Shown here one piece after another: positions 1 to 64,000 of a stretch of DNA of 64,000 nt; within the stretch, counting starts at the first letter, position 1, and each line of letters starts with the position of its first letter. Below the pieces are notes generated by a model. The model was not told where the DNA came from. It saw only the letters and a list, made by a program, of their open reading frames with translations, and made no database searches. The DNA comes from a virus: the IMG/VR virus record IMGVR_UViG_3300031603_000001, positions 96,001-160,000 of that record, one strand, 5' to 3'. The position numbers and the translations under genes are program-made.

Positions 1-2146
1 ATATTGTACATGTCCACCTACTCTGGGTTACATCTGTTTTAGAATTGATATCATCAAATACGACACTACAATGTCCGCACTTCTCTGGACGTTCGGGTAC
101 TTCTGCAGTTAAATTCTGCAGGTTTGGATCGATAGAGGATGTCCTTCCACTAGCCGCACCGTTAGGTTTCAGACTACCATGGATAATATCCTGGTAAGCC
201 TTCATCTCTGTTGCAACAAGCTTAGCGTCGATAGGATCCGGAGGTGTGTCCCAACTAGGAACAATCTCTCCGTATATCACACGCCAACCGGCGGTATATA
301 CTGCCTTTACCTTTCCAGTAACAGGTTCAATGCCTGCAATTACATTGTAAGACATAGTCTCCACGAACCGTTCTACCTTCAGTGTTTCCACGTAAGTAGA
401 CAGAAGCTTATCAACCTTCTTAGTCGTGTTCAATGTAAGCATCCATGCATCAAATTCATCAGGTGTCCACTTAGAAAGTACAGTAGTACCCTTAGTGATA
501 GCGGCCTTATACTCTTGTCGATAGAACCTAATTAGGTTAGCCCGAGCAACAGAGTCAAACTTCTCCCCGTATTCCTCTTCAAACCTGCCAAAGAATGTGG
601 GATCCAGAAACATGGAGATGAGATTCTTCTTGATCTCTGCGTCCTTGTTTATGCTCAGCACAGGGGCGCCCAATTCTGACAACTTGTTTAGCAAACCCTG
701 TCGGTCTTCCCTCAGTACGTGCTTAAGTTTAGTACGATACCTCTGGTCAAATCCCATTCCGCGCTGGTTAAGATCCATAGCTACCAGGGCGACTTCCATT
801 TCCTCAGGATAAATCTGAGACAATAGCTTGCCGGCGGTAAACGCATCGGATTCTTTCTTAACCTTAGCATAAAACAACTGAGTTAGCTCCCAGGTATCCA
901 CTGCGTCATCTGCAGCATACTCAAGTGAGTCCTCAGGTGTTACGAATTCAAACGTCACACTCTCATTACCAGTTACTTCAGCATAGGTCTTACGAGTCCT
1001 ATCCAGAAAAGTACGGGCACCGTTCTTCAACGTGCGAGCGTATGACTTATCTTTACTATCTTTATCTGATATATTCTCATCAATGAGATACCAGAGAGTC
1101 CATGCATCATGCCACATAGGCACGTCATGTTCATCTCGATAGAAGATCTTACTAATATCAAAACCACTAGCCTTTAGTACACCGTAGTCGAAACCAACGT
1201 TGAACCAGCAGGTAGCGGGTTTATTCTCAAGGATTTTATACACCGCACGTTTCAGCCAATCCAACGGAAGGTTGGTAGGTTGCTTACCCATGAAGTTTCG
1301 TGGGTCTAAGCGGTGAGCCACCGGTACGTAGTACCCGCGTTCCTTACCTTTAGCAAATGACATACCAACTATTTGAAACTTGGAATGCCATGTACGTAAA
1401 TCATTAGTCTCTGTATCAATACCAATTAGATTAGCATCCTTACTCAGGTCTTCGACCATAGCTATCAGCTTCTCTTTAGTATCAACAAGAATGTACTCAC
1501 GTTTAAATTGTTCTCTCTTAGTAACTGTGACTTCCCTGTCTTTGTATACTTCAGTATTCTCCGCCAGCCATTCCTTTAGAATAGTAAACTGACGTTTAAT
1601 CTCTGTGTACATAGAAGTAGAGGATATCATTGCAGTAATGTTATTCATTACATAACAAGGGTACTCGCGACCACCTATGTTAAAGGTCTCGAGCCTGCCT
1701 ATCTTATACTTCTGGCGTCCCAGTACAGTCTTAGCAGACTGTGCTCCTAAGAATACTACGATCTCCGGCTCAACCATAGCAATTTCACTAAGTAAATGAA
1801 GACCACAAGTTCTCATATCCTTAGACGTTACACGCTGTTCGATGTTACCACGACACTTAACCAGGTTCGTTAGGTAACAGTCATTCTTTGTAGATAACTG
1901 TAAGTATTTCTGAATGAACTTGTCAGCTTGCATGCCACCCTGTGCAGTAAAAGGTTCACTGGATTTATGTTCATCAGGTAGCACAGTGTTACCAACAAAC
2001 ATTACCCTGCCATTCCCACGGGATACGACAGGATATAGAAAGCTGTTTGCCAGGGTAGCTGACATGTTACAGTTATTACATGACGTACGTGAAAGTTTCT
2101 CTCTCCACGTATTCAGCTTCTCTAGATTTCTAATGGTGACTGACAC
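1..2146 (-). CDS. polA: Family A DNA polymerase (5' part; runs off window) with N-terminal family-4 UDG-like domain and 3'-5' exonuclease
   Basis: Manual translation from GTG at 2146 is open to base 1. Shows MSVTIRNLEK..SCNNC..YLTNLVKCR..TCG (UDG/Fe-S-like), IGIDTET, FNVGFD and YAADDA (Exo I-III), then KLLSTYV and IHGSLKPNGAASGRTSSIDPNLQNL (PolA). Missing from the ORF track because there is no stop in the window. Confidence 0.92.
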   Translation of the reverse strand, partial: MSVTIRNLEKLNTWREKLSRTSCNNCNMSATLANSFLYPVVSRGNGRVMFVGNTVLPDEHKSSEPFTAQGGMQADKFIQKYLQLSTKNDCYLTNLVKCRGNIEQRVTSKDMRTCGLHLLSEIAMVEPEIVVFLGAQSAKTVLGRQKYKIGRLETFNIGGREYPCYVMNNITAMISSTSMYTEIKRQFTILKEWLAENTEVYKDREVTVTKREQFKREYILVDTKEKLIAMVEDLSKDANLIGIDTETNDLRTWHSKFQIVGMSFAKGKERGYYVPVAHRLDPRNFMGKQPTNLPLDWLKRAVYKILENKPATCWFNVGFDYGVLKASGFDISKIFYRDEHDVPMWHDAWTLWYLIDENISDKDSKDKSYARTLKNGARTFLDRTRKTYAEVTGNESVTFEFVTPEDSLEYAADDAVDTWELTQLFYAKVKKESDAFTAGKLLSQIYPEEMEVALVAMDLNQRGMGFDQRYRTKLKHVLREDRQGLLNKLSELGAPVLSINKDAEIKKNLISMFLDPTFFGRFEEEYGEKFDSVARANLIRFYRQEYKAAITKGTTVLSKWTPDEFDAWMLTLNTTKKVDKLLSTYVETLKVERFVETMSYNVIAGIEPVTGKVKAVYTAGWRVIYGEIVPSWDTPPDPIDAKLVATEMKAYQDIIHGSLKPNGAASGRTSSIDPNLQNLTAEVPERPEKCGHCSVVFDDINSKTDVTQSRWTCTI

Positions 2147-2531
2147 TAGCAGCCTCAGTTAGAACTTCCTGCGCTTTAGGCCGATTCAAATACAGAATCT
2201 TGTGACCGTCGTGCGGAGTGATTCGAGTGATACGTACCAAAGGAATCCGGTACAAATGCTCACCGATAACAGTGCCATCAGTGAGAACCTTGTCGGCTAA
2301 CACAGCACTAAGGTTATCGAATGGAGTAGCATCTTTTATTTCTACTATCTTATACAGACCATTGCCGCGAATGACACCACTGTCATCTGGTACACTGACT
2401 GAAGACTCAGCCTGTACATGATAGACACGGAATGTTTCACCAACCTTTAGGACATCTAAGACTTTCTGTCCTACCTTAAGACCGGCTGTTTCGTATACTT
2501 GGAGTGCAGTTGGGCGTGATTGATATAACAT
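2130..2531 (-). CDS. hypothetical protein
   Basis: 133-aa ORF packed between neighbours in the replication operon. Confidence 0.6.
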   Translation of the reverse strand: MLYQSRPTALQVYETAGLKVGQKVLDVLKVGETFRVYHVQAESSVSVPDDSGVIRGNGLYKIVEIKDATPFDNLSAVLADKVLTDGTVIGEHLYRIPLVRITRITPHDGHKILYLNRPKAQEVLTEAASVSHH

Positions 2532-2537
2532 AATACC

Positions 2538-2891
2538 TTATCCGTTGCGATACTCATTCATGAACAGAGTAGCAACTGTTTGTGCGTCCTTGCGTGCAAT
2601 TTCAATCTGACGTTGCATTTGGTCGCCTGCTTTAAGTAAATCCACATCCTTACCGTACGCTGATGATAGCACTGCTCGTACATTGAATGCTCTGACCTCA
2701 TTAGAGAGCTCAGCTAATTCAAGTACAGCCTCACCTATGATAACATGTTCTCTGCTCCGAAGATCATTTAAACATTTGTTAATCTTAGCCTTAAGCTGCA
2801 GTGCGTACTTCTGTAACTGTTTATAAATCTCACGACGTGCATTCAGGTCATCCCCGAATGCAGTCGTTAGATCAAACTTCTCTTCAGCCAT
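2538..2891 (-). CDS. hypothetical helical protein
   Basis: 117-aa ORF, start overlaps the stop of the Whirly-like gene. Confidence 0.65.
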   Translation of the reverse strand: MAEEKFDLTTAFGDDLNARREIYKQLQKYALQLKAKINKCLNDLRSREHVIIGEAVLELAELSNEVRAFNVRAVLSSAYGKDVDLLKAGDQMQRQIEIARKDAQTVATLFMNEYRNG

Positions 2892-3448
2892 TAGATCTTT
2901 GGCTCCTCAAATGAGGTGGCTGGAGGAGTAGCAGCAGGCTTACCGCTGAGGTCGTGTTGTTTAACAAACTCCACGTCCAAAGCTTCGGGCCAACCGTACA
3001 ATGAGGGAATAACAGATTCAGATAGAATCTTAAGTAGCAACAGGTCGGGCCCGCTTACTACTATATTCTGAAACTCCGAAGCCTCCCCCTTCTTAACATT
3101 GATTGTAATACCAATGCCGCCGTTACCTACCGCCTTCGCAGACATAGTCTTAACGACCTTGCCTTTGTTAACACTGCCGGCGCCGGGATCATGGATGGCT
3201 TTGAATCCAGCCTCAGTTTTGAGGGCAGGAAACATTGACACCATCTCTAAGGGATTGAGTGCTATCACTACTTTCTTATCCCAGTCATAGGCAAGACGGC
3301 CTTTTGCAGGGGCAATCTCTATAAAGAATGAGCCAGTTTTGGCTACACTATAATGACCGTTAGATCCGAGCTCCCATTGGGCGCGCATAGGTGATACACG
3401 TAAAGCTGCTTTGTTTCTGAACACTGTGTGTTGTTGTGGAAACTTCAA
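2891..3448 (-). CDS. Whirly-like single-stranded DNA-binding protein
   Basis: Colinear motifs RNKAAL, EIAPAKGRLAYDWDKK, HDP..G...GKVVK and C-terminal LYGW match plant Whirly motifs (KGKAAL, QFAPAAGVRQYDW, HDP, LLGW) from recall. Confidence 0.8.
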   Translation of the reverse strand: MKFPQQHTVFRNKAALRVSPMRAQWELGSNGHYSVAKTGSFFIEIAPAKGRLAYDWDKKVVIALNPLEMVSMFPALKTEAGFKAIHDPGAGSVNKGKVVKTMSAKAVGNGGIGITINVKKGEASEFQNIVVSGPDLLLLKILSESVIPSLYGWPEALDVEFVKQHDLSGKPAATPPATSFEEPKI

Positions 3449-3460
3449 GTAAGTTTCTCC

Positions 3461-4834
3461 TTAAGCTTTGCCGGTGAATAGAACTGGTTCATCTTCCAGT
3501 GTACATTCACGGCAGGTTTTATCCGGTCTCATCATTAAGAGAACGGGGTGTTCCAATGCGAGGCTGCCTGGCTGCTTAGAGCTGAACTTTACCTCGACTA
3601 CTTGAGGACGAGGTACTTGTACTTCGCCAGGACCTATGTCCTCAATGCTTCTCAATGTTCCGAACAATAAGGTAAATACCTCATCTAAATACTTAGTAGA
3701 GAATGTTCCAGGGCCTGCCCATGTACAGAAGACTAGCTTACCATCTGCGTCTTCTTTAGACAATGCAAACCGTGCTAGCTTTCCGTTTAGACGTCCACTG
3801 TTTCCAACCTCTACGGCTGTGATGATGTACTCATCAGTATTTTGGAACTTAAACTTCCAGGCACCACGTCGTTGTGGCTTACCGTTGAGTGTAAATGTTA
3901 CATGAGACTCCGTACCAGTGAGCTTCCGAAGGACAAAGCCTTCCCACCCAGCACCATACGCAGCGTCGATGATTCTTTTATCAAGAACCTTAAAAGTAGC
4001 AGAACGATATTCAGGATGTGTTATCCAATAAGCAACATTCAGAACAGCCCTACGGTACATATAGTTTTGATCACCAAGGAATTCCTTGTCCCAATACAGA
4101 ACATCAAAGGCCTTGACCTCAAACTTCATACTAGATTCAATGAATTCGTTATAACGTATGAGTGCCTTCTTATTTGAGGTACGGTCATTGACTATACCTT
4201 TAATTTTACCAGGTACTTCACGTCCCTTTTCATCAAACAAGATGAACTCTACACTAACTAGGGATCCAGGCGGATCCTTGTGAGCTTTGGAGAAATCTTC
4301 TAAAGGAGTAACACCTCTTACGATATTAGTAATCTTCTTAGCACCACGAGTGTACCAGTCGACGTTGTCATCCAATGTAGTAACTTTCCATAAGTTAACT
4401 CCATTGTTCTTACGTTCCGCAAAGTAATCTTCATAACCACCATCAAAGGTAACACCTTTAGGAGGATCATTGTGAGGTTTACTAGGAGCGAATGCAGATG
4501 ACACAGGGTCAAACGAGAAGACAAACTCTACTGGTTCGTCTGCTTCTTCAATCTCTTCCTGCTCCGTATCAAATGTGCTAGCAGCTTTGTAACCCTGGCG
4601 AACCTTACGGTCCCAGACAGCAGTAGCTTCCTTGATAGCCTGGGCGTTAGGTGTAGTCTCATTGGCACGACCAATGTTCTTACCCTGTACAACCTTCTCA
4701 GCAGTCTGCATCTTGTGACCACGTAGGCCCCATATGCGTTGTATAATATTGCTACCTTCTTCGACGAAGATAGTCAGCTCTTTAATCCCACCCTTGGTAG
4801 AGTGCTGAGCTAGTTCAACTTTAAATGAACTCAA
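3461..4834 (-). CDS. lig: ATP-dependent DNA ligase with N-terminal GKNIGRANETTP domain
   Basis: Motif I ERKNNG, EGFVLRK, WKFK and C-terminal OB fold (LEHPVLLMMRPDK). Confidence 0.88.
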   Translation of the reverse strand: MSSFKVELAQHSTKGGIKELTIFVEEGSNIIQRIWGLRGHKMQTAEKVVQGKNIGRANETTPNAQAIKEATAVWDRKVRQGYKAASTFDTEQEEIEEADEPVEFVFSFDPVSSAFAPSKPHNDPPKGVTFDGGYEDYFAERKNNGVNLWKVTTLDDNVDWYTRGAKKITNIVRGVTPLEDFSKAHKDPPGSLVSVEFILFDEKGREVPGKIKGIVNDRTSNKKALIRYNEFIESSMKFEVKAFDVLYWDKEFLGDQNYMYRRAVLNVAYWITHPEYRSATFKVLDKRIIDAAYGAGWEGFVLRKLTGTESHVTFTLNGKPQRRGAWKFKFQNTDEYIITAVEVGNSGRLNGKLARFALSKEDADGKLVFCTWAGPGTFSTKYLDEVFTLLFGTLRSIEDIGPGEVQVPRPQVVEVKFSSKQPGSLALEHPVLLMMRPDKTCRECTLEDEPVLFTGKA

Positions 4835-4843
4835 ATGAACTCC

Positions 4844-5044
4844 TTATAATGATTCAACTATCACAATAAGGTGAGGAACCTTAGTGATGTAATGTTCAGT
4901 TCGCATAGTTCTGTTGGGTTTAATCCTTGCCATTGTAGGAGTGAACCCAACTATGGTGCCACTAGCTATACTCTTACTTTGGTATCCGTACACATATGCA
5001 ACTGGTTGATCGAGCAATAGCTCTTTTCCTAATGCATCTTTCAT
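4844..5044 (-). CDS. small KOW/SH3-like protein, paralog 1
   Basis: MKDALGKELLLDQPVAYV..GTIVGFTPTMARI. Confidence 0.65.
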   Translation of the reverse strand: MKDALGKELLLDQPVAYVYGYQSKSIASGTIVGFTPTMARIKPNRTMRTEHYITKVPHLIVIVESL

Positions 5045-5244
5045 ATGCCGGCCACCTTAGCTACTTGTGAAGCAAACTGCCTTGTCCGGTGTTTTGAATT
5101 CATATCATAACCTTTAGGTAGAATACGCACCATCTTTGGAGTGAACCCTGTTACGGTTCCCCTACCTAAGTCTTTATAATGACCAGGTTTTACATAAACC
5201 ACCGGGTCACCTATCTGCAACTCTGTTCCAGTAACATCTTTCAT
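5041..5244 (-). CDS. small KOW/SH3-like protein, paralog 2
   Basis: MKDVTGTELQIGDPVVYV..GTVTGFTPKMVRI. Confidence 0.65.
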   Translation of the reverse strand: MKDVTGTELQIGDPVVYVKPGHYKDLGRGTVTGFTPKMVRILPKGYDMNSKHRTRQFASQVAKVAGI

Positions 5245-5459
5245 GGGTTCCTCACTACAACTAAGTTAGGAGTACGTAACGTAGGGCGTATATCACCGCC
5301 AGAACCGTCTTCTCTTATCCTGACTTTCTTTTCAGTAAACCCGGCGACCGTTCCTTTAAGGAACCATCTAGTATTATCGTACCCGGTTATAAAAACAACC
5401 TCTTGATCATGTACGAGTTCTACCCCAAAAGCATCCTGCATTATGGAGTCTCTTTCCAA
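5241..5459 (-). CDS. small KOW/SH3-like protein, paralog 3
   Basis: MQDAFGVELVHDQEVVFI..GTVAGFTEKKVRI. Confidence 0.65.
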   Translation of the reverse strand: MERDSIMQDAFGVELVHDQEVVFITGYDNTRWFLKGTVAGFTEKKVRIREDGSGGDIRPTLRTPNLVVVRNP

Positions 5460-5979
5460 TCATCGAAGTCACCAGAGTCTTGCTTAGCTTGTACAGCTAG
5501 CCACTGTGCTACTTGTTCTTCTTTGTGTTGTACAGAACGAGAAGGCCAGTCAATTAGATCCTGTTGAAGGTCATAAGAAGGTTCCCCTTCTGCTAACCAT
5601 GCAAGATCTCCATGTAGTAACTGTCCAATAAATGCTTGACGCATGTCGGTATTACAACGATAATCATTACGCATATCAGCAATAGATTCTTCACAGATGG
5701 TTTGATAAAACATCATCAGCTCAAGGTCTTTGAGTTGATTCACCACCGCAATAGCTTGTTCAACTTTATTCATTAGTTTTCCTTAAAAAGGTTTGGTAAT
5801 CATCTGGGTCCCACCCAATGAGCTTACTCAGGGCAGTGGTGTATCCCCCAGCTTCGGTATAACGTTCCCGAATTGTATCCATAATAGCAGTCTCCCAAGG
5901 ATTACCTGGGCTAGGTAAGAACCGATGGTAGTAACATAACATGCCACGATCTGCATCTTCAGCTTCTTCAGGTGTAGGG

Positions 5980-6021
5980 TACTGTATTCGTATCATTAGG
6001 CTACTGTATTCGTATCATTAG
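5980..6021. repeat. 20-bp direct repeat at 22-bp period (tactgtattcgtatcattag)
   Basis: Copies at 5980-5999 and 6002-6021. Confidence 0.9.
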
Positions 6022-6244
6022 TATATCCGTTGCCAGGAAATAATAATAATTGTACCTTCGAAATCATTCTTAAGGTACTCACTTATTTTAAGAGTAACAT
6101 AATCAATAGAAGCGCTATCCCGTATGGGTTTACTTAGATTAATTACTACATACCCATGAGAACTTTGTGTCTGATAACTAACATAATACCCAGGATTATT
6201 TAAGAACCACAGCTTCCTTACTATTCTTGGTAACCAAAGTGTCA

Positions 6245-7387
6245 TTAGATTCTTCCTGTTAATTCATCAGTTATCGCCAAGAAGTTTGGATATGACATAC
6301 GCCTACCGTCTATACTAAGCATAGCCCCCCAGCGATTATAGCAGTCACCTATAGTGTCAGCTTGCCGCGGTGTAGGAACTATCCCACCGGTCTCAATGCG
6401 TTGCATAGAGAGTTTGATCCAGCCGTCAGCTTCGAGATCTTTCTGAGAGTCTTGACTATCATCAGGCCTCTTCAGTATCTCATGAGCGATATCACTGTGT
6501 CCTGTATCAGGACAACCATAAAAGTTCCCATTGGGTTTAATCCAACCAGACCTATAAATAGTATCTTCAATAGATTCTGGTGTAACACCATTCTTATTGA
6601 ATGTTGCATGTTGTTCAATATAATCGTCAAGATCCGGTACAAGATTAGCAAATTCCTTATTCTTCATCCACTTCTGATTCATAGCATTAACTATTTGCTC
6701 AGGAGATGTGCCTTCTGGGTATTCCTCTGGGGTAAACCCAGTTAGAGATGTACGAGCAAGCTGATCCAGTACACCAACCGTGGTGTCCGGGTCTTCGAAG
6801 TACGAGACAGTCTCCTCTTCAGGGACTGCTTCAACCTCAGCACGCCATGTTTCCATTTCATCTTCCGAAGCATTGTACAACGCCATCGGGTCAATAGCAG
6901 TTACGTTGTAGAAAGGGACAGAGCTTAGTGGTTTACCAAGCCATGCGTACACAGTACTCAGTTGCTTTAGATAATCAGCAATCCGTTCCTGTATATGGTA
7001 CACATATCCTTTAGTATCCCAGTCATAGTCGGAGTTCTTCCAACCATCTTCAGCATACATTTCTAGCTTACGCCATTCCATTCCTACTTTGAGGAAGACA
7101 TCAAGATGTGCATCCTGAATCTTCTTCTCGAGGCATGCTCCCATCTCTTCCATAGAGATAAGCATTTCATCTTCGAAATCATCGTCTTCGATATTAATAC
7201 CTACATTTGAGTCATCAACAAGACGACGTTTGCCTAAGATAATAGGCATATACTCTTTCTTAGGCATACCAATCATACTCTTGAGTAACTCAATAGCACT
7301 GTAAGGTAACCGGGAAGACCACATGTCACGTACTGTAGTAGTGACAAACTCACCAGTAATAGTAAAACTTAATGTCTGTGTTGCCAT
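6245..7387 (-). CDS. hypothetical phage protein (C-terminal GWIxPxGxFYxC..H..GWIKL domain)
   Basis: 380-aa ORF, operon packing. Confidence 0.7.
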   Translation of the reverse strand: MATQTLSFTITGEFVTTTVRDMWSSRLPYSAIELLKSMIGMPKKEYMPIILGKRRLVDDSNVGINIEDDDFEDEMLISMEEMGACLEKKIQDAHLDVFLKVGMEWRKLEMYAEDGWKNSDYDWDTKGYVYHIQERIADYLKQLSTVYAWLGKPLSSVPFYNVTAIDPMALYNASEDEMETWRAEVEAVPEEETVSYFEDPDTTVGVLDQLARTSLTGFTPEEYPEGTSPEQIVNAMNQKWMKNKEFANLVPDLDDYIEQHATFNKNGVTPESIEDTIYRSGWIKPNGNFYGCPDTGHSDIAHEILKRPDDSQDSQKDLEADGWIKLSMQRIETGGIVPTPRQADTIGDCYNRWGAMLSIDGRRMSYPNFLAITDELTGRI

Positions 7388-7645
7388 TATGCCTCCTTAC
7401 TAAGACTTTGGATTTGCATTACTTGTTTCCTTAATAACAAGATCAAGACCAGGAGCAACGCTCCTGGTCTTGATCAATTCATCAGTACGTCGTGCAAAAT
7501 GCAAGATAGTATTGTACTTTCTATAAGCCATGTCGGTTTCTTCAGCAGTTAATACACAGCCCCCTGCGCATTCTAAAACGTCTACTTCAGAGATTGGACT
7601 AGCACATTTAGGGCATCTTGGTCTTACTTCTGCCAGTTCTCCCAT

Positions 7646-8965
7646 TTAGATGACTTCGTCTTCTTCGGGGGACTGGCCAGTAATCTGCATACGCAGGTCA
7701 TTGAGTAAGCCCAGTTCTTCCATTATAGCTTTGACTTTATACTCTTTACCGGCTTTAATCTTATGCACTTCGCCTTTGCTATCTGTGTACGAATGACCAG
7801 CGGCACTAGTCTTAACCAGTATCCCCTGTTTAATACCCATGATAACATACTCATACATCGGATCAAATCCTTTGTCATTCCAGAATATGGTACGAACTTC
7901 TTCACCTTCACGAATGCCACTGATCTTAGACTTCTTACACTTCATGACGAATTCATAACCAAGTGGTTGGTTGTCATCATCAACAGGAGTGTTAGCTTTC
8001 GGCCCTCTACGGACTTCCAATGTCAGAGTATCAAAGAACTTCCTGGCGTTACCACCAGATACATCTTCGTGAACCCACGCTGTTCCCATACCTGTAGTAC
8101 GGGTTTGCGCAATAAGACCAAACCCAATATGGTTTGTCTTAAGGTAATGTAATATACGAGGAAAGAAATCGGACATAACACGTGCACGAAGAGCAACATC
8201 AGCGTTGTCTAAGTCGCGTTCTGTACCAGATTTCTTGGCAATCTTACCTCGAGGTAATCCTGCACTGAGTGAATCATAAAATATGAAATCAACAGCGCCC
8301 GACTCGGCAAGTTTAAGGACCCAATTGAGTTGGTCTTCCATCACATGGTCTTGATTAATGAGTAATTCATCAACGTTAACACCACGAGAGGCTGCCCACT
8401 CACGATCCAATGTATGTTCTGCATCTGCTATAGCTACTACGTAACCGGCACGTTGCAGTGCCCCGGTCAGATACAACAGAGTAGTTGTCTTACCTGCAGA
8501 CTCTCCACCATAAATAGTGAAAGGTGCAGTTGGGAATCCACCACCCAAGAACAAATCAAGGCTTGGCACACCTATACCAGCACGGTACACGGTCAAGTCA
8601 TGTTCATCAAAGTCCTTACCAAATCCTAATCGGGCAGTTTGGCCCTTCTTCTCTACGATTTTCTCATGACGCTTGGTAATACTTTCAAGAACTTTCATCC
8701 GTTCTTTCTTATCTTTAACAGGTTTCTTCATCAATTTGAATAGTTCCTTGTCTTCGATCCTAATTTCAGACAACATGGACATGTGCTTTGTGTACGCATC
8801 CTGCCATTTAGCTACAGGATTAAGTTTAATCCTGCAGTTAGGTGTCTTCTTAGTTCGAGGGTAATCACGGAGACAAATATCATCTCCGTACATTTCATGC
8901 TCTTCGGCAGTTCCATCATATAAACATGTGACGCAACGATCACGCCAGAGAGGTAACGTTTCCAA
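7646..8965 (-). CDS. recA: RecA/UvsX-like recombinase with N-terminal extension (start uncertain)
   Basis: LDLFLGGG, Walker A GGESAGKTT, DAEHTLD, FYDSL, AQTR, SGGNARKF. Confidence 0.93.
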   Translation of the reverse strand: METLPLWRDRCVTCLYDGTAEEHEMYGDDICLRDYPRTKKTPNCRIKLNPVAKWQDAYTKHMSMLSEIRIEDKELFKLMKKPVKDKKERMKVLESITKRHEKIVEKKGQTARLGFGKDFDEHDLTVYRAGIGVPSLDLFLGGGFPTAPFTIYGGESAGKTTTLLYLTGALQRAGYVVAIADAEHTLDREWAASRGVNVDELLINQDHVMEDQLNWVLKLAESGAVDFIFYDSLSAGLPRGKIAKKSGTERDLDNADVALRARVMSDFFPRILHYLKTNHIGFGLIAQTRTTGMGTAWVHEDVSGGNARKFFDTLTLEVRRGPKANTPVDDDNQPLGYEFVMKCKKSKISGIREGEEVRTIFWNDKGFDPMYEYVIMGIKQGILVKTSAAGHSYTDSKGEVHKIKAGKEYKVKAIMEELGLLNDLRMQITGQSPEEDEVI

Positions 8966-9551
8966 ATGAATTCACCAACCTCTCAACGTCAATATATTTA
9001 TTGAGTAACCACAATATGTGGTGTGCTTCAGCAGCATCATACAACGCGTTGTGTGCACCCAGATCATGAATCTCTGGATTAATTCGACGCATCATAGCCG
9101 CGGCTTCCTTTTTAAGGGACCCCTTAGCTATCTCAGCTCTCTCTTGCCCAAGTAGACCTCTGAGGATAGCGTTCAGATCTATTGTATAGTGACTGAACTT
9201 AGAGATAGTCCTGCCTTGTACAGTACGTTCAAGGAATGGCCTATCAAAACTACCTACATTAAAGCCTACTATGACAACCTTATTGACGCTGTTATGTTTA
9301 TCAAACTGCCCCAGGTTGTCGTTAATCCAGGCGTGAAGCTCTTTACTAAATACATTAACAGACACGCCTTGATCAAGATCCTGTGCGCGCATCTTATTGA
9401 CACGCATAGCAGCAGGACTTATCAACACATTTGAATGAGCAATATTCCAATGCTTATATGTGTCTCTGTTAATATACATACCCCAGGATAACATCTGATG
9501 GTCATCAGTAGTCCCAGAGGTTTCACAATCCGCTCCAACAGGTATTAACAT
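8940..9551 (-). CDS. DEDDh 3'-5' exonuclease (DnaQ-like)
   Basis: GADCETSG, GFNVGSFDRPFL, HNALYDA. Confidence 0.85.
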   Translation of the reverse strand: MLIPVGADCETSGTTDDHQMLSWGMYINRDTYKHWNIAHSNVLISPAAMRVNKMRAQDLDQGVSVNVFSKELHAWINDNLGQFDKHNSVNKVVIVGFNVGSFDRPFLERTVQGRTISKFSHYTIDLNAILRGLLGQERAEIAKGSLKKEAAAMMRRINPEIHDLGAHNALYDAAEAHHILWLLNKYIDVERLVNSFGNVTSLA

Positions 9552-10432
9552 GTGCCTCCTAGTCCGTATGAGTTTAGCATCTCAAATAAGATACCAATCT
9601 CTGCATTTAATTGTATTAATTGCTCCTCTGTTATAGGAGCCGCTGTCTCTGACATTACGGGTTCAGGTCTAATAAACCCATCTAATAGTTTTCGAATGTC
9701 ATCTTTACTGGAGACATCACGTAGAGAGCTGAGCTTTCTGGCTTCCTCTGCCTTCGGTATCTCAACAGTAGTTAACATATTCTCAAGAACATCAAAGCCG
9801 GAGCTACTTCCATCTCTAATATTTAGAAGAGCCTGGCTATTACTACCCAGGTCTAATTTACCAGTTGTGGCCAATTGCTGTGCTTGTAGTACAGCACGGA
9901 AGGCGTGATACATATCTTTACGCCACTCCTTGCCGGTTTGCATTGCTCTGCTAGCATTCAATACTTTGTTTCCAGCGTAACTTAAGTACGCATTACACAC
10001 GTGCTTAGATACAAATAGCTCTTTAGCTTTTAACAAAGCCAGGCCTACATCGTTTAACTGCAGTACAGCATGATTTGGAACAAATAAGGTATCAATTACA
10101 TTAGGGCTAGCGTCTAATGCTAGCTTTATGAAGTGCACAATACTGTACACCTTCACATCGTAGGACTTATCACCGTAGATAATATGATGCTGTTGGTACG
10201 TACGGAAGGGATCCACCTTGGCATCGAAGACAGGTATCTCTCCGGCCAAGTACGGAAACATCATATGTACCGGAGGTACACATACTGCATAGATATCTAT
10301 GTCTGACTCGTCAGTAGTAGCACCGTACACTGATGAACCCATCAGTACTTCCAGTACTATATTATTCCGAACGAATGCAGGCATGTCATCCAGAAAACCT
10401 TTTGAATACAGCTTTTGAAGTAAACTTTCCAT
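9545..10432 (-). CDS. DNA polymerase beta-superfamily nucleotidyltransferase (T4 NrdC.11-like/RlaP-like)
   Basis: MGSSVYGATTDESDIDIYAV (hG[GS]x9-13DxD), SPNVID. Confidence 0.82.
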   Translation of the reverse strand: MESLLQKLYSKGFLDDMPAFVRNNIVLEVLMGSSVYGATTDESDIDIYAVCVPPVHMMFPYLAGEIPVFDAKVDPFRTYQQHHIIYGDKSYDVKVYSIVHFIKLALDASPNVIDTLFVPNHAVLQLNDVGLALLKAKELFVSKHVCNAYLSYAGNKVLNASRAMQTGKEWRKDMYHAFRAVLQAQQLATTGKLDLGSNSQALLNIRDGSSSGFDVLENMLTTVEIPKAEEARKLSSLRDVSSKDDIRKLLDGFIRPEPVMSETAAPITEEQLIQLNAEIGILFEMLNSYGLGGTC

Positions 10433-11205
10433 TTACGTTATTCCGATTTTTATAAACCTACTTTTTAGATCCTCTTACACGAGGCTTGCTTTCAGCGATT
10501 ACGGTGCTGAAGTATATATTTCATATTGTGTATATGAACAACAACGCTAGCGCCATACTCAGGGCATGTACAGATTGCAGTTCTTTCTGCATCCACGCCC
10601 GTCCGCCCAGGCTGGGTTCGACGTCAATAACGCGAACCCTGTCACCTGTAGCAAACTTAGACGCTTTATGCATCTTCGTATTCGGCAGCCAGGGCACTAG
10701 GGATACGTGTTCCCAATTGCTCTAATGTAGCTACCGCTAGATTTACCTTAGCTTTACGAGATTTAGCGGTACTCAGCGCTGTAGCTGCTGTGACATCCGA
10801 CTTAATCTGGGCAATACCGTCGGTATAGCCTTCTAGTTGTTCCAAAACATGTTCCGGAATAGCTACGCTAAGACGCATCATTGATGCTACTGCGCGTTCT
10901 AGTGACCTTTGACGACCCTCTAGTTCAGAGTAAACATCATCACCGGCACAGTATGAGAATCCAAAGAAACGAGCACCACCGTAGGTGATGTTCTCTTTAT
11001 TGACTTCGTCAATTTCTTTAATCTCACAGATAGTGACAGATTGAATCTCTGGTGGAAACTTTGCATCAGGAAACTCCTGAGCAAATAAGGCTTCTACCAT
11101 GTACAACTGATCACCATTATACTCTACAAAAGTAGTCTTCATACTACCTCCATCTTTAGTTAGTCGCACATAGCGACACCGGCCGTATTGGCCGTATTCA
11201 TGATA

Positions 11206-11535
11206 TCACGATCCAAGAGCTATGCTCTCAAATGATTCAACAGCGCGTATCATCTTCTCCAACTCTTCAATGAGTTCTGGAGCAGATGTATTATATATGC
11301 TAGATCTAAAATACAAGATATTAGGCGTACTACTGTTGCTAGGGCAATAACATCTAACATACGCCATATTGGTTAATGAAATCTCAACCGTAAGTTTAGT
11401 TTGGGCATATTGCTTAGTATAGTACCATTCCTTGGTTTTAACACCATCGTACAAATATGAATGAGTGGCAGAGAATCCACGTACTAACAGATCTCCAATT
11501 ATCCTATCTTTGGCAATTTCGAGTTTAGCGCCCAT
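11206..11535 (-). CDS. hypothetical protein (MGAK paralog)
   Basis: 109-aa ORF; N-terminus resembles the upstream gene. Confidence 0.6.
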   Translation of the reverse strand: MGAKLEIAKDRIIGDLLVRGFSATHSYLYDGVKTKEWYYTKQYAQTKLTVEISLTNMAYVRCYCPSNSSTPNILYFRSSIYNTSAPELIEELEKMIRAVESFESIALGS

Positions 11536-11909
11536 TACCTGACCGCATTAAACTGCATATTATCAATAAACACTGCCATAGCTAGTTTTACTTGTTCCCA
11601 GACTGCAGCTAATTCATGAACATCTGCAATATAAATACCAGTACCGTAATCAACAATGTTATTACTCCACTTGCCATTTACAACAAAAGCAAGACTTACA
11701 CTAACACCAGCGTCAATACAAAGGTAAGCATGCGCAGTACATTGATTCTTCTTTTTACGCTTCATGCCGAATGTACCAAGGTTCTTTTGTAGAAAGTAAA
11801 ACCTCGCTTTACTATCATGGCCGCGATAACGAACGCCTGAAGTAGGATACCCTAATTCAAGGAAATCATCAATTACGAGTTCTTTGACTGCATCAGCTTT
11901 AGCTCCCAT
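11535..11909 (-). CDS. hypothetical protein (MGAK paralog)
   Basis: 124-aa ORF; N-terminus resembles the downstream gene. Confidence 0.6.
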   Translation of the reverse strand: MGAKADAVKELVIDDFLELGYPTSGVRYRGHDSKARFYFLQKNLGTFGMKRKKKNQCTAHAYLCIDAGVSVSLAFVVNGKWSNNIVDYGTGIYIADVHELAAVWEQVKLAMAVFIDNMQFNAVR

Positions 11910-12687
11910 CAGGAGCTCCTGGATCCATTGCTCTTGCTAACAGATGTGACCATTCTTCTTTATTCCATTGCCAGGCTTTAGCCATGGCCATTACGGAAAT
12001 GGGAGCAACCTCTTCAGCTTTATCAAGTAGAGCACCAGCGTACAGTTGCATCTCAAATTGTGCATGCGGTGAAAAACGTAACCCGATGAAATGCATCAGA
12101 TTGTGTAAATTCACAGTAGCGTAAAACTCTGTGTACATATTCTGAGGCAGAACCATACGAGCTTGTTCACGAGCAACACCTTGTTTAATCAATAGATTGT
12201 ACAAGCCCAGGCCCTCAAGAGCGTGATTACGTAAAACCTGATGAACAGGCTGTTTCTGTATATCGGAATAAAGTAAATCACTAATTTCGATATCCAGCGT
12301 ACGAATCATAGAAGAACCACCAACAGATTGTTGTTTGTCTTCTCCGTCACTTTGTGAACGTAATCCCTCAGGAAGGAAGAACTCAATGTTCTCGCCAGTG
12401 TATCTGCGACTTACTTCGTTGTATGACCATGTACGATGCCTATGCCACTGCCTGGCAATGAACAGAGGGCATTTCACATGAAAAGTGAAGGTAACATGCT
12501 CAAAAGGAGATGTATGACGTTCCTGCGCCAAATAGACGATTAACTTCTCATCTTTCTTAGTGAGCAAATCCGCACGTTTACCGAATGATACCCGAGCTGC
12601 ATTTACGACATCGATGTCTCCACCAGATGCTTTAACAAGATTGACGAAGCCTATGTCATCGTGTAATACGAAAGTTTCTTTACTCAT
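11899..12687 (-). CDS. thyX: flavin-dependent thymidylate synthase
   Basis: RHTSPFEH, RQWHRHRTWSYNEVSRRY, QAREQARMVLP-like segment, NLHNLMHF, AQFE. Confidence 0.96.
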   Translation of the reverse strand: MSKETFVLHDDIGFVNLVKASGGDIDVVNAARVSFGKRADLLTKKDEKLIVYLAQERHTSPFEHVTFTFHVKCPLFIARQWHRHRTWSYNEVSRRYTGENIEFFLPEGLRSQSDGEDKQQSVGGSSMIRTLDIEISDLLYSDIQKQPVHQVLRNHALEGLGLYNLLIKQGVAREQARMVLPQNMYTEFYATVNLHNLMHFIGLRFSPHAQFEMQLYAGALLDKAEEVAPISVMAMAKAWQWNKEEWSHLLARAMDPGAPDGS

Positions 12688-13020
12688 AGTTCACACTCCA
12701 CCCATACTTTTGTTATAACATGATCCATGGAATCAAATCCACCCTCTTCTGGGAAATAGGCTATTGCCATTTGACGGATCTTTTGATCTTGTACATCAGC
12801 AGGGCATGTATATTCTTCTATTGGAATAGTAATTGCATATTCATAATCGTCAGATGTAAATACCCATTTCTGTTCTTTAGTCTTACGATCACGCCAGGCT
12901 ATGCCTAGCTTTACATAAACAAGCTCATCATCAATAAATTGAGCATGATCTTTGCATTGTGCACAGATGTCGGATTCATCCATGTCCATCCAATGACCTG
13001 CTGTACAGCATAAGCTTACA

Positions 13021-13524
13021 TCACTCATCGGTTAACGCCTCCACAGTTTGTATACCTACATGAGGTAAATTTGTAGTATAATTAGAAACTATACCAATTC
13101 TAACATAATCAGGATCTTTATCCGGCCATGCAGTGGATGCAGCAACGACATTACCGTTTTTATAAACCCAAAGTACATAACTAGGTTTGAGTTCATGCCC
13201 GTGCTCTTTGAGCATTGCTTTTACATTAGAAGCCCTGTACGTGATGTCAGTATGATCTTGATGAATAAACTCAGGCTTATCATCAACCCATATGTCTATT
13301 TTAATACCAGCAGCTTCCATTACAGGGATCTTAGCTTTACGGTCAGTGTAGAACACGCCTTGTACATGTGCAGTATGCTGTTCCGGTATGTGCTCGTCGA
13401 CATTGTCGAAACGAGCTGTAACCAGGTAACACTTATGGCCGTATCTGTTGAAAGTGCTTATTACTTTACTGAAGGTACCGGGATCTGCAGAATAAGTGTC
13501 ATCGTAATCGATGGCTATATTCAA
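13021..13524 (-). CDS. HAD-family phosphatase (5'-nucleotidase-like)
   Basis: IAIDYDDTY (DxDxT), VTAR, K, IDIWVDDKPE. Confidence 0.8.
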   Translation of the reverse strand: MNIAIDYDDTYSADPGTFSKVISTFNRYGHKCYLVTARFDNVDEHIPEQHTAHVQGVFYTDRKAKIPVMEAAGIKIDIWVDDKPEFIHQDHTDITYRASNVKAMLKEHGHELKPSYVLWVYKNGNVVAASTAWPDKDPDYVRIGIVSNYTTNLPHVGIQTVEALTDE

Positions 13525-13747
13525 TGAAATCGCCCAGGAGGAGGATTAATAACTTCAACGGTCTTACCCTCGCGTAATGCCTTTAGAATACGTAAAGCGT
13601 ATTCTAAATCTGTGCCGAAACCGGCTTGATAGCAGTCCTCATCAGTTTGGCCTTCGAAACCTTTACAGTTATCACTGTAATCGTTACAACGGTTTTCTAA
13701 TGCTTGAATACTATTCTCTAGTTGTTCCTTTGATACTAATGTTATAC

Positions 13748-14287
13748 TCATCTTTGTCCTGCCTGATTTCCGCCCAACCATGCTACCATCTCAGCAGCCT
13801 TGTAAACATCGGGCACTATATAATGTGCAGTTCCTCGCACAAATGGGTGTAGAGCAGGAGCTCCTGCTAATTCAGGATCCGCAATGACAATAACAGTCTT
13901 AGATGGATCATCATACGCCCATGCTAATTCATAGATTGTACCCAGAATGATCTTCTCAGGTAAATAATGATTCAGATTTGCAACAATCACGTTGGACTGC
14001 TTTACCATCTCACGATCTTTGCTAAGGATCAATGATCCCTTCCAATTATTATGAGCTGATTTAATCGCCTCTTTAACAGTAACATCCTCATCCCAGGCTT
14101 CGCCTTCGGTCGGGTCCAATACAGTTATAGTACGCTGCCAAGGGAGTTGATCTCGGAATTCATAAGTTAATGTTTCCTTAAACTCATTACGCCATAACGT
14201 AGTTGGGTTCTGAGGATGTGGCCAGTCTTTAGGCCTAGGGCCCATCTGCCCAGCAAGGTACACAGTCACTTTCATTGATATCTCCAT
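13748..14287 (-). CDS. nucleoside 2-deoxyribosyltransferase/N-glycosidase-like protein
   Basis: VYLAG, LDP, D..MVKQSNVIVANL, GTIYELAWA. Confidence 0.75.
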   Translation of the reverse strand: MEISMKVTVYLAGQMGPRPKDWPHPQNPTTLWRNEFKETLTYEFRDQLPWQRTITVLDPTEGEAWDEDVTVKEAIKSAHNNWKGSLILSKDREMVKQSNVIVANLNHYLPEKIILGTIYELAWAYDDPSKTVIVIADPELAGAPALHPFVRGTAHYIVPDVYKAAEMVAWLGGNQAGQR

Positions 14288-14405
14288 TCACATACGACCA
14301 TAGTGCCGTCTGCGGGAGCAAACTCCTTTTTGGGCATATTATCGTAATTTACGGTTAAAGCTAGGAATACTATTCCGTATAGAATAATAAGAAGTTGTAT
14401 ATATG

Positions 14406-14576
14406 TCATGTCATAACACCATTCAAACAAGCGTGTATAATAGTAATGCCAAATACATCACCCATAGTCATCTCGCTGATTAACTTAGCGGATTCAATAT
14501 TACCTAATATAGGGTCACAGCCAGCAATAAGAAATAAAACTACACTTAAAAGTGCAACATAACGCTTACGTTTCAT
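14406..14576 (-). CDS. small putative lipoprotein (below ORF-track cutoff)
   Basis: Manual translation MKRKRYVALLSVVLFLIAGCDP.. has a lipobox-like IAGC. Confidence 0.5.
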   Translation of the reverse strand: MKRKRYVALLSVVLFLIAGCDPILGNIESAKLISEMTMGDVFGITIIHACLNGVMT

Positions 14577-14783
14577 TTGATTCTCTCCACTTTGAGATCT
14601 GAACGATCTCCAATAATAGATTCTCCATTATAAACAGTCATCCCTGTAGTAAGAAGAGTAAAAGCTTTTCCCATTCTAGCAGGAGTCCCCTGTGGTAGGC
14701 AAGCCGCCACAGAGAGCTTATCAGAGGAGTCAAGAGCGATGTACGCAATTAAGATAGCGCCACCTTCTTTGACTACCTCGTCT

Positions 14784-15329
14784 TTAATTTGTTTTAGTAG
14801 TTTTGTCGACAGCATCTGCCGCTACCTCTTCAACTTTCGGATCTGCCGCTACCTCTCCTATTGGATTAGCATCGACGTAGCCGGCTATCTCCATAACAAT
14901 CATAGCATCATCGCCTTCAAAATCAATGTGATTTGTGTTAAGATACTCCATAACACCACGAAGGTACTTATCAGAAGCCTCATTACCACCACCAGCCTTG
15001 GCGATTATAGTCACAACATCGGCCATAGAAGGTAGATTAAATATGTACTTAGCTAAGACAGATTCTGTCTTTAAAAGCGTTGCATCTAATCCCATGTATT
15101 CCATAGCAAATCCTGCCATACGCATTGTCATAACGCGTTCACCAGGACTGTACAACGAGGATGCCTCACTATCAGGATTGGTAGCTAATACAGTAGCACC
15201 TAAAGGGCGATTGCGTTCAGCCGTGGTATCAAGAAGATCGATACCACCGTCACTCTTGTTTTGTTTAGGATCACGTAGTACAATGATGTGATCATTCATG
15301 GGTTTTGGGGTTAAAACATTAACAGTCAT
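14784..15329 (-). CDS. groES: GroES-like co-chaperonin with C-terminal extension
   Basis: KPMNDHIIV, KSDGGI.L, ATVLAT.P, GERV; about 80 extra C-terminal residues. Confidence 0.75.
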   Translation of the reverse strand: MTVNVLTPKPMNDHIIVLRDPKQNKSDGGIDLLDTTAERNRPLGATVLATNPDSEASSLYSPGERVMTMRMAGFAMEYMGLDATLLKTESVLAKYIFNLPSMADVVTIIAKAGGGNEASDKYLRGVMEYLNTNHIDFEGDDAMIVMEIAGYVDANPIGEVAADPKVEEVAADAVDKTTKTN

Positions 15330-15336
15330 AATATTC

Positions 15337-15876
15337 CTATATACGAAATGTCGTATTAGCTATGCCGGTGATTAATACAGCGGCAGCGTCAAGTTGATGC
15401 TCAACTATGGTTTTAGCAGTTGGCCACTTAACAGTTGGGAATCTCTTACGCACAGCATCGGCGACGTCCTTTTTAGACGCATTAGAGTTCCCGGTCATTT
15501 TCTTTTTAACATCCCCTGCTGATAACCACATAACGGGTATGCCATACATGCGAGGAATGATGGTGGTGAAAGACTTAGCAATAGCTAAACCAATGGCCGC
15601 TCTTGAAGACTTTGCCCCACCTGATACTGTTTCTACATAAAAGACTGAAGGACGATACTTCTCTATGAGAGTTACCATCTCGTCAGTAATATCACTGATT
15701 CTGCGGGCTGTGTCATCCGCGACGTAAATACCCCGCTTCTTTGACTCATTCTTTGTTCTGATATTACCGTGAGCCTTTAATGACTTACGTCCACTATCAA
15801 ATACCACATAACCAGTATTGGTAAACGAAGGATCCAAGGCTATTGCCATATTTGGATCTGGTATATATTTCATCAT
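15337..15876 (-). CDS. ruvC: RuvC-like Holliday junction resolvase
   Basis: IALDPSFTNTGY, FYVE, VKKKMTGNSNASKKDV, HQLDAAAV. Confidence 0.88.
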   Translation of the reverse strand: MMKYIPDPNMAIALDPSFTNTGYVVFDSGRKSLKAHGNIRTKNESKKRGIYVADDTARRISDITDEMVTLIEKYRPSVFYVETVSGGAKSSRAAIGLAIAKSFTTIIPRMYGIPVMWLSAGDVKKKMTGNSNASKKDVADAVRKRFPTVKWPTAKTIVEHQLDAAAVLITGIANTTFRI

Positions 15877-16268
15877 AACGTTAATGATCCCATACGCTCT
15901 TCGAGGTCATCTAGCGCAGACTGTGTTTGAAACAGTGAGCCTACTAGGCCCATCCAATCCTCAAGTCTCATGTGTGCCATTTCGCCTTTACCTTGAACAC
16001 CTGTAAAGAATACAGGTACAGCTCCCCCACGTACAATCTGTGACTCAGCCTTTTGCCATTCGACCCAAGGTATAGTATGATTTTTCCTAGCACCACTAGG
16101 AGAGTCTTTACATTCTCCCCCTAGTCTGATTGGATACGTACTGTCATGGGTCATACGCATATCTGCATTGCCTAACGCATTACCAGAACCAGCAGTACCA
16201 ATAAATGGAACTCCATGATCTTCTGCAAGCGCAAGTACTAGTGCTTCTAAGCGTTGGCGAGGACTCAT
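15873..16268 (-). CDS. PD-(D/E)xK nuclease, Hjc-like resolvase
   Basis: GSG..GNAD..GGECKD, W.KAESQ, PVFF. Confidence 0.6.
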   Translation of the reverse strand: MSPRQRLEALVLALAEDHGVPFIGTAGSGNALGNADMRMTHDSTYPIRLGGECKDSPSGARKNHTIPWVEWQKAESQIVRGGAVPVFFTGVQGKGEMAHMRLEDWMGLVGSLFQTQSALDDLEERMGSLTL

Positions 16269-17512
16269 GTGTCTAAACCATGTGCAAGTGAAAACACTAC
16301 GCGGAAAGCTACACCCTCGATAGGTTTATCAAAACAATCCAACATCCCTATATGGGGATGCCCGCCAAGATCTTCATTCTTAGTGTAATGGACTGTAATG
16401 TTTTCTACTTGCCCAGCAAGCTTATGCAACATATGCATGGTAATAGTATCGTACTGCATAGCGAATGCTTCTTTATGCTTTCCGATTTCAGTACCACTTA
16501 CCTCTACTGTCTCAGCAGCAGCATGCTTATTGTTACGAGTATACACATCAGCAACAGTCTTGCCTATAGGAACGCGTACGTTCATACGGCCAGCACTGAA
16601 TTGCTCGATTCGTTTCAAAGTAGCATGCATAAGATCAATGTTCCATGAGAACTCATTCTTAGGCTTACCCTTGAATTGCTCCAAAGCGTCGTCAACATCT
16701 TGGTTTGACTCAGGCTCGCATCCACATACCATACGCTTTAGCTTATCCTCTGATTCGAAACCAATCAGATTATCAGTCTTATGCTTAGGAAGTAGTACAC
16801 GAATATCCGCACTCTGCAGATTCTTAACCTTACGGAAAGTAAACAACGGTACGTATACCGTAAACTCTCTCTTAAGCTCAGGAGCCTCTACATAGAACAT
16901 ACCCATCATACGATGGGTACGAGTGAATATACGTAGATACCACTTCTTTGTTGTAGGTTGTTGAATAGCTTGTAGACGAATAAATTGAGTAGAATCATCC
17001 AGCATCAGACGCACTTTGTCAAACAAGCGCATCATTACACTGTAATCTACCATTCCGACGCAATCCATATCCCATGCTGGGACAATTAATGCATCCGGAT
17101 CCAGTAATCCTATTTGATACTTACCGTGTTTACTCTTAAGCTGAAGCTCAGAGATCATACCTGAAGAATCTTCCGGTACAGTAATATTAATAGTATCACC
17201 CTTATCAGTTAAATCCAGAGTAGTTTGAATCTGGTTGTACTGCATGATAAGCTTACGACCATGAGTAGTAATCTTCTCAAGAGGCACGAATGCTCTACAT
17301 TGAATAGCACCATTGAAGGTGGATACTTCTGCCATACGCTTCTTGGCATGTGTTCTGATAGTAATTAGATTAGCATCTGGACCAGCTGACGCTGATTTTA
17401 GCCCTGGTGCACAATATACAATTGAATTAAGCAATGCATCACGTTCCCCTACTAAAGACAATACTGTCGGAGTCGGAGTCGGAGAAGCAGGCTTAGGTGG
17501 TGTTGAGGTCAT
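16265..17512 (-). CDS. probable beta-type sliding clamp (DnaN-like)
   Basis: Size about 400 aa, DnaN-like N-terminal pattern and repeated alpha/beta character, location in the replication block; no diagnostic motif. Confidence 0.45.
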   Translation of the reverse strand: MTSTPPKPASPTPTPTVLSLVGERDALLNSIVYCAPGLKSASAGPDANLITIRTHAKKRMAEVSTFNGAIQCRAFVPLEKITTHGRKLIMQYNQIQTTLDLTDKGDTINITVPEDSSGMISELQLKSKHGKYQIGLLDPDALIVPAWDMDCVGMVDYSVMMRLFDKVRLMLDDSTQFIRLQAIQQPTTKKWYLRIFTRTHRMMGMFYVEAPELKREFTVYVPLFTFRKVKNLQSADIRVLLPKHKTDNLIGFESEDKLKRMVCGCEPESNQDVDDALEQFKGKPKNEFSWNIDLMHATLKRIEQFSAGRMNVRVPIGKTVADVYTRNNKHAAAETVEVSGTEIGKHKEAFAMQYDTITMHMLHKLAGQVENITVHYTKNEDLGGHPHIGMLDCFDKPIEGVAFRVVFSLAHGLDT

Positions 17513-18654
17513 GTATTTCCTCTATCATCTTAAATATGTTTTCAACAATTTCCTGGTACCCAGAATCTGCTTGCTCTGTTATCACTTTACGAAGCAAATC
17601 TAAGTCATCTTTTGATACTACAGGGTAATTGAAATATCCGGCAATACTCTTAACTGCATTAGCTACAGTAACTTGTAGTGCCTCAGCTCTAGGAGTCCCT
17701 GCTTGTTCTTTACGGGACGCCTCAATCTTTATAATACCAATAATGGTATTAATGTACTCAGGTATATCAGGCATTAACTGCTTCTACACCCTTCATAAGG
17801 AAACCTAACTGAGCCTTAGCGGCATTGATAGACACCTCATTATGCACTTCAAGAAGTGTTCTTAATTCTTGTGAATTACTCTGAACAGCTGCTATATAAA
17901 TAAGCAGCATATTAAGATTATGCTCTAACGAAGTGCTAATAAACTCAGCAGCTAAGTCGTCCTCGGCAACAATCTCGTCTAGATTTGGAAATACTTTACT
18001 CACACTGAATGCCAATGTTGTATGGCTTTCTAGTGGAGAAGGGTCGGGAGAAAACACAATAGTGATATTCTCATCGGTTTGTGAAACATTAAGCATAGAT
18101 TCCTTCTCTCATGGAGGGAATATACATCTAAAAGCAACAGTACGCAAGCGTAAAGTTGCTTAATATAGATATATTATTTAACCGAATACCCCTTGGTACC
18201 GGTATAACCCAGTAACCATGGAAGATTTGGCAATTGTGGCAAGAGTTCTACCTCTTCATCGACTATAGTCAAAAACTTCGACCACATCACAGTTACCTCT
18301 TGTAATGTAGTAGGACTAGGCATTGGAGATTTCCAGCCTAGATCTGATATAGGACACCTACGTGCTGAAGGTGACCAGGGAATAGTTAATGCAAACTCCC
18401 CTGAGGCACTGTCCACGATAGATGCGAGTAGTAGCGTCTTTGTAACAGTATTAACACCAAGTACTTCTGCATGGTTACCGTTATACCCTTCAGCGAAGGC
18501 TACAAATGAGAAATCCATTATAGATGTACCAGAATGTATAGGTTTCATCACTTTCCAAAAGGTATTGATTTGAACCTGTAGCTGTCTTTTTAACTCTACT
18601 TGATGTAAATACTCAAGGGCATCTGTTTGTTTAGAAATGATTCCCCAGATATCA

Positions 18655-19173
18655 TTAATTGTAGGGCCCATCATAGTGATATAGTTTCCCTTTTTTATGA
18701 CCAAACTGTACAGCTTCTGCATAGTTTATCATGTAGACATCGCCGCGTGAGATCCAACGTTTATTCATTGTGTCTTCCACAACCATCTCTAACATAACCA
18801 ACACGGTGTCACCGTATTCGATGTAAGCACCCCCATACCCATACGGAATTAGCATCTCACGACTAAGGGCTAGCCCTCCGCCGTATATCTGCTTATTACT
18901 TGCCGTTATGTTTGGCGTATCATCAGTCTGATTAACCAAAGCATTGTACGCAGTGAACACTAAAGGTTTACTGTTGGTCAGTATCCCAACGACTCTGCGT
19001 AAATCAGCATTTGCCGTGCGTTCTAAGAACAAGGCTTGCTCATACTCAGCGCCTTGCTGTACATATTGACTGTTCTTTACAGTAGCATTACCAAGGTGAT
19101 TGTTATGCATAAGTCCCATTGTAAACAATAGCCCTGTAATAACAATTCCACTAAATATATTAGATGCTTTCAT
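18655..19173 (-). CDS. 3D-domain (MltA-like) peptidoglycan-acting protein with N-terminal TM/signal
   Basis: FTAYN...QTDDTPNITAS, ALSR, VEDTMNKR..RGDVYM. Confidence 0.8.
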   Translation of the reverse strand: MKASNIFSGIVITGLLFTMGLMHNNHLGNATVKNSQYVQQGAEYEQALFLERTANADLRRVVGILTNSKPLVFTAYNALVNQTDDTPNITASNKQIYGGGLALSREMLIPYGYGGAYIEYGDTVLVMLEMVVEDTMNKRWISRGDVYMINYAEAVQFGHKKGKLYHYDGPYN

Positions 19174-20072
19174 AGATTACTCTGATAGAAATACGTCAAC
19201 AGCTTCGGCCTCTTCAGGACTGAGCAATTCGAGAGCTGGCGCATCTAATTTAAAGTTAAGCTTACGTTTGTCTCCTTCGTTAACAGTGTATCTAATTTGA
19301 GACACAATATGTTGTACAGAATCGAGAATGGTAGGCTTAGGTAATGTAGTAAACATCACCTGCTTGTTTTTAAACAAGTCAGTATCTGCAGGTCTTGACG
19401 TAGCAATCCAGCCTTCGTCATATCCCATACGGGTTTCGTGTTTTAAATGTATTACAATAAATTCACTCATAGATTTGCCTCTATTTGTGCATTAGGATTG
19501 ATCTTACTAAAACGCTTACGTAACATAATTACGGAAGAGCGTCTATGCCGATCAGCATCCACTAGTGATTTGATATATGTTAGTTCACCTAAACTTAAGG
19601 ATAATCTGGAACACCCATGTACCTTAGTAGTCTGTCGTTCCCACGCTAGCCCTAGTTTCTCTTGGGTAACCTGGGGTAAGCTAAACGTACTCATTATAGG
19701 CCGCTTAACTCGCCCATAATATCAATCTGACCTTGTTGAACCAAAGCTTCAGAAGCTGTCTGCCGTATCTTAGCGTCTTCATTTTTAGATAAATCACTAC
19801 GTTCCTTCAGATTAGCTTCGATAGATGTCCTAGCGCCCATACCGTAATTGTAAGCCGTGCCATCAACAGACTTACCTGGGGTACAGGTATAGAATGGTAT
19901 TTCACCCTCCTTTGCAGGTAAAGCTCTCCATGTCCCGCCATAATAGGCAGATAATAGAGTTACGACCTTTGCCCTTGCGGGTTTGGTCATATTCTTTGTT
20001 AGAGATTCAATATCTTCCAGTAAGTGTGTTAACGTACTTTGAACTGGGATCTCGAATCTCTTTGGATACTTC

Positions 20073-20264
20073 TTAGCTATAGCCACTGCTGTAACCGTCC
20101 TTAGCCCATCCGGGCCCTTTAAGTTGGAAAGTCGATGAACTGACCTGTTTCTCGGCAGGTGCCTTACATTGAGGGCATATTACCGGAGTATCTCTCTCGC
20201 TGATCTTAAAGATCTTAATGAACTGGTGCTCACACTCAGTACATTTATATTCATAAACTGCCAT
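20073..20264 (-). CDS. FmdB-family zinc-ribbon protein
   Basis: MAVYEYKCTECEHQF..CPQC...FQLKGPGWAKDGY; AGGAG RBS before the ATG at 20264, so the track start at 20540 is over-extended. Confidence 0.85.
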   Translation of the reverse strand: MAVYEYKCTECEHQFIKIFKISERDTPVICPQCKAPAEKQVSSSTFQLKGPGWAKDGYSSGYS

Positions 20265-20413
20265 TTCATGGCTCCTTAATGAATCCAACATTGAAGCAAA
20301 ACGACGTTGTGTCTGAAACACTTCTCGTTCCAATTCTTCGTATGACTTGATATCCCATAAGAGATCAAAGGTATACGGTAATTCATGGAAACGTCCAGTT
20401 TGTACGCCCTTAA

Positions 20414-20566
20414 TTACCAGGGCCATGCGGACTTGACTGTATAACCAAGCTGTGGCAACATAGGCAACGCTACCACTGTTATGACTCCCAATATAGTAAT
20501 AATAACCATCACTTCTGCAAGTGTGATAGTTTGATACCATTTACGCTTTTTGTAATAGTTGTACAT
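20414..20566 (-). CDS. 50-aa type IV pilin N-terminus-like peptide
   Basis: Manual translation MYNYYKKRKWYQT-ITLAEVMVIITILGVITVVALP..; AAAGGA RBS; below ORF-track cutoff. Confidence 0.55.
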   Translation of the reverse strand: MYNYYKKRKWYQTITLAEVMVIITILGVITVVALPMLPQLGYTVKSAWPW

Positions 20567-20657
20567 AATGAGTTCCTTTACTCTTTATTAATTAAGTGAA
20601 CGGCGAGGAACTCTAGATATACTTCGGGGAACATAAGTACCCTTTTCAATCCAGAAT

Positions 20658-20764
20658 CCCTCTGACGGGTCTCGAACCCGTAACCAGAAGCTGACGTACG
20701 ATAATCCACGGCGCGATGCCGCAACGACCGTACACTTCCGCTCTGCCAATTGAGCTACTGTGTT
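20658..20764 (-). ncRNA. degenerate tRNA-like element with extended anticodon arm
   Basis: D arm GCTCAATTGGCAGAGC and T arm ACGGG-TTCGAGA-CCCGT; about 44-nt insert; acceptor strands do not pair. Confidence 0.55.
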
Positions 20765-20772
20765 CACAATAG

Positions 20773-20877
20773 GGGAGGAAGGCGGACTCGAACCACCAAC
20801 CGGGAATGATTGTACGTAAAGATAGTCGCAATGACTATCCGAGGTACATCCTGCTCTGCCAGTTGAGCTATACCTCC
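20773..20877 (-). ncRNA. tRNA-like RNA with anticodon loop replaced by a long hairpin
   Basis: Acceptor GGAGGTA/TTCCTCC, D and T arms intact; TGTAC/GTACA stem plus GATAGTC/GACTATC hairpin. Confidence 0.7.
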
Positions 20878-21014
20878 ATTAAGTGTCTATTTAGTTCCAG
20901 ACGGGAGTGCGAACATAACTATACCCCTTTCCGTCATTGTTTTGCAAATGACCTCGTCGAAATCTTTCTCTAAACTTCTTCTTAATACCCTTACACCTAG
21001 GGCCGGGTAAATCT

Positions 21015-21083
21015 TGGAGAGGAAGCAGGGTCAAACCTGCAACCAGGCGAAATGCCCGCTCTGCCTATTGAGCTGTACCCCTC
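21015..21083 (-). ncRNA. tRNA-like RNA with truncated anticodon arm, ends in CCA
   Basis: D arm GCTCAATAGGCAGAGC, GGC-ATTTC-GCC mini-arm, GCAGG-TTTGAC-CCTGC T arm. Confidence 0.6.
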
Positions 21084-23210
21084 AACTCGTAGTCTCGCAT
21101 CAGACGGTTAAAAACCCTCAGATGCTTGATTTCGAATTCCTCCCAAAGGAGGCAATAAACCTATTAAAATGGCTTTAATATACTACCAATCGTTATACGG
21201 GGCTTAGTAAGAGTTTAAATAGTAAACTCTTTATAAGAAGCCTCTGTTTCATATGTTACGTACCATTCAGTTACAGTGCTGTTAACAGTCTTTGATCTAA
21301 CCTCTGTGACCTTAAAAGGATGTTTATCATTAGCATGATAACAACCGGTCATTAAAATTATCACACTAAGCGGTACTAGTAGTTTCTTCAGTTTCTTCAT
21401 TAACCTTTTCCTTTACTACAGTGAATTTGCCGTCTTTCTCTTCAATGAAGATTTTTCCACTAGTTTCTGCTGTAACTGTACCATCTAAAACCTCTTTCAT
21501 GTTTAAGAGGGTAGCCTGGCTCATGACGTAATTTATGACATGCACCTGCTTCCGGTCCAGTACAGTCTCGTCACCAATTCCTTTATAACGAGACTTCCAC
21601 GTAACCATAGGGAGGCGCTCACTCTCAGAGAGTTTGCCTTCGAGGGTCACTACGTTTCCCTCTTTATCCGTAATGGTTATCTTCTCATAGAAGAACATCA
21701 TACGCCTTGGTACAAATCCCAAGTTGCGCCACAGCCGTGCAGCTGTACTACCATTGCAGCTAATGCCTCAGGAATAGTATCCATAGTTGCAGATAGATGC
21801 CATTTGTTACAAGTCACCGTGACATTAGTATTATCAGGACGATTCCCCACGAACACATTAATAACTGGAAGATATTCCATCAATTCCACTACTGTGTACA
21901 CCGGGATAGCCTGAGTAATCAGACCAGCCACTTTCTCGGCATCATGCCTCGTAATAGGATCCCATAGATCACCGGATCCGGGTCTAGGAACATACACGAA
22001 GTACGAGTCCTTAGCATTAGGCATTATACGTGCAAGACTTTTAGCTTCGCTTACACCTCCGGCCGTCATGTGATAGATAGCACTGCCCAGGGATTCCACC
22101 TGTACCGCTGTGCTCATAGCCTGGCGTAAGCCAGTGAGTATAGCTAACTTAAGATGATATTCCTCGTATTCATCTCCGAACGCTTTCGACATAGTCTCAT
22201 AAAGATCTACAACCTTGTCAGCCAGTTCGCTGGCTTCTTGTATCAGTTTGTTATTATCCACGATGATACTCCTGTATCTAAATTTTGATCCAAGGGGAGA
22301 GTCGAACTCACCGACCGGCGTCTACGACGCTGCTCTGCCACAATGGTCAGCTGATGCCATCACTGAGCTACTTGGATCGACGGGACGTGACCATAGGTCG
22401 GCCCCCGAAGTTTCTAGGAACCGGGTTTAGGTTCTTAGTACTCTTTGGGACTTCATCATCCGTCATGACGTTAGAGACCTCTGCATACTGCAACCGCAGT
22501 TCTGTACCAGCATGCCTCTTACGTGAATTCTTTAAAGCCGCGAGAGCTGTGCCTCTATTGAAGCCATACACCTTCTTAAGATGCCATACCCCTACATGTT
22601 TCATTTCAATCCAGTACACTTTGCTTGAATGAGCCTCGATTATCATTCGAGTAAGAAGTTTTTAAGCTTTTTGCTACGAATACCTCTCACCGCGGCGGCG
22701 AAGGTCGTTTGCCTACCATCTTCGCTATAAAGTAATACTACTGTAAATAAACCCCTTTGGTCTATTGTTTCAAGTTTAATCATCGAAGAATACCAGACAT
22801 GTCTCTATCTGTTTCATTAGTGAGTGTTAAACATTTTGCATGATCAATGTGTACGTACTTGGGACTAACCCAAATAACTTTATCATTAAACACTACACCC
22901 AATTTGATCTTCTCCATTACGTAAGGCCCACCTGTGATGGGATCCAAATGTATATTATGACGCTGTACGGCGATACTCTGTGAGAATTTAGGTACAACTG
23001 TAGTTATAACGGCACCTGAATAGGATGCTTCTACATTTTTCCAATCGGCGTCGTGTATCTTTTGACCGTATTTCTTCCCTAGTATAAGCCAGGTAAGCTC
23101 ACCCTTAGCATTCATGCTAACGGACCATTCTCCGTCCTTAAGGCCGGAGATATAGGTTTCAAAGATTAAATATTCTTCGGATTCTACTATTAGTTTTGGT
23201 GTATTACTCA

Positions 23211-23495
23211 TTACCAATCCATTCCATTTGATTTAATAGAGGCTATGCCATGTAGGCATGCGACTGCTACGTCCGTGAGCTCTTTCTCGACATTGTCGAT
23301 ATCATTGCTCTTGACGGTGTCTACGAGTTCATAGAACTCTTCAGTGACTATGCCTAAGATTTCGTGAGAGGACGCACAGATGTGCGGTCCCTTCTCCTGG
23401 AGCCTGCGGATCCACTCTTCGTAGATCTTCTTATGTGTTTCATTTATTAAACGAGGGGTAACTTCAGGACGTTCCATTAGTATCTTCCTTATCAC
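23211..23495 (-). CDS. MazG-like nucleotide pyrophosphohydrolase
   Basis: EILGIVTEEFYEL..EKELTDVAVAC (EEXXE..EXXD). Confidence 0.75.
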   Translation of the reverse strand: MIRKILMERPEVTPRLINETHKKIYEEWIRRLQEKGPHICASSHEILGIVTEEFYELVDTVKSNDIDNVEKELTDVAVACLHGIASIKSNGMDW

Positions 23496-24198
23496 AGTTA
23501 ACTAGGGGATCGATGATAGCATCGAGTATCTCGAACCGTGGTTTAATGTCGACACGTTGTATGATAGTCGACCTTACGAACTTAGTAATATAAGTCCCAT
23601 TCTTTCCCCGTTCGGAGATATCATGGGCCCATCGTAAGCCCTTGTCATGTAACATATCGTGCATAGCCTCTTGGTTCTTACCATGCAATTGCTTCTGAGA
23701 GTAATTAGCCTGGGCGTACATCTGTACAGAATTACGTTCCCAGTCTTTAGCTCTCCATAGGAAGTAATTAGTAACTTCTTCCCGCGGTACATTGAACGCA
23801 CGTGCATCGAAGCATGCTATTTTACCATTATCAATGTTTTCATAGGCTTCTTTAGCAAAGTAGGCAGTCATCATACTGGCTAGTACAGACTCGATCTTAT
23901 TCTGAACATATCCAAAATAAGCATCAGTATCGTGAGTAGCATAATCTGTTAACAGAATAGATACTTCATCACTTTGTACGAAAGCGAGTTGAAATCCCTG
24001 GATTTGTCTACACATGTTTTGCGCAGCAATAGCCATTGAACTCATAAATGGTTCATGGAACATTGGCATACCTCTGGTGTACGAGTGGAATGCTTTTCCA
24101 TCTAATCTGACGATAACAGGCATCCTACGAATAAGCTTGTGTTTTGCACGCTTCTCGTAGTTCTCCTTCATACGATCGCCAAGGCCTGTCTTATCCAA
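23464..24198 (-). CDS. thg1: tRNA-His guanylyltransferase (Thg1/TLP)
   Basis: RLDGKAFH, FVQSDEVS, FDARAF, YFLWR..D..RNS. Confidence 0.93.
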   Translation of the reverse strand: MDKTGLGDRMKENYEKRAKHKLIRRMPVIVRLDGKAFHSYTRGMPMFHEPFMSSMAIAAQNMCRQIQGFQLAFVQSDEVSILLTDYATHDTDAYFGYVQNKIESVLASMMTAYFAKEAYENIDNGKIACFDARAFNVPREEVTNYFLWRAKDWERNSVQMYAQANYSQKQLHGKNQEAMHDMLHDKGLRWAHDISERGKNGTYITKFVRSTIIQRVDIKPRFEILDAIIDPLVNCDKEDTNGTS

Positions 24199-24914
24199 TG
24201 TCCCATTTGGGATATGAAATCCCCATCAAGACGGGTGCAATCAATAAACTCTTTTCTTCTTCAGACATGGTTTACTATTTTCTCCATTTTAATACTCTAA
24301 GTACAAGTTTCTGAATCTTATTAAACTCAGGGGGATTAGGATCATCGAAATCATCGATGTATTCCCAGGGTGAGCCTATACTCTCCTCTTGCCCATCAGC
24401 ACGAATAGCTAATAGATAGAAATCCTCATCTATTAAGATGAGCTTCTCTACCGCGTCGACTATAGGGTCCCCGGGTGGCCAACGCCACTCCTCTAGTTCC
24501 CCAAAGATCCTACCTTTACGATATTTGATTGAATCCCAATCACTCTCAGGTATGATTTCAAATAGATCACGCTTATAATCTTGTGTGACACCTATTTGTA
24601 TATGATATTTATCAGACATTCGTACCCTAACTTAGTATCAGGACTAAAGCGAGTACTAATAGCTCATATAGCTTCATCAATAGCCACGAGACGATCAATC
24701 TCGATCTCGAACTCATGATTACGTTTACTATTAGAGTAAACTCGAGCTGTTCCGAACTTCAACTTCACCTGGGCGAATTGAAAGTTAGAATTAGCCTCTA
24801 TCTCCTCGGCGAACACCCTATCTAGGTATTCAGTTACCGAAGGGTAATCAAACTCAAGACCATAGAACTTATCCTCAATATGATCTTTATACTTTTCGTT
24901 AAATTCTAATTCAG

Positions 24915-25397
24915 TCATATAACAGTACCTATTAAAATAGTAATACCAATTACTACGAATGCCCAGATCTTTTTACCAGTAAACCATGGGATGTTGTAGC
25001 CAAGTATGTGCCACTTCCATCCAGTTTCTTTGTACATAGTAAGACTACATACATAATTCAAACTAGCTTCGTATAAGAATAATCCGATAAACCATGCTCC
25101 GATACCAGGCCAAAAGGCCGATGGCCCTATTAACATGGCGAGCATTACCGCTCCCCAGATGCCAACGTTTTCGAGTATTCTCCAAGCATGATAATCCATC
25201 AAACCATTATGCGCAGCGTTTGGATGAATCAACTTATTGAACAGTCTTTGTTTCTGACCTGCCCAGGTATAGCCTTCGGTAACTCCTTCAGCTAACCAGT
25301 ACAGTATTACTGCTAATATAAACGATATCATTAATATCATATACATTTCCTTATTTTGATATAACGTTAGTACCGAGAACAGGAGTCGAACCTGCAT
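24915..25397 (-). CDS. multi-pass membrane protein
   Basis: Three to four hydrophobic segments; the annotated start overlaps the tRNA remnant, so the true start is probably the internal Met. Confidence 0.6.
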   Translation of the reverse strand: MQVRLLFSVLTLYQNKEMYMILMISFILAVILYWLAEGVTEGYTWAGQKQRLFNKLIHPNAAHNGLMDYHAWRILENVGIWGAVMLAMLIGPSAFWPGIGAWFIGLFLYEASLNYVCSLTMYKETGWKWHILGYNIPWFTGKKIWAFVVIGITILIGTVI

Positions 25398-25422
25398 AGG
25401 AGTTACCCCACTGGATCCTCAG
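25371..25422 (-). pseudogene. 3' half of tRNA-Leu(GAG)
   Basis: CTGAGGA-TCCAG, long variable arm, GCAGG-TTCGACT-CCTGT, TCTCGGTA; the 5' half is absent. Confidence 0.75.
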
Positions 25423-25428
25423 TATATG

Positions 25429-25509
25429 TACCACTGGAGGGAGTCGAACCCCCACGCACTTAGCACTGCGCCCTAAACGCAGCGTGTCTACCAGTTTCAC
25501 CACAGTGGC
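25429..25509 (-). tRNA. tRNA-Leu(TAG)
   Basis: Full cloverleaf, CTGCG-TT TAG GG-CGCAG, long variable arm. Confidence 0.9.
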
Positions 25510-26072
25510 ATATTAACTATACGGGTCCGATTTGATACGGACACCCACTTTTACCTCCGCCCGACGAATACACGTCTTTGCTACTGTTTTCACTATTAGT
25601 CCCTTCATAGGGAACATCCTGCTTCTGCCAGTTTGGGGCTCTCGGTCACCGCGGCTAGACGTATCATAGAGCAACTATGAATTGCGCTACTTAAATCTGT
25701 GGGCTCACAAGCCATGAGAGGGGTTACTTACCGCACGGCCAGCCGGCCTAACGCTTACCCAACCATATGTTAATTCTTATTGATAATACAAAGCATCATA
25801 CTTTGATATATTCAAACTAAATCCAAGTACATCGTGGAAAAACCTACACGCACTACTAAATGGTGGCAACCCGGGATACATCCCATCCGTATCCAGTGCC
25901 TGGCTGACATCCGTCGTCCAGTACACGTGTAACTTATCAATAGTATCATTATGTATGAAGTATTTCATGTCGTACCAAATCTTATAGGCTTTCATTACTC
26001 TCCGTAGTACTGCCAGTCATCCTGTTTTAGGATGACGGGCAATCACTTTATATGCTATTATTTCATGTATGT

Positions 26073-26145
26073 GCCGTAAAATGGATTCGAACTCACATAC
26101 TCCCGTTTTGCACGCGGACGCCTGCCCAATCCAGCCATCTAGACA
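26073..26145 (-). pseudogene. decayed tRNA-like remnant (possible GCA anticodon)
   Basis: TTCGAAT loop and GTGCAAA loop, but the stems pair poorly. Confidence 0.35.
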
Positions 26146-27165
26146 GATTTCATAGATCCTGGTCTATTAGTATGTATCTCCGAAACAAATAGTGATATCC
26201 TCGTTCAACATGTCCAGGACTTTAGAACCGCCCTTGACAAAGATCTCTGATAAATCACTTCTCATATGCCAAACATTTAGTATACGATTCATTATAAGTA
26301 AGCGAGCCGTAGCGTCAGACGTAGCTATAGCTTTGGTAGCTAACTCAAGTAAAGGACTAAGACCATAGTCAGATATAAATACCTGACGATCAAAATCATA
26401 AAACTGGAAACATTGAGGATCATACCACGCATCGTGCCAGTCCTCTACTTGTTTCGAAGTTAAATTAAAGTATTCCTCGGGATTAGTTTGAGTATGGCCA
26501 GCTAGTATAGTATTAGCATTGAGTTTAGCTATATTCCACAAAGACCTCTCGATAACCTTATGGACTTGTTTCTCATGACCATGCTGTAACACACCTACGT
26601 ATGAATACTGACGGAACAATCTTTGCAGAATCAAAGGATTTACAGGCCTCATTGGCATGTAACTCTTCTCTAATACTTTCTCCCGCAGTGCTTCCTTAAT
26701 AGGTTCTTCATATTGCTCGATCCAATCCCACATCGCATCATGATTCACGATGCTTGATGATAACTTCTTCACTAATAAGATACGCTATGACCTCGTCGTT
26801 TCTCTATCACTACATGTGATATAAACCAGATTAGCATTGAGATTAACCCCATAATAAGTCATGTTTGGACTTTTTGTATGAGGGTTAAATGTGACAGATT
26901 TATCATGCTTCGCCTGCCTCTTCGAGTTCTTCTTGATTAAAGTTCCAGAGCTTTTTCTTCATATCCTGAAGTCTACCCTGAGCTACGTGTTCCTCCGTAT
27001 AAGGTTCTCTGCTAGCGCGTAGTTCGTCGAGCTTTTCCTTAGTAGGATCAACGAAGTCAGCTCTAACTGAGGTTATTCCTACGTAATAACCACATGTTAT
27101 TGAACAACATAAGTAATCTTCTACTGCTCTAAAGCAGTCTTTAGTTATACATTTATATTCCATAG

Positions 27166-27241
27166 CGGGGCGTACGAGATTTGAACTCGTGGTTTCTACC
27201 TTGACAAGGTAGTGCATTAAGCCGGATTATGCTAACGTCCC
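27166..27241 (-). tRNA. tRNA-Asp(GTC)
   Basis: CTACC-TT GTC AA-GGTAG, one acceptor mismatch. Confidence 0.88.
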
Positions 27242-28994
27242 TTAAATCATACACTATTGAGTTTGTCCATCTGGAGCTTACTCCATCTAGACATGTACTC
27301 ATTTATATCAAGCGTCTCTGCTGGATCTTCCTCAGGCTGAGTAATAGCCCAGGGATCAAACACAGAGGTACCTACTTGTTCCAATGTAATTGGATTTGCA
27401 GGAAAACACATGAGGTCTATTTTAATAACCTTAACGAGATCTTTATACCTCGACATGATGTAATTCCTCTTTACCTTCACGTATTACACGAATACTCAGT
27501 GCACGTGCATGTTTGACCTTCTCATCGTCGTACCAACCGCGGTTATCATAACCTAGGTATGCGTACAACGGACCGTTACGGTCGTAAAGCTCATCATCAA
27601 TGGCTTCAATCTGGCGCCATATGACTTCATCAGATATACGGTAATGTGTTACCATATAAGGTTGAATCTTAAGTGCAAATCTCCATTGCTTATCTATTAT
27701 CCAGCGATGGGTAATACCAAAACGTTTAGAATGACTATACGATTTGAAGAAATACTTCTTTAAATGTTCAGGTACTTTATTGTAATCACGTTGTGATAGA
27801 GATTTGAGTACTTGAATAGTGTTAGTCTTAGTCTTAGGACGATTACGATAATGACGTCTGAACTTACTTCCCTTTACAGGTTTGATATGAGTAAAGCTTT
27901 TATCCCGACTGTACGTAGTGTGATTCACATACTTAAGTAGCTCTGTAAAGATAGCCGCCTGGCTGCTGCGTAGAACATCGTCCCGTACAACAAAGAACCG
28001 TTCGTACCCAACTTGTTCTGGTTTGTCTAGAATAATCCAATGTATGGATTTACTGTATTCTTTACGTAAGACTTTCTCGTTCTGCCGTAGGGTGTTAACT
28101 CTTGCTTCACGACTCTTATGAGTAGCTTGCCGTTCTAGCCTACCCATTAAGCTGCAATCTTTATAATACGAGGCCAGCCTTCGGCTTCTGTATTTGATTT
28201 ATTATCAACTACAGCTAAGGGTCCCTTCCGTCGCCAGAAGCGAGCAGGCGTATGTGCATCGCCCTCTCTATGCCAATATTTGCCTATACCACTAAGTTCT
28301 ACTTCTAATCCAAATTGAGTTTGTTCCTCTGCTTCGTTGAACGCAGCAATGGTGAATTCTGTAAACTGAACCTTACCATTCCTATCTTTATGAATTACTG
28401 GCATAATATCCTCTATAGTTTTAGACTCCGGAGGGCATCGAATCTCCATACAATTAAGCGACGACGTTTAAAGCCGTTGCGTCTACTTATACAATAATTA
28501 TATGCAGATTGAGTCCTAACTAGGTCTCAATCTGCATAATTCTTATCCGAAGACTGATTGACCTTCTAGGTTCGTGTCTCCGGCATCTGAAGCCATGTAA
28601 CGAGTGACATAGCCCATTTGTACTCTTCCCAGCAACAATAGTTCCATACACTCTCACTATTGTGATTTGGTATGTATCTATTTATAGCGGTAAGGTATTT
28701 GTATAATATAGATTTAGAATGCGGGTCGACACCCGGGCGACTAGGGTTGCTGGAATTGGGTGTAGTCCTCACCAGCGTTGTCTTACCGGTCATTCCCTTT
28801 TCAGGGACAGTGAGCGGCGTGCATGTTTATACCGTATCTCCTTAGGATGGTGTCATTCGAGGCTACCCTCTTCCTACACTCAGTGCTAAGCACGATCCTA
28901 AATCTATAAAGGTCAGTACGAATGATTCGTGAACAGGCTCATTCAGGCCTTTATACGGCTGATCCATCAGTGTGTACTATCACGATGGGCCCAG

Positions 28995-29066
28995 CGGGGC
29001 GGACGGGGCTCGAACCCGTAACTTCCAGGTTGACAACCTGGTGCTCTACCATTGAACTACCGCCCC
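28995..29066 (-). tRNA. tRNA-Asp(GTC), second copy
   Basis: CCAGG-TT GTC AA-CCTGG, perfect cloverleaf. Confidence 0.92.
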
Positions 29067-29100
29067 AGATCTAGTGATTTTGTCACGGGGTCAAACATAT

Positions 29101-29231
29101 TATGAGCGACCGGATTCGAACTGGCGCACCTAGCTTAGATTATAGTGTGAGGTAGGTACCGTAATTCACACCTCTTACTAGTATATGACCGGGATTATGT
29201 TCCCGCGCTCTACCAATTGAGCTACACTCAC
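29101..29231 (-). ncRNA. tRNA-Met-like RNA with about 55-nt variable-region insertion
   Basis: Acceptor GTGAGTG/CGCTCAT, D arm, CGGGA-ACATAA-TCCCG (6-nt loop), insert with GTGTGA/TCACAC stem, T loop TTCGAAT. Confidence 0.7.
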
Positions 29232-29238
29232 AATTTTG

Positions 29239-29313
29239 TACGCCAGGTAGGAATTGAACCCACGACCTTCCCGTCCGTAGCGGGGCACTCTATCCAGACT
29301 GAGCTACTGGCGC
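29239..29313 (-). tRNA. tRNA-Arg(ACG)
   Basis: Cloverleaf, loop CT ACG GA. Confidence 0.9.
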
Positions 29314-29652
29314 ATATATGCAGATTGAGATTTAGTTTGGACTTGCTCCAGGCAGCGGCACTGGTGTTACCCACTTCTGCTACCCTTGGCGTACCTTGTT
29401 ACATTCTGGATAGTTAACATCCCCAGAGCTACAATGATCGTGATCTCGGTTTTCCCGTGCTTACGACACTTATACCTATATCTGCATAGTTTTATCTAAT
29501 TGACTGGTTGACCTTTTACTTAAAAGGTCACTAGAGGGAGGGTTTGAACCTCCCCACCCACCAAACGTCTAGGCATGCCACCTTTGGTGAATTAACGTAA
29601 CAAGAGCTGCGTGTGCTTTGCAAATGCGATGCAGCCTGTCTGTCCAAGCGCG

Positions 29653-29725
29653 TGGACCACCGGGGGCTCGAACCCCGAACCTCCGCCTTGCAAGGGCGGC
29701 GCTCTCCCAATTGAGCTAGTGGCCC
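29653..29725 (-). tRNA. tRNA-Ala(TGC)
   Basis: Cloverleaf, CCGCC-CT TGC AA-GGCGG. Confidence 0.92.
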
Positions 29726-29813
29726 AAATAATGCCAGAGCAACTTAGGATATCGATAGACTTCTGTATGGCCATACATATGCCGTACATCCTTCACGCAT
29801 TCTGGCAACGATT

Positions 29814-30086
29814 TTACTGCTCTACTACCCGAAACAATCTGTTTGCTCTAATGGTAGTAGTTCTTTGAGTAGTCTTCTTAAGTTCAACATTGTTTTCGTA
29901 AATAGAAGCATACGTTGACAGTACTTCTAACCTAACTGTCTTCTTTATACTATCTGCTGACATGGATCTCCCAAGTAAATTATGGGTAACCCCATTTGTA
30001 CATCTATGATAACCATAGAGGCTACCGTTTACTATAGGATTTCCTAAAGCATCTAAAATCATATAACCTTCTCTTTCTCTGTACAC
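29814..30086 (-). CDS. small protein related to the KOW-like trio (true start probably MILDALG)
   Basis: DALGNPIVNG resembles the DALG/DAFG N-termini at 4.8-5.5 kb. Confidence 0.5.
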   Translation of the reverse strand: MYREREGYMILDALGNPIVNGSLYGYHRCTNGVTHNLLGRSMSADSIKKTVRLEVLSTYASIYENNVELKKTTQRTTTIRANRLFRVVEQ

Positions 30087-30156
30087 CTGGATGGATTCGA
30101 ACCACCGACGTCCTCCTTGTAAGGGAGGCGCTCTAAACCAACTGAGCTACAGGTGC
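30082..30156 (-). tRNA. tRNA-Val(TAC)
   Basis: Cloverleaf, CCTCC-CT TAC AA-GGAGG. Confidence 0.92.
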
Positions 30157-30170
30157 AAATAGTATCTTAG

Positions 30171-30303
30171 AACCTTTCGGTAACCTCCGATACTTCACTT
30201 TATAGGCGTCCTATCCGCTAGACGACCGGCCCCTGGGGGACCAGGCGAGATTTGAACTCGCGTTTCCTCCTTGATATGGTAGTTAGGGTTTGCTGTGAGG
30301 TTT
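30171..30303 (-). ncRNA. Y RNA (YrlA)-like ncRNA copy A with permuted tRNA module (Asp/Glu/His-like)
   Basis: AAACCTCACAGCAA..T arm GCGAG-TTCAAAT-CTCGC, CTGGTCCC-CCA-GGGGCCGG, D arm GTCTAGCGGATAGGAC..GGTTACCGAAAGGTT. Confidence 0.75.
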
Positions 30304-30311
30304 ATATTAAA

Positions 30312-31196
30312 TCATGATATTTTACGGATAATAACACTATGTATTTGCATTCCTCCACCGTTATTACCAGGATATCTTAGACTCTCGAGTAATGTACGTT
30401 TGTATTTTGTATGATCAAGTCCATTAATAAATGAATACCAAAGCGTTCGTTGTTCGTTTGCATTAACTTGAGCCCTAGTAGTAGTATTTAATATTAAAGC
30501 TAATGGTACACCTATTGTGGTGTTATTCGCTATAAACACTTCTACTTGCTTTAATAAGTTAAGTGTAGTAGACACTTGTAGGTCTAAATTAGCTAAAGTT
30601 AAGTTACGATGTACAGCTTCAAATACATTCTTATTAAAAAGCTCATATCTTTTATTTCCACCAGAAACTATATTATTTAACTCTGTAAAATCCTTTAGTT
30701 TACGGTAGTGCGCAGTGTGGTCACCTGCATATTCATATGTATTAAGTATAGCACTGTGAGGCATAAACTCTAATAACCGTTGTTTGTCAATATCCATTGC
30801 AGTACCCGCTAATGTGATAATCTCTGTATTTGGGAGAATTGGTAAATACCAAGTTACTTCCTTAAATACTTTTGCAAATGCTATATGACGTTGCTGATTA
30901 TGTACGTAATCTAAACCATTAGCTTTGCACTTTTTACAAGTGTATACCTTTTGTTTAGGTTTTACCTCTACAAAACTATAAGCAGGACAATGTTTACATT
31001 TTCTCAGATAAACTCGTTGCACTGCCGCTTTCCCTTGTGAAAGGAAGGGGCCTCTAACTTTAAAGTAATAGTCTTCATTTAATAAACAGTAAACTTTAGT
31101 ATTCCTTTGAGTTATGGTGGCTATTCTTCTTTGCTTAGGGTCTCGGCATCTTGCAGCCTTTGACATGATACTTTGTTTTAGATTTAACTTTTGCAT
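30312..31196 (-). CDS. Zn-ribbon plus putative methyltransferase-fold protein (paralog of 42956-44467)
   Basis: CKHC/CKKC followed by a domain colinear with the C-terminus of the 503-aa ORF. Confidence 0.65.
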   Translation of the reverse strand: MQKLNLKQSIMSKAARCRDPKQRRIATITQRNTKVYCLLNEDYYFKVRGPFLSQGKAAVQRVYLRKCKHCPAYSFVEVKPKQKVYTCKKCKANGLDYVHNQQRHIAFAKVFKEVTWYLPILPNTEIITLAGTAMDIDKQRLLEFMPHSAILNTYEYAGDHTAHYRKLKDFTELNNIVSGGNKRYELFNKNVFEAVHRNLTLANLDLQVSTTLNLLKQVEVFIANNTTIGVPLALILNTTTRAQVNANEQRTLWYSFINGLDHTKYKRTLLESLRYPGNNGGGMQIHSVIIRKIS

Positions 31197-31308
31197 AATA
31201 AATATCCTAGTTATGGCAGTACTCCGCCAATTCTTATGATCAACAGAGTATTACCTCAGATCTTTATATAACCCGTTGTACTGGGATTGTATTACGAATT
31301 ACCATTCG

Positions 31309-31445
31309 AACCTTGCGGTAACCTCTAGGTAACTCTCGTGCTCTAACCAACTGAGCTACTCCCCTATGTTTTGCAGGGGAGACTGGATTCGAACCAGTGA
31401 CCGCGTCATTTGGAGTGATTAGTTTGTTTGTTTGCTGTAAGGTTT
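31309..31445 (-). ncRNA. Y RNA-like ncRNA copy B with permuted tRNA module (Trp-derived)
   Basis: AAACCTTACAGCAA..CTCCAAA TGACG..ACTGG-TTCGAAT-CCAGT, CTCCCCT-GCAAAACAT-AGGGGAG, D arm GCTCAGTTGGTTAGAGC..GGTTACCGCAAGGTT. Confidence 0.78.
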
Positions 31446-31449
31446 CTAA

Positions 31450-32019
31450 TTATTTAGAGGAACTAGTCCTCTTTGGATTGCTCTGTGGACGTTTATTACC
31501 GTTTCCCACATTAGCACCTCCAAATGTTTTTGTAAGCGAATGACAATTAGGACAAAGTAACTGTACGTTACCAGGACTTGAGTCCTTCCAATTACCATCA
31601 ATATGATCTACTTGTAGAGGTATTTTATTAGTATAAAGATTAACTACATTCCACTCGCATTTTGAGCACTTATTATTAATCTCAAATAAATGTGCACGAA
31701 TAGCCTTCGATATACCTCCATGGGAGGTTGTCGCCTCATAAGTGCCAGAGTACCAAGCTTCTATTATCCGCTTGCGTTTATCTGCAATATGACATTCTTT
31801 ATTACAGTACTTAGAATGAGGATTATTTAATGGAGTTGTGCAGAATAAACACAATCCAGTACTATGTACTTGTTGTAATTTCTCTGCATCTTTATGCGCT
31901 CTGCAGCAAAAGAACTTACCCGACTTATTAGCTTTAATAGCAGATGGAGATCTATGTATCTTAATATTACATCCGTCGGTTGAACACTGTATGTTTAGAA
32001 TAATCTTTGTAAATGACAT
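31450..32019 (-). CDS. HNH homing endonuclease with N-terminal Zn-binding repeats
   Basis: CSKC..LQVDHIDGNWKDSSPGNVQLLCPNCHS. Confidence 0.88.
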   Translation of the reverse strand: MSFTKIILNIQCSTDGCNIKIHRSPSAIKANKSGKFFCCRAHKDAEKLQQVHSTGLCLFCTTPLNNPHSKYCNKECHIADKRKRIIEAWYSGTYEATTSHGGISKAIRAHLFEINNKCSKCEWNVVNLYTNKIPLQVDHIDGNWKDSSPGNVQLLCPNCHSLTKTFGGANVGNGNKRPQSNPKRTSSSK

Positions 32020-32125
32020 ATCGCCTCCTATTTACATATAGGTATGTCACTGGTCAAGCATCTATTTGGTAATTCTCTTAAAGTACGTACCACACTAAGA
32101 TATAATAATCAAATAGATGCTTAAG

Positions 32126-32200
32126 TGCACCGTGGAGGACTCGAACCTCCGTTCACAGACTTATCAGGTCTGTACATTAACCGTCGTATGCTATCGGTGC
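32126..32200 (-). tRNA. tRNA-Ile(GAT)
   Basis: CAGAC-CT GAT AA-GTCTG. Confidence 0.88.
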
Positions 32201-32488
32201 CTAACTACTGCCTTAAAGGACTAGTTAATCATTTTACGTTAGTATGTGCTACAAAATATCCACTTACAACAGTAGCTACTGTGGCAAGATACCATATTAA
32301 GTGTTCCCATATAAACTTCAATGTGGCAGAGCCCATTCCAGTCTCTACAGGAGGAACCCATGTCCAAAATGTCCATGAATAACTAACTCCGCTTATTAAG
32401 CCACAAAACATCAGGAATACACCTAATATCATTTTTGTATCTTTACTCATCCGTTTTACCTCAGATATTAAAAGTTGGATCCTCTTAA

Positions 32489-32620
32489 AACCTTGCGGTA
32501 ACCCGAGAGGACCCTGGCAGTCTGGCGCTCTACCAACTGAGTTAACATCACCGGGGCGACGTCGCGGATTTGAACCGCGGACATCCAGATTTCAGTATGC
32601 GTTTTGGTTGCTGTGGGGTT
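32489..32620 (-). ncRNA. Y RNA-like ncRNA copy C with permuted tRNA module (Phe-derived)
   Basis: AACCCCACAGCAA..CTGAAA TCTGG ATGTC CGCGG-TTCAAAT-CCGCG, ACGTCGCC-CC-GGTGATGT, D arm, CCAGA..GGTTACCGCAAGGTT. Confidence 0.78.
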
Positions 32621-32629
32621 AATACTTTG

Positions 32630-32701
32630 CGCTGAGTAGAAGAATCGAACTCCTGTCAGAGGATTACAAATCCCCCGCTCTACCTGTTAAGCTAACTCAG
32701 C
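32630..32701 (-). tRNA. tRNA-Thr(TGT)
   Basis: GGGGA-TT TGT AA-TCCTC. Confidence 0.9.
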
Positions 32702-32735
32702 TAATAACTTTTCCCTACTTTGTATCTTTCACGTC

Positions 32736-32809
32736 TGTGAACGGAGAGGATCGAACTCTCGAGCACGCGGACCACAACCGCGCGCTCTACCAACTGAGCT
32801 ACGTCCACC
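32736..32809 (-). tRNA. tRNA-His(GTG), encoded G-1 opposite A73
   Basis: CGCGG-TT GTG GT-CCGCG; acceptor GTGGACG/CGTTCAC then A. Confidence 0.9.
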
Positions 32810-32814
32810 GTGTG

Positions 32815-32888
32815 CGGGGAAGGAAAGATTCGAACTCTCGTCGCACGGGTTTGGAGGCCGGCATCGTAGACCGCTAGACCACTTCCCC
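32815..32888 (-). tRNA. tRNA-Trp(CCA), weak anticodon stem
   Basis: Acceptor GGGGAAG/CTTCCCC, loop CT CCA AA, only about 3 anticodon-stem pairs. Confidence 0.7.
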
Positions 32889-32896
32889 TTTGTAAT

Positions 32897-32974
32897 TGGT
32901 CACCCCGGAGAGGTTCGAACTCTCGTTTTTGGACTGAAAATCCAATGTTCTAGACCTATCTAAACTACGGGGCG
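32897..32974 (-). tRNA. tRNA-Glu(TTC) with encoded CCA
   Basis: TTGGA-TT TTC AG-TCCAA. Confidence 0.92.
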
Positions 32975-32979
32975 AATAA

Positions 32980-33287
32980 AAGCAGAATGTAGCTACTTAA
33001 GACCAGGCGGTGTAGCCGCCCTGCCTATAACCCGGCTCTCCAGCCAGGATACCCTTTTAATTTCAGCCGAAGCTTAGCGAAGATCGAGTGAACTCCCTGT
33101 TAGTTTTACTATTATCTGCTTAATAATAAAGCAAGCCGGTAGCTACACCTGTAGGTTAGTTGCTGCAGCAACACCTCCGCACCGCTCTCCAGCGGCGAAG
33201 CCTTTTAAGTTTAGTGTGAGGATTGGCCAGTAGCTCACGAAAGTGTCTACTTGTAGCCTCATGCTAGTTTTCGCTTTTTACTTGCTT
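32980..33287 (-). ncRNA. two tandem homologous structured RNAs of unknown family (33129-33287 and 32980-33121)
   Basis: Each is closed by an AAGCA../..TGCTT stem and shares AAAACTA, TTAAAAGG, a GCT-GGAG-AGC hairpin and GTAGCTAC. Confidence 0.6.
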
Positions 33288-33390
33288 AATACTAAGGAAA
33301 GAGGCAGGAATCTAGACCTGCTATATCTCCGTATGTTGTTTAATACAGCACCTTAGAGATTCTCCGTTGCTCCATACTGCGAAAGTTTTG

Positions 33391-33464
33391 TGGCAGGGGC
33401 GGGATTTGAACCCACGACCTGAAGCTTATGAAGCTCCCGAGCTACCAGACTGCTCCACCCTGCT
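33391..33464 (-). tRNA. tRNA-Met(CAT), initiator-like (1:72 mismatch)
   Basis: D arm GAGCAGTCTGGTAGCTC, loop TT CAT AA, A1xC72. Confidence 0.88.
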
Positions 33465-33472
33465 AATTAGGT

Positions 33473-33754
33473 TTATTCACCATGGTATTGAAACAACACT
33501 GCATTACAGCGATCGTGTACAACCCCAATGGTCATACCTGTATCATGGTTATGATGCAGATGTACTGGATAATTAAAGAAGCCATCTGGAAATAGCTTCG
33601 TATTAATATACTTATCTTGTACTTCTTTGGAAGGATCTCCAAACAACTTTGTTTTACAATAATAACAAAGCTTATCTTGTAACTTCATATACTCTAAGCG
33701 AACTTTACGACGTTCACTTGGACTTATTTCATCATAGTTTACTGGAAGTTCCAT
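33473..33754 (-). CDS. endonuclease VII-like HNH protein
   Basis: CYYC..VHLHHNHDTGMTIGVVHDRCN. Confidence 0.75.
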   Translation of the reverse strand: MELPVNYDEISPSERRKVRLEYMKLQDKLCYYCKTKLFGDPSKEVQDKYINTKLFPDGFFNYPVHLHHNHDTGMTIGVVHDRCNAVLFQYHGE

Positions 33755-33777
33755 TTAACCTTTCATTAATCTCTTAG

Positions 33778-33850
33778 CTCCTCGCAAAGGATTTGAACCT
33801 CTGTATTCAGCTCCAAAAGCTGAGGTCCTGGGCCGCTAGACGAACGAGGA
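33778..33850 (-). tRNA. tRNA-Gln(TTG)
   Basis: TCAGC-TT TTG GA-GCTGA. Confidence 0.9.
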
Positions 33851-33861
33851 ATGAATCTTTG

Positions 33862-33937
33862 TGGGGGCAGAAGGATTTGAACCTTCGATCAATACATTAA
33901 AAGTGTACTGCTTTAAGCCAGACTAAGCTACGCCCCC
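33862..33937 (-). tRNA. tRNA-Lys(TTT)
   Basis: GTACA-CT TTT AA-TGTAT. Confidence 0.9.
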
Positions 33938-34103
33938 TTCTTTACGAAAGCGTTTGCCTATCGGAGCTGATAGGCGGCTTTGATACAATCTGGGGCTCCT
34001 CTCCCATGATCTCCACCATTATACTAAAGGGATATGTCTAAGTATTAAATCTCTTGCATCACAGACGTATTCGGCAGGACTTCCGCCTGCACAAATCCCT
34101 ACG

Positions 34104-34175
34104 AGCAGTAAGTGAGATTTGAACTCACAACCTCCACGTCGGCAACGTGGCATTCTACCGTTGAACTATTACCGC
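34104..34175 (-). tRNA. tRNA-Gly(GCC)
   Basis: CCACG-TT GCC GA-CGTGG, U73. Confidence 0.92.
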
Positions 34176-34186
34176 ATTTACTACTG

Positions 34187-34274
34187 AACCGGAGACAGGA
34201 CTCGAACCTGCGACACCCGACTTGGAAAGACGGTGTTCTACGACATTTCTGTCTACCAACTGAACTACTCCGGC
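34187..34274 (-). tRNA. tRNA-Gly(TCC) with extra hairpin in the D loop
   Basis: Loop TT TCC AA, U73; the D loop contains GACA-GAAA-TGTC. Confidence 0.8.
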
Positions 34275-34349
34275 ATATTAAATTAAAGCGGGTAACGTAT
34301 ACCACGATCGAAGCTGTTTCAGTCGATCTCAGATTTAAAGCTACCCACG

Positions 34350-34435
34350 CGGAGAGGGTAGGATTTGAACCCACGTGCCCTTTCGGACCACTCCTTAGCA
34401 AGGAGGCGCTTTTGACCAGACTCAGCCACCTCTCC
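34350..34435 (-). tRNA. tRNA-Ser(GCT)
   Basis: Loop TT GCT AA, long variable arm, G73. Confidence 0.9.
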
Positions 34436-34443
34436 ATTTGTTG

Positions 34444-34534
34444 AGGCGGAGGTAGGATTCGAACCCACGGACCCTGTTACCAGGGCCTGCGGTTTTCAAA
34501 ACCGCCGTCTTAAGCCAGACTCGACCACTCCGCC
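34444..34534 (-). tRNA. tRNA-Ser(TGA)
   Basis: GCGGT-TT TGA AA-ACCGC, long variable arm; U73 is atypical. Confidence 0.88.
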
Positions 34535-34658
34535 GTGATGTACTCAGACCTAACGCATTCGAAGATTACAGGTTCACCCTAGTGCTAACGCATATAGAGA
34601 ATATTACCATAGCATGTGAATAGTTCTTTAGGATTGAGAGTACATGTTAATAATGTTT

Positions 34659-34905
34659 ACGACAAGGCAGGTATCGAAGCCTGCAATCGGTGCTTTTTGA
34701 GATTAGTATTGGAGTAGAGATAAGTTAAGCCTAGTCCCACGGGAGTCGCCCCTCCCTCGTAATATGGTTCAGTCACCTAAAGACTTACATCTTCATCAAT
34801 TCAGATCTCCCGCTTATCTTCTCCAAATGCAAGATAGTTCAGAAAACCTAGTGAGTTATGTACTTCAAAAGGAGCTATAGCGTTTGCCAATTACGCCACT
34901 TGTCG
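34659..34905 (-). ncRNA. 247-nt tRNA-like RNA with a large structured insert in place of the anticodon arm
   Basis: Acceptor CGACAAG/CTTGTCG, D arm GCGT-AATTGGCA-AACGC, T arm GCAGG-CTTCGATA-CCTGC, CTTTTGA/TCAAAAAG closing stem. Confidence 0.65.
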
Positions 34906-34987
34906 TCTGATTGCGTGTTTTCATTACACTATGTGTACACTTAGATACACGCTGCAGAATTTAACTGCACTAGATTCAATCAGTTTG

Positions 34988-35060
34988 CTGCCCCTCCAGG
35001 ATTCGAACCTGGGACATCCTGCTTAACAGGCAGGCGCTCTACCAACTGAGCTAAGGAACA
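34988..35060 (-). tRNA. tRNA-Asn(GTT)
   Basis: CCTGC-CT GTT AA-GCAGG. Confidence 0.92.
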
Positions 35061-35075
35061 ATATGTTTAGTTTCA

Positions 35076-35140
35076 AACCTTGCGGTAACCTCCACTAAAC
35101 GGGTCATTACAGAGATGAGGGGTTGGGTTGCTGTTAGGTT
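35076..35140 (-). ncRNA. Y RNA-like ncRNA copy D (minimal, no tRNA module)
   Basis: AACCTAACAGCAA..36 nt..AGGTTACCGCAAGGTT. Confidence 0.7.
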
Positions 35141-35180
35141 AATAATTCTATGCTGGCACAAAATCTACGGTGAAACGTAG

Positions 35181-35254
35181 AAACTTTCGCCAACCTAATC
35201 CGAAGATTCGGTACCAGCGGCTTTTTAGTAAGTTATGGTTGTTGCTGTAAGGTT
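35181..35254 (-). ncRNA. Y RNA-like ncRNA copy E (minimal)
   Basis: AACCTTACAGCAA..CCGAATCTTCGG hairpin..AGGTTGGCGAAAGTTT. Confidence 0.7.
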
Positions 35255-35308
35255 GCTAGGGTTAGTTGCTTCCGATGTCGGAAGCTATCATCGCCTTTTA
35301 CTGACGTG

Positions 35309-35382
35309 TAGCACCAGAGGGATTCGAACTCTCGACCCCTGCGTCCCAAACGCAGTGCTCTACCGGACTGAGCTATGGCACT
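35309..35382 (-). tRNA. tRNA-Pro(TGG)
   Basis: CTGCG-TT TGG GA-CGCAG. Confidence 0.9.
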
Positions 35383-35423
35383 ATTATAAAGATAATCATC
35401 TCATCAATCCCCCAAGGGGATAA

Positions 35424-35534
35424 AAGCTTTCGCCAACCTGAAGATGAGGATCATACCCTGGAATCAGGAAAGGGGTACACAAAGGTCACCCAAACCCGAT
35501 TTACTTTATCATTAGTTATGATTGCTGTAAGGTT
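35424..35534 (-). ncRNA. Y RNA-like ncRNA copy F (non-tRNA insert)
   Basis: AACCTTACAGCAA..about 80 nt..AGGTTGGCGAAAGCTT. Confidence 0.68.
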
Positions 35535-36248
35535 GATTTGTTTAGGGCTCGTCACCCTAATATTTGCCCAAATTGTCAAAGAACCTTTTTAAACGGACAC
35601 CAATAGTTATGTCAGCCCATTTAGTCCACAGAATAATTCTTATCAGAAGGGCATTTCATCATCATCATCTTCATAAGATACCGGCTGCTCCCTCTCATCC
35701 TCTCGTTCTGCAATGTATTCCTTCACAGCGTCAATATACGTACAGGTATCAGGGTAAGCTTTGATAGCGTGAGATTCTCCCATTTGGGTACAAGATGTAC
35801 ACTTAACCGGCATTTCTTCCTCATCAAATGAGTACTCCCACTCAATGTAAAAAGTACAGGCATTGTCTAAGCATACGTTATCCAGTATGACAGGTGATTC
35901 AATAATCATCTCTCTGCTCCTGGATAGTCCTCCGGATCCATAATTCTATGGTAATGAGCCTCAGCCGTTTTCTCGGCTATCTTCTCATTCATATCCTCAG
36001 CATAGTGATTATCTAATACTTCGACAATTGCTATAGCTTCTTTGTCCGTGAGGGACTGAAAGCACTCTATGACTTCGAATTCGTCTTGATATGCTTCAAT
36101 ACGTTCCTGGGCAGATTGATTAGCAAAACTCTCTTGAGCATTGACTACTGCATCGTCTGACCTACTTCGTGGTGCTTCAGATGGTGGATGTTCTGTTACA
36201 AACAGCCGTTGTACCATGTCACCTCCTCTTTAAAAGTGATGTCTATCG

Positions 36249-36379
36249 AACCTTGCGGTAACCCCAAGACATCTATTACGTTGCTCTACCAGACTGAGCT
36301 ACACCTGTACTACGACAGGAGACAGGATTTGAACCTGTGGCCGACGGCTCCGATTGCATTAGTTGGTTGCTGTAGGGTT
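36249..36379 (-). ncRNA. Y RNA-like ncRNA copy G with permuted tRNA module (Pro-derived), 18 nt downstream of the TROVE-like gene
   Basis: AACCCTACAGCAA..TCGGAG CCGT..ACAGG-TTCAAAT-CCTGT, CTCCTGT-CGTAGT-ACAGGTG, D arm GCTCAGTCTGGTAGAGC..GGTTACCGCAAGGTT. Confidence 0.8.
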
Positions 36380-36397
36380 AATATTGGAGTATCCCAA

Positions 36398-37834
36398 TTA
36401 GTCTAGAATTCCAGGTGCCTCTGAACTTAACTCAATGGCAATACCATTGGCCGTCAGATGCGTATAATCTAACACTATAGGCTCTAGAGCTTTCTCCATG
36501 ATTCCGACAGGAGTAAAGTCTTCACCATTCAACAGGGCTTTCATCAGTACAGGATTAAACCCAGATACTAATGCAACTTCCTTATCATCATGCGTAGCAG
36601 GCACGCCCATCGCGTCACTTGCACATAGATTCCAGAAGACAACCTTTGGCATAACATAACCGGCCTCAAAGAACTCTTGACGGAGATTCTCGAGTGCCGA
36701 TTGACTGCCATTACGTACACAACTATCAAATTGCATATCGGATAATACCAGCAACATTGTTGGCATCTGTTCCCGACTCAACTGAAAGGTTTTAGCAGTG
36801 TCCAGAATAAGGCGATATGCCTTAGCAAAGTCTGTATTCCTATCCCAATTGGATCTATGGATAAGCCTAAACTTATCTCTTAGACTCATCTTATCATTCA
36901 CACGAACGAATGAAGGATTACCACTAAAAGTAAGAATAGCATCTTTGTACGGACCGATGCCACGTTCAGCTACGTATAACCCTAAGGATATACACACTTG
37001 CATGGCACTGACGTCCTTGGCTGCAGGTGTCATCATACTTCCAGACACATCACACATAGGCAGAACGCGTTCGCCTTCTTCCATGTAATTAGGAAGACTA
37101 GCCCATTGCTTTTCACCAAGAGCTTCATCAGAACCAATCCCATATCCATTTCCACACACAAGTGTATAAATATCATGAGGATAAGAGGAACTGACAGAGG
37201 CCTTTTGAGTCTTGTCATTCTTCCACTCTTCGAAGCGTTCACCATCCTGTTTACCATAGGACTTCTTGTACTTACGCAATGCTGCGCCAGGTACACTAGA
37301 ATACTTAATTTCCGAGAACTTCTTAGCAGCCATCTGTTGTTCAACAGTGGCACTGTGTTCTTTGAGGAAATGTCTGTACTGTGACCATGTCATGTCCAGG
37401 GCTTGCTTCAATTGCTTAGCAGGTTCACCTTTACGAGGTGCCCATTTACATGCAAGAGCATCTTTACTCTGTACAGCATCTTTGAATGTGGCCAATACTC
37501 CGTCAATATGGAAGTAAGGTACTAAATCTTTCCAGTAACCTATTCCAGCCAGCATCTTAGCATTGCTGGCTACGAAGTCCGGTTGTACAGTGCATAGGAA
37601 CTGAAGGATTGTATGAAATACGCGCCGTTCCCCTGCGCCATCACGTGCGGCACGAGCCCAATAAGCTATTTGAGTAGCTACCTTTGGGTTTTCGTTAAAT
37701 GCACGGATAAATTCCGATATAATAGCGCTAGCATTTGCTTGTCTCATAGCCCCTATACGGGAAAAGAGATTTAAAGTGGCAAACCCACTCGAAACGAGCT
37801 GGGATGCACCATTTTCTGTTAATGAATACTTCAT
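36398..37834 (-). CDS. TROVE-like/DUF2828 helical domain plus vWA domain protein (Ro60-related)
   Basis: TENGA, LF..IG, R..RDGAGER, G.WKDL, KWAPR, MIDAS CDVSGSM, SLGLY.AE, NTDF, LSDMQFD, VFWNL, LVSGF. Confidence 0.88.
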   Translation of the reverse strand: MKYSLTENGASQLVSSGFATLNLFSRIGAMRQANASAIISEFIRAFNENPKVATQIAYWARAARDGAGERRVFHTILQFLCTVQPDFVASNAKMLAGIGYWKDLVPYFHIDGVLATFKDAVQSKDALACKWAPRKGEPAKQLKQALDMTWSQYRHFLKEHSATVEQQMAAKKFSEIKYSSVPGAALRKYKKSYGKQDGERFEEWKNDKTQKASVSSSYPHDIYTLVCGNGYGIGSDEALGEKQWASLPNYMEEGERVLPMCDVSGSMMTPAAKDVSAMQVCISLGLYVAERGIGPYKDAILTFSGNPSFVRVNDKMSLRDKFRLIHRSNWDRNTDFAKAYRLILDTAKTFQLSREQMPTMLLVLSDMQFDSCVRNGSQSALENLRQEFFEAGYVMPKVVFWNLCASDAMGVPATHDDKEVALVSGFNPVLMKALLNGEDFTPVGIMEKALEPIVLDYTHLTANGIAIELSSEAPGILD

Positions 37835-38629
37835 TTGAGCCTCCTGCTCTGGTTATGTTCAAGGGATTGTTCGTTTATAACAACATAGTTTTTCAACTCA
37901 GCTATAGCCCATGCCCATGAACGGCTTGGCCATACCTGCTTTTGTCGCGTGGATACCGCAATAGGATCGGTAGTATGAATACCAGTCCCATAATGATTAT
38001 AGTCCCAACGCGCGGTTTCACCGTTCCATCTGTACCAACATGTAATTTGCATTGGAAATGCCCCTACGGCTGAATATTCTCTTCCGTATACCCCTAGTCT
38101 TTAAAGAACTGAGGTAACTCATCAGAAAGTTCAGGTTCTGGATTATCACCGTGCTTAGAGCAACTGGGATAAATACATTCACCCTTTTCGTTAACTGCAG
38201 TAGGTCCGCAGCCTTCACATAGACAATCGTATCCGTATCCGGGTTTAGCAACTTCGTCAAATGTAGGATAATCTGGACGGTCTTCACCAAACATTCCATC
38301 AGAACATTGTTTACACCATTCAGCCATAATTCTTATTCCATTTCTATAATATCCCAGCCACCTAATAGGCCGGAATCTGGGTTATAAACACCTTTAACTT
38401 CGGACATTTCTACAGTTATCTTCACCTTCAAGAAAACAGGAGGATCCATGTCTTCCACAACATATCCTATCATATCCTCTGTAAATAAAGGACTAATGTC
38501 AGATTCATGTTCACCATTACCTAATTGAACTTCTGTTAAAAAAGGTGCACAACTCTGTCTAGTAGTAATTATATGATCTAATGTGGTTCTAAGATCATTA
38601 CTATAACCTATTAATGTCCTGGTTTGCAA

Positions 38630-39865
38630 CTAATCACCGTGTTTCAGTAAGTATCTATTACTGATAGCCTTAAAGCTCATTACATTGTTATGCACAACGT
38701 CTTCGCATTTGAATACTACGCCTTCGGCCCATACCTTTGGATTGATCGTAGACTTGATTTGTACAGCCTGTAGGATTTCATCCATTGACATAAGGACAGG
38801 ACGCTGAAGTACACCGTACAAAGACGGAACTCTTCGCATCATAGGAGCACCAAGTGCTTCCGCACTCTTAGCAAAGAAAGAGAAGTAAGCATCACGTTCT
38901 TTAGGAGTGCAGTACCGACCTTCGGCAATAAGATACACGTTAAATAGAAACAACTCTTGTTCTTCAAGACCAAGAGGATTACTTTGAATACCTTGACCTG
39001 CTAATTCACCTTGAATAGCTATGTCTGCGCTGAGCTCGCTGTTTAAAGCAAGGTCTTTTACAATAGCAGCTAGCTTATACTTCTTCGCGGCTTTTGTATA
39101 GGCATTATCAACTTCAGGAGAGATTTCGTAGTTACGACTGCATACTCCCATTTCGCCATTGAAACGATAGAATGATAAACTAGTACCATCTATCTTTTCA
39201 GTAGCTTCGTATTGTAAATCCGTAGCACTGCCAGGAACTGTATTCAATATCTTAGGAAGATTCTGAATACGCTCTTCGTCAGTCTTGGGAAAGAAGTGAG
39301 GCTTACGCCCTTCTACTTTACCCCCAAGATTGGCGGGTATTGGTGGATCCCATTTAGTAACATTGAGAATAGAAGTAACATCTTCGCCGACAACGTCAGC
39401 TTTGTTGTACACTACCCCTTCAATGCCAGGATCAATACCCATAACTCTATTAATCATTCCGAGGAATAGACCAACAGGCAGGAGTAGTCCTTGACTGAGT
39501 TGCTTACGCATTTTCATTGTACGAAGACGAAAGCCTTCGGTACCATCAGTAGTCTTCTTGTAACTTGACTTACGTAAGAACTCGTATTTCTCTTCAATAG
39601 GTAAGAAGGAATCGATTTCAAAGTATACGGCCAAATGTCCTACTTCGAACTCTCCCTTTTTAACAATACATTGCCAACCGTCTACCTTCGCAATCTCAAT
39701 AAAATCAGCACCTTCAATAGGTTCGATTGATTTGATTATACGTAGAGTAGCCAGCTTTCGGGATTCTTCATTCAGCTTTTCCGGAACAGGTTCAACAATA
39801 ATACCATCATTGAGCATTGTTAAATAAAGCTCATCTTCAATACTGTTCCAATTTACTTGAGTCAT
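38630..39865 (-). CDS. ATP-dependent RNA ligase, DRB0094/Rnl5 family
   Basis: N-terminal OB-like KLATLRIIKSIEPIEGADFIE..GWQCIVKKGEF..YFEIDS, motif I TEKIDGTS, IQGELAG, EGVVFK, FKAISNRYLLK; start reassigned to MTQVNW. Confidence 0.92.
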   Translation of the reverse strand: MTQVNWNSIEDELYLTMLNDGIIVEPVPEKLNEESRKLATLRIIKSIEPIEGADFIEIAKVDGWQCIVKKGEFEVGHLAVYFEIDSFLPIEEKYEFLRKSSYKKTTDGTEGFRLRTMKMRKQLSQGLLLPVGLFLGMINRVMGIDPGIEGVVYNKADVVGEDVTSILNVTKWDPPIPANLGGKVEGRKPHFFPKTDEERIQNLPKILNTVPGSATDLQYEATEKIDGTSLSFYRFNGEMGVCSRNYEISPEVDNAYTKAAKKYKLAAIVKDLALNSELSADIAIQGELAGQGIQSNPLGLEEQELFLFNVYLIAEGRYCTPKERDAYFSFFAKSAEALGAPMMRRVPSLYGVLQRPVLMSMDEILQAVQIKSTINPKVWAEGVVFKCEDVVHNNVMSFKAISNRYLLKHGD

Positions 39866-39884
39866 TTGTATCTCCAGTTTAATA

Positions 39885-40946
39885 TTAGAACGGAGCTTCT
39901 TCCATCTCGTCGAATGGACCTTCAGCTTCATTCTTTCCGCCAAATAGACACTCTTTGCCTTCCCAATTAGGGAACTTTTGACATTTCTTGATATCATCAC
40001 TCAATGTTTCTAGAGTATAGCCAAGTGTATTTAATCCCTCTAAGCGCCTTTTCAGGGCTTTAGATTCTGTAGTATGCCGGTCATAAGGACCAAAGCATTG
40101 ATTTACAGTAAATTGCTTAGAATTGTTATCATACACTACTTGCCCAATTGCGGATCCATGGCGTACAAACCATTCTAATGATTCATAATGATTAACATAA
40201 GAACCAAGACAATGATGGAATAAACTTCCATACTTGATCATATCATGTGTATTTGTAATCCATTCATTAACGCTGACCTTATTCCGCATCCGCTTAGGCG
40301 CAGGTGTCATATAATGAAAGGCTTTATTAGCCATTTTAGGGTCAATTGCATAAGATATCTCATGTAATCTATCTGCAATATCAAAGAGATTAGCAATGGA
40401 TTGTGCAGTATTGAACTTAGCACGAAGCTTAGTTAATTCTGCAATAAGAGCAGGTTCTAGTGGATTTACTAAATCAGGATCATCGATTACTTCATCAAAT
40501 TGAATATGCATATCTCTGGCATCTTTAATATGGGTGATAATATCACTCCACATATTCATTCCATAGCCTTTGGACCCGTACCTACGTTGTCCGCGGGTAA
40601 TTGACTTACGTAAACTACCAATGGTGAAAGTTACCTGATCAAACAATTCTGGAAGAATCTGTGATACAGCTAAAATAGCACGATGTTGTGCAGTATCAGG
40701 ATGTTTAATTAACAAATCAATAAGATTATTATTGGCATTAACCGCGCCTACAGCGGTAAACTCTTGACGTCTTATACTTCTATTAATCATAATATAAGAT
40801 AGTCTATCCAGATTTACCCCGTTCATACGTTTTCGTAGAGTAGCTATACGTTTTTGTTGCCTATGTTTTGAACGTACTAACAATCCCCAAGGATCTGCTA
40901 AAGTAAGTTCACTTATTGCATTATAGCTAAAATGGTTGAATGTCAT
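39885..40946 (-). CDS. PcfJ-like domain protein
   Basis: C-terminal G..FHHCLGSY..VNQCFGPYD pattern. Confidence 0.6.
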   Translation of the reverse strand: MTFNHFSYNAISELTLADPWGLLVRSKHRQQKRIATLRKRMNGVNLDRLSYIMINRSIRRQEFTAVGAVNANNNLIDLLIKHPDTAQHRAILAVSQILPELFDQVTFTIGSLRKSITRGQRRYGSKGYGMNMWSDIITHIKDARDMHIQFDEVIDDPDLVNPLEPALIAELTKLRAKFNTAQSIANLFDIADRLHEISYAIDPKMANKAFHYMTPAPKRMRNKVSVNEWITNTHDMIKYGSLFHHCLGSYVNHYESLEWFVRHGSAIGQVVYDNNSKQFTVNQCFGPYDRHTTESKALKRRLEGLNTLGYTLETLSDDIKKCQKFPNWEGKECLFGGKNEAEGPFDEMEEAPF

Positions 40947-42417
40947 TTTCGTAATCCGCCTCTACTGTATTAATTGCCACTGGCTCGTTAGTCCTCGTCG
41001 TAGTCCCTTTTACCGTACTTTCGTCAAGTTTATACATGACTTCAGTAAATTCAGGAAGAAGTGTTTCAGCAGACATTTGCAAAGCATATTCTTCGTACAA
41101 TTTACTATTAAATTGCTTTAGCCCGAAGTGCATAGCAATGCCCAGTGTTCCTACTATGCATTTAGCGTCATATCCCGCATACGGGATAGTTTTATGCTGT
41201 TCACGTTGGTTTTCATACTGTTTCCTAACTTTAACACGCTTACTGCCAGGTGTCCAACTCTTCCACAAAGCTTTATCTATCTGTACCTTGTCAGGACTAT
41301 TAGCATATATCTGTTGCATAACATTAATACCTACAGCTGTGAATAATGACTTGAAGTTCTTATTCAGGAACCTGTGGATAAATCTACGCGGTAAAGTGGG
41401 GTTATCGCCCTCAATATTAATACCATTGTGCAATGCATCAGCGTAATACTGCTGAAAGAGGGTACCGGCAACTTCGTTATAAACACCAGATGGGTCTTTG
41501 ATAGCCTCATGATTCGGAATCTCAAAGTTTCCCCACTTGTTTTCTTTAGGATACACTCCCATATTCTCATACATGCAGTCTAAGAACAGACTAAGCATGC
41601 GTTGCATAGGTGGTTCGTTAGTAGTACCAAATATTGAGTAAGGACCTTGTACTAAATCTTCTTGAATAACTATACCAGTAATTGCATAAGTGCCGGGGTC
41701 ACTTCCGTAGTTCTTCTCTTCAATAATCTTTATAGGAACAATATAGTGCTCACCTCGTCGTACATTAGTATAAACTCTATGTGCCACATAACTTTGTGTA
41801 TTACCACTCCAACCCGTTCCGTTATCACGCTTAGGGTTTTGCTTGCTAGATTTCATGAATGGTAAATACCATACAAAACTACCAGCAGGGTATTGTAATA
41901 ATGGTAAATTACCGAACTTAGTACTAGGCACGGGAATTACGTTATATTTACCACAGACACTGCCACGGCAAAAGTATCTCAAAAACTTATAGTCGCTTTT
42001 GAAAGCGGATCTATGCAAACGATGTGCTATAGATAGCTCGTTACTAAACGTTTTCGGCGTATGTGTACCTAAAGCCTCTTGAATACGAGTCGTTTCTTGT
42101 TTCTTATTGGTATAATACAATCCCATAGGACTAAGTTTACGTACAGTCTCCTCTAGAGTGCGTACCATATCCATATCTGGGTAATAAAGATCTAGCTTAC
42201 GCTTTCCTTCATAGTACTCTCCTTTAAGAGTATCCCAAACACGTTCTTCTTGTTGATAAACAACTTTCAGGTGCTCAACGACCATACCAATAGAATTACC
42301 TGTACCATTTTGTATAGCAGTAACAATACGTTTTGTGGTACCACTATCGTTGTGGCCGGATTCCATATAAAGAAGATTACCACGAAGGGTCTTTAAACGT
42401 TTACCTATCTTTTCCAT
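40927..42417 (-). CDS. hypothetical protein (496 aa)
   Basis: Long ORF, operon packing. Confidence 0.7.
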   Translation of the reverse strand: MEKIGKRLKTLRGNLLYMESGHNDSGTTKRIVTAIQNGTGNSIGMVVEHLKVVYQQEERVWDTLKGEYYEGKRKLDLYYPDMDMVRTLEETVRKLSPMGLYYTNKKQETTRIQEALGTHTPKTFSNELSIAHRLHRSAFKSDYKFLRYFCRGSVCGKYNVIPVPSTKFGNLPLLQYPAGSFVWYLPFMKSSKQNPKRDNGTGWSGNTQSYVAHRVYTNVRRGEHYIVPIKIIEEKNYGSDPGTYAITGIVIQEDLVQGPYSIFGTTNEPPMQRMLSLFLDCMYENMGVYPKENKWGNFEIPNHEAIKDPSGVYNEVAGTLFQQYYADALHNGINIEGDNPTLPRRFIHRFLNKNFKSLFTAVGINVMQQIYANSPDKVQIDKALWKSWTPGSKRVKVRKQYENQREQHKTIPYAGYDAKCIVGTLGIAMHFGLKQFNSKLYEEYALQMSAETLLPEFTEVMYKLDESTVKGTTTRTNEPVAINTVEADYENDIQPF

Positions 42418-42490
42418 TAGTATTACCTTTTAAGCTTTTTAATCATTTCCTCAGCGAAACCAGCACGCTCGTAGCGTTGTTCTGGATATC

Positions 42491-42712
42491 TTATTCAGAA
42501 AACGGTGATACAGCACCGTCTAAAGCGAGTACTGAACCTATGGGAACACCATAACCGACATGCCCATCAGGCATTAATGCCACATGATGAAATACAAATG
42601 GTAGTTTTGAAGCATTCTCGATTTGAATCATCATATCAGGCTCTGCAAGATAATCAAGCTTTGGTATGTAACTGTACACAGGGACTCCGCCCTCTGGTTT
42701 ACACTTGTACAT
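42491..42712 (-). pseudogene. rtcB: truncated RtcB RNA ligase (N-terminal 73 aa only)
   Basis: QIENASKLPFVFHHVALMPDGHVGYGVPIGSVLA..AVSP, then a stop before the GxDIGCG motif. Confidence 0.85.
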
Positions 42713-42955
42713 GATCCGTTTCCTTTTCTACATACTTACGAATTAACTTAAAGATCTCTGGGATATTAGTTAAATGAAGCTCCTTGCCGATCTTAACAGG
42801 TTCGAATGCAATAGTAAATCCATGATTACCACGGAACTTCTCAGTAACCTTTACTCCATTGATCTTATCAAGATAAATCCATGGATAATTACCTACGAGT
42901 TCAACTTTTATATCTAGCTTAGCTAGATGTGTTACAAAGGACTTTAGTTTACTCA

Positions 42956-44467
42956 TTATGTAACTTTCCTTTCTACAACAGCTCCATACAAATACATATA
43001 ATTACCAGGGGAGTTTCCCTTAGTGGGATAACTAAGTCGATTCACAACAGCACGTGTTGATAATCCTAATTCATTATTAAGATGAATTAGATAAGCATCC
43101 CACATCTGATCAGATTTCTCTTTTGTTATACCTAATGCATTTCTACTATTAACATTAATTAGAAAGCCTGCAGTACCTTTTTGGGGTACCCCTTTTAGTA
43201 ATAATTTACTTATACTACGAAACAATTCAGGACGCATTATCTGAGTTAAATCTAGGCTTGCAAAGAGTAAATCTTTATTAACAACAGCCTTAAACACATT
43301 AGCATGTATGGCTTTAAAAGTTCGACGATTACCTGCAATCATATTACTTTGAATTGCCATCGTCTCTATAATTGCATATTTCTTTTTATCTAGCTCATAC
43401 CAGTCAATCTGTTTAGCATTTGGAAAGTATTCCATAATACGTAAACGCTCTGATTCGGCAGATACAGAAGGTAAAGATATTACACGAGATCCTGTAGCTG
43501 TAGGCGTTAATACCTTTTCAAGCTGTGACATGACCTCATTTATAGCAATATGTCTTTTTTGATACCATGTGTACATACGCTTCTCTTCACTAAGTGGAGC
43601 AGATATTGTACGTATAGTCGCTAAATGTTGTTGACAAGCATAAAGTACTCTTGTCTTTTTAATGAGGATATCACGATTACATATGAGGCATTTTGTTAAT
43701 TTTACCTCTCTGAATATTATACCAACAGTACTAGGATGTTTACATAGATAACCTATAACAGCAGGTTGATCTTTACGTTGATAAGGTCCATTTTTCCAAG
43801 AACGATCAACGGTCACCTCAGTGTCTTTAGGCAAGACTGTTGGTTCTATTTGTACCAGAATATCTTGACGACACTCTTTACAGAATTGTTCCCTATTTAA
43901 TCGTTTTTTAATATGTGCACGTTCTGTACAAAACAATCTACGTCTATTACAAGCTAGGCACTTAGGCCCTTTTTTGATAAATCTACGAGTAGGCTTTTTT
44001 CCACGCTCCTCATATATAAAAAGGTTAGACGTACGATTATCTCGATAAATAGGAGGATGCTTTTTATATTGAATATCTAAAGCGTATTTACTTTTATCTA
44101 AAGCATATAATACACTATCCTTTATAGCCTCATCTAGTCTATAAGCCTTTGTACGTGGCCATTTAATGCGATGTTGTTTAAGTAAACTTTCCAACGCAAA
44201 TTGCCCGCATTGTAATTCTTTTTGCAGATCCCTTTTCGTGGCATTTTCTGCAATACGCTTCAAAAACCAGTTCTTATCTTGACGCAATATAGTATTTGGT
44301 ATAACAGGAGTAGGTCTGGAAATATTATGCATAAGTAAATAATGACGTAATGTTTTACGGGTTACCCCAATTGTTTTTGACATTTCATACATATTAATAC
44401 TTTTATCTCTAATAAGTAATAACTCGTCTTTATTTCTTAATACATGATCTTGAGATAATATTGACAT
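42956..44467 (-). CDS. HTH/Zn-finger plus putative methyltransferase-fold protein
   Basis: N-terminal HTH-like repeats, CxxC pairs, C-terminal domain paralogous to 30312-31196. Confidence 0.65.
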   Translation of the reverse strand: MSILSQDHVLRNKDELLLIRDKSINMYEMSKTIGVTRKTLRHYLLMHNISRPTPVIPNTILRQDKNWFLKRIAENATKRDLQKELQCGQFALESLLKQHRIKWPRTKAYRLDEAIKDSVLYALDKSKYALDIQYKKHPPIYRDNRTSNLFIYEERGKKPTRRFIKKGPKCLACNRRRLFCTERAHIKKRLNREQFCKECRQDILVQIEPTVLPKDTEVTVDRSWKNGPYQRKDQPAVIGYLCKHPSTVGIIFREVKLTKCLICNRDILIKKTRVLYACQQHLATIRTISAPLSEEKRMYTWYQKRHIAINEVMSQLEKVLTPTATGSRVISLPSVSAESERLRIMEYFPNAKQIDWYELDKKKYAIIETMAIQSNMIAGNRRTFKAIHANVFKAVVNKDLLFASLDLTQIMRPELFRSISKLLLKGVPQKGTAGFLINVNSRNALGITKEKSDQMWDAYLIHLNNELGLSTRAVVNRLSYPTKGNSPGNYMYLYGAVVERKVT

Positions 44468-44491
44468 ATAGCCTCCTATTATGATTAGCTT

Positions 44492-44529
44492 AAAGAAATC
44501 CCTACACCCGGCAAAAGCAGGGCGTAGGG
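44492..44529 (-). terminator. probable intrinsic terminator
   Basis: CCCTAC/GTAGGG-closed hairpin followed by ATTTCTTT on the minus strand. Confidence 0.55.
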
Positions 44530-44545
44530 TACAACTAGGTGAATC

Positions 44546-45367
44546 TTAGTGCTGACCTGCAGCGATCGCCAGAACCGATTTCATCTCTGTACTATTACGC
44601 AGTTCATCAAGAATAGCACGACCATTGTCGGTACCTTCCAATGCGAGAGCAGTGAACTTGGCACGAGCGGCACGTTCTAATGCTGGCATCTCTTGGAGTT
44701 GACGCTGGAGTAAGCTGATATCCGCTATGGTCTCTTCGGTTTGTTCATCGAGAGAAGTAATTTCCTCAACAAGCTTGAGTAGCTTCTTAGGAACCTTAGC
44801 AGTAGTCTGTCCGATGAGTGCAAGATTAAGAGGCTGATACTTTGTCTTAAAGATAAAGTACAACTCTTTGTGTTCTTCCAATTCTCTGAGTTTACGTGAT
44901 ACCTCGGAATTGATATGACCGTTAGAAATCCTATATGTATTACTGACTGCATCTATCAATTTCTTAGTAGATGAGATAGTAACTTTATAAGAGAACTCAT
45001 GTTCATCTTTATCCAGATCAGGGACTGAAAAGATTGCCTGTACTGACTTGTGAACTCCAGCATGTTCAGGTATCTTACTTTCTACAGCTTTGATTGTACC
45101 AGCATTGAGTTCCATAATCGCTTCTTCACGAAGTGATTTGAGATCCCTGATAGCTGTACGCTTCCCTGCCATAGCCTCTTTAAGCTTATGCTCTTGTTCG
45201 ACCATAATGACATTAAAGATTTCATCTTTAGTTACTACAGTTTTATCAGCGTTAAGCATAGCCTGAAGACTTCCCATAGGTACTATGGCATTCTTCTTGT
45301 TTTTGTCTTTTTCTATCATTTGGTCTCCTTGACCTTTAGGTAGATTAGGCGTTCCTTCTCTAACCAT
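44546..45367 (-). CDS. hypothetical coiled-coil protein
   Basis: 273-aa ORF. Confidence 0.65.
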   Translation of the reverse strand: MVREGTPNLPKGQGDQMIEKDKNKKNAIVPMGSLQAMLNADKTVVTKDEIFNVIMVEQEHKLKEAMAGKRTAIRDLKSLREEAIMELNAGTIKAVESKIPEHAGVHKSVQAIFSVPDLDKDEHEFSYKVTISSTKKLIDAVSNTYRISNGHINSEVSRKLRELEEHKELYFIFKTKYQPLNLALIGQTTAKVPKKLLKLVEEITSLDEQTEETIADISLLQRQLQEMPALERAARAKFTALALEGTDNGRAILDELRNSTEMKSVLAIAAGQH

Positions 45368-47691
45368 TGATAAACGGAAGGATTCTCTTTAGCGAAAGCC
45401 TTTTTCATAGGCTTATTCCGTTTAAATATTAAGTAAGCACGCATTGCGTTTTTGAAATCTCCCATGGTACGGTATCTATCCCTTTTCCATGTAGATATCT
45501 GTTTTGTAAATTTATTATTAACACTAAGAAGCGTATCTATAATAGTTTGATATCCCGCATAGTGACTAGCACGGTACCCGCAGGTGTTAACATTTACACC
45601 AGTAACTCCTAAAGAATTTGTAAAGCTTAATATAGCTAAACGTGGTATTTGATCTGTAATACCACGAAGATCCCTAAACACAGGGTTTAGCAGCCTCAGT
45701 ATATTACTAGCAGTAGGATTATTTCTCTCAGCTTTTTCTTCATTCAATTGATGTCTTTTCTCAAGACGTTCGGCTTCTTTGTTAATATTAAGAGTCTTAC
45801 GACGCGTAGTTAATGACTTCATCCTAGCATTAAATCTATCAGGAGTGAAATTACCATGTTGATCGAAGTAGCAACGTACATCATCCGGTAGCCCACGTGT
45901 AGGATACACCTTACCATTGTATAACTTATACTTGAATTCAGGATCAGCATCATGCCTCTTAACCAAAGCGTCTATCATATCAGGACGAAACCCTCTTTTA
46001 CTAATTAAAGCAATATCATATCCTGGATAGGCTATACGACTAAGCAGTGTGTCTATCCTATGAGTAGCAGTTATCCCTTGCTCAAGTTCATCTTGATCAC
46101 GTGCCATAAGGAATGCAACATTTGATATAATCAAATCCGGAATAAACTTCTTAGGTACATTCCAGTACATATCTTTTTGCCACTTAACAGCTTCTTTGTA
46201 TCTGTAGCCTATTGAATGTATCATCTGCTCGTTGAACGTATCTTCCTCTACAGTCTTAAGATTTATCCAATACTCAGATATGAAAGGCTCCCTTATTGAA
46301 TCATAGTAATAGCGCATTATCCTTCTCCTTCTGTATAGCTACAGGCAGTGCGTACTTTCGGAATGCTTGATTGATATCAGCAGTGTATAACACATAGTTT
46401 GTACTTTGCTGAGCTATGTAATCAATTAGAAAGTGAACATAACGCTCTGCTTGGTACTCAGAGTTTAATATAATTAAACTAAATTGCTTACGTCCTTTGC
46501 CGACTGTGTATATAAACCACCGGTCGTCGTTAGGCTTTTTAGAGGGAACTACCTCAAGCTCTAACATATTAACATTAATATACGTTCTTGGGATTAACCC
46601 ATGTGTGGGTATCATCCCTGCGATAAACTTCATTATATTTTACCTTCCTTTATGACTTCCCAGGCTTCATCATACGTAAGGTGTACTTCAGGTAGGAATT
46701 GCATTGAGTTTGACACTACGTAAGAGTGCCAGATGTACAGGATTTTACCATCTATCTCTCTAGCTCGTTTATTATTCTCAAAAAGAGCTATCTTATTACC
46801 ACGAAATGATGTTTCATGAGCAAGCCCTACTGTAACAGCGCTTAACTCCTCAAGAGAAGTCCAAGCGTCTTCAACAGGGTTGTACCATTTGTTTCCAAAT
46901 AGACTTCGTACAGCAAATAGCTGTTTGTTGTCTACTTTGAAAGTAATAGCAGCCCGTGCTCCATCAAGGAGCATAACTGAAGTTTTAGGCATGATTCCTA
47001 CGTACGGGAGTTTGCCTGTAGGAACATTCTCCTTCCAAACAACTACTTCGTGTTCATTACCATCTTCTGTAGCTACAGGCATGGCCTTTAAAGTCTGCTC
47101 ATACCCTTGTACCCGTACAGATGGGCGCCCTGAGACTAGAGTGAACGGCCCAACAACTGTCTCGCTAGCATACTCTCGTGCGCCATCAATAGGCTTGAGC
47201 AAATCATTCATCTGTTTTTACGTTTCGACTTCTTAGAAGCTTTCTTCTTTTTGTTACGCTTCGTACGTTGTGTGGTAACTTTGGTCTTCTTCTGAGCATA
47301 ATACTGCACAGCCTTCAGATCCAAGATAGATTTACGTATTTGCTGAGGTTTATACCCTTGTTGGGCTAAATCAACACCATAGTTAATGAGATCCTCAGGA
47401 TGCCAACCCTTCTTAACGCCATGTAACATAACGCCTTTGATAATCTGAGCAACCTTCTCCCGTAGAGTAGGCTCTTTCTCATCACCGGCAGGATAGTTAA
47501 CATCCGCCTGTTCTACGACTTTAGCATCTTCCAATTCTTCGGATTCTTCAAGTAGCTCTTCGACATCATGGATCTCTCCATCTACAATGATAGAATCTGT
47601 TGGATCAAAGTCCTCAGTGTTTAGTACTATATCAGCTTTCTCTACAGCAGTAGCCAACGTGATTTCTTCTGTATTTAACGCATCTAATTGT

Positions 47692-48159
47692 TCATCGTGC
47701 ATTCTGTATTCCTGACTGAACGGTAAGACCATTCATATATTCTCTCAATTTATTAACCAAGTTACCTTCGTTGTGATTATACACATCCCAGATATCCCAG
47801 GTTCGTAAAGGAACACTAGGTCCCTTATACTTTCGGTTATTCCTCATACTGGGGAATTTCTTTTGCAAAGCACGTCGTATATCATCCTTCATTACGACAA
47901 CCACATCAGCCCAGTACAAGTCTATGACTGTAACAGGGTTGAGGGCGTTTTTATCAGTACCCCCATAGCGACCTTCGTAACCAGGATACTCCAGGTTAAC
48001 CAGCTCTGCAGCGGTGCGCGAGCGAATCTTTCCTTGCAAGCAAACAAAGAGGATTCTTATAGGTTCTTTAAGCATCAAGAACTTTCGGATGCACAGCGAA
48101 CAGTTGAATAACTTGCCCGCCTTTAGTAACACTTTGCACTTGAACACATAGTTGTACAC
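47692..48159 (-). CDS. low-molecular-weight tyrosine-phosphatase-like protein
   Basis: ILFVCLQGKIRSRTAA (Cx5R), WADVVVVM, DI.D. Confidence 0.78.
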   Translation of the reverse strand: MYNYVFKCKVLLKAGKLFNCSLCIRKFLMLKEPIRILFVCLQGKIRSRTAAELVNLEYPGYEGRYGGTDKNALNPVTVIDLYWADVVVVMKDDIRRALQKKFPSMRNNRKYKGPSVPLRTWDIWDVYNHNEGNLVNKLREYMNGLTVQSGIQNAR

Positions 48160-50813
48160 TCCGCATCAAGCGCGAAAGCAATCCAGTTTTGTCTTGGCCA
48201 CTTTCTATAACAGACATGGCCCAGTCCGCGTCCTGCTGTTCTACCATTACATTTGCTTGTACAGAGATACTCATTAGTCGTTCATCACTTTCTCATGGTC
48301 ATCCAGCTCAGGCTGATCTGATAATAATACTTTAAGGTTAAGAACACCTGTATACCTCCAGTGTTTTAAATTGTCTTGTTTACGATATGCAAAACTAGCT
48401 AGCATCCCAAAGAATGCCATAACAACTAGTCTTCCTATAGAACCAGGAAAATACATAGCTAACCAGAATGTGACACAGCTTAATACGAGGAGAATTATGA
48501 GATATTCCATTCTACTTTTGGTGTCGAGATCTTTATTCAAAGAGTGCCCACTTTTCTAGATACCAATTAGAATCATTAGCATCTTTAGAGAATAGCATTT
48601 TCAATGTAATTACTCCTTCATTAGTTTGCCAGATGTATGTCCATGTTGTACATACCCAGGTTTCTTTAGCTTTTGTTCCACAATCTCGCATATCTGTTTT
48701 GCCAGGCTTGCCTATCAGATATGCTATGTTGTTAGCACCGTACCCAACTTCCATAAAAGGAAGCAAGTATTTGGCTACAGCTAGATATGTTCCAGAATCT
48801 GTTCGAGGTCCCGTCATATAAGGCTTTAGTATAGTGTACAGTGTCTTCTCTTCGTTGGAGAGTCTAGTCACTTCTCTAGTACTTAAATGCTTTTGTCCGA
48901 AGATAGAATTCAACATAACTAGACACGTTAGTGCCATTATAATACGTTTCATTATAAGGTCAATTTCTTGGACTCGTCTTCAGCCCTTTTAATGTTTTGC
49001 AAATGCTGTAAGACTATCCGCATATCTGTATGGAATTCACTATTTTGTAAACGTGCAGAACCTATCTTTTCCACTATTCCAATTAACCCTAAAACGCTTG
49101 CAGCCTTTTGAAGAGGGGACAATACATCATCAAATACATTTGTTTTACGAATAGCCTTTTCGGTATATGCTAAGGCACAGGTCAGATGACCTATTTGTGT
49201 ATTATTCATCAGATTCCTTATCAACTGGTTCATACTTATGTTTCTTCTTAAACGGACGTAATAGCCAGGCAATTACCATGCCTATTACAGTTACTTCAAT
49301 TACTCCACCGCATATACACATTAGCGTTATACCTTCCATATAATGTTATTTGGCATTCTTCAATTGTTTCAGCATACCCTGTGATTTCATAAACGACTTC
49401 ACCGGTACACAATTTAGTAGGATCTTTGTCATTAGGAGAATAATGACAATAGAACTTATTACCATCTTTGATGCCTCTCAGCATAATATACCCAGAGGTA
49501 GGGATTGGTTTCTTAGTCACCATTTTTAACTTTCCTTAATAGTTTGTACAAAGATTTTTGTCTCACTACTCTGTTATCAAGCTCAGCGTCGCTGTAGTCT
49601 TCAACACAGCCCCGACCGGCGCCTCTACTTTACAGTAGTGAGCTGGGTCAGGCTCTGGCAGCCCTGCTCTACTCATAAGATTTACACATACAGCGCATAA
49701 AGATGCGAATACCTATACTATGTATGCATTCCGTATTAAGCGCCTAAAGTGTTGCTTGGTAACCCAGCAGAAGGTAAACACCCAAACTCCTGCAAATAAT
49801 GCATAGGAGTGGCTACTACGCCAATGTCTTCTAAAGAACACATAGGCATGTCGGTTATACTAGCTAACTTACGGTTCATTCCAAGATAGGCAATGTCTAC
49901 TATCATAGGCTTAAAGCTATGAATGGTACCATCTGTAATCCAGACAACTACTTCTCGGTTCACAGCATTATGAGGTATGTTCACGAAATCTAAGACTGCA
50001 GATATCATATTGATAGCAGCAAAGTCTATGTCTTCTATGTACTGATCCTTAATACCAATTAGATTAATAGTAATCCTCTTGGTATAATGAATAGCAACTC
50101 TGTATGCAGTATGATCATGTACAATATGCAAGCACTGAACTGGATAATGTAAACCCTTAACGAGTTTACCTACTATAGGATCTTCAATAGCTATGATACT
50201 CATTGGTAAATGTGTACCAAGCATTTTAAGTAGCTTAGCATCTGATGAGCCAGGAGGTGCTGACATGATTGCAGACGCATCCATCTCTTCATTACGAATA
50301 TGAAACTCAGTCATTAATAACCTCGACGTCAAAGTTCTTATCTCCCTCTAGGCGTACCCATCGGAAGTCATCTGAATCTACTGCATGCAGATTGATCCAG
50401 GGACCTGGTTCACTAGTGAAGTGTACTTTATCACGAAATCTCATGACAACCCACATAGTGCCGTTTTCATTTACACGGTTCTTACCGTGCCGGCTAATTC
50501 CAGTCAACTTGACTGTATTGCCTACCATAATTGTATCAATCATTTAAAGTACGGAAGAGTGTCCCCGGCACCGTATACAGATGCCAAACTAGTTGATAAG
50601 TAAAAGCCACTAGAGATAATTAACCTAGTATTTTTAGCATCTGTTATTACAACACTGCTGAATCCAGAACTGTCTACAGGAGATGCGGACATCACAATAA
50701 TAGAAGGTGTTAAGTCCGTAAACTTCATTTCCATTGTCTTAAATTCTGTACAACTCATCATTAGCATAGCTAGGATGATTAAACTAATCGTTTTCATCTG
50801 TATCTCCTTCTAC

Positions 50814-51362
50814 TTATTTGGCGTAGAAATGCTCAATAGATTCTATTGATAATGGATTCTTCCACCTATCCCAACATAAGTTGAAATAAGGGCCTTCGGG
50901 TGACCATGGTATGTCACTGTTGTGACGGTGGCCATGTACATTTACTCTACCTATAGTAGCACGTGCACCTAGTTCCTCAGGATGTAGTGGTATATGAGTA
51001 AAGGTAAAGTCCTTCTTACGCATACCAGGACTAATATGGTTGAAGGTGTCGATGTACCTGCGCATATCATGATGTTCATGATTGCCCAGGATAAGATGTT
51101 TAAAGCCCGGAAGCTTTCGAATGAGAGCACAGCCGTGCTCGGCGTTTAATGCTAGATCTCCTACAAGAACTAGGACATCCTTCTTTGAACGCATATGCAT
51201 AGCTAGTATATCCATGATCTCTTCGTCATGCAGAGCAATTATCCTACCACGTCGTTCTTCACTGATAGTGTCGTACATTGCACTAGAGATTCCTCGTCGG
51301 AATTGTACAGCACAACGGGCATGCCCTAAATGTAGATCAGAGGTGTACCAGGTGTTACCCAT
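50814..51362 (-). CDS. calcineurin-like metallophosphoesterase
   Basis: TSDLHLGH, VGDL, LGNHE, FTHIP, NVHGHRH. Confidence 0.9.
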   Translation of the reverse strand: MGNTWYTSDLHLGHARCAVQFRRGISSAMYDTISEERRGRIIALHDEEIMDILAMHMRSKKDVLVLVGDLALNAEHGCALIRKLPGFKHLILGNHEHHDMRRYIDTFNHISPGMRKKDFTFTHIPLHPEELGARATIGRVNVHGHRHNSDIPWSPEGPYFNLCWDRWKNPLSIESIEHFYAK

Positions 51363-52220
51363 TTTCTTCTACGTCTATTTTATCAGGATTCTCCTTGATT
51401 ACCAAATCCAGGTAATCCTTGACACCGACGCTTTCTTCCCAATCAGGACTACGTTCTTTAGCTTTAAGAGAACGTACAAACCAAGCAAACATGTACTTAC
51501 CAACAACGTGGTCATTACGTGCATGTCCCTTAGGGTTTAGTGCATGAAACATGTACGTCGCCCATGAGAGATTCTCTTCTAGAAACAAGCGTACACTGTT
51601 CTTAGCTTTATGAGAAGTTCGATTCTCCGTTAAATCTTGTGTAATAGTACCTAGCATCTGTGATGCACAGTCCATACCTTGATATAGAAGTTGTTCCTTC
51701 TTCTTAGCTTTGGCTCGTTCTGTATCCATGATTTTACCAAGGATTACACTTACATCCAGTACTTTAATAAGACTGTCCATAAGAAGGAATGCCAATTGCC
51801 TATCAGAGTACTTAAAAGATTGAGCATCATTAATCAATCTGATTAAATCAGGTTTATTTAGAGTCTTCATCGGAGTCCTCTTCAACAATTTCAATATCGT
51901 CGGAATCGGGTATTACCACAGGAGCTACTGCTCTTTTGGGATGGTCAGGCACTGTAGCCCAGGCGCCTTCGACCATTTGCATACGCACGATTGTCTTCTC
52001 TTTATCAATCCCTTCTTCGTATTCGAAGTACAAGACTTTGTGCCCCAACTTAGTGAGGGCTTTGATAATGGAATTGACGGCATCCTTTGGTGCCTTACCT
52101 TTACGGTAATAATCTAAACCAGGACGTCCTGCGATCTTCAACGGTACACCATCAGTATGATCAGTGAATATACCTTTCACCTGCCTCTGTGTGAAGTAGG
52201 AGTCTTGATCTAAGATGATT

Positions 52221-52802
52221 CTAATGTTGTGACTTGGCATACATCTCCAGGTTCTGGTTAGCCATAATGGCTTCCGCTATACTTACAGTTGAATTTACAT
52301 CCAGTTTGGATAACGAGATCTGTCCGAATTCTACTAGCTCGGCTAAATCATCCATACCATAAATGTCTTGACGACAGTTATCTTCGATAGGATGGTATAT
52401 TGATACAGCAATATGAACACCAGCGTGGCCGGTATATTCTGTATTATGCTTATGATCGTGTATCTTACCTGCGTTAATCCAGCATTGCTCGATTATAGTA
52501 CTATCAGGTAACTTCAGATCATAATGCATCTTAAGATAATTAGCACCGTCAAATGGTACCCAGTTGCGAGCCTCTTCATTCCATTTGATACTCTTGAGCA
52601 TACGCTTCTGATTATCTATGTATAGCGCTTCCCATCGTTCAATTTCATCAGTATCGAATACATATTCATCACAATGATTACATATACTTACATGAGCGAC
52701 AGGTACAATAAAATTGACACCTGCATCGAAGAGTTGTACAGCAAAGTCTATTACATCCTTCTCTTCCATTACACCAGCATTACAACTATTGCAAAGTTTC
52801 AT
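52221..52802 (-). CDS. protein with N-terminal YgiT/MqsA-type zinc finger
   Basis: CNSC..ICNHCDEYVF. Confidence 0.55.
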   Translation of the reverse strand: MKLCNSCNAGVMEEKDVIDFAVQLFDAGVNFIVPVAHVSICNHCDEYVFDTDEIERWEALYIDNQKRMLKSIKWNEEARNWVPFDGANYLKMHYDLKLPDSTIIEQCWINAGKIHDHKHNTEYTGHAGVHIAVSIYHPIEDNCRQDIYGMDDLAELVEFGQISLSKLDVNSTVSIAEAIMANQNLEMYAKSQH

Positions 52803-53376
52803 CTTGAAAGGCCTTCCTTACATTCATGAGCGTCATGCCCAATCGGTTTTGATTTGGCTTATCAAAGTCTTCACAAAGTGTACAATAACAGGCACCCCAG
52901 TATTGATCATGCCAGTCGTTAACTTCTATGATCTCACATTCTCCTGTATCTAGGAGTGCAGTACGTAACGCTTTATTTTGACTAAACTTCTGAAATACAA
53001 GCATCCACATAAGATGATCTTTGTGTTCTTCGAAGTCATCACGCATCACTACTTCTTTCCCGGCACGTTTAGCTTTACCAGGACTAAGCAGCTCTCGGAT
53101 GCCTTCTTGTACATCATGATCTTCGCTTTTAAAAGCTTGGTAAGCATGCTCCACTGTCCTCCAAGTACGACTATCGTATACAAACGATGACTTGTAGAAA
53201 TTAGATAAGAACTCAAATGCTCCAATAAATCCTTGGATAGGTTCCCCTGCATGGGTGTTGGCTTTGCCAACAATACCCCAGCCGTCCAATTGATTGTACA
53301 CAGGAATACTATGCTTCTTTAAATAGGCAGTTGCTTTATTACACCCTTCGGATGTAAATGGAAATTTAGTAGGCAT
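52786..53376 (-). CDS. NADAR-family protein (ADP-ribose/N-glycosidase)
   Basis: FLSNFY, TVEHAYQA.K, SPGKAKRAG, KFSQN..L...LL.TG, D.YWG, N.LG..LM.VR. Confidence 0.9.
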   Translation of the reverse strand: MPTKFPFTSEGCNKATAYLKKHSIPVYNQLDGWGIVGKANTHAGEPIQGFIGAFEFLSNFYKSSFVYDSRTWRTVEHAYQAFKSEDHDVQEGIRELLSPGKAKRAGKEVVMRDDFEEHKDHLMWMLVFQKFSQNKALRTALLDTGECEIIEVNDWHDQYWGACYCTLCEDFDKPNQNRLGMTLMNVRKAFQDETLQ

Positions 53377-54199
53377 TCGACACCTCCAGCATCTCTTGTA
53401 CTAAGTAAGGACGTACGTTACGAATGATAAAATTCATTATCATCCAACGATGGCCGTCTTCTATGTCATTAAAGCTTAATAAGCCTAAAGACATGGCAGC
53501 TACGAGACTCATCTCTAAAGCTTTTTCTCCATGAATGGCATGTATGCCACTTTTGAATTGACAATCTTCGTCGCCATAACGTGCTAGCACAGTAATGCGA
53601 TTACCTTCATCACAGGTGTACAGATCATATTCTTTCCAGATACCAGTGAAAACACAGTCTTCACAGTAATGCTTCCAGCGTGTATCTAACTTGTTACTAT
53701 AATTGATTGCTAACCCTAATCCAAACCGAAAGAGTTCATCTTCCTGTTGTGGAAGTGGTAGCAGATCTTTAGCTACTAATACTTTACGCATGGGTACACG
53801 CTACGTGTCCACCCATGTGGCTCATTTGAATTACAATAACGGCCCAGATAGCAATACCTGCTATCCAAAAGATAATGTGCTTTTGTTTACGTGTCAATTT
53901 CATTGTGTTTCTCCTTTTAAATAATAGGGTGGACGACTTAGGATTAGCCCACTATGAGGTGTACTTTATGTCGACAGCGTAGTGACCTCAACGCCAGAAT
54001 TAGCTGTTATGTTGATATGTTAGGATATCTCCCACACCAGGCTTCCACCTCCGGTGCTCTACCAACAGCTTGTCTGTATCTTCCAATAGTTTGTGGCGTC
54101 TTCTATTTTAGACGATGAACTAAGCTATGATGCGGTGATCAACCCGACTAGTACAGAGGGCTTAGCTTGTCCGGATTAATACCGGCATTTCCACATTTG

Positions 54200-54272
54200 T
54201 ACACCGGGCAGGGATCGAACCTGCGACCTTGGGATTAAGAATCCCCTGCTCTACCAACTGAGCTACCGGTGC
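54200..54272 (-). tRNA. tRNA-Lys(CTT)
   Basis: GGGGA-TT CTT AA-TCCCA. Confidence 0.9.
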
Positions 54273-54410
54273 ATGCGACCCCAAAACTGTTTGTTTTGGA
54301 GTCTGAATTTAACCGCCTATCTGGGAGGCTCGTTGATAATGAACATTAACGTGTGAATGACATTCAAAGGAAGTGTCATTGATATTGTATAGTTTTTCAT
54401 GGTTCCTTTC

Positions 54411-54971
54411 CTACGCGTATAGGCGCAGATTACCTGTAATAGGTTTTAACACATGTACTGGCGCAGGGCCGATAGCAATGCATGTTGGAGTCTCTACTCC
54501 GTTGAATGCTGTACGACCAGCATCAATTATGTACGAGCACGGTATGTTTGCATCACGTGCCTGTCTGTACAGCTCGTTCATTTCATCAAGGCTCTCTACT
54601 CTACATACTATCTTAGTGAAGATACCACCTTCCCACTCTTGAGTCCAATCGTGGGTTTTGTAATCATTAACAGCTTTCTGTACAGCATGGGAACCTTGTG
54701 CAACCAATTTGCCACGGTTCATCTTTAGATCTTTGCGCATGATGATCATCATCTTGAGCTCAGCATCTAAGTCTACCTGAAGACTATCGTCACCGGTAGC
54801 ATTGTAAATTACACCAACTTTGAGTAATTGTAACTCTTCATCACTTGCGAAATCAAGAGGTTTACTATACCCAGTTATGCAATCTGTACAGCCACAATCT
54901 GGAGGATCCATGCGTTTAATCATGGTTACCTCTTCAGTTTCAGGCATTAGCCACTCCTTTGGAGTGTTCAC
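54411..54971 (-). CDS. pth2: peptidyl-tRNA hydrolase Pth2 (archaeal/eukaryotic type) with N-terminal extension
   Basis: KMMIIMRKDLKMNRGKLVAQGSHA, KIVCRV, IDAGRT, TCIAIGP, ITGNLRLY. Confidence 0.92.
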   Translation of the reverse strand: MNTPKEWLMPETEEVTMIKRMDPPDCGCTDCITGYSKPLDFASDEELQLLKVGVIYNATGDDSLQVDLDAELKMMIIMRKDLKMNRGKLVAQGSHAVQKAVNDYKTHDWTQEWEGGIFTKIVCRVESLDEMNELYRQARDANIPCSYIIDAGRTAFNGVETPTCIAIGPAPVHVLKPITGNLRLYA

Positions 54972-56462
54972 ATCCCCATTTTGAACGAGTATCAGGTTGT
55001 ACCTTAATACTCATCCATATTTTAGTAACGCACCCAGAATTGGTACATTTGTAAATACTGCTACGCTGGCCGTACATCCTAGCATTGCCTATTTTCTTGA
55101 ATACATGCAGATGATAACGAGGGCGTAGGTACACATAATATCTGTACAGTGCGTAAATTGCTAATGCAAATACTACCGAAGCTATGCCATCGATGATAGC
55201 ATGATCCCAATTCTTATTGAAGATCTCTACCCATGTGAATGCGTATATAAATATCCACGCCGCTGTTAACATACCGGCCGTGACTTTAACTGTGTTGTAC
55301 ATTACAGCTTCTTGTTGATCCACCAAGGCGTTGCCCCGGCTTTAATCTTTTTACTAAGTCTGAATGGTATTCCGAATACTACGCCGACACCAGTTGCAAT
55401 TAGTGAATACACTAAGACAGTGCCTAAGCTCTGCCAATTAGCAATGAGTTGTATAAAATACATGAGTAGTAAGAATACGGTGACAGTAGTGAAGAATGTA
55501 CGAATGTTGTAGATTCGTCGATACAATTTCATACCAGCTTTGAATGGTAAACGTACAGTTAGTTTCATAAGATCCTTCCAGGTTATGGGATTAGGGGTAT
55601 AAGTATGATAGAGACTATTGCAGTACCAGCGATAGCTCTAATCATAAAGCTTACTGGCATTATTACCTCTACATTTAAAGCTCGAAGGCTTACGTACACT
55701 TAGTGTACATAATTCCCGGGTTGATATGTAGAACAATAGTTACTATGATGCTTAGCATCATCACCATAGTTTTAATGTAAATAAGTGAAGCTCATCGCCG
55801 ATGCCCATCACCGCGTAAACGTTGATCCTCACGGTTGCTCGCTCTATCAGGCCTTGGTTCAAATTCCATATCTTGAAGCCTTTCGCTTAAGATTGCTATT
55901 TCTTGTACAGGGTCTGTCTTTGTTAACCCCATACTCTCAAGTACATGTAGTCCGTCATTGTCGGAATTGCCTGATATCATAATGAGAGAACGGTCACCGA
56001 GCATATGCTCATTTGCCCTCACAGAGGCAATAGCGGCTGTTAACGTTGATATATCATGATCACCTATACTGACGTACCCTATTGTAGGGTCAGTGTCTTT
56101 AAGGACGTCTACAAGCTTCTTAATAATTGGATAAATTCCAAATACTACGGACTCATCCTCTGCTTCGATAATTTCACCCATCTCAAGTAATTCAAAGTAA
56201 TTAATGATAGGTGTAATATAGTTTCGTACACGCTCGAGAATACTCTCAAGCTTTAGTATACGTAATTCTTCAGAATGTGACATAGCGAGACTTAGGTTTA
56301 TACTTAAACTCTATGAATGGTTGTCTATCCCCAATTTCCGTAAGCTGACGCCCTTGATTCTCAATGATGGCATTACGTAATTGTTTTTGCAGTTCTAGTA
56401 CAATACGATCGAGTCTTAATATTTCAAAGTACATAGTATTTTCCTTCTTTTAGAGGATATTG

Positions 56463-56535
56463 AGCGCAGAGCGAGACTTGAACTCGCATCCTCCAGGTTT
56501 GCAGCCCGGCGCCTAGCCAATTCAGCCATCTGCGC
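56463..56535 (-). tRNA. tRNA-Cys(GCA)
   Basis: CCGGG-CT GCA AA-CCTGG, U73. Confidence 0.92.
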
Positions 56536-59500
56536 ATTTATTTCTTCACAAAACCTACACGTGTCTGAGTGTTCAATGGTGTAGAATAATTCTACTTATA
56601 CCTTCGAACACTCGAGCATGTGGTATTATTTAATGTGTACTCTCCAAAACCATTTGGCATTGAAGTATAATACATTCAACCCCCATAGGAAGAAGAACGC
56701 TGATATCACTTGTAGTATCTTATCCGGATGGAACCGCATAAACACTGTGTATAGTAGCATAAGCATCATAGCGCCTATTGCGCCCATTGCGCTGTACACG
56801 GCACCCTTGATAATGATACCTATGAATATGAAGAAGTTCTTCATGATATGAGTAGCCCGAAGGTGAATGCCTCTTCCATCGTTAGAGTGAACCACTCTTC
56901 ACCATCAGCTCCTTCATTAACACAGTACGGATTAAGTCCGAAGTGTGCTATAGCCTCATCATTCCGTATAATGTCTTTGAGCTGTAGTTGAATCTTTGCT
57001 TTACGCATTTCTCTATTCATCTGATCCCCAATTCTTTGCAGATAGCCAGCGCTTTAGCCTCTCGGCCTTGCCTGAAGCCATCTTCCCTTACGTATGCTAA
57101 TACTTTTATTATCTCTTTAGTGTTGAATTGTGTAAGACAGTCCTCATCTGTTGTAAAAACAACAGCACCTAAGAGTCGAATACTTAGTTCTCGGTATTTA
57201 CCGTACTTAAAATCTAAGTCAGTAACAATACCGTTACGAAGATACCATATGGTAGATGCGAAGTTAGCACTCTGATATCCAGTACGCCCACTGCCGCTGC
57301 CGTAGTATTTAAAACTACGTCGACGTTTGTGCATTACCTTAATCAGGGAACCCACCAAAGTCTAGGGCTACCCAGTTCATTAGGCAAATTATACATAGAT
57401 TACATGTAGTATCCTGTGCCTCTGCTTTAGATACTCCTAGAGCATCATTGTAATTTCGTACTAATTTCTGTATTTCTTTAACATCCATTATCAATTGTAC
57501 CCAATCTGGCTCTAAGTATAGCCACTTCTTGCAGTTCATAAAGTACACCGTGTACAGTAGGCTGCAGCAATAGAGCCTGCTTCATTAACATTTCATTGAC
57601 CTGTTGAGCATCCAGGGTAATCTCTAGCATCACTGGTTGCATATTGGCATCACGTCCTGCTACATGGTATTTAATCATCTATTACGTTTCCTACTCTTTT
57701 TACCAGCTTTAGCTTTCTTACGCTTAGCTGTTTGTTTACGAGTACGCCTCGTCTTAGAAGGAACACCTACAAGGGCACTAGTGTCGAAGTATTGGGCTAT
57801 TGCATTCAACATGTCCTCTTCCTTATTATAGTCACGAGGATTAGGAACATCACCCATACGAGTGTGTTCCGTTACTTTAGCTATAAGGAGTACTCGTTTC
57901 TTTAGTAATTCTTTGTACACTTACTAGATGCCCAGCACTTGATAGTATTAACATGACACTCAGTACACGGGCCAGGTTACGCCTACTTCAGAAGTAGGAA
58001 CCATGAGACCTGTTGAACCTAGCATACCAGCTACTAGACACAGTATTACATATATATAATAAAGAGTAATGTTTGTTTACCAATCATTTGGTTATCTCTT
58101 CCATTAGTACATCCAGCATCATGCCGGCTAATTGATTTGACTGAGAATCACCTGCGTCGCAAGCGGCCTTCTTCATTTGATCATAATTCACCTGTACAGT
58201 GCGGAGCTTGTCAGTTAGTACCTCCAGCATGTGGATACCCACCGCAGCTGACATTGGTACATCAGCCATAGAGCCATTCCATCATCCTATACCAAAGTGT
58301 ATAGTATCAGTGAAAGGAGAAAACCCGGGACGTGTTGACATACGTAGCCATTGTTTGTCCATATGATCTCTCCAGTACCATAAAATCTCATCACCACCTG
58401 CGTATACACCAGCAGGGGTCTCTTCGATAACAGCATAGTCATGGTACTCACCTTCGGCAATATCCATACGGTTGTTTCTGATAGCTGACGATGCAGCACT
58501 CAGATTAGGATACCATCCCACTGTACGAGTGGAGATAGTACGAACCTTTGGATCTATAGGAAGTGTACCAGGCTTCTTGCCTGTAGGGTCAAGCTTTATT
58601 AATACGACAACATATATTTTACTCATAATAATTCCAGTTCCTTTATAATAGCATCAGTGCTTATTACTAATGTTGGGCATGATGCTTCAATTAAGCAAGC
58701 CTCTACTACGCTGACCCAAGTGTCATCATACATACACGCATCCCAGTCTTTACAAAGACCAGTACCACGCATGAAGTTACGAAGAGCCATGCCTTCTGCG
58801 AAGTGAACACAATGAGGATAACCGCCTGCGTCATAGACTGCAGCGACTTCACCGTGCTTCTCTTTAGTTTCACGAAAGAATTTTAGACCGTCCACGCCTA
58901 ACCAGACCGTGACTAAAGCCACTAGACCAGCGGGTATCGGTTGCTTCATGTTACGTACGTCATTCATCAGTGCACCTGTATATCTTCGATAGTTAACCCA
59001 GTACGCTTGATTATAACCTTACCACGTTCAGGTAAATGGACTGTGTAGATAGTACCATTCCATAAGAATGAGGTATAACCGGCTATGAATGCATCTTTAG
59101 CGATAGCTTCTATTTCTTTATTAATCATTTGCTTCATACTAGGATCATAGATCTTACGAATAGCACTAGTGTATAGTGGATGATCACTCATTATAAGCCT
59201 TCTACCAGTACACCATATATGATACCACATATGATGAGTAGCATTACGATTGTGAATCTTATTTCAGCTCTCTTTAACATGTTTAGTTCCTCCTCAGGAA
59301 AGAGGGCATACGGAAGTGTGCTCGATAGCTTCTAAAGGTATCACCTACGACCCGCCCTATTAGACTTCTCATATAACTAGTAGTATTAGTATAACCATGA
59401 AGGTTACACTAAGTAAGAACGAGTACAACTCTGGTTTATATCTATACATCTAAAACCCCATCTCTTTGGGCACTTTGTTTACCCATATGATTACACCCAG

Positions 59501-60388
59501 GTAGTGACGTAAGTCTTTCATACCCTGGCTACTAGCCGGGTGCTCTTGGTTACCATTACACACAGGATACATGTAACAACTGCCACTCCCGAAGGTAGTG
59601 ACATCAACGTCGAAGCCTCTGACTTGGATCCTTCTAGTCTTTACGGACATCTAAGGTCCCCTTATTATCATGTGTATGAAGTACTATGCCAGTACTACGA
59701 TCTTTGATCTGAGCCCAACCACATCCGTGGCCATGCCGACTAACAAAGTACTGCATGTCCACCTTAGCGTCATCCAGGTTACCCTGGTACGTGAACTCAT
59801 GACTCACTGCTTCACCTATAGCTCCGGCTGTCGTATAATACCTAAGAGGATCATTCTTCGTAGGAGTATCTACTACTTTATTAAGCAATGCAATGAACCC
59901 GTCTTCAGTCATAGCCTGAACAACAGGTCCTTCTTTACGACGTCCAGCCTCTCCTTCAGTCCATGTGTCTGCATAACAGTCACTGTTGTCCTTGAATAGC
60001 TGACGTATCTCCAGTTCTGATTTTGGATTCATCTTCACTTACCTCAGTATGGTGCTTGATACAGGTAACCCCGTATCATTAGCTTCTGGTTGATAAATAT
60101 TAACTAATATAGACTTACCATCTATATCACTGCATATTTGTATAGATACTTTTTTACCATCATCATCTGGATGTCGTAACTCCATACCCATGCCTACATT
60201 GTTTAGTACACCTTCTACTTCTATTAAGATACCATCGTAGTCTTCCACAGTAGTTACTGTAACTAGTCTCATCTTGTCAGTAGGGTCTCCTGACTCTTCG
60301 TCAATTAAACAAATCTTAGTTTGATATGAACTTACATTAGTATTCATTACTTCTCCATTACATGTTAATTTGAATATAGTCTATTGTG

Positions 60389-60468
60389 TACAGTAAGATG
60401 GGATCGAACCATCATTCTCTCATGACCTCTACGGTGCATGAGTGCTCTACCAGTTAAGCTACTACTGC
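60389..60468 (-). ncRNA. tRNA-like RNA with elongated anticodon arm
   Basis: Acceptor GCAGTAG/TTACTGT, D and T arms; CTCATG-C-ACC-GTAGA-GGT-CATGAG. Confidence 0.72.
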
Positions 60469-60615
60469 ATGTTAGATCTTGTACAGATCTTAGGGTGTTT
60501 TGCATAGGATGTTACAGGTCTCATTTAGTATCATAGGCCCGTGCTGTACAGATATGTGTGCTATAAATAGACACTACTGTCAAGCACAGGCTCTATAATG
60601 CTTACTGAGTACTAC

Positions 60616-61035
60616 CTAGAAGGGAAGAGGCTCATCGTCTTTATCACTTGTAGCGGCCGGTGCTCCGCCAGCAGCAGAGGCAGATTTAACACCACTTGTA
60701 CCGGAATCGGCTTTACTACCCAATGAAGTCAGCTTATTAGCTACTACTTCAGTAGTATAAACCTTGACACCATCCTTGTTTTCCCAGGAACGTGTCTGCA
60801 GACGACCCTCTACATAAACTAGAGCGCCCTTCTTAATATACTCGCCAACGAACTCAGCAGTCTTTCCGAACAGAACAACACGGCTCCATTCAGTTAGATC
60901 TTCCTTGTCCTTGCGAGACTCAGTGGTAGCCACTGACAGATTAACAACTGCCAGGCCTGATGTCGTGAACTTGACTTCAGGATCTTGGCCAACACGCCCC
61001 ACTAAAGTGGCGCTATTTACACTGTTCTTTTGCAT
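60616..61035 (-). CDS. ssb: bacterial-type single-stranded DNA-binding protein
   Basis: VNSATLVGRVGQDPE, KGALVYVEGRLQTRSW, C-terminal DDEPLPF. Confidence 0.95.
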   Translation of the reverse strand: MQKNSVNSATLVGRVGQDPEVKFTTSGLAVVNLSVATTESRKDKEDLTEWSRVVLFGKTAEFVGEYIKKGALVYVEGRLQTRSWENKDGVKVYTTEVVANKLTSLGSKADSGTSGVKSASAAGGAPAATSDKDDEPLPF

Positions 61036-63593
61036 AGTCGAATACTCCTCTACTTATGCATTACTCCCGCCTGCGGCGGGGTTCTTTGAAGACTGACTAG
61101 TAGTCTTCGCTTCCATCTCTGCTACCATAGCATTCATGGCACGGTCGATGATATCACTATAGAACTCTGGTGTATTTGCATTGTTTAACCAGCCACACCA
61201 GCTCCATGACTCTTCTACAGCTATACTAGCTTGTGACTCACCAGTGACTATGTACACATAACGAACGTGTTGAGTACGTCCTGTCTGGGAGACGAGATAG
61301 TACCGTCCTGTAGGGAGCATGTTATTATGCTGTACAGGTTCAAGGGTTTCCGCATCTAGTAGTATCTGAAAGGAGATAGTGATCAATGCTTTCTTGTCGG
61401 CACCTCTGGCAATGGCATTCGCACGATCGCGGGCCAGCTCTTTGGAGGTTTTCACGTGTACGACCACATCTTTGCTGTTATGGTTACCTGCTACGAAGCT
61501 TGGGGCCTCATAGGCTGGTACATAACGGAGCTTTTGAAGGTGGGTACCGCGTGAGTTACTATTGGGAACGCGAAGCTTTGCTACGAACCCAATCGGGGGA
61601 AACTTTGGAACATGTACGGTTCTCTTTGAATTTGCCATTGACCTGATCTTTCCTGATTACATCTGGACATATCTGTTGCGGCTGCGCCGCTTTGTTGTGG
61701 CTGTCACCACGGTGTTGTGGCTGGCGCCGCTTTGAGTATCCTTAGGAATTACCTAAGAAACACCCTCCCGCCTTCGGCGGGGAGGATGCTCGTAGGAGTA
61801 GTAATCTGTACACACCATGTGCACACGAATTACTTGCCTCTGATAGTAGTCCACAAACCTTTCGGTTTAGCAGGTTCATCATCTTTGGCTGAAGCTTCAA
61901 CAGCTGCTGCTGTCTTAACCTCCACGGACGCTTCCGCTACTGGGGCAGCCTGGGCAGATTCCTCTGCAATAGGTGCCGCCTGGAGTGTTACACCACGTGA
62001 CGCGTACCATGATCCCTTTGCCACAGCCTTGACGACGCCGAATGGCCCCACCACTACTTTGTCAAAGACGCCGAATGTACCAATGGCAATTCGATCGTTG
62101 ATCACTTTACGCTTGGCCACGGACGCATTGGCTTTCGTTACACGCTGCTCTTCAGTCTTGGGTACGGGAGTAAGTTTAGACTTAGCTCTTCCAAGAGACA
62201 CCTTAGTGGCGCCGTAGAGACCAGCGAACGATTCCTTGAATCCGGGACCTTCGGTTTTGGTTACAGGTTGCATTATAAGCCCTCCTTATGATGCTTGTAC
62301 AGCTAATGCTGCACGTTTGATGTTGTATCTATAGAACTGCCAGTCCTCTGGCCTCTGGATACAATAGTTGTCGTGGAACTTAGGGAGTCTCAGGTAACCC
62401 TTAACCGCGTTGATTACTGCCGCCCGATTCTCTCGAGCCTTGTTACCAAACATGAACAGGTTTGAGTAAAGGAAATGCTTGTTGCCGGCATCCGCGTCAG
62501 CAGCTGCTTTAACAAGTGCCATCACTCGTTGGGTACCTTCGAGCTTCATGATATCACGCTGATGGTTGCGTGCTTTGGTACGAAGGTTCTGTCTTTGATC
62601 TGGTTTCATAGTATCCTCCTCAGGATGTATGGGCCCGATAATGGGCGGTTGGGCAATTTAATGACATTAATGTACATTTCCAAGTGATATATCTCCCAGA
62701 ATGGAGTTAATACTCACTTATCGCCGATTAACTCAGCTCTTGGGCAATTTATGCACGAAATCTGCTATAAACGTTTCATAAGTGACTCTTTGTGGCATGG
62801 TCATTAGATTCTTGACACTAAATGCATGAGGGTTACAATCCTCACCCAGGAGGGCGCGTGCCATGTTCTTGGTATGAGCCAGGAACTCCTGTTGTGTCTT
62901 CAGTTTATGACTACCTTCCATGTACTCACCCATGAATCGATCCGTTACACCGATGGTCTGGCATACTTCGAACATTGGATTCTTAGCGTGCTTGCGTGCA
63001 ATGGTGCCGTCAGCTTCTACTCGTACACCAGGCATTGCTTTACCCTGCTCTGCCATCTTAGTGAGAGTGTTAGCCAACATCTGTACACGAGGTATAGACG
63101 TGGTAGGTAATCGTTTCAGGCGCTTGATACGGTGATCTCCAACCAGTACCACACTATCAATACGGCCTTCTTTTAAGCCTAGATTCATTAAAGGCCCTTT
63201 CTTCTCTTACTGTGACTACGTATATCGTGTACACTACCGGGTAGTATCTTAGATATAAGCGTTTGGTTACTAACTATGACAGGTGCATGTGGAAATGTAC
63301 CAGCCAGGATCTGATCCTTCTCATCCGTGAAGTACGTATGAAAGGGACGGGTTAAATCTTTGAATGTACCATCTGAGCACAATACTCTATTTTGCGGAGT
63401 CATCAGACTTCTCCTCTGCAGCAGGTTCAGCTTCCAGCTTCTTCTGTAATTTACCCATCCCGGATAATAGGCTCCTCTTAGCCCAGCCGCCGAAGCGTTT
63501 CACTGCGTCAATATCCACATCTACATCGGCTTTCACCAATGATGAATCTACAGACAGTTTCATAGCTGTCTCCTTATGTTATATTAATGGTAG

Positions 63594-63674
63594 TGCCGGG
63601 AGAGGGATTCGAACCCCCAGGCCCATAGGCGACGGATTTACAGTCCGCTGAGCGACCAATTGCTCAACCCCGGC
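63594..63674 (-). tRNA. tRNA-Tyr(GTA)
   Basis: GCGGA-CT GTA AA-TCCGT, long variable arm. Confidence 0.9.
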
Positions 63675-64000
63675 TACGTACTAGGCGGCGGCTTTCTTAG
63701 CCTTCTTCTCCTCGCCTGATTGAATATTAACAGCCCATAAACTACAACCCCCGAGGCAGTCTTTGAAGATGCTCTTAGCTTTGGTCTTTACCTTTGTGCC
63801 ATCTATGAGTCTGACGTAACCACGGTATTTAGCCTTGGTCAGTTGACGACGTGTAATGAGTACAGGTCCATCAGCTGTGTCCAAGGTAAGTCCCTTGACC
63901 TCATGAGCCCCATGCTCTGAGTGATGACGCCCTTCCACTGGAGTGTGGAAGCCACTGTTGGTATGTGTTTGATTGGACATTTAAGTCTTCCTTCTTAGTT

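What the first reader, a model, noticed from the sequence alone, without database searches (positions are those of the whole stretch)
30171..36379. Four circularly permuted tRNA modules appear to derive from four different parent tRNAs
Each module is a tRNA 3' half followed by its own matching 5' half, with a 7-8 bp acceptor pairing across a short linker. Vestigial anticodon loops and arm identities differ: copy B has CT-CCA-AA with an AGGGG acceptor (Trp); copy C has CT-GAA-A with an intact CCAGA/TCTGG stem (Phe); copy G has TCGGAG with a CTCAGTCTGGTAGAGC D arm (Pro); copy A has a GTCTAGCGGATAGGAC D arm (Asp/Glu/His-like). One stem scaffold therefore seems to have captured permuted tRNAs repeatedly and independently, rather than duplicating a single Y RNA. 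No canonical tRNA-Phe is present in this window. Inference: there is a recurring route from tRNA to Y-like RNA, or the scaffold presents a panel of tRNA-elbow decoys to different host enzymes such as anticodon nucleases or tRNA-sensing defences.
Basis: partly seen in the sequence, partly recalled or inferred. Interest (0 to 1): 0.82.

Follow-up and report, generated by a model that had tools for sequence, protein, structure and literature searches.

The report
Phage Y-like RNAs with tRNA mimics
Four small RNA genes in a large phage each contain a re-ordered tRNA look-alike clamped by a shared "handle" next to a Ro60-shaped protein gene, but they come from two or three old RNA lineages shared by many phages, not from four freshly captured tRNAs.

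Summary
The four modules are real, but they are not four separate captures. The window is part of a complete 198-kb phage. It carries seven small-RNA genes closed by one handle: a 6-bp stem (P1), an ACAGCAA box and a 3' GNRA hairpin. They lie just downstream of a gene for a Ro60-shaped protein (DUF2828/DUF7788). Copies A, B, C and G each hold a whole cloverleaf mimic with a sealed acceptor end, opened in the anticodon stem or loop.

- **G and B** belong to one conserved phage lineage. A model built from 15 other phages scores them 79 and 57 bits; a junction of two adjacent tRNA genes scores 39. They also share the linker AACTAAT. In that lineage the "anticodon" triplet is the most variable spot (9 triplets in 16 phages). 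So B's CCA is weak evidence for Trp, and G's TCGGAG is out of register (in-frame UCG).
- **A** belongs to a second lineage that is normally un-permuted with an open CCA end. A is its circular permutation, with CCA kept in the sealing loop.
- **C** is unresolved. Its body is generic, but its anticodon arm equals a common phage tRNA-Phe arm minus one A, and Phe is the only isotype this phage lacks.

That gives two, perhaps three, old origins. This scan met the same handle/Ro60-like system before in at least 8 other genomes.

The parts
30171..30302 (-). Copy A, a handle RNA with a tRNA mimic of the 'e1' lineage in circularly permuted form. P1 30297-30302 pairs with 30182-30187; ACAGCAA box 30290-30296; anticodon-like hairpin CTACC-ATATCAA-GGAGG 30266-30282; T arm 30245-30261; acceptor 3' strand 30238-30244; sealing loop C-CCA-G 30233-30237; acceptor 5' strand 30226-30232; Glu-type D arm 30207-30225; 3' GNRA hairpin tail 30171-30181.
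   Evidence: e1-lineage model R2 34.9 bits, E 1.7e-6, top hit in the window; G-type model R1 only 31.3 bits; D arm plus TATAAA linker shared with 8 distinct un-permuted elements of other phages
31309..31444 (-). Copy B, a handle RNA with a G-type tRNA mimic. Module 31337-31418; 7-nt loop CTCCAAA 31409-31415 in a composite 5-bp anticodon stem (break at 28/29); acceptor AGGGGAG/CTCCCCT sealed by a 9-nt loop.
   Evidence: R1 57.5 bits, E 6e-13; body identity 0.88 to the Vibrio phage pv27 module and 0.81 to G, against 0.76 to the best tRNA; Rfam YrlA 34.7 bits, below threshold
32489..32620 (-). Copy C, a handle RNA with a tRNA mimic opened in the anticodon loop. Module 32518-32595; intact stem CCAGA/TCTGG; CTG is present at the end of the 5' half and at the start of the 3' half; variable loop ATGTC.
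   Evidence: R1 47.5 bits, only 8 above the tRNA-junction control; the arm equals a common phage tRNA-Phe arm minus one A; the body is no closer to Phe than B or G are
36249..36379 (-). Copy G, a handle RNA with a G-type (YrlA-like) tRNA mimic, 19 bases downstream of the Ro60-like gene. Module 36279-36357; in-frame loop AA[TCG]GA; composite anticodon stem (break at 29/30).
   Evidence: R1 79.3 bits, E 1e-18; Rfam YrlA 35.5 bits, E 1.2e-6 when G is searched alone; shares GAGCAACGTAA and GC-loop-GCCGT with 16 distinct elements of other phages
35076..35534 (-). Copies D (35076-35140), E (35181-35254) and F (35424-35534): the same handle with cargo that is not tRNA-like.
   Evidence: P1 pairs 6/6 in each
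36398..37834 (-). Gene for the Ro60-shaped protein (DUF2828 + DUF7788; PHROG 850 'RNA-binding protein'), the likely partner of the handle.
   Evidence: Pfam 2.9e-49 and 3.1e-23; PHROG 1e-105; AlphaFold model pLDDT 79; the top 13 PDB fold matches are all Ro60/TROVE, best Thermus phage phiLo Ro60 at E 1.3e-7; handle RNAs lie just downstream of the homologous gene in L052-L057 and L106
38630..40000 (-). RNA ligase (PHA02142 OB domain + RNA_ligase). Context only.
23464..24198 (-). Thg1-like 3'-5' nucleotidyl transferase (tRNA 5'-end repair family). Context only.
   Evidence: Pfam PF04446, 4.2e-22

Best explanation
A, B, C and G are the tRNA-mimic domains of phage Y-like RNAs. Each is clamped by one handle: a 6-bp stem P1, an ACAGCAA box and a 3' GNRA hairpin. 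The handle is most likely the docking site for the Ro60-shaped protein encoded just upstream of G (inferred from fold and conserved neighbourhood, not shown).

Each module is a complete cloverleaf mimic. The acceptor end is sealed by a loop, and the chain is opened in the anticodon stem (A and B at 28/29, G at 29/30) or in the anticodon loop (C), where the handle attaches.

The modules descend from lineages that are old and shared by many phages carrying this protein:
- **G-type (YrlA-like) lineage: G and B.** These are paralogues. The frame GC-[A/C]U-NNN-[A/G]A-GCCGU-NGGUC is conserved while the 'anticodon' triplet varies freely.
- **'e1' lineage: A.** This lineage is normally an un-permuted tRNA frame with an open acceptor, an encoded CCA end and the handle closed as a hairpin in the anticodon stem. 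A is its circular permutation, most simply made by a tandem duplication with shifted ends, and it still carries CCA in the sealing loop.
- **C is unresolved.** It is either a diverged G-type copy or a third origin whose anticodon arm came from a tRNA-Phe.

Function is inferred by analogy with Ro60/Y RNA. The handle would hold the ring protein, and the tRNA-shaped end would engage tRNA-binding factors or nucleases, as part of the phage's tRNA supply-and-repair kit (26 tRNA-model matches in the genome, an RNA ligase, a Thg1-like enzyme).
For: - Anatomy: read directly. Helix covariation in 17 elements. P1 covariation.
- Ro60 fold and gene-RNA neighbourhood.
- G and B as one lineage: model R1, built only from other phages, gives G 79.3, B 57.5, C 47.5, the tRNA-Trp/His junction control 39.1 and A 31.3 bits. 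Body identity is B-pv27 0.88 and B-G 0.81. Only 0.04% of different-isotype tRNA pairs reach 0.81, or 1.2% among tRNAs with the same D arm. B and G share AACTAAT in a linker that is otherwise variable.
- Variable triplet: 9 different triplets in 16 distinct elements; entropy 1.16 bits against 0.45 for the rest of the loop and 0.35 for stem plus variable loop.
- A as e1 lineage: model R2, built from the 3' parts of 10 e1 elements (a part not used to find them), scores A 34.9 bits; the next best is 23.5 (tRNA-Asn). All 8 distinct pattern hits are un-permuted and most end in CCA. A's loop ATATCAA is one change from the e1 consensus ATGTCAA.
- Literature: YrlA-type Y RNAs mimic tRNA and occur in phages (PMC4201824). 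A phage Ro60 binds phage Y-like RNAs (PMC12135203). Jumbo phages pair TROVE proteins with RNA repair genes (PMC7824862).
Against: - No expression, end-mapping or binding data exist for any of these RNAs.
- The handle does not resemble the known Ro60-binding helix, and Pfam TROVE does not match the protein.
- The ML tree is unresolved. AU tests reject no grouping, so neither two origins nor one is proven by phylogeny.
- Part of B's and C's R1 score comes from the ACAGCAA box itself, so C's 8-bit margin over the control is not meaningful.
- No close relative of this phage could be fetched, so orthologues of A, B and C were never seen.
Confidence: 0.68

Rival explanations
1. One reading: the handle captured four different tRNAs independently (B from Trp, C from Phe, G from Pro, A from Asp/Glu/His), and the loops are relics of the parents' anticodons.
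For: - All helices differ between the four copies.
- B has A1:U72 plus G73, a combination found in 7 of 21 Trp tRNAs but only 9 of 606 others, together with the loop CUCCAAA.
- C's arm is a true Phe arm.
- Nearest-neighbour calls are A to Glu (7/8) and G to Pro (5-6/8). For real tRNAs, agreement of 6 or more of 8 is about 90% right.
Against: - B and G match each other and the Y-RNA modules of other phages better than any of 627 tRNAs.
- Homologous elements in related phages swap acceptor and T-stem sequences completely, so differing helices carry no weight.
- The triplet is the hypervariable site of the lineage.
- B's arm is in no tRNA gene of the viral collection.
- G's CGG is out of register, and G lacks U33, C1:G72 and A73.
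- A's lineage exists in at least 8 other phages.
Confidence: 0.07
2. Three origins: A (e1 lineage), B+G (G-type) and C. On this view C was made separately from the phage's own tRNA-Phe gene, which it replaced. The route would be a tandem duplication that left the 3-nt overlap CTG, with the handle attached in the anticodon loop.
For: - C's arm CCAGA-CTGAAA-TCTGG equals the arm of at least 38 distinct phage tRNA-Phe genes minus one A.
- CTG is present at both broken ends.
- G26 and the variable loop ATGTC differ from the G-type frame (A26, NGGTC).
- The phage has tRNAs for 19 amino acids and lacks only Phe.
Against: - C's body is no closer to those Phe genes (maximum 0.77) than B's or G's bodies are (0.77 each).
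- The discriminator is C, not A.
- C shares CCAA after the box with G, and the CGCAT motif with G-type elements.
- Tyr arms match as well after a 1-nt deletion.
Confidence: 0.3
3. All four modules share a single origin: one ancestral permuted tRNA mimic that was duplicated and diverged.
For: - The four are collinear, with identical spacing from box to T arm in A, C and G.
- AU tests do not reject A+B+C+G as one clade (p 0.23) or all 17 modules as one clade (p 0.10).
Against: - A differs in D-stem type, has a 4-nt variable loop, and its linker and hairpin match a separate, mostly un-permuted lineage.
- A scores below a random tRNA junction on the G-type model.
- A's identity to other modules is 0.43-0.64.
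Confidence: 0.1
4. These are permuted tRNA genes. The transcripts would be circularised or ligated (the RNA ligase is nearby) and trimmed into working tRNAs, with C supplying the missing tRNA-Phe.
For: - The order is 3' half before 5' half.
- An RNA ligase gene lies two genes upstream of the Ro60-like gene.
- Phe is the only missing isotype.
- A keeps CCA at the acceptor junction.
Against: - Joining C's halves gives a 6-nt loop.
- C's discriminator is C, and its 4-nt sealing loop carries no CCA.
- The phage already has Trp, Asp and Glu tRNAs.
- The same handle closes three cargos that are not tRNA-like (D, E, F).
- The triplet varies between close relatives, including AUU, and own G lacks U33.
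- The handle travels with the Ro60-like gene, not with tRNA need.
Confidence: 0.04

Closest known systems
YrlA-type Y RNAs with Ro60/Rsr in bacteria and mycobacteriophages (Rfam RF02553; Chen et al. 2014, PMC4201824)
   Same: - Module order is T arm, closed acceptor, D arm.
- The RNA genes lie beside the gene of a Ro60-shaped protein, and several Y-type RNAs occur per locus.
- There is a link with RNA ligase and tRNA damage.
- G aligns to the Rfam model end to end (E 1.2e-6 when searched alone).
- M. smegmatis YrlA is cut by RNase P and receives CCA, which recalls A's CCA junction.
   Different: - All four copies score below the Rfam threshold (35.5 bits or less, against 69).
- The protein is DUF2828/DUF7788, not Pfam TROVE.
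- The handle is a 6-bp stem plus ACAGCAA plus a GNRA hairpin (or a UGUU tail), not the Ro-binding helix.
- T stems are variable rather than nearly invariant.
- A whole 7-nt anticodon-like loop is retained in A, B and G.
Thermus phage phiLo Ro60 with Yrl1/Yrl2 (PMC12135203; PDB 9L5Y, 9KOP)
   Same: It is a phage-encoded Ro60 ring that binds phage-encoded Y-like RNAs next to its gene. It is the best structural match of the protein modelled here.
   Different: No tRNA-like domain is reported for Yrl1/2: the terms tRNA-like and YrlA do not occur in the paper's text. Sequence identity is about 15%, and there is no ACAGCA handle.
Permuted tRNA genes of the red alga Cyanidioschyzon merolae (Soma et al. 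2007; from my own knowledge, not read here)
   Same: The 3' half is encoded before the 5' half, with a short linker between the acceptor strands. An origin by tandem duplication has been proposed.
   Different: Those genes are processed through a circular intermediate into working tRNAs. Here the evidence points to stable mimics tied to a protein handle.
Two-piece (permuted) tmRNA of alpha-proteobacteria and some cyanobacteria (from my own knowledge)
   Same: It is a natural circular permutation of a tRNA-like RNA gene relative to its standard form in other lineages, as seen for A against the e1 elements.
   Different: The family, function and partner (SmpB) are all different.

Membership tests
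YrlA (Rfam RF02553) | Reaches the curated gathering score (69 bits) | tested here: not met
   G 35.5, B 34.7, C 22.6, A 19.9 bits; G alone E 1.2e-6
YrlA (Rfam RF02553) | tRNA-like domain in the order T arm, closed acceptor, D arm | tested here: met
   covariation in 12 of 15 pairs across 17 elements
YrlA (Rfam RF02553) | Encoded beside a Ro60 (TROVE) orthologue | tested here: inconclusive
   Pfam TROVE is absent from the genome, but the neighbouring DUF2828/DUF7788 protein folds like Ro60 (top 13 PDB matches)
YrlA (Rfam RF02553) | D and T stems nearly invariant (Chen et al. 2014) | tested here: not met
   T stems differ in all four copies and across relatives; the D stem is conserved only in the G-type
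G-type ACAGCA-handle RNA lineage (defined here from 15 other phages) | Scores above tRNA-junction controls on model R1 and keeps the frame GC-loop7-GCCGT-NGGTC and GAGCA-ACGTAA | tested here: met
   G 79.3 bits with the full frame. B 57.5 bits, with stem letters changed but the same layout. The control scores 39.1. C at 47.5 is inconclusive. A at 31.3 does not meet it.
e1-type handle RNA lineage (tRNA frame with the handle in the anticodon stem) | Glu-type D arm plus TATAAA linker, hairpin (U)UCC-AUGUCAA-GGA(A), encoded CCA | tested here: met
   A has all of these, in permuted order. R2 gives 34.9 bits against 23.5 or less for everything else.
Functional permuted tRNA gene | Joining the halves restores a canonical 7-nt anticodon loop and a free acceptor end with the right discriminator | tested here: not met
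   C gives a 6-nt loop and has discriminator C. The acceptor ends are sealed by 4-9 nt loops. Processing itself is not testable with these tools.
Parent isotype claim: B = tRNA-Trp | Body and anticodon arm resemble Trp tRNAs | tested here: not met
   Nearest tRNAs are Val/Met/Asp. The arm 15-mer occurs in no tRNA gene of the viral contigs. Only the loop CUCCAAA and A1:U72/G73 fit.
Parent isotype claim: C = tRNA-Phe | Anticodon arm and body resemble Phe tRNAs | tested here: inconclusive
   Arm: yes, matching at least 38 distinct Phe genes. Body: no better than B or G. A73 is absent.
Parent isotype claim: G = tRNA-Pro | CGG in the anticodon register with Pro identity elements | tested here: not met
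   The in-frame triplet is UCG with A33. G has A1:U72 and C73. The nearest-neighbour call of Pro (5-6 of 8) rests on the common 9-nt D loop.
Parent isotype claim: A = Asp/Glu/His-like | D arm and anticodon arm of the Asp/Glu type | tested here: met
   14 of the 15 nearest D arms are Glu. The loop is one change from the e1 consensus AUGUCAA (GUC = Asp). These features are inherited from the e1 lineage, not from a local tRNA: the 0.82 match to the phage's own tRNA-Asp lies within background.

The most novel reading that the evidence does not exclude
The anticodon-like triplet of these handle RNAs is under diversifying selection. On this reading, phages use the Ro60-like particle to present a changing panel of anticodon-loop look-alikes. 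Here the panel would be CCA, UCG, AUC and a Phe-type arm. They would act as decoys or sensors for host anticodon nucleases or other tRNA-targeting defences. New members would arise by duplication, circular permutation and exchange with tRNA genes.
Probability: 0.2. Interest if true: 0.85.

Novelty: new variant of a known kind. Interest (0 to 1): 0.55.

Why it matters
Y RNAs with tRNA-like ends are known, but what the tRNA mimic is for remains open. Three things here make that question more testable.

- **A complete anticodon arm with a free triplet.** In a widespread phage branch the mimic keeps a complete anticodon arm. The arm's frame is conserved while the triplet changes even between close relatives. 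That pattern gives a concrete hypothesis (anticodon-specific decoys or sensors), and one phage offers four variants to test side by side.
- **A natural circular permutation.** Copy A and its un-permuted relatives form a pair, with CCA fossilised at the junction. This shows how such RNAs are rebuilt from tRNA-shaped genes in tandem arrays.
- **A caution for annotation.** Differing helices and "anticodons" in tRNA mimics do not by themselves indicate separate tRNA parents.

Tried and rejected
- **Megablast** of the region against 50,697 phage records found no match.
- **Exact handle 15-mer** in viral contigs gave 49 hits, all chance; none had the paired 5' arm.
- **Gapped handle pattern** gave no hit.
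- **Metagenome scan** for close relatives of the Ro60-like protein gave one 38% hit only.
The contigs of the 78% and 60% relatives could not be fetched, so no orthologues of A, B or C were seen.
- **blastn of B and C** against annotated phages was dominated by generic D and T arms and by junctions of adjacent tRNA genes. It was useful only for finding the pv27 element.
- **ML tree** of 144 bodies on 58 columns was unresolved. It placed A with the phage's own tRNA-Trp and C with Val, which I do not trust. AU tests rejected nothing.
- **A's 3' half** is 82% identical to the phage's own tRNA-Asp. I rejected this as evidence because real tRNAs reach 0.74-0.83 with other isotypes in the same test.
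- **Whole-length identity** of un-permuted A, B, C and G to e1 elements discriminates poorly (0.55-0.65).
- **Promoter and terminator scan** found fewer sites than in shuffles.
I used nearest neighbours with cross-validation and my own covariance models instead.

Full report
**Setting.** The window is bases 96001-160000 of a 197,958-bp virus record rated complete. Everything discussed lies on the minus strand, inside an array of tRNA genes. ARAGORN finds 22 tRNAs in the window and 23 in the genome. The Rfam tRNA model gives 26 matches in the genome. Together they cover 19 amino acids. Phe is the only one missing, even when introns are allowed.

**The observation.** Seven elements share the 5' motif AACCNNACAGCAA and a 3' motif GGTT(A/G)(C/G)CG(A/C)AAG, and nothing similar occurs elsewhere in the genome. 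Four of them hold, in order, a T arm, an acceptor 3' strand, a 4-9 nt loop, the matching acceptor 5' strand and a D arm:
- A 30171-30302
- B 31309-31444
- C 32489-32620
- G 36249-36379

The quoted letters are there: CTCCAAA and AGGGGAG in B, CCAGA...CTG and CTGAAA-TCTGG in C, TCGGAG in G, and the GTCT/GGAC D arm in A. So the modules are real.

- **The scaffold is not a long stem.** It is a 6-bp helix P1 whose last two pairs covary between copies, followed on the 5' side by single-stranded ACAGCAA and on the 3' side by a small CC-GNAA-GG hairpin. All seven copies pair 6/6, and twelve relatives with other P1 letters pair 5-6/6.
- **Only C is broken in the anticodon loop.** A, B and G each keep a 7-nt loop closed by a composite 5-bp stem. 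Two or three pairs form between the halves and two or three form locally. The breaks lie at 28/29, 28/29 and 29/30 (read).

**What the system is.** The gene that ends 19 bases upstream of G (36398-37834) matches DUF7788 and DUF2828 and PHROG 850, "RNA-binding protein". Pfam TROVE is absent from the genome. However, an AlphaFold model (pLDDT 79) has Ro60 proteins as its 13 best matches in the PDB, led by the Ro60 of Thermus phage phiLo.

The protein family is very large. In several phages with a 36-50% identical protein, RNAs with the same handle lie directly downstream of the gene. Nearby in this phage are an RNA ligase and a Thg1-like enzyme.

This is the known logic of Ro60 with tRNA-mimicking Y RNAs and RNA repair (PMC4201824, PMC7824862, PMC12135203), but with a different protein family and a different handle. 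The Rfam YrlA model sees G, B, C and A only below threshold. G alone aligns end to end at E 1.2e-6.

This scan has reported the same handle/Ro60-like pairing in at least 8 other genomes. I found no paper on it. DUF2828 appears in five papers, none on this topic.

**Are the four modules four captures?** I took 627 phage tRNAs from the fetched loci and this genome and removed the anticodon arm. I then asked which bodies lie nearest to each module. Cross-validation shows how far such calls can be trusted. At the relevant distance the top hit is right in 55-64% of cases. When 6 or more of 8 neighbours agree, the call is right in about 90%.

| Module | Nearest-neighbour call |
|---|---|
| A | Glu, 7 of 8 |
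| G | Pro, 5-6 of 8 |
| B | no clear call |
| C | no clear call |

However, the modules resemble other Y-RNA modules more than they resemble tRNAs. B is 0.88 identical to the element of Vibrio phage pv27 (found). B is 0.82 identical to L057 and 0.81 to G, but at best 0.76 to any tRNA. Only 0.04% of different-isotype tRNA pairs reach 0.81, or 1.2% among tRNAs with the same D arm. A stands apart at 0.43-0.64. An ML tree on 58 columns is unresolved, and AU tests reject no grouping, not even all four together. Phylogeny alone therefore decides nothing.

**The G-type lineage.** G shares the letters GAGCAACGTAA after the D arm with pv27 and L077, and a motif before the T arm as well. A scan of viral contigs for the D arm plus AACGTAA gave 40 loci. 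Sixteen distinct elements are permuted like G, and 14 of those carry the CAGCA box.

In all of them the 19 bases before the T stem read GC-[A/C]T-NNN-[A/G]A-GCCGT-NGGTC. This is a 7-nt loop with U33 and a purine at 37, inside a conserved frame. The triplet varies: TGT seven times, TGG twice, and GTG, TTC, GTC, TGA, ATT, TTT and GTT once each. Entropy is 1.16 bits at the triplet, 0.45 in the rest of the loop and 0.35 in the stem and variable loop. Two near-identical elements (L136, L143) differ only there.

- In this frame, own G reads GC-AA[TCG]GA-GCCGT.
- Own B reads CA-CT[CCA]AA-TGACG. It shares AACTAAT immediately upstream with G, in a stretch that is otherwise highly variable.

A covariance model built from 15 such elements of other phages scores as follows in the window:

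| Target | Score (bits) |
|---|---|
| G | 79.3 |
| B | 57.5 |
| C | 47.5 |
| Junction of the tRNA-Trp and tRNA-His genes (natural control) | 39.1 |
| A | 31.3 |

B's arm, taken as a 15-mer, occurs 32 times in 2.9 million viral contigs, and never in a tRNA gene. B's A1:U72 plus G73 is enriched in Trp (7 of 21 Trp tRNAs, against 9 of 606 others), so a Trp flavour cannot be excluded. The simpler reading is that B and G are paralogues and that CCA is one more state of a variable site.

Across 17 elements the acceptor and T stems change completely with full compensation, even between near relatives. Differing helices therefore say nothing about separate parents.

**The A lineage.** In L070, L082, L126 and L128 I found tRNA-shaped genes with an open acceptor stem and an encoded CCA. 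In these, the anticodon stem carries the handle closed as a hairpin: P1', a TGTTA loop, P1, then CAGNCAGCA.

A scan for A's D arm plus the linker GC(C/T)TATAAA gave 13 loci and 8 distinct elements. All are of this un-permuted kind. Most carry the hairpin TTCC-ATGTCAA-GGAA.

A has the same parts in rotated order, and its sealing loop reads C-CCA-G. That is the old 3' end joined to the 5' end. A model built only from the 3' parts of ten such elements, which were not part of the search pattern, gives these scores:

| Target | Score (bits) |
|---|---|
| A | 34.9 (E 1.7e-6) |
| tRNA-Asn | 23.5 |
| tRNA-Asp (this phage's own) | 21.8 |
| B | 21.7 |
| C | 14.6 |
| G | 7.5 |

So A is a circular permutation of a second, old lineage. 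Its ATATCAA loop is one change from that lineage's consensus, and its Glu-like D arm is inherited from that lineage. A tandem duplication with shifted ends is the simplest route (inference). Handle RNAs do lie head to tail in many of these phages.

**C.** C's body is generic. Its nearest tRNAs are Val, Asn and Thr, and its margin on the G-type model is no more than the box itself would give. But its arm, CCAGA-CTGAAA-TCTGG, is the arm of at least 38 distinct phage tRNA-Phe genes minus one A. CTG is present at both broken ends, and Phe is the phage's only missing isotype.

Against a Phe parent:
- C's body is no closer to those Phe genes than B's or G's bodies are (maximum 0.77 each).
- The discriminator is C.
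- Tyr arms fit after a one-base deletion.

I leave C open: a third origin from tRNA-Phe, or a G-type copy whose arm was exchanged or has converged.

**Function.** Nothing here shows expression or binding. By analogy, the handle docks the Ro60-like ring and the tRNA-shaped end meets tRNA-binding factors.

Working permuted tRNA genes are unlikely, for four reasons. C would have a 6-nt loop. The acceptor ends are sealed. The same handle closes three non-tRNA cargos (D, E, F). The phage already has its own Trp, Asp and Glu tRNAs. The variable triplet is compatible with neutral drift at exposed bases, or with selection for a changing set of anticodon look-alikes. I could not tell these two apart.

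**Verdict.** More than one tRNA-like lineage does sit on one handle, and exchange with tRNA genes probably happens. But there are two or three lineages, not four. They are old and widespread, and the Trp and Pro assignments do not hold.

Noticed in passing
L070:3211-3330, L082:4437-4556, L126:1716-1836, L128:2353-2471, and 8 distinct elements in L174-L186: These are un-permuted 'e1' elements: complete tRNA frames, most ending in an encoded CCA, whose anticodon stem carries the ACAGCA handle closed as a hairpin. In this lineage the loop triplet GUC (AUGUCAA) is conserved in most members, unlike the variable triplet of the G-type lineage.
   Followed up: partly
L134-L173 (e.g. L136:3640-3764 against L143:4837-4961): Near-identical G-type elements in two contigs differ only in the anticodon-like triplet (GTG against TGG). 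Across 16 elements there are 9 different triplets in a conserved frame.
   Followed up: partly
whole genome (window plus G000): The phage encodes tRNAs for 19 amino acids. Phe is the only isotype missing.
   Followed up: yes
window 34187-34274 (-): This matches the tRNA model (52.7 bits) but ARAGORN misses it. It reads as tRNA-Gly(UCC) with an extra hairpin inserted in the D loop.
   Followed up: partly
window 60385-60472 (-): A tRNA-like gene (47.8 bits) with a 6-7 bp anticodon stem and an 11-nt loop. ARAGORN calls it Leu(GAG) only by assuming a 5-nt intron.
   Followed up: no
window 29101-29231 (-) and 20664-20877 (-): Two further tRNA-framed RNAs with large inserts: about 60 nt in the variable region of the first, and weak tRNA-model or intron calls for the second. 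The phage holds several tRNA-scaffolded RNAs besides the handle family.
   Followed up: no
window 23464-24198 (-): A Thg1-like 3'-5' nucleotidyl transferase gene (tRNA 5'-end repair). It is of interest because copy A has an extra G between the CCA and the acceptor 5' strand, which can pair with C73.
   Followed up: no
window 30312-31196 (-) and 31450-32019 (-): Each of copies A and B is preceded by an ORF. One is an HNH endonuclease; the other has no family match. Mobile endonuclease genes may help to shuffle units in this array.
   Followed up: no
L068, L079, L089, L090, L098, L104, L112, L114, L116, L123, L126: Handle RNAs lie head to tail...GATCCTGTT, a short spacer, then GGATGACTACAGCAA.... 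Such tandem arrays would make circular permutation by shifted unit boundaries easy.
   Followed up: partly
L177:3640-3760: An un-permuted tRNA frame with the common GCTC/GAGC D arm and an ACAGCA handle inside. Both D-arm types therefore exist in both topologies.
   Followed up: no
L131:3955-4105 (Vibrio phage pv27, OR413349.1): A cultured, published Vibrio phage carries an unannotated G-type tRNA mimic, overlapped by two tiny 'hypothetical protein' calls. No CAGCA box is seen upstream. It could serve as an experimental system.
   Followed up: partly
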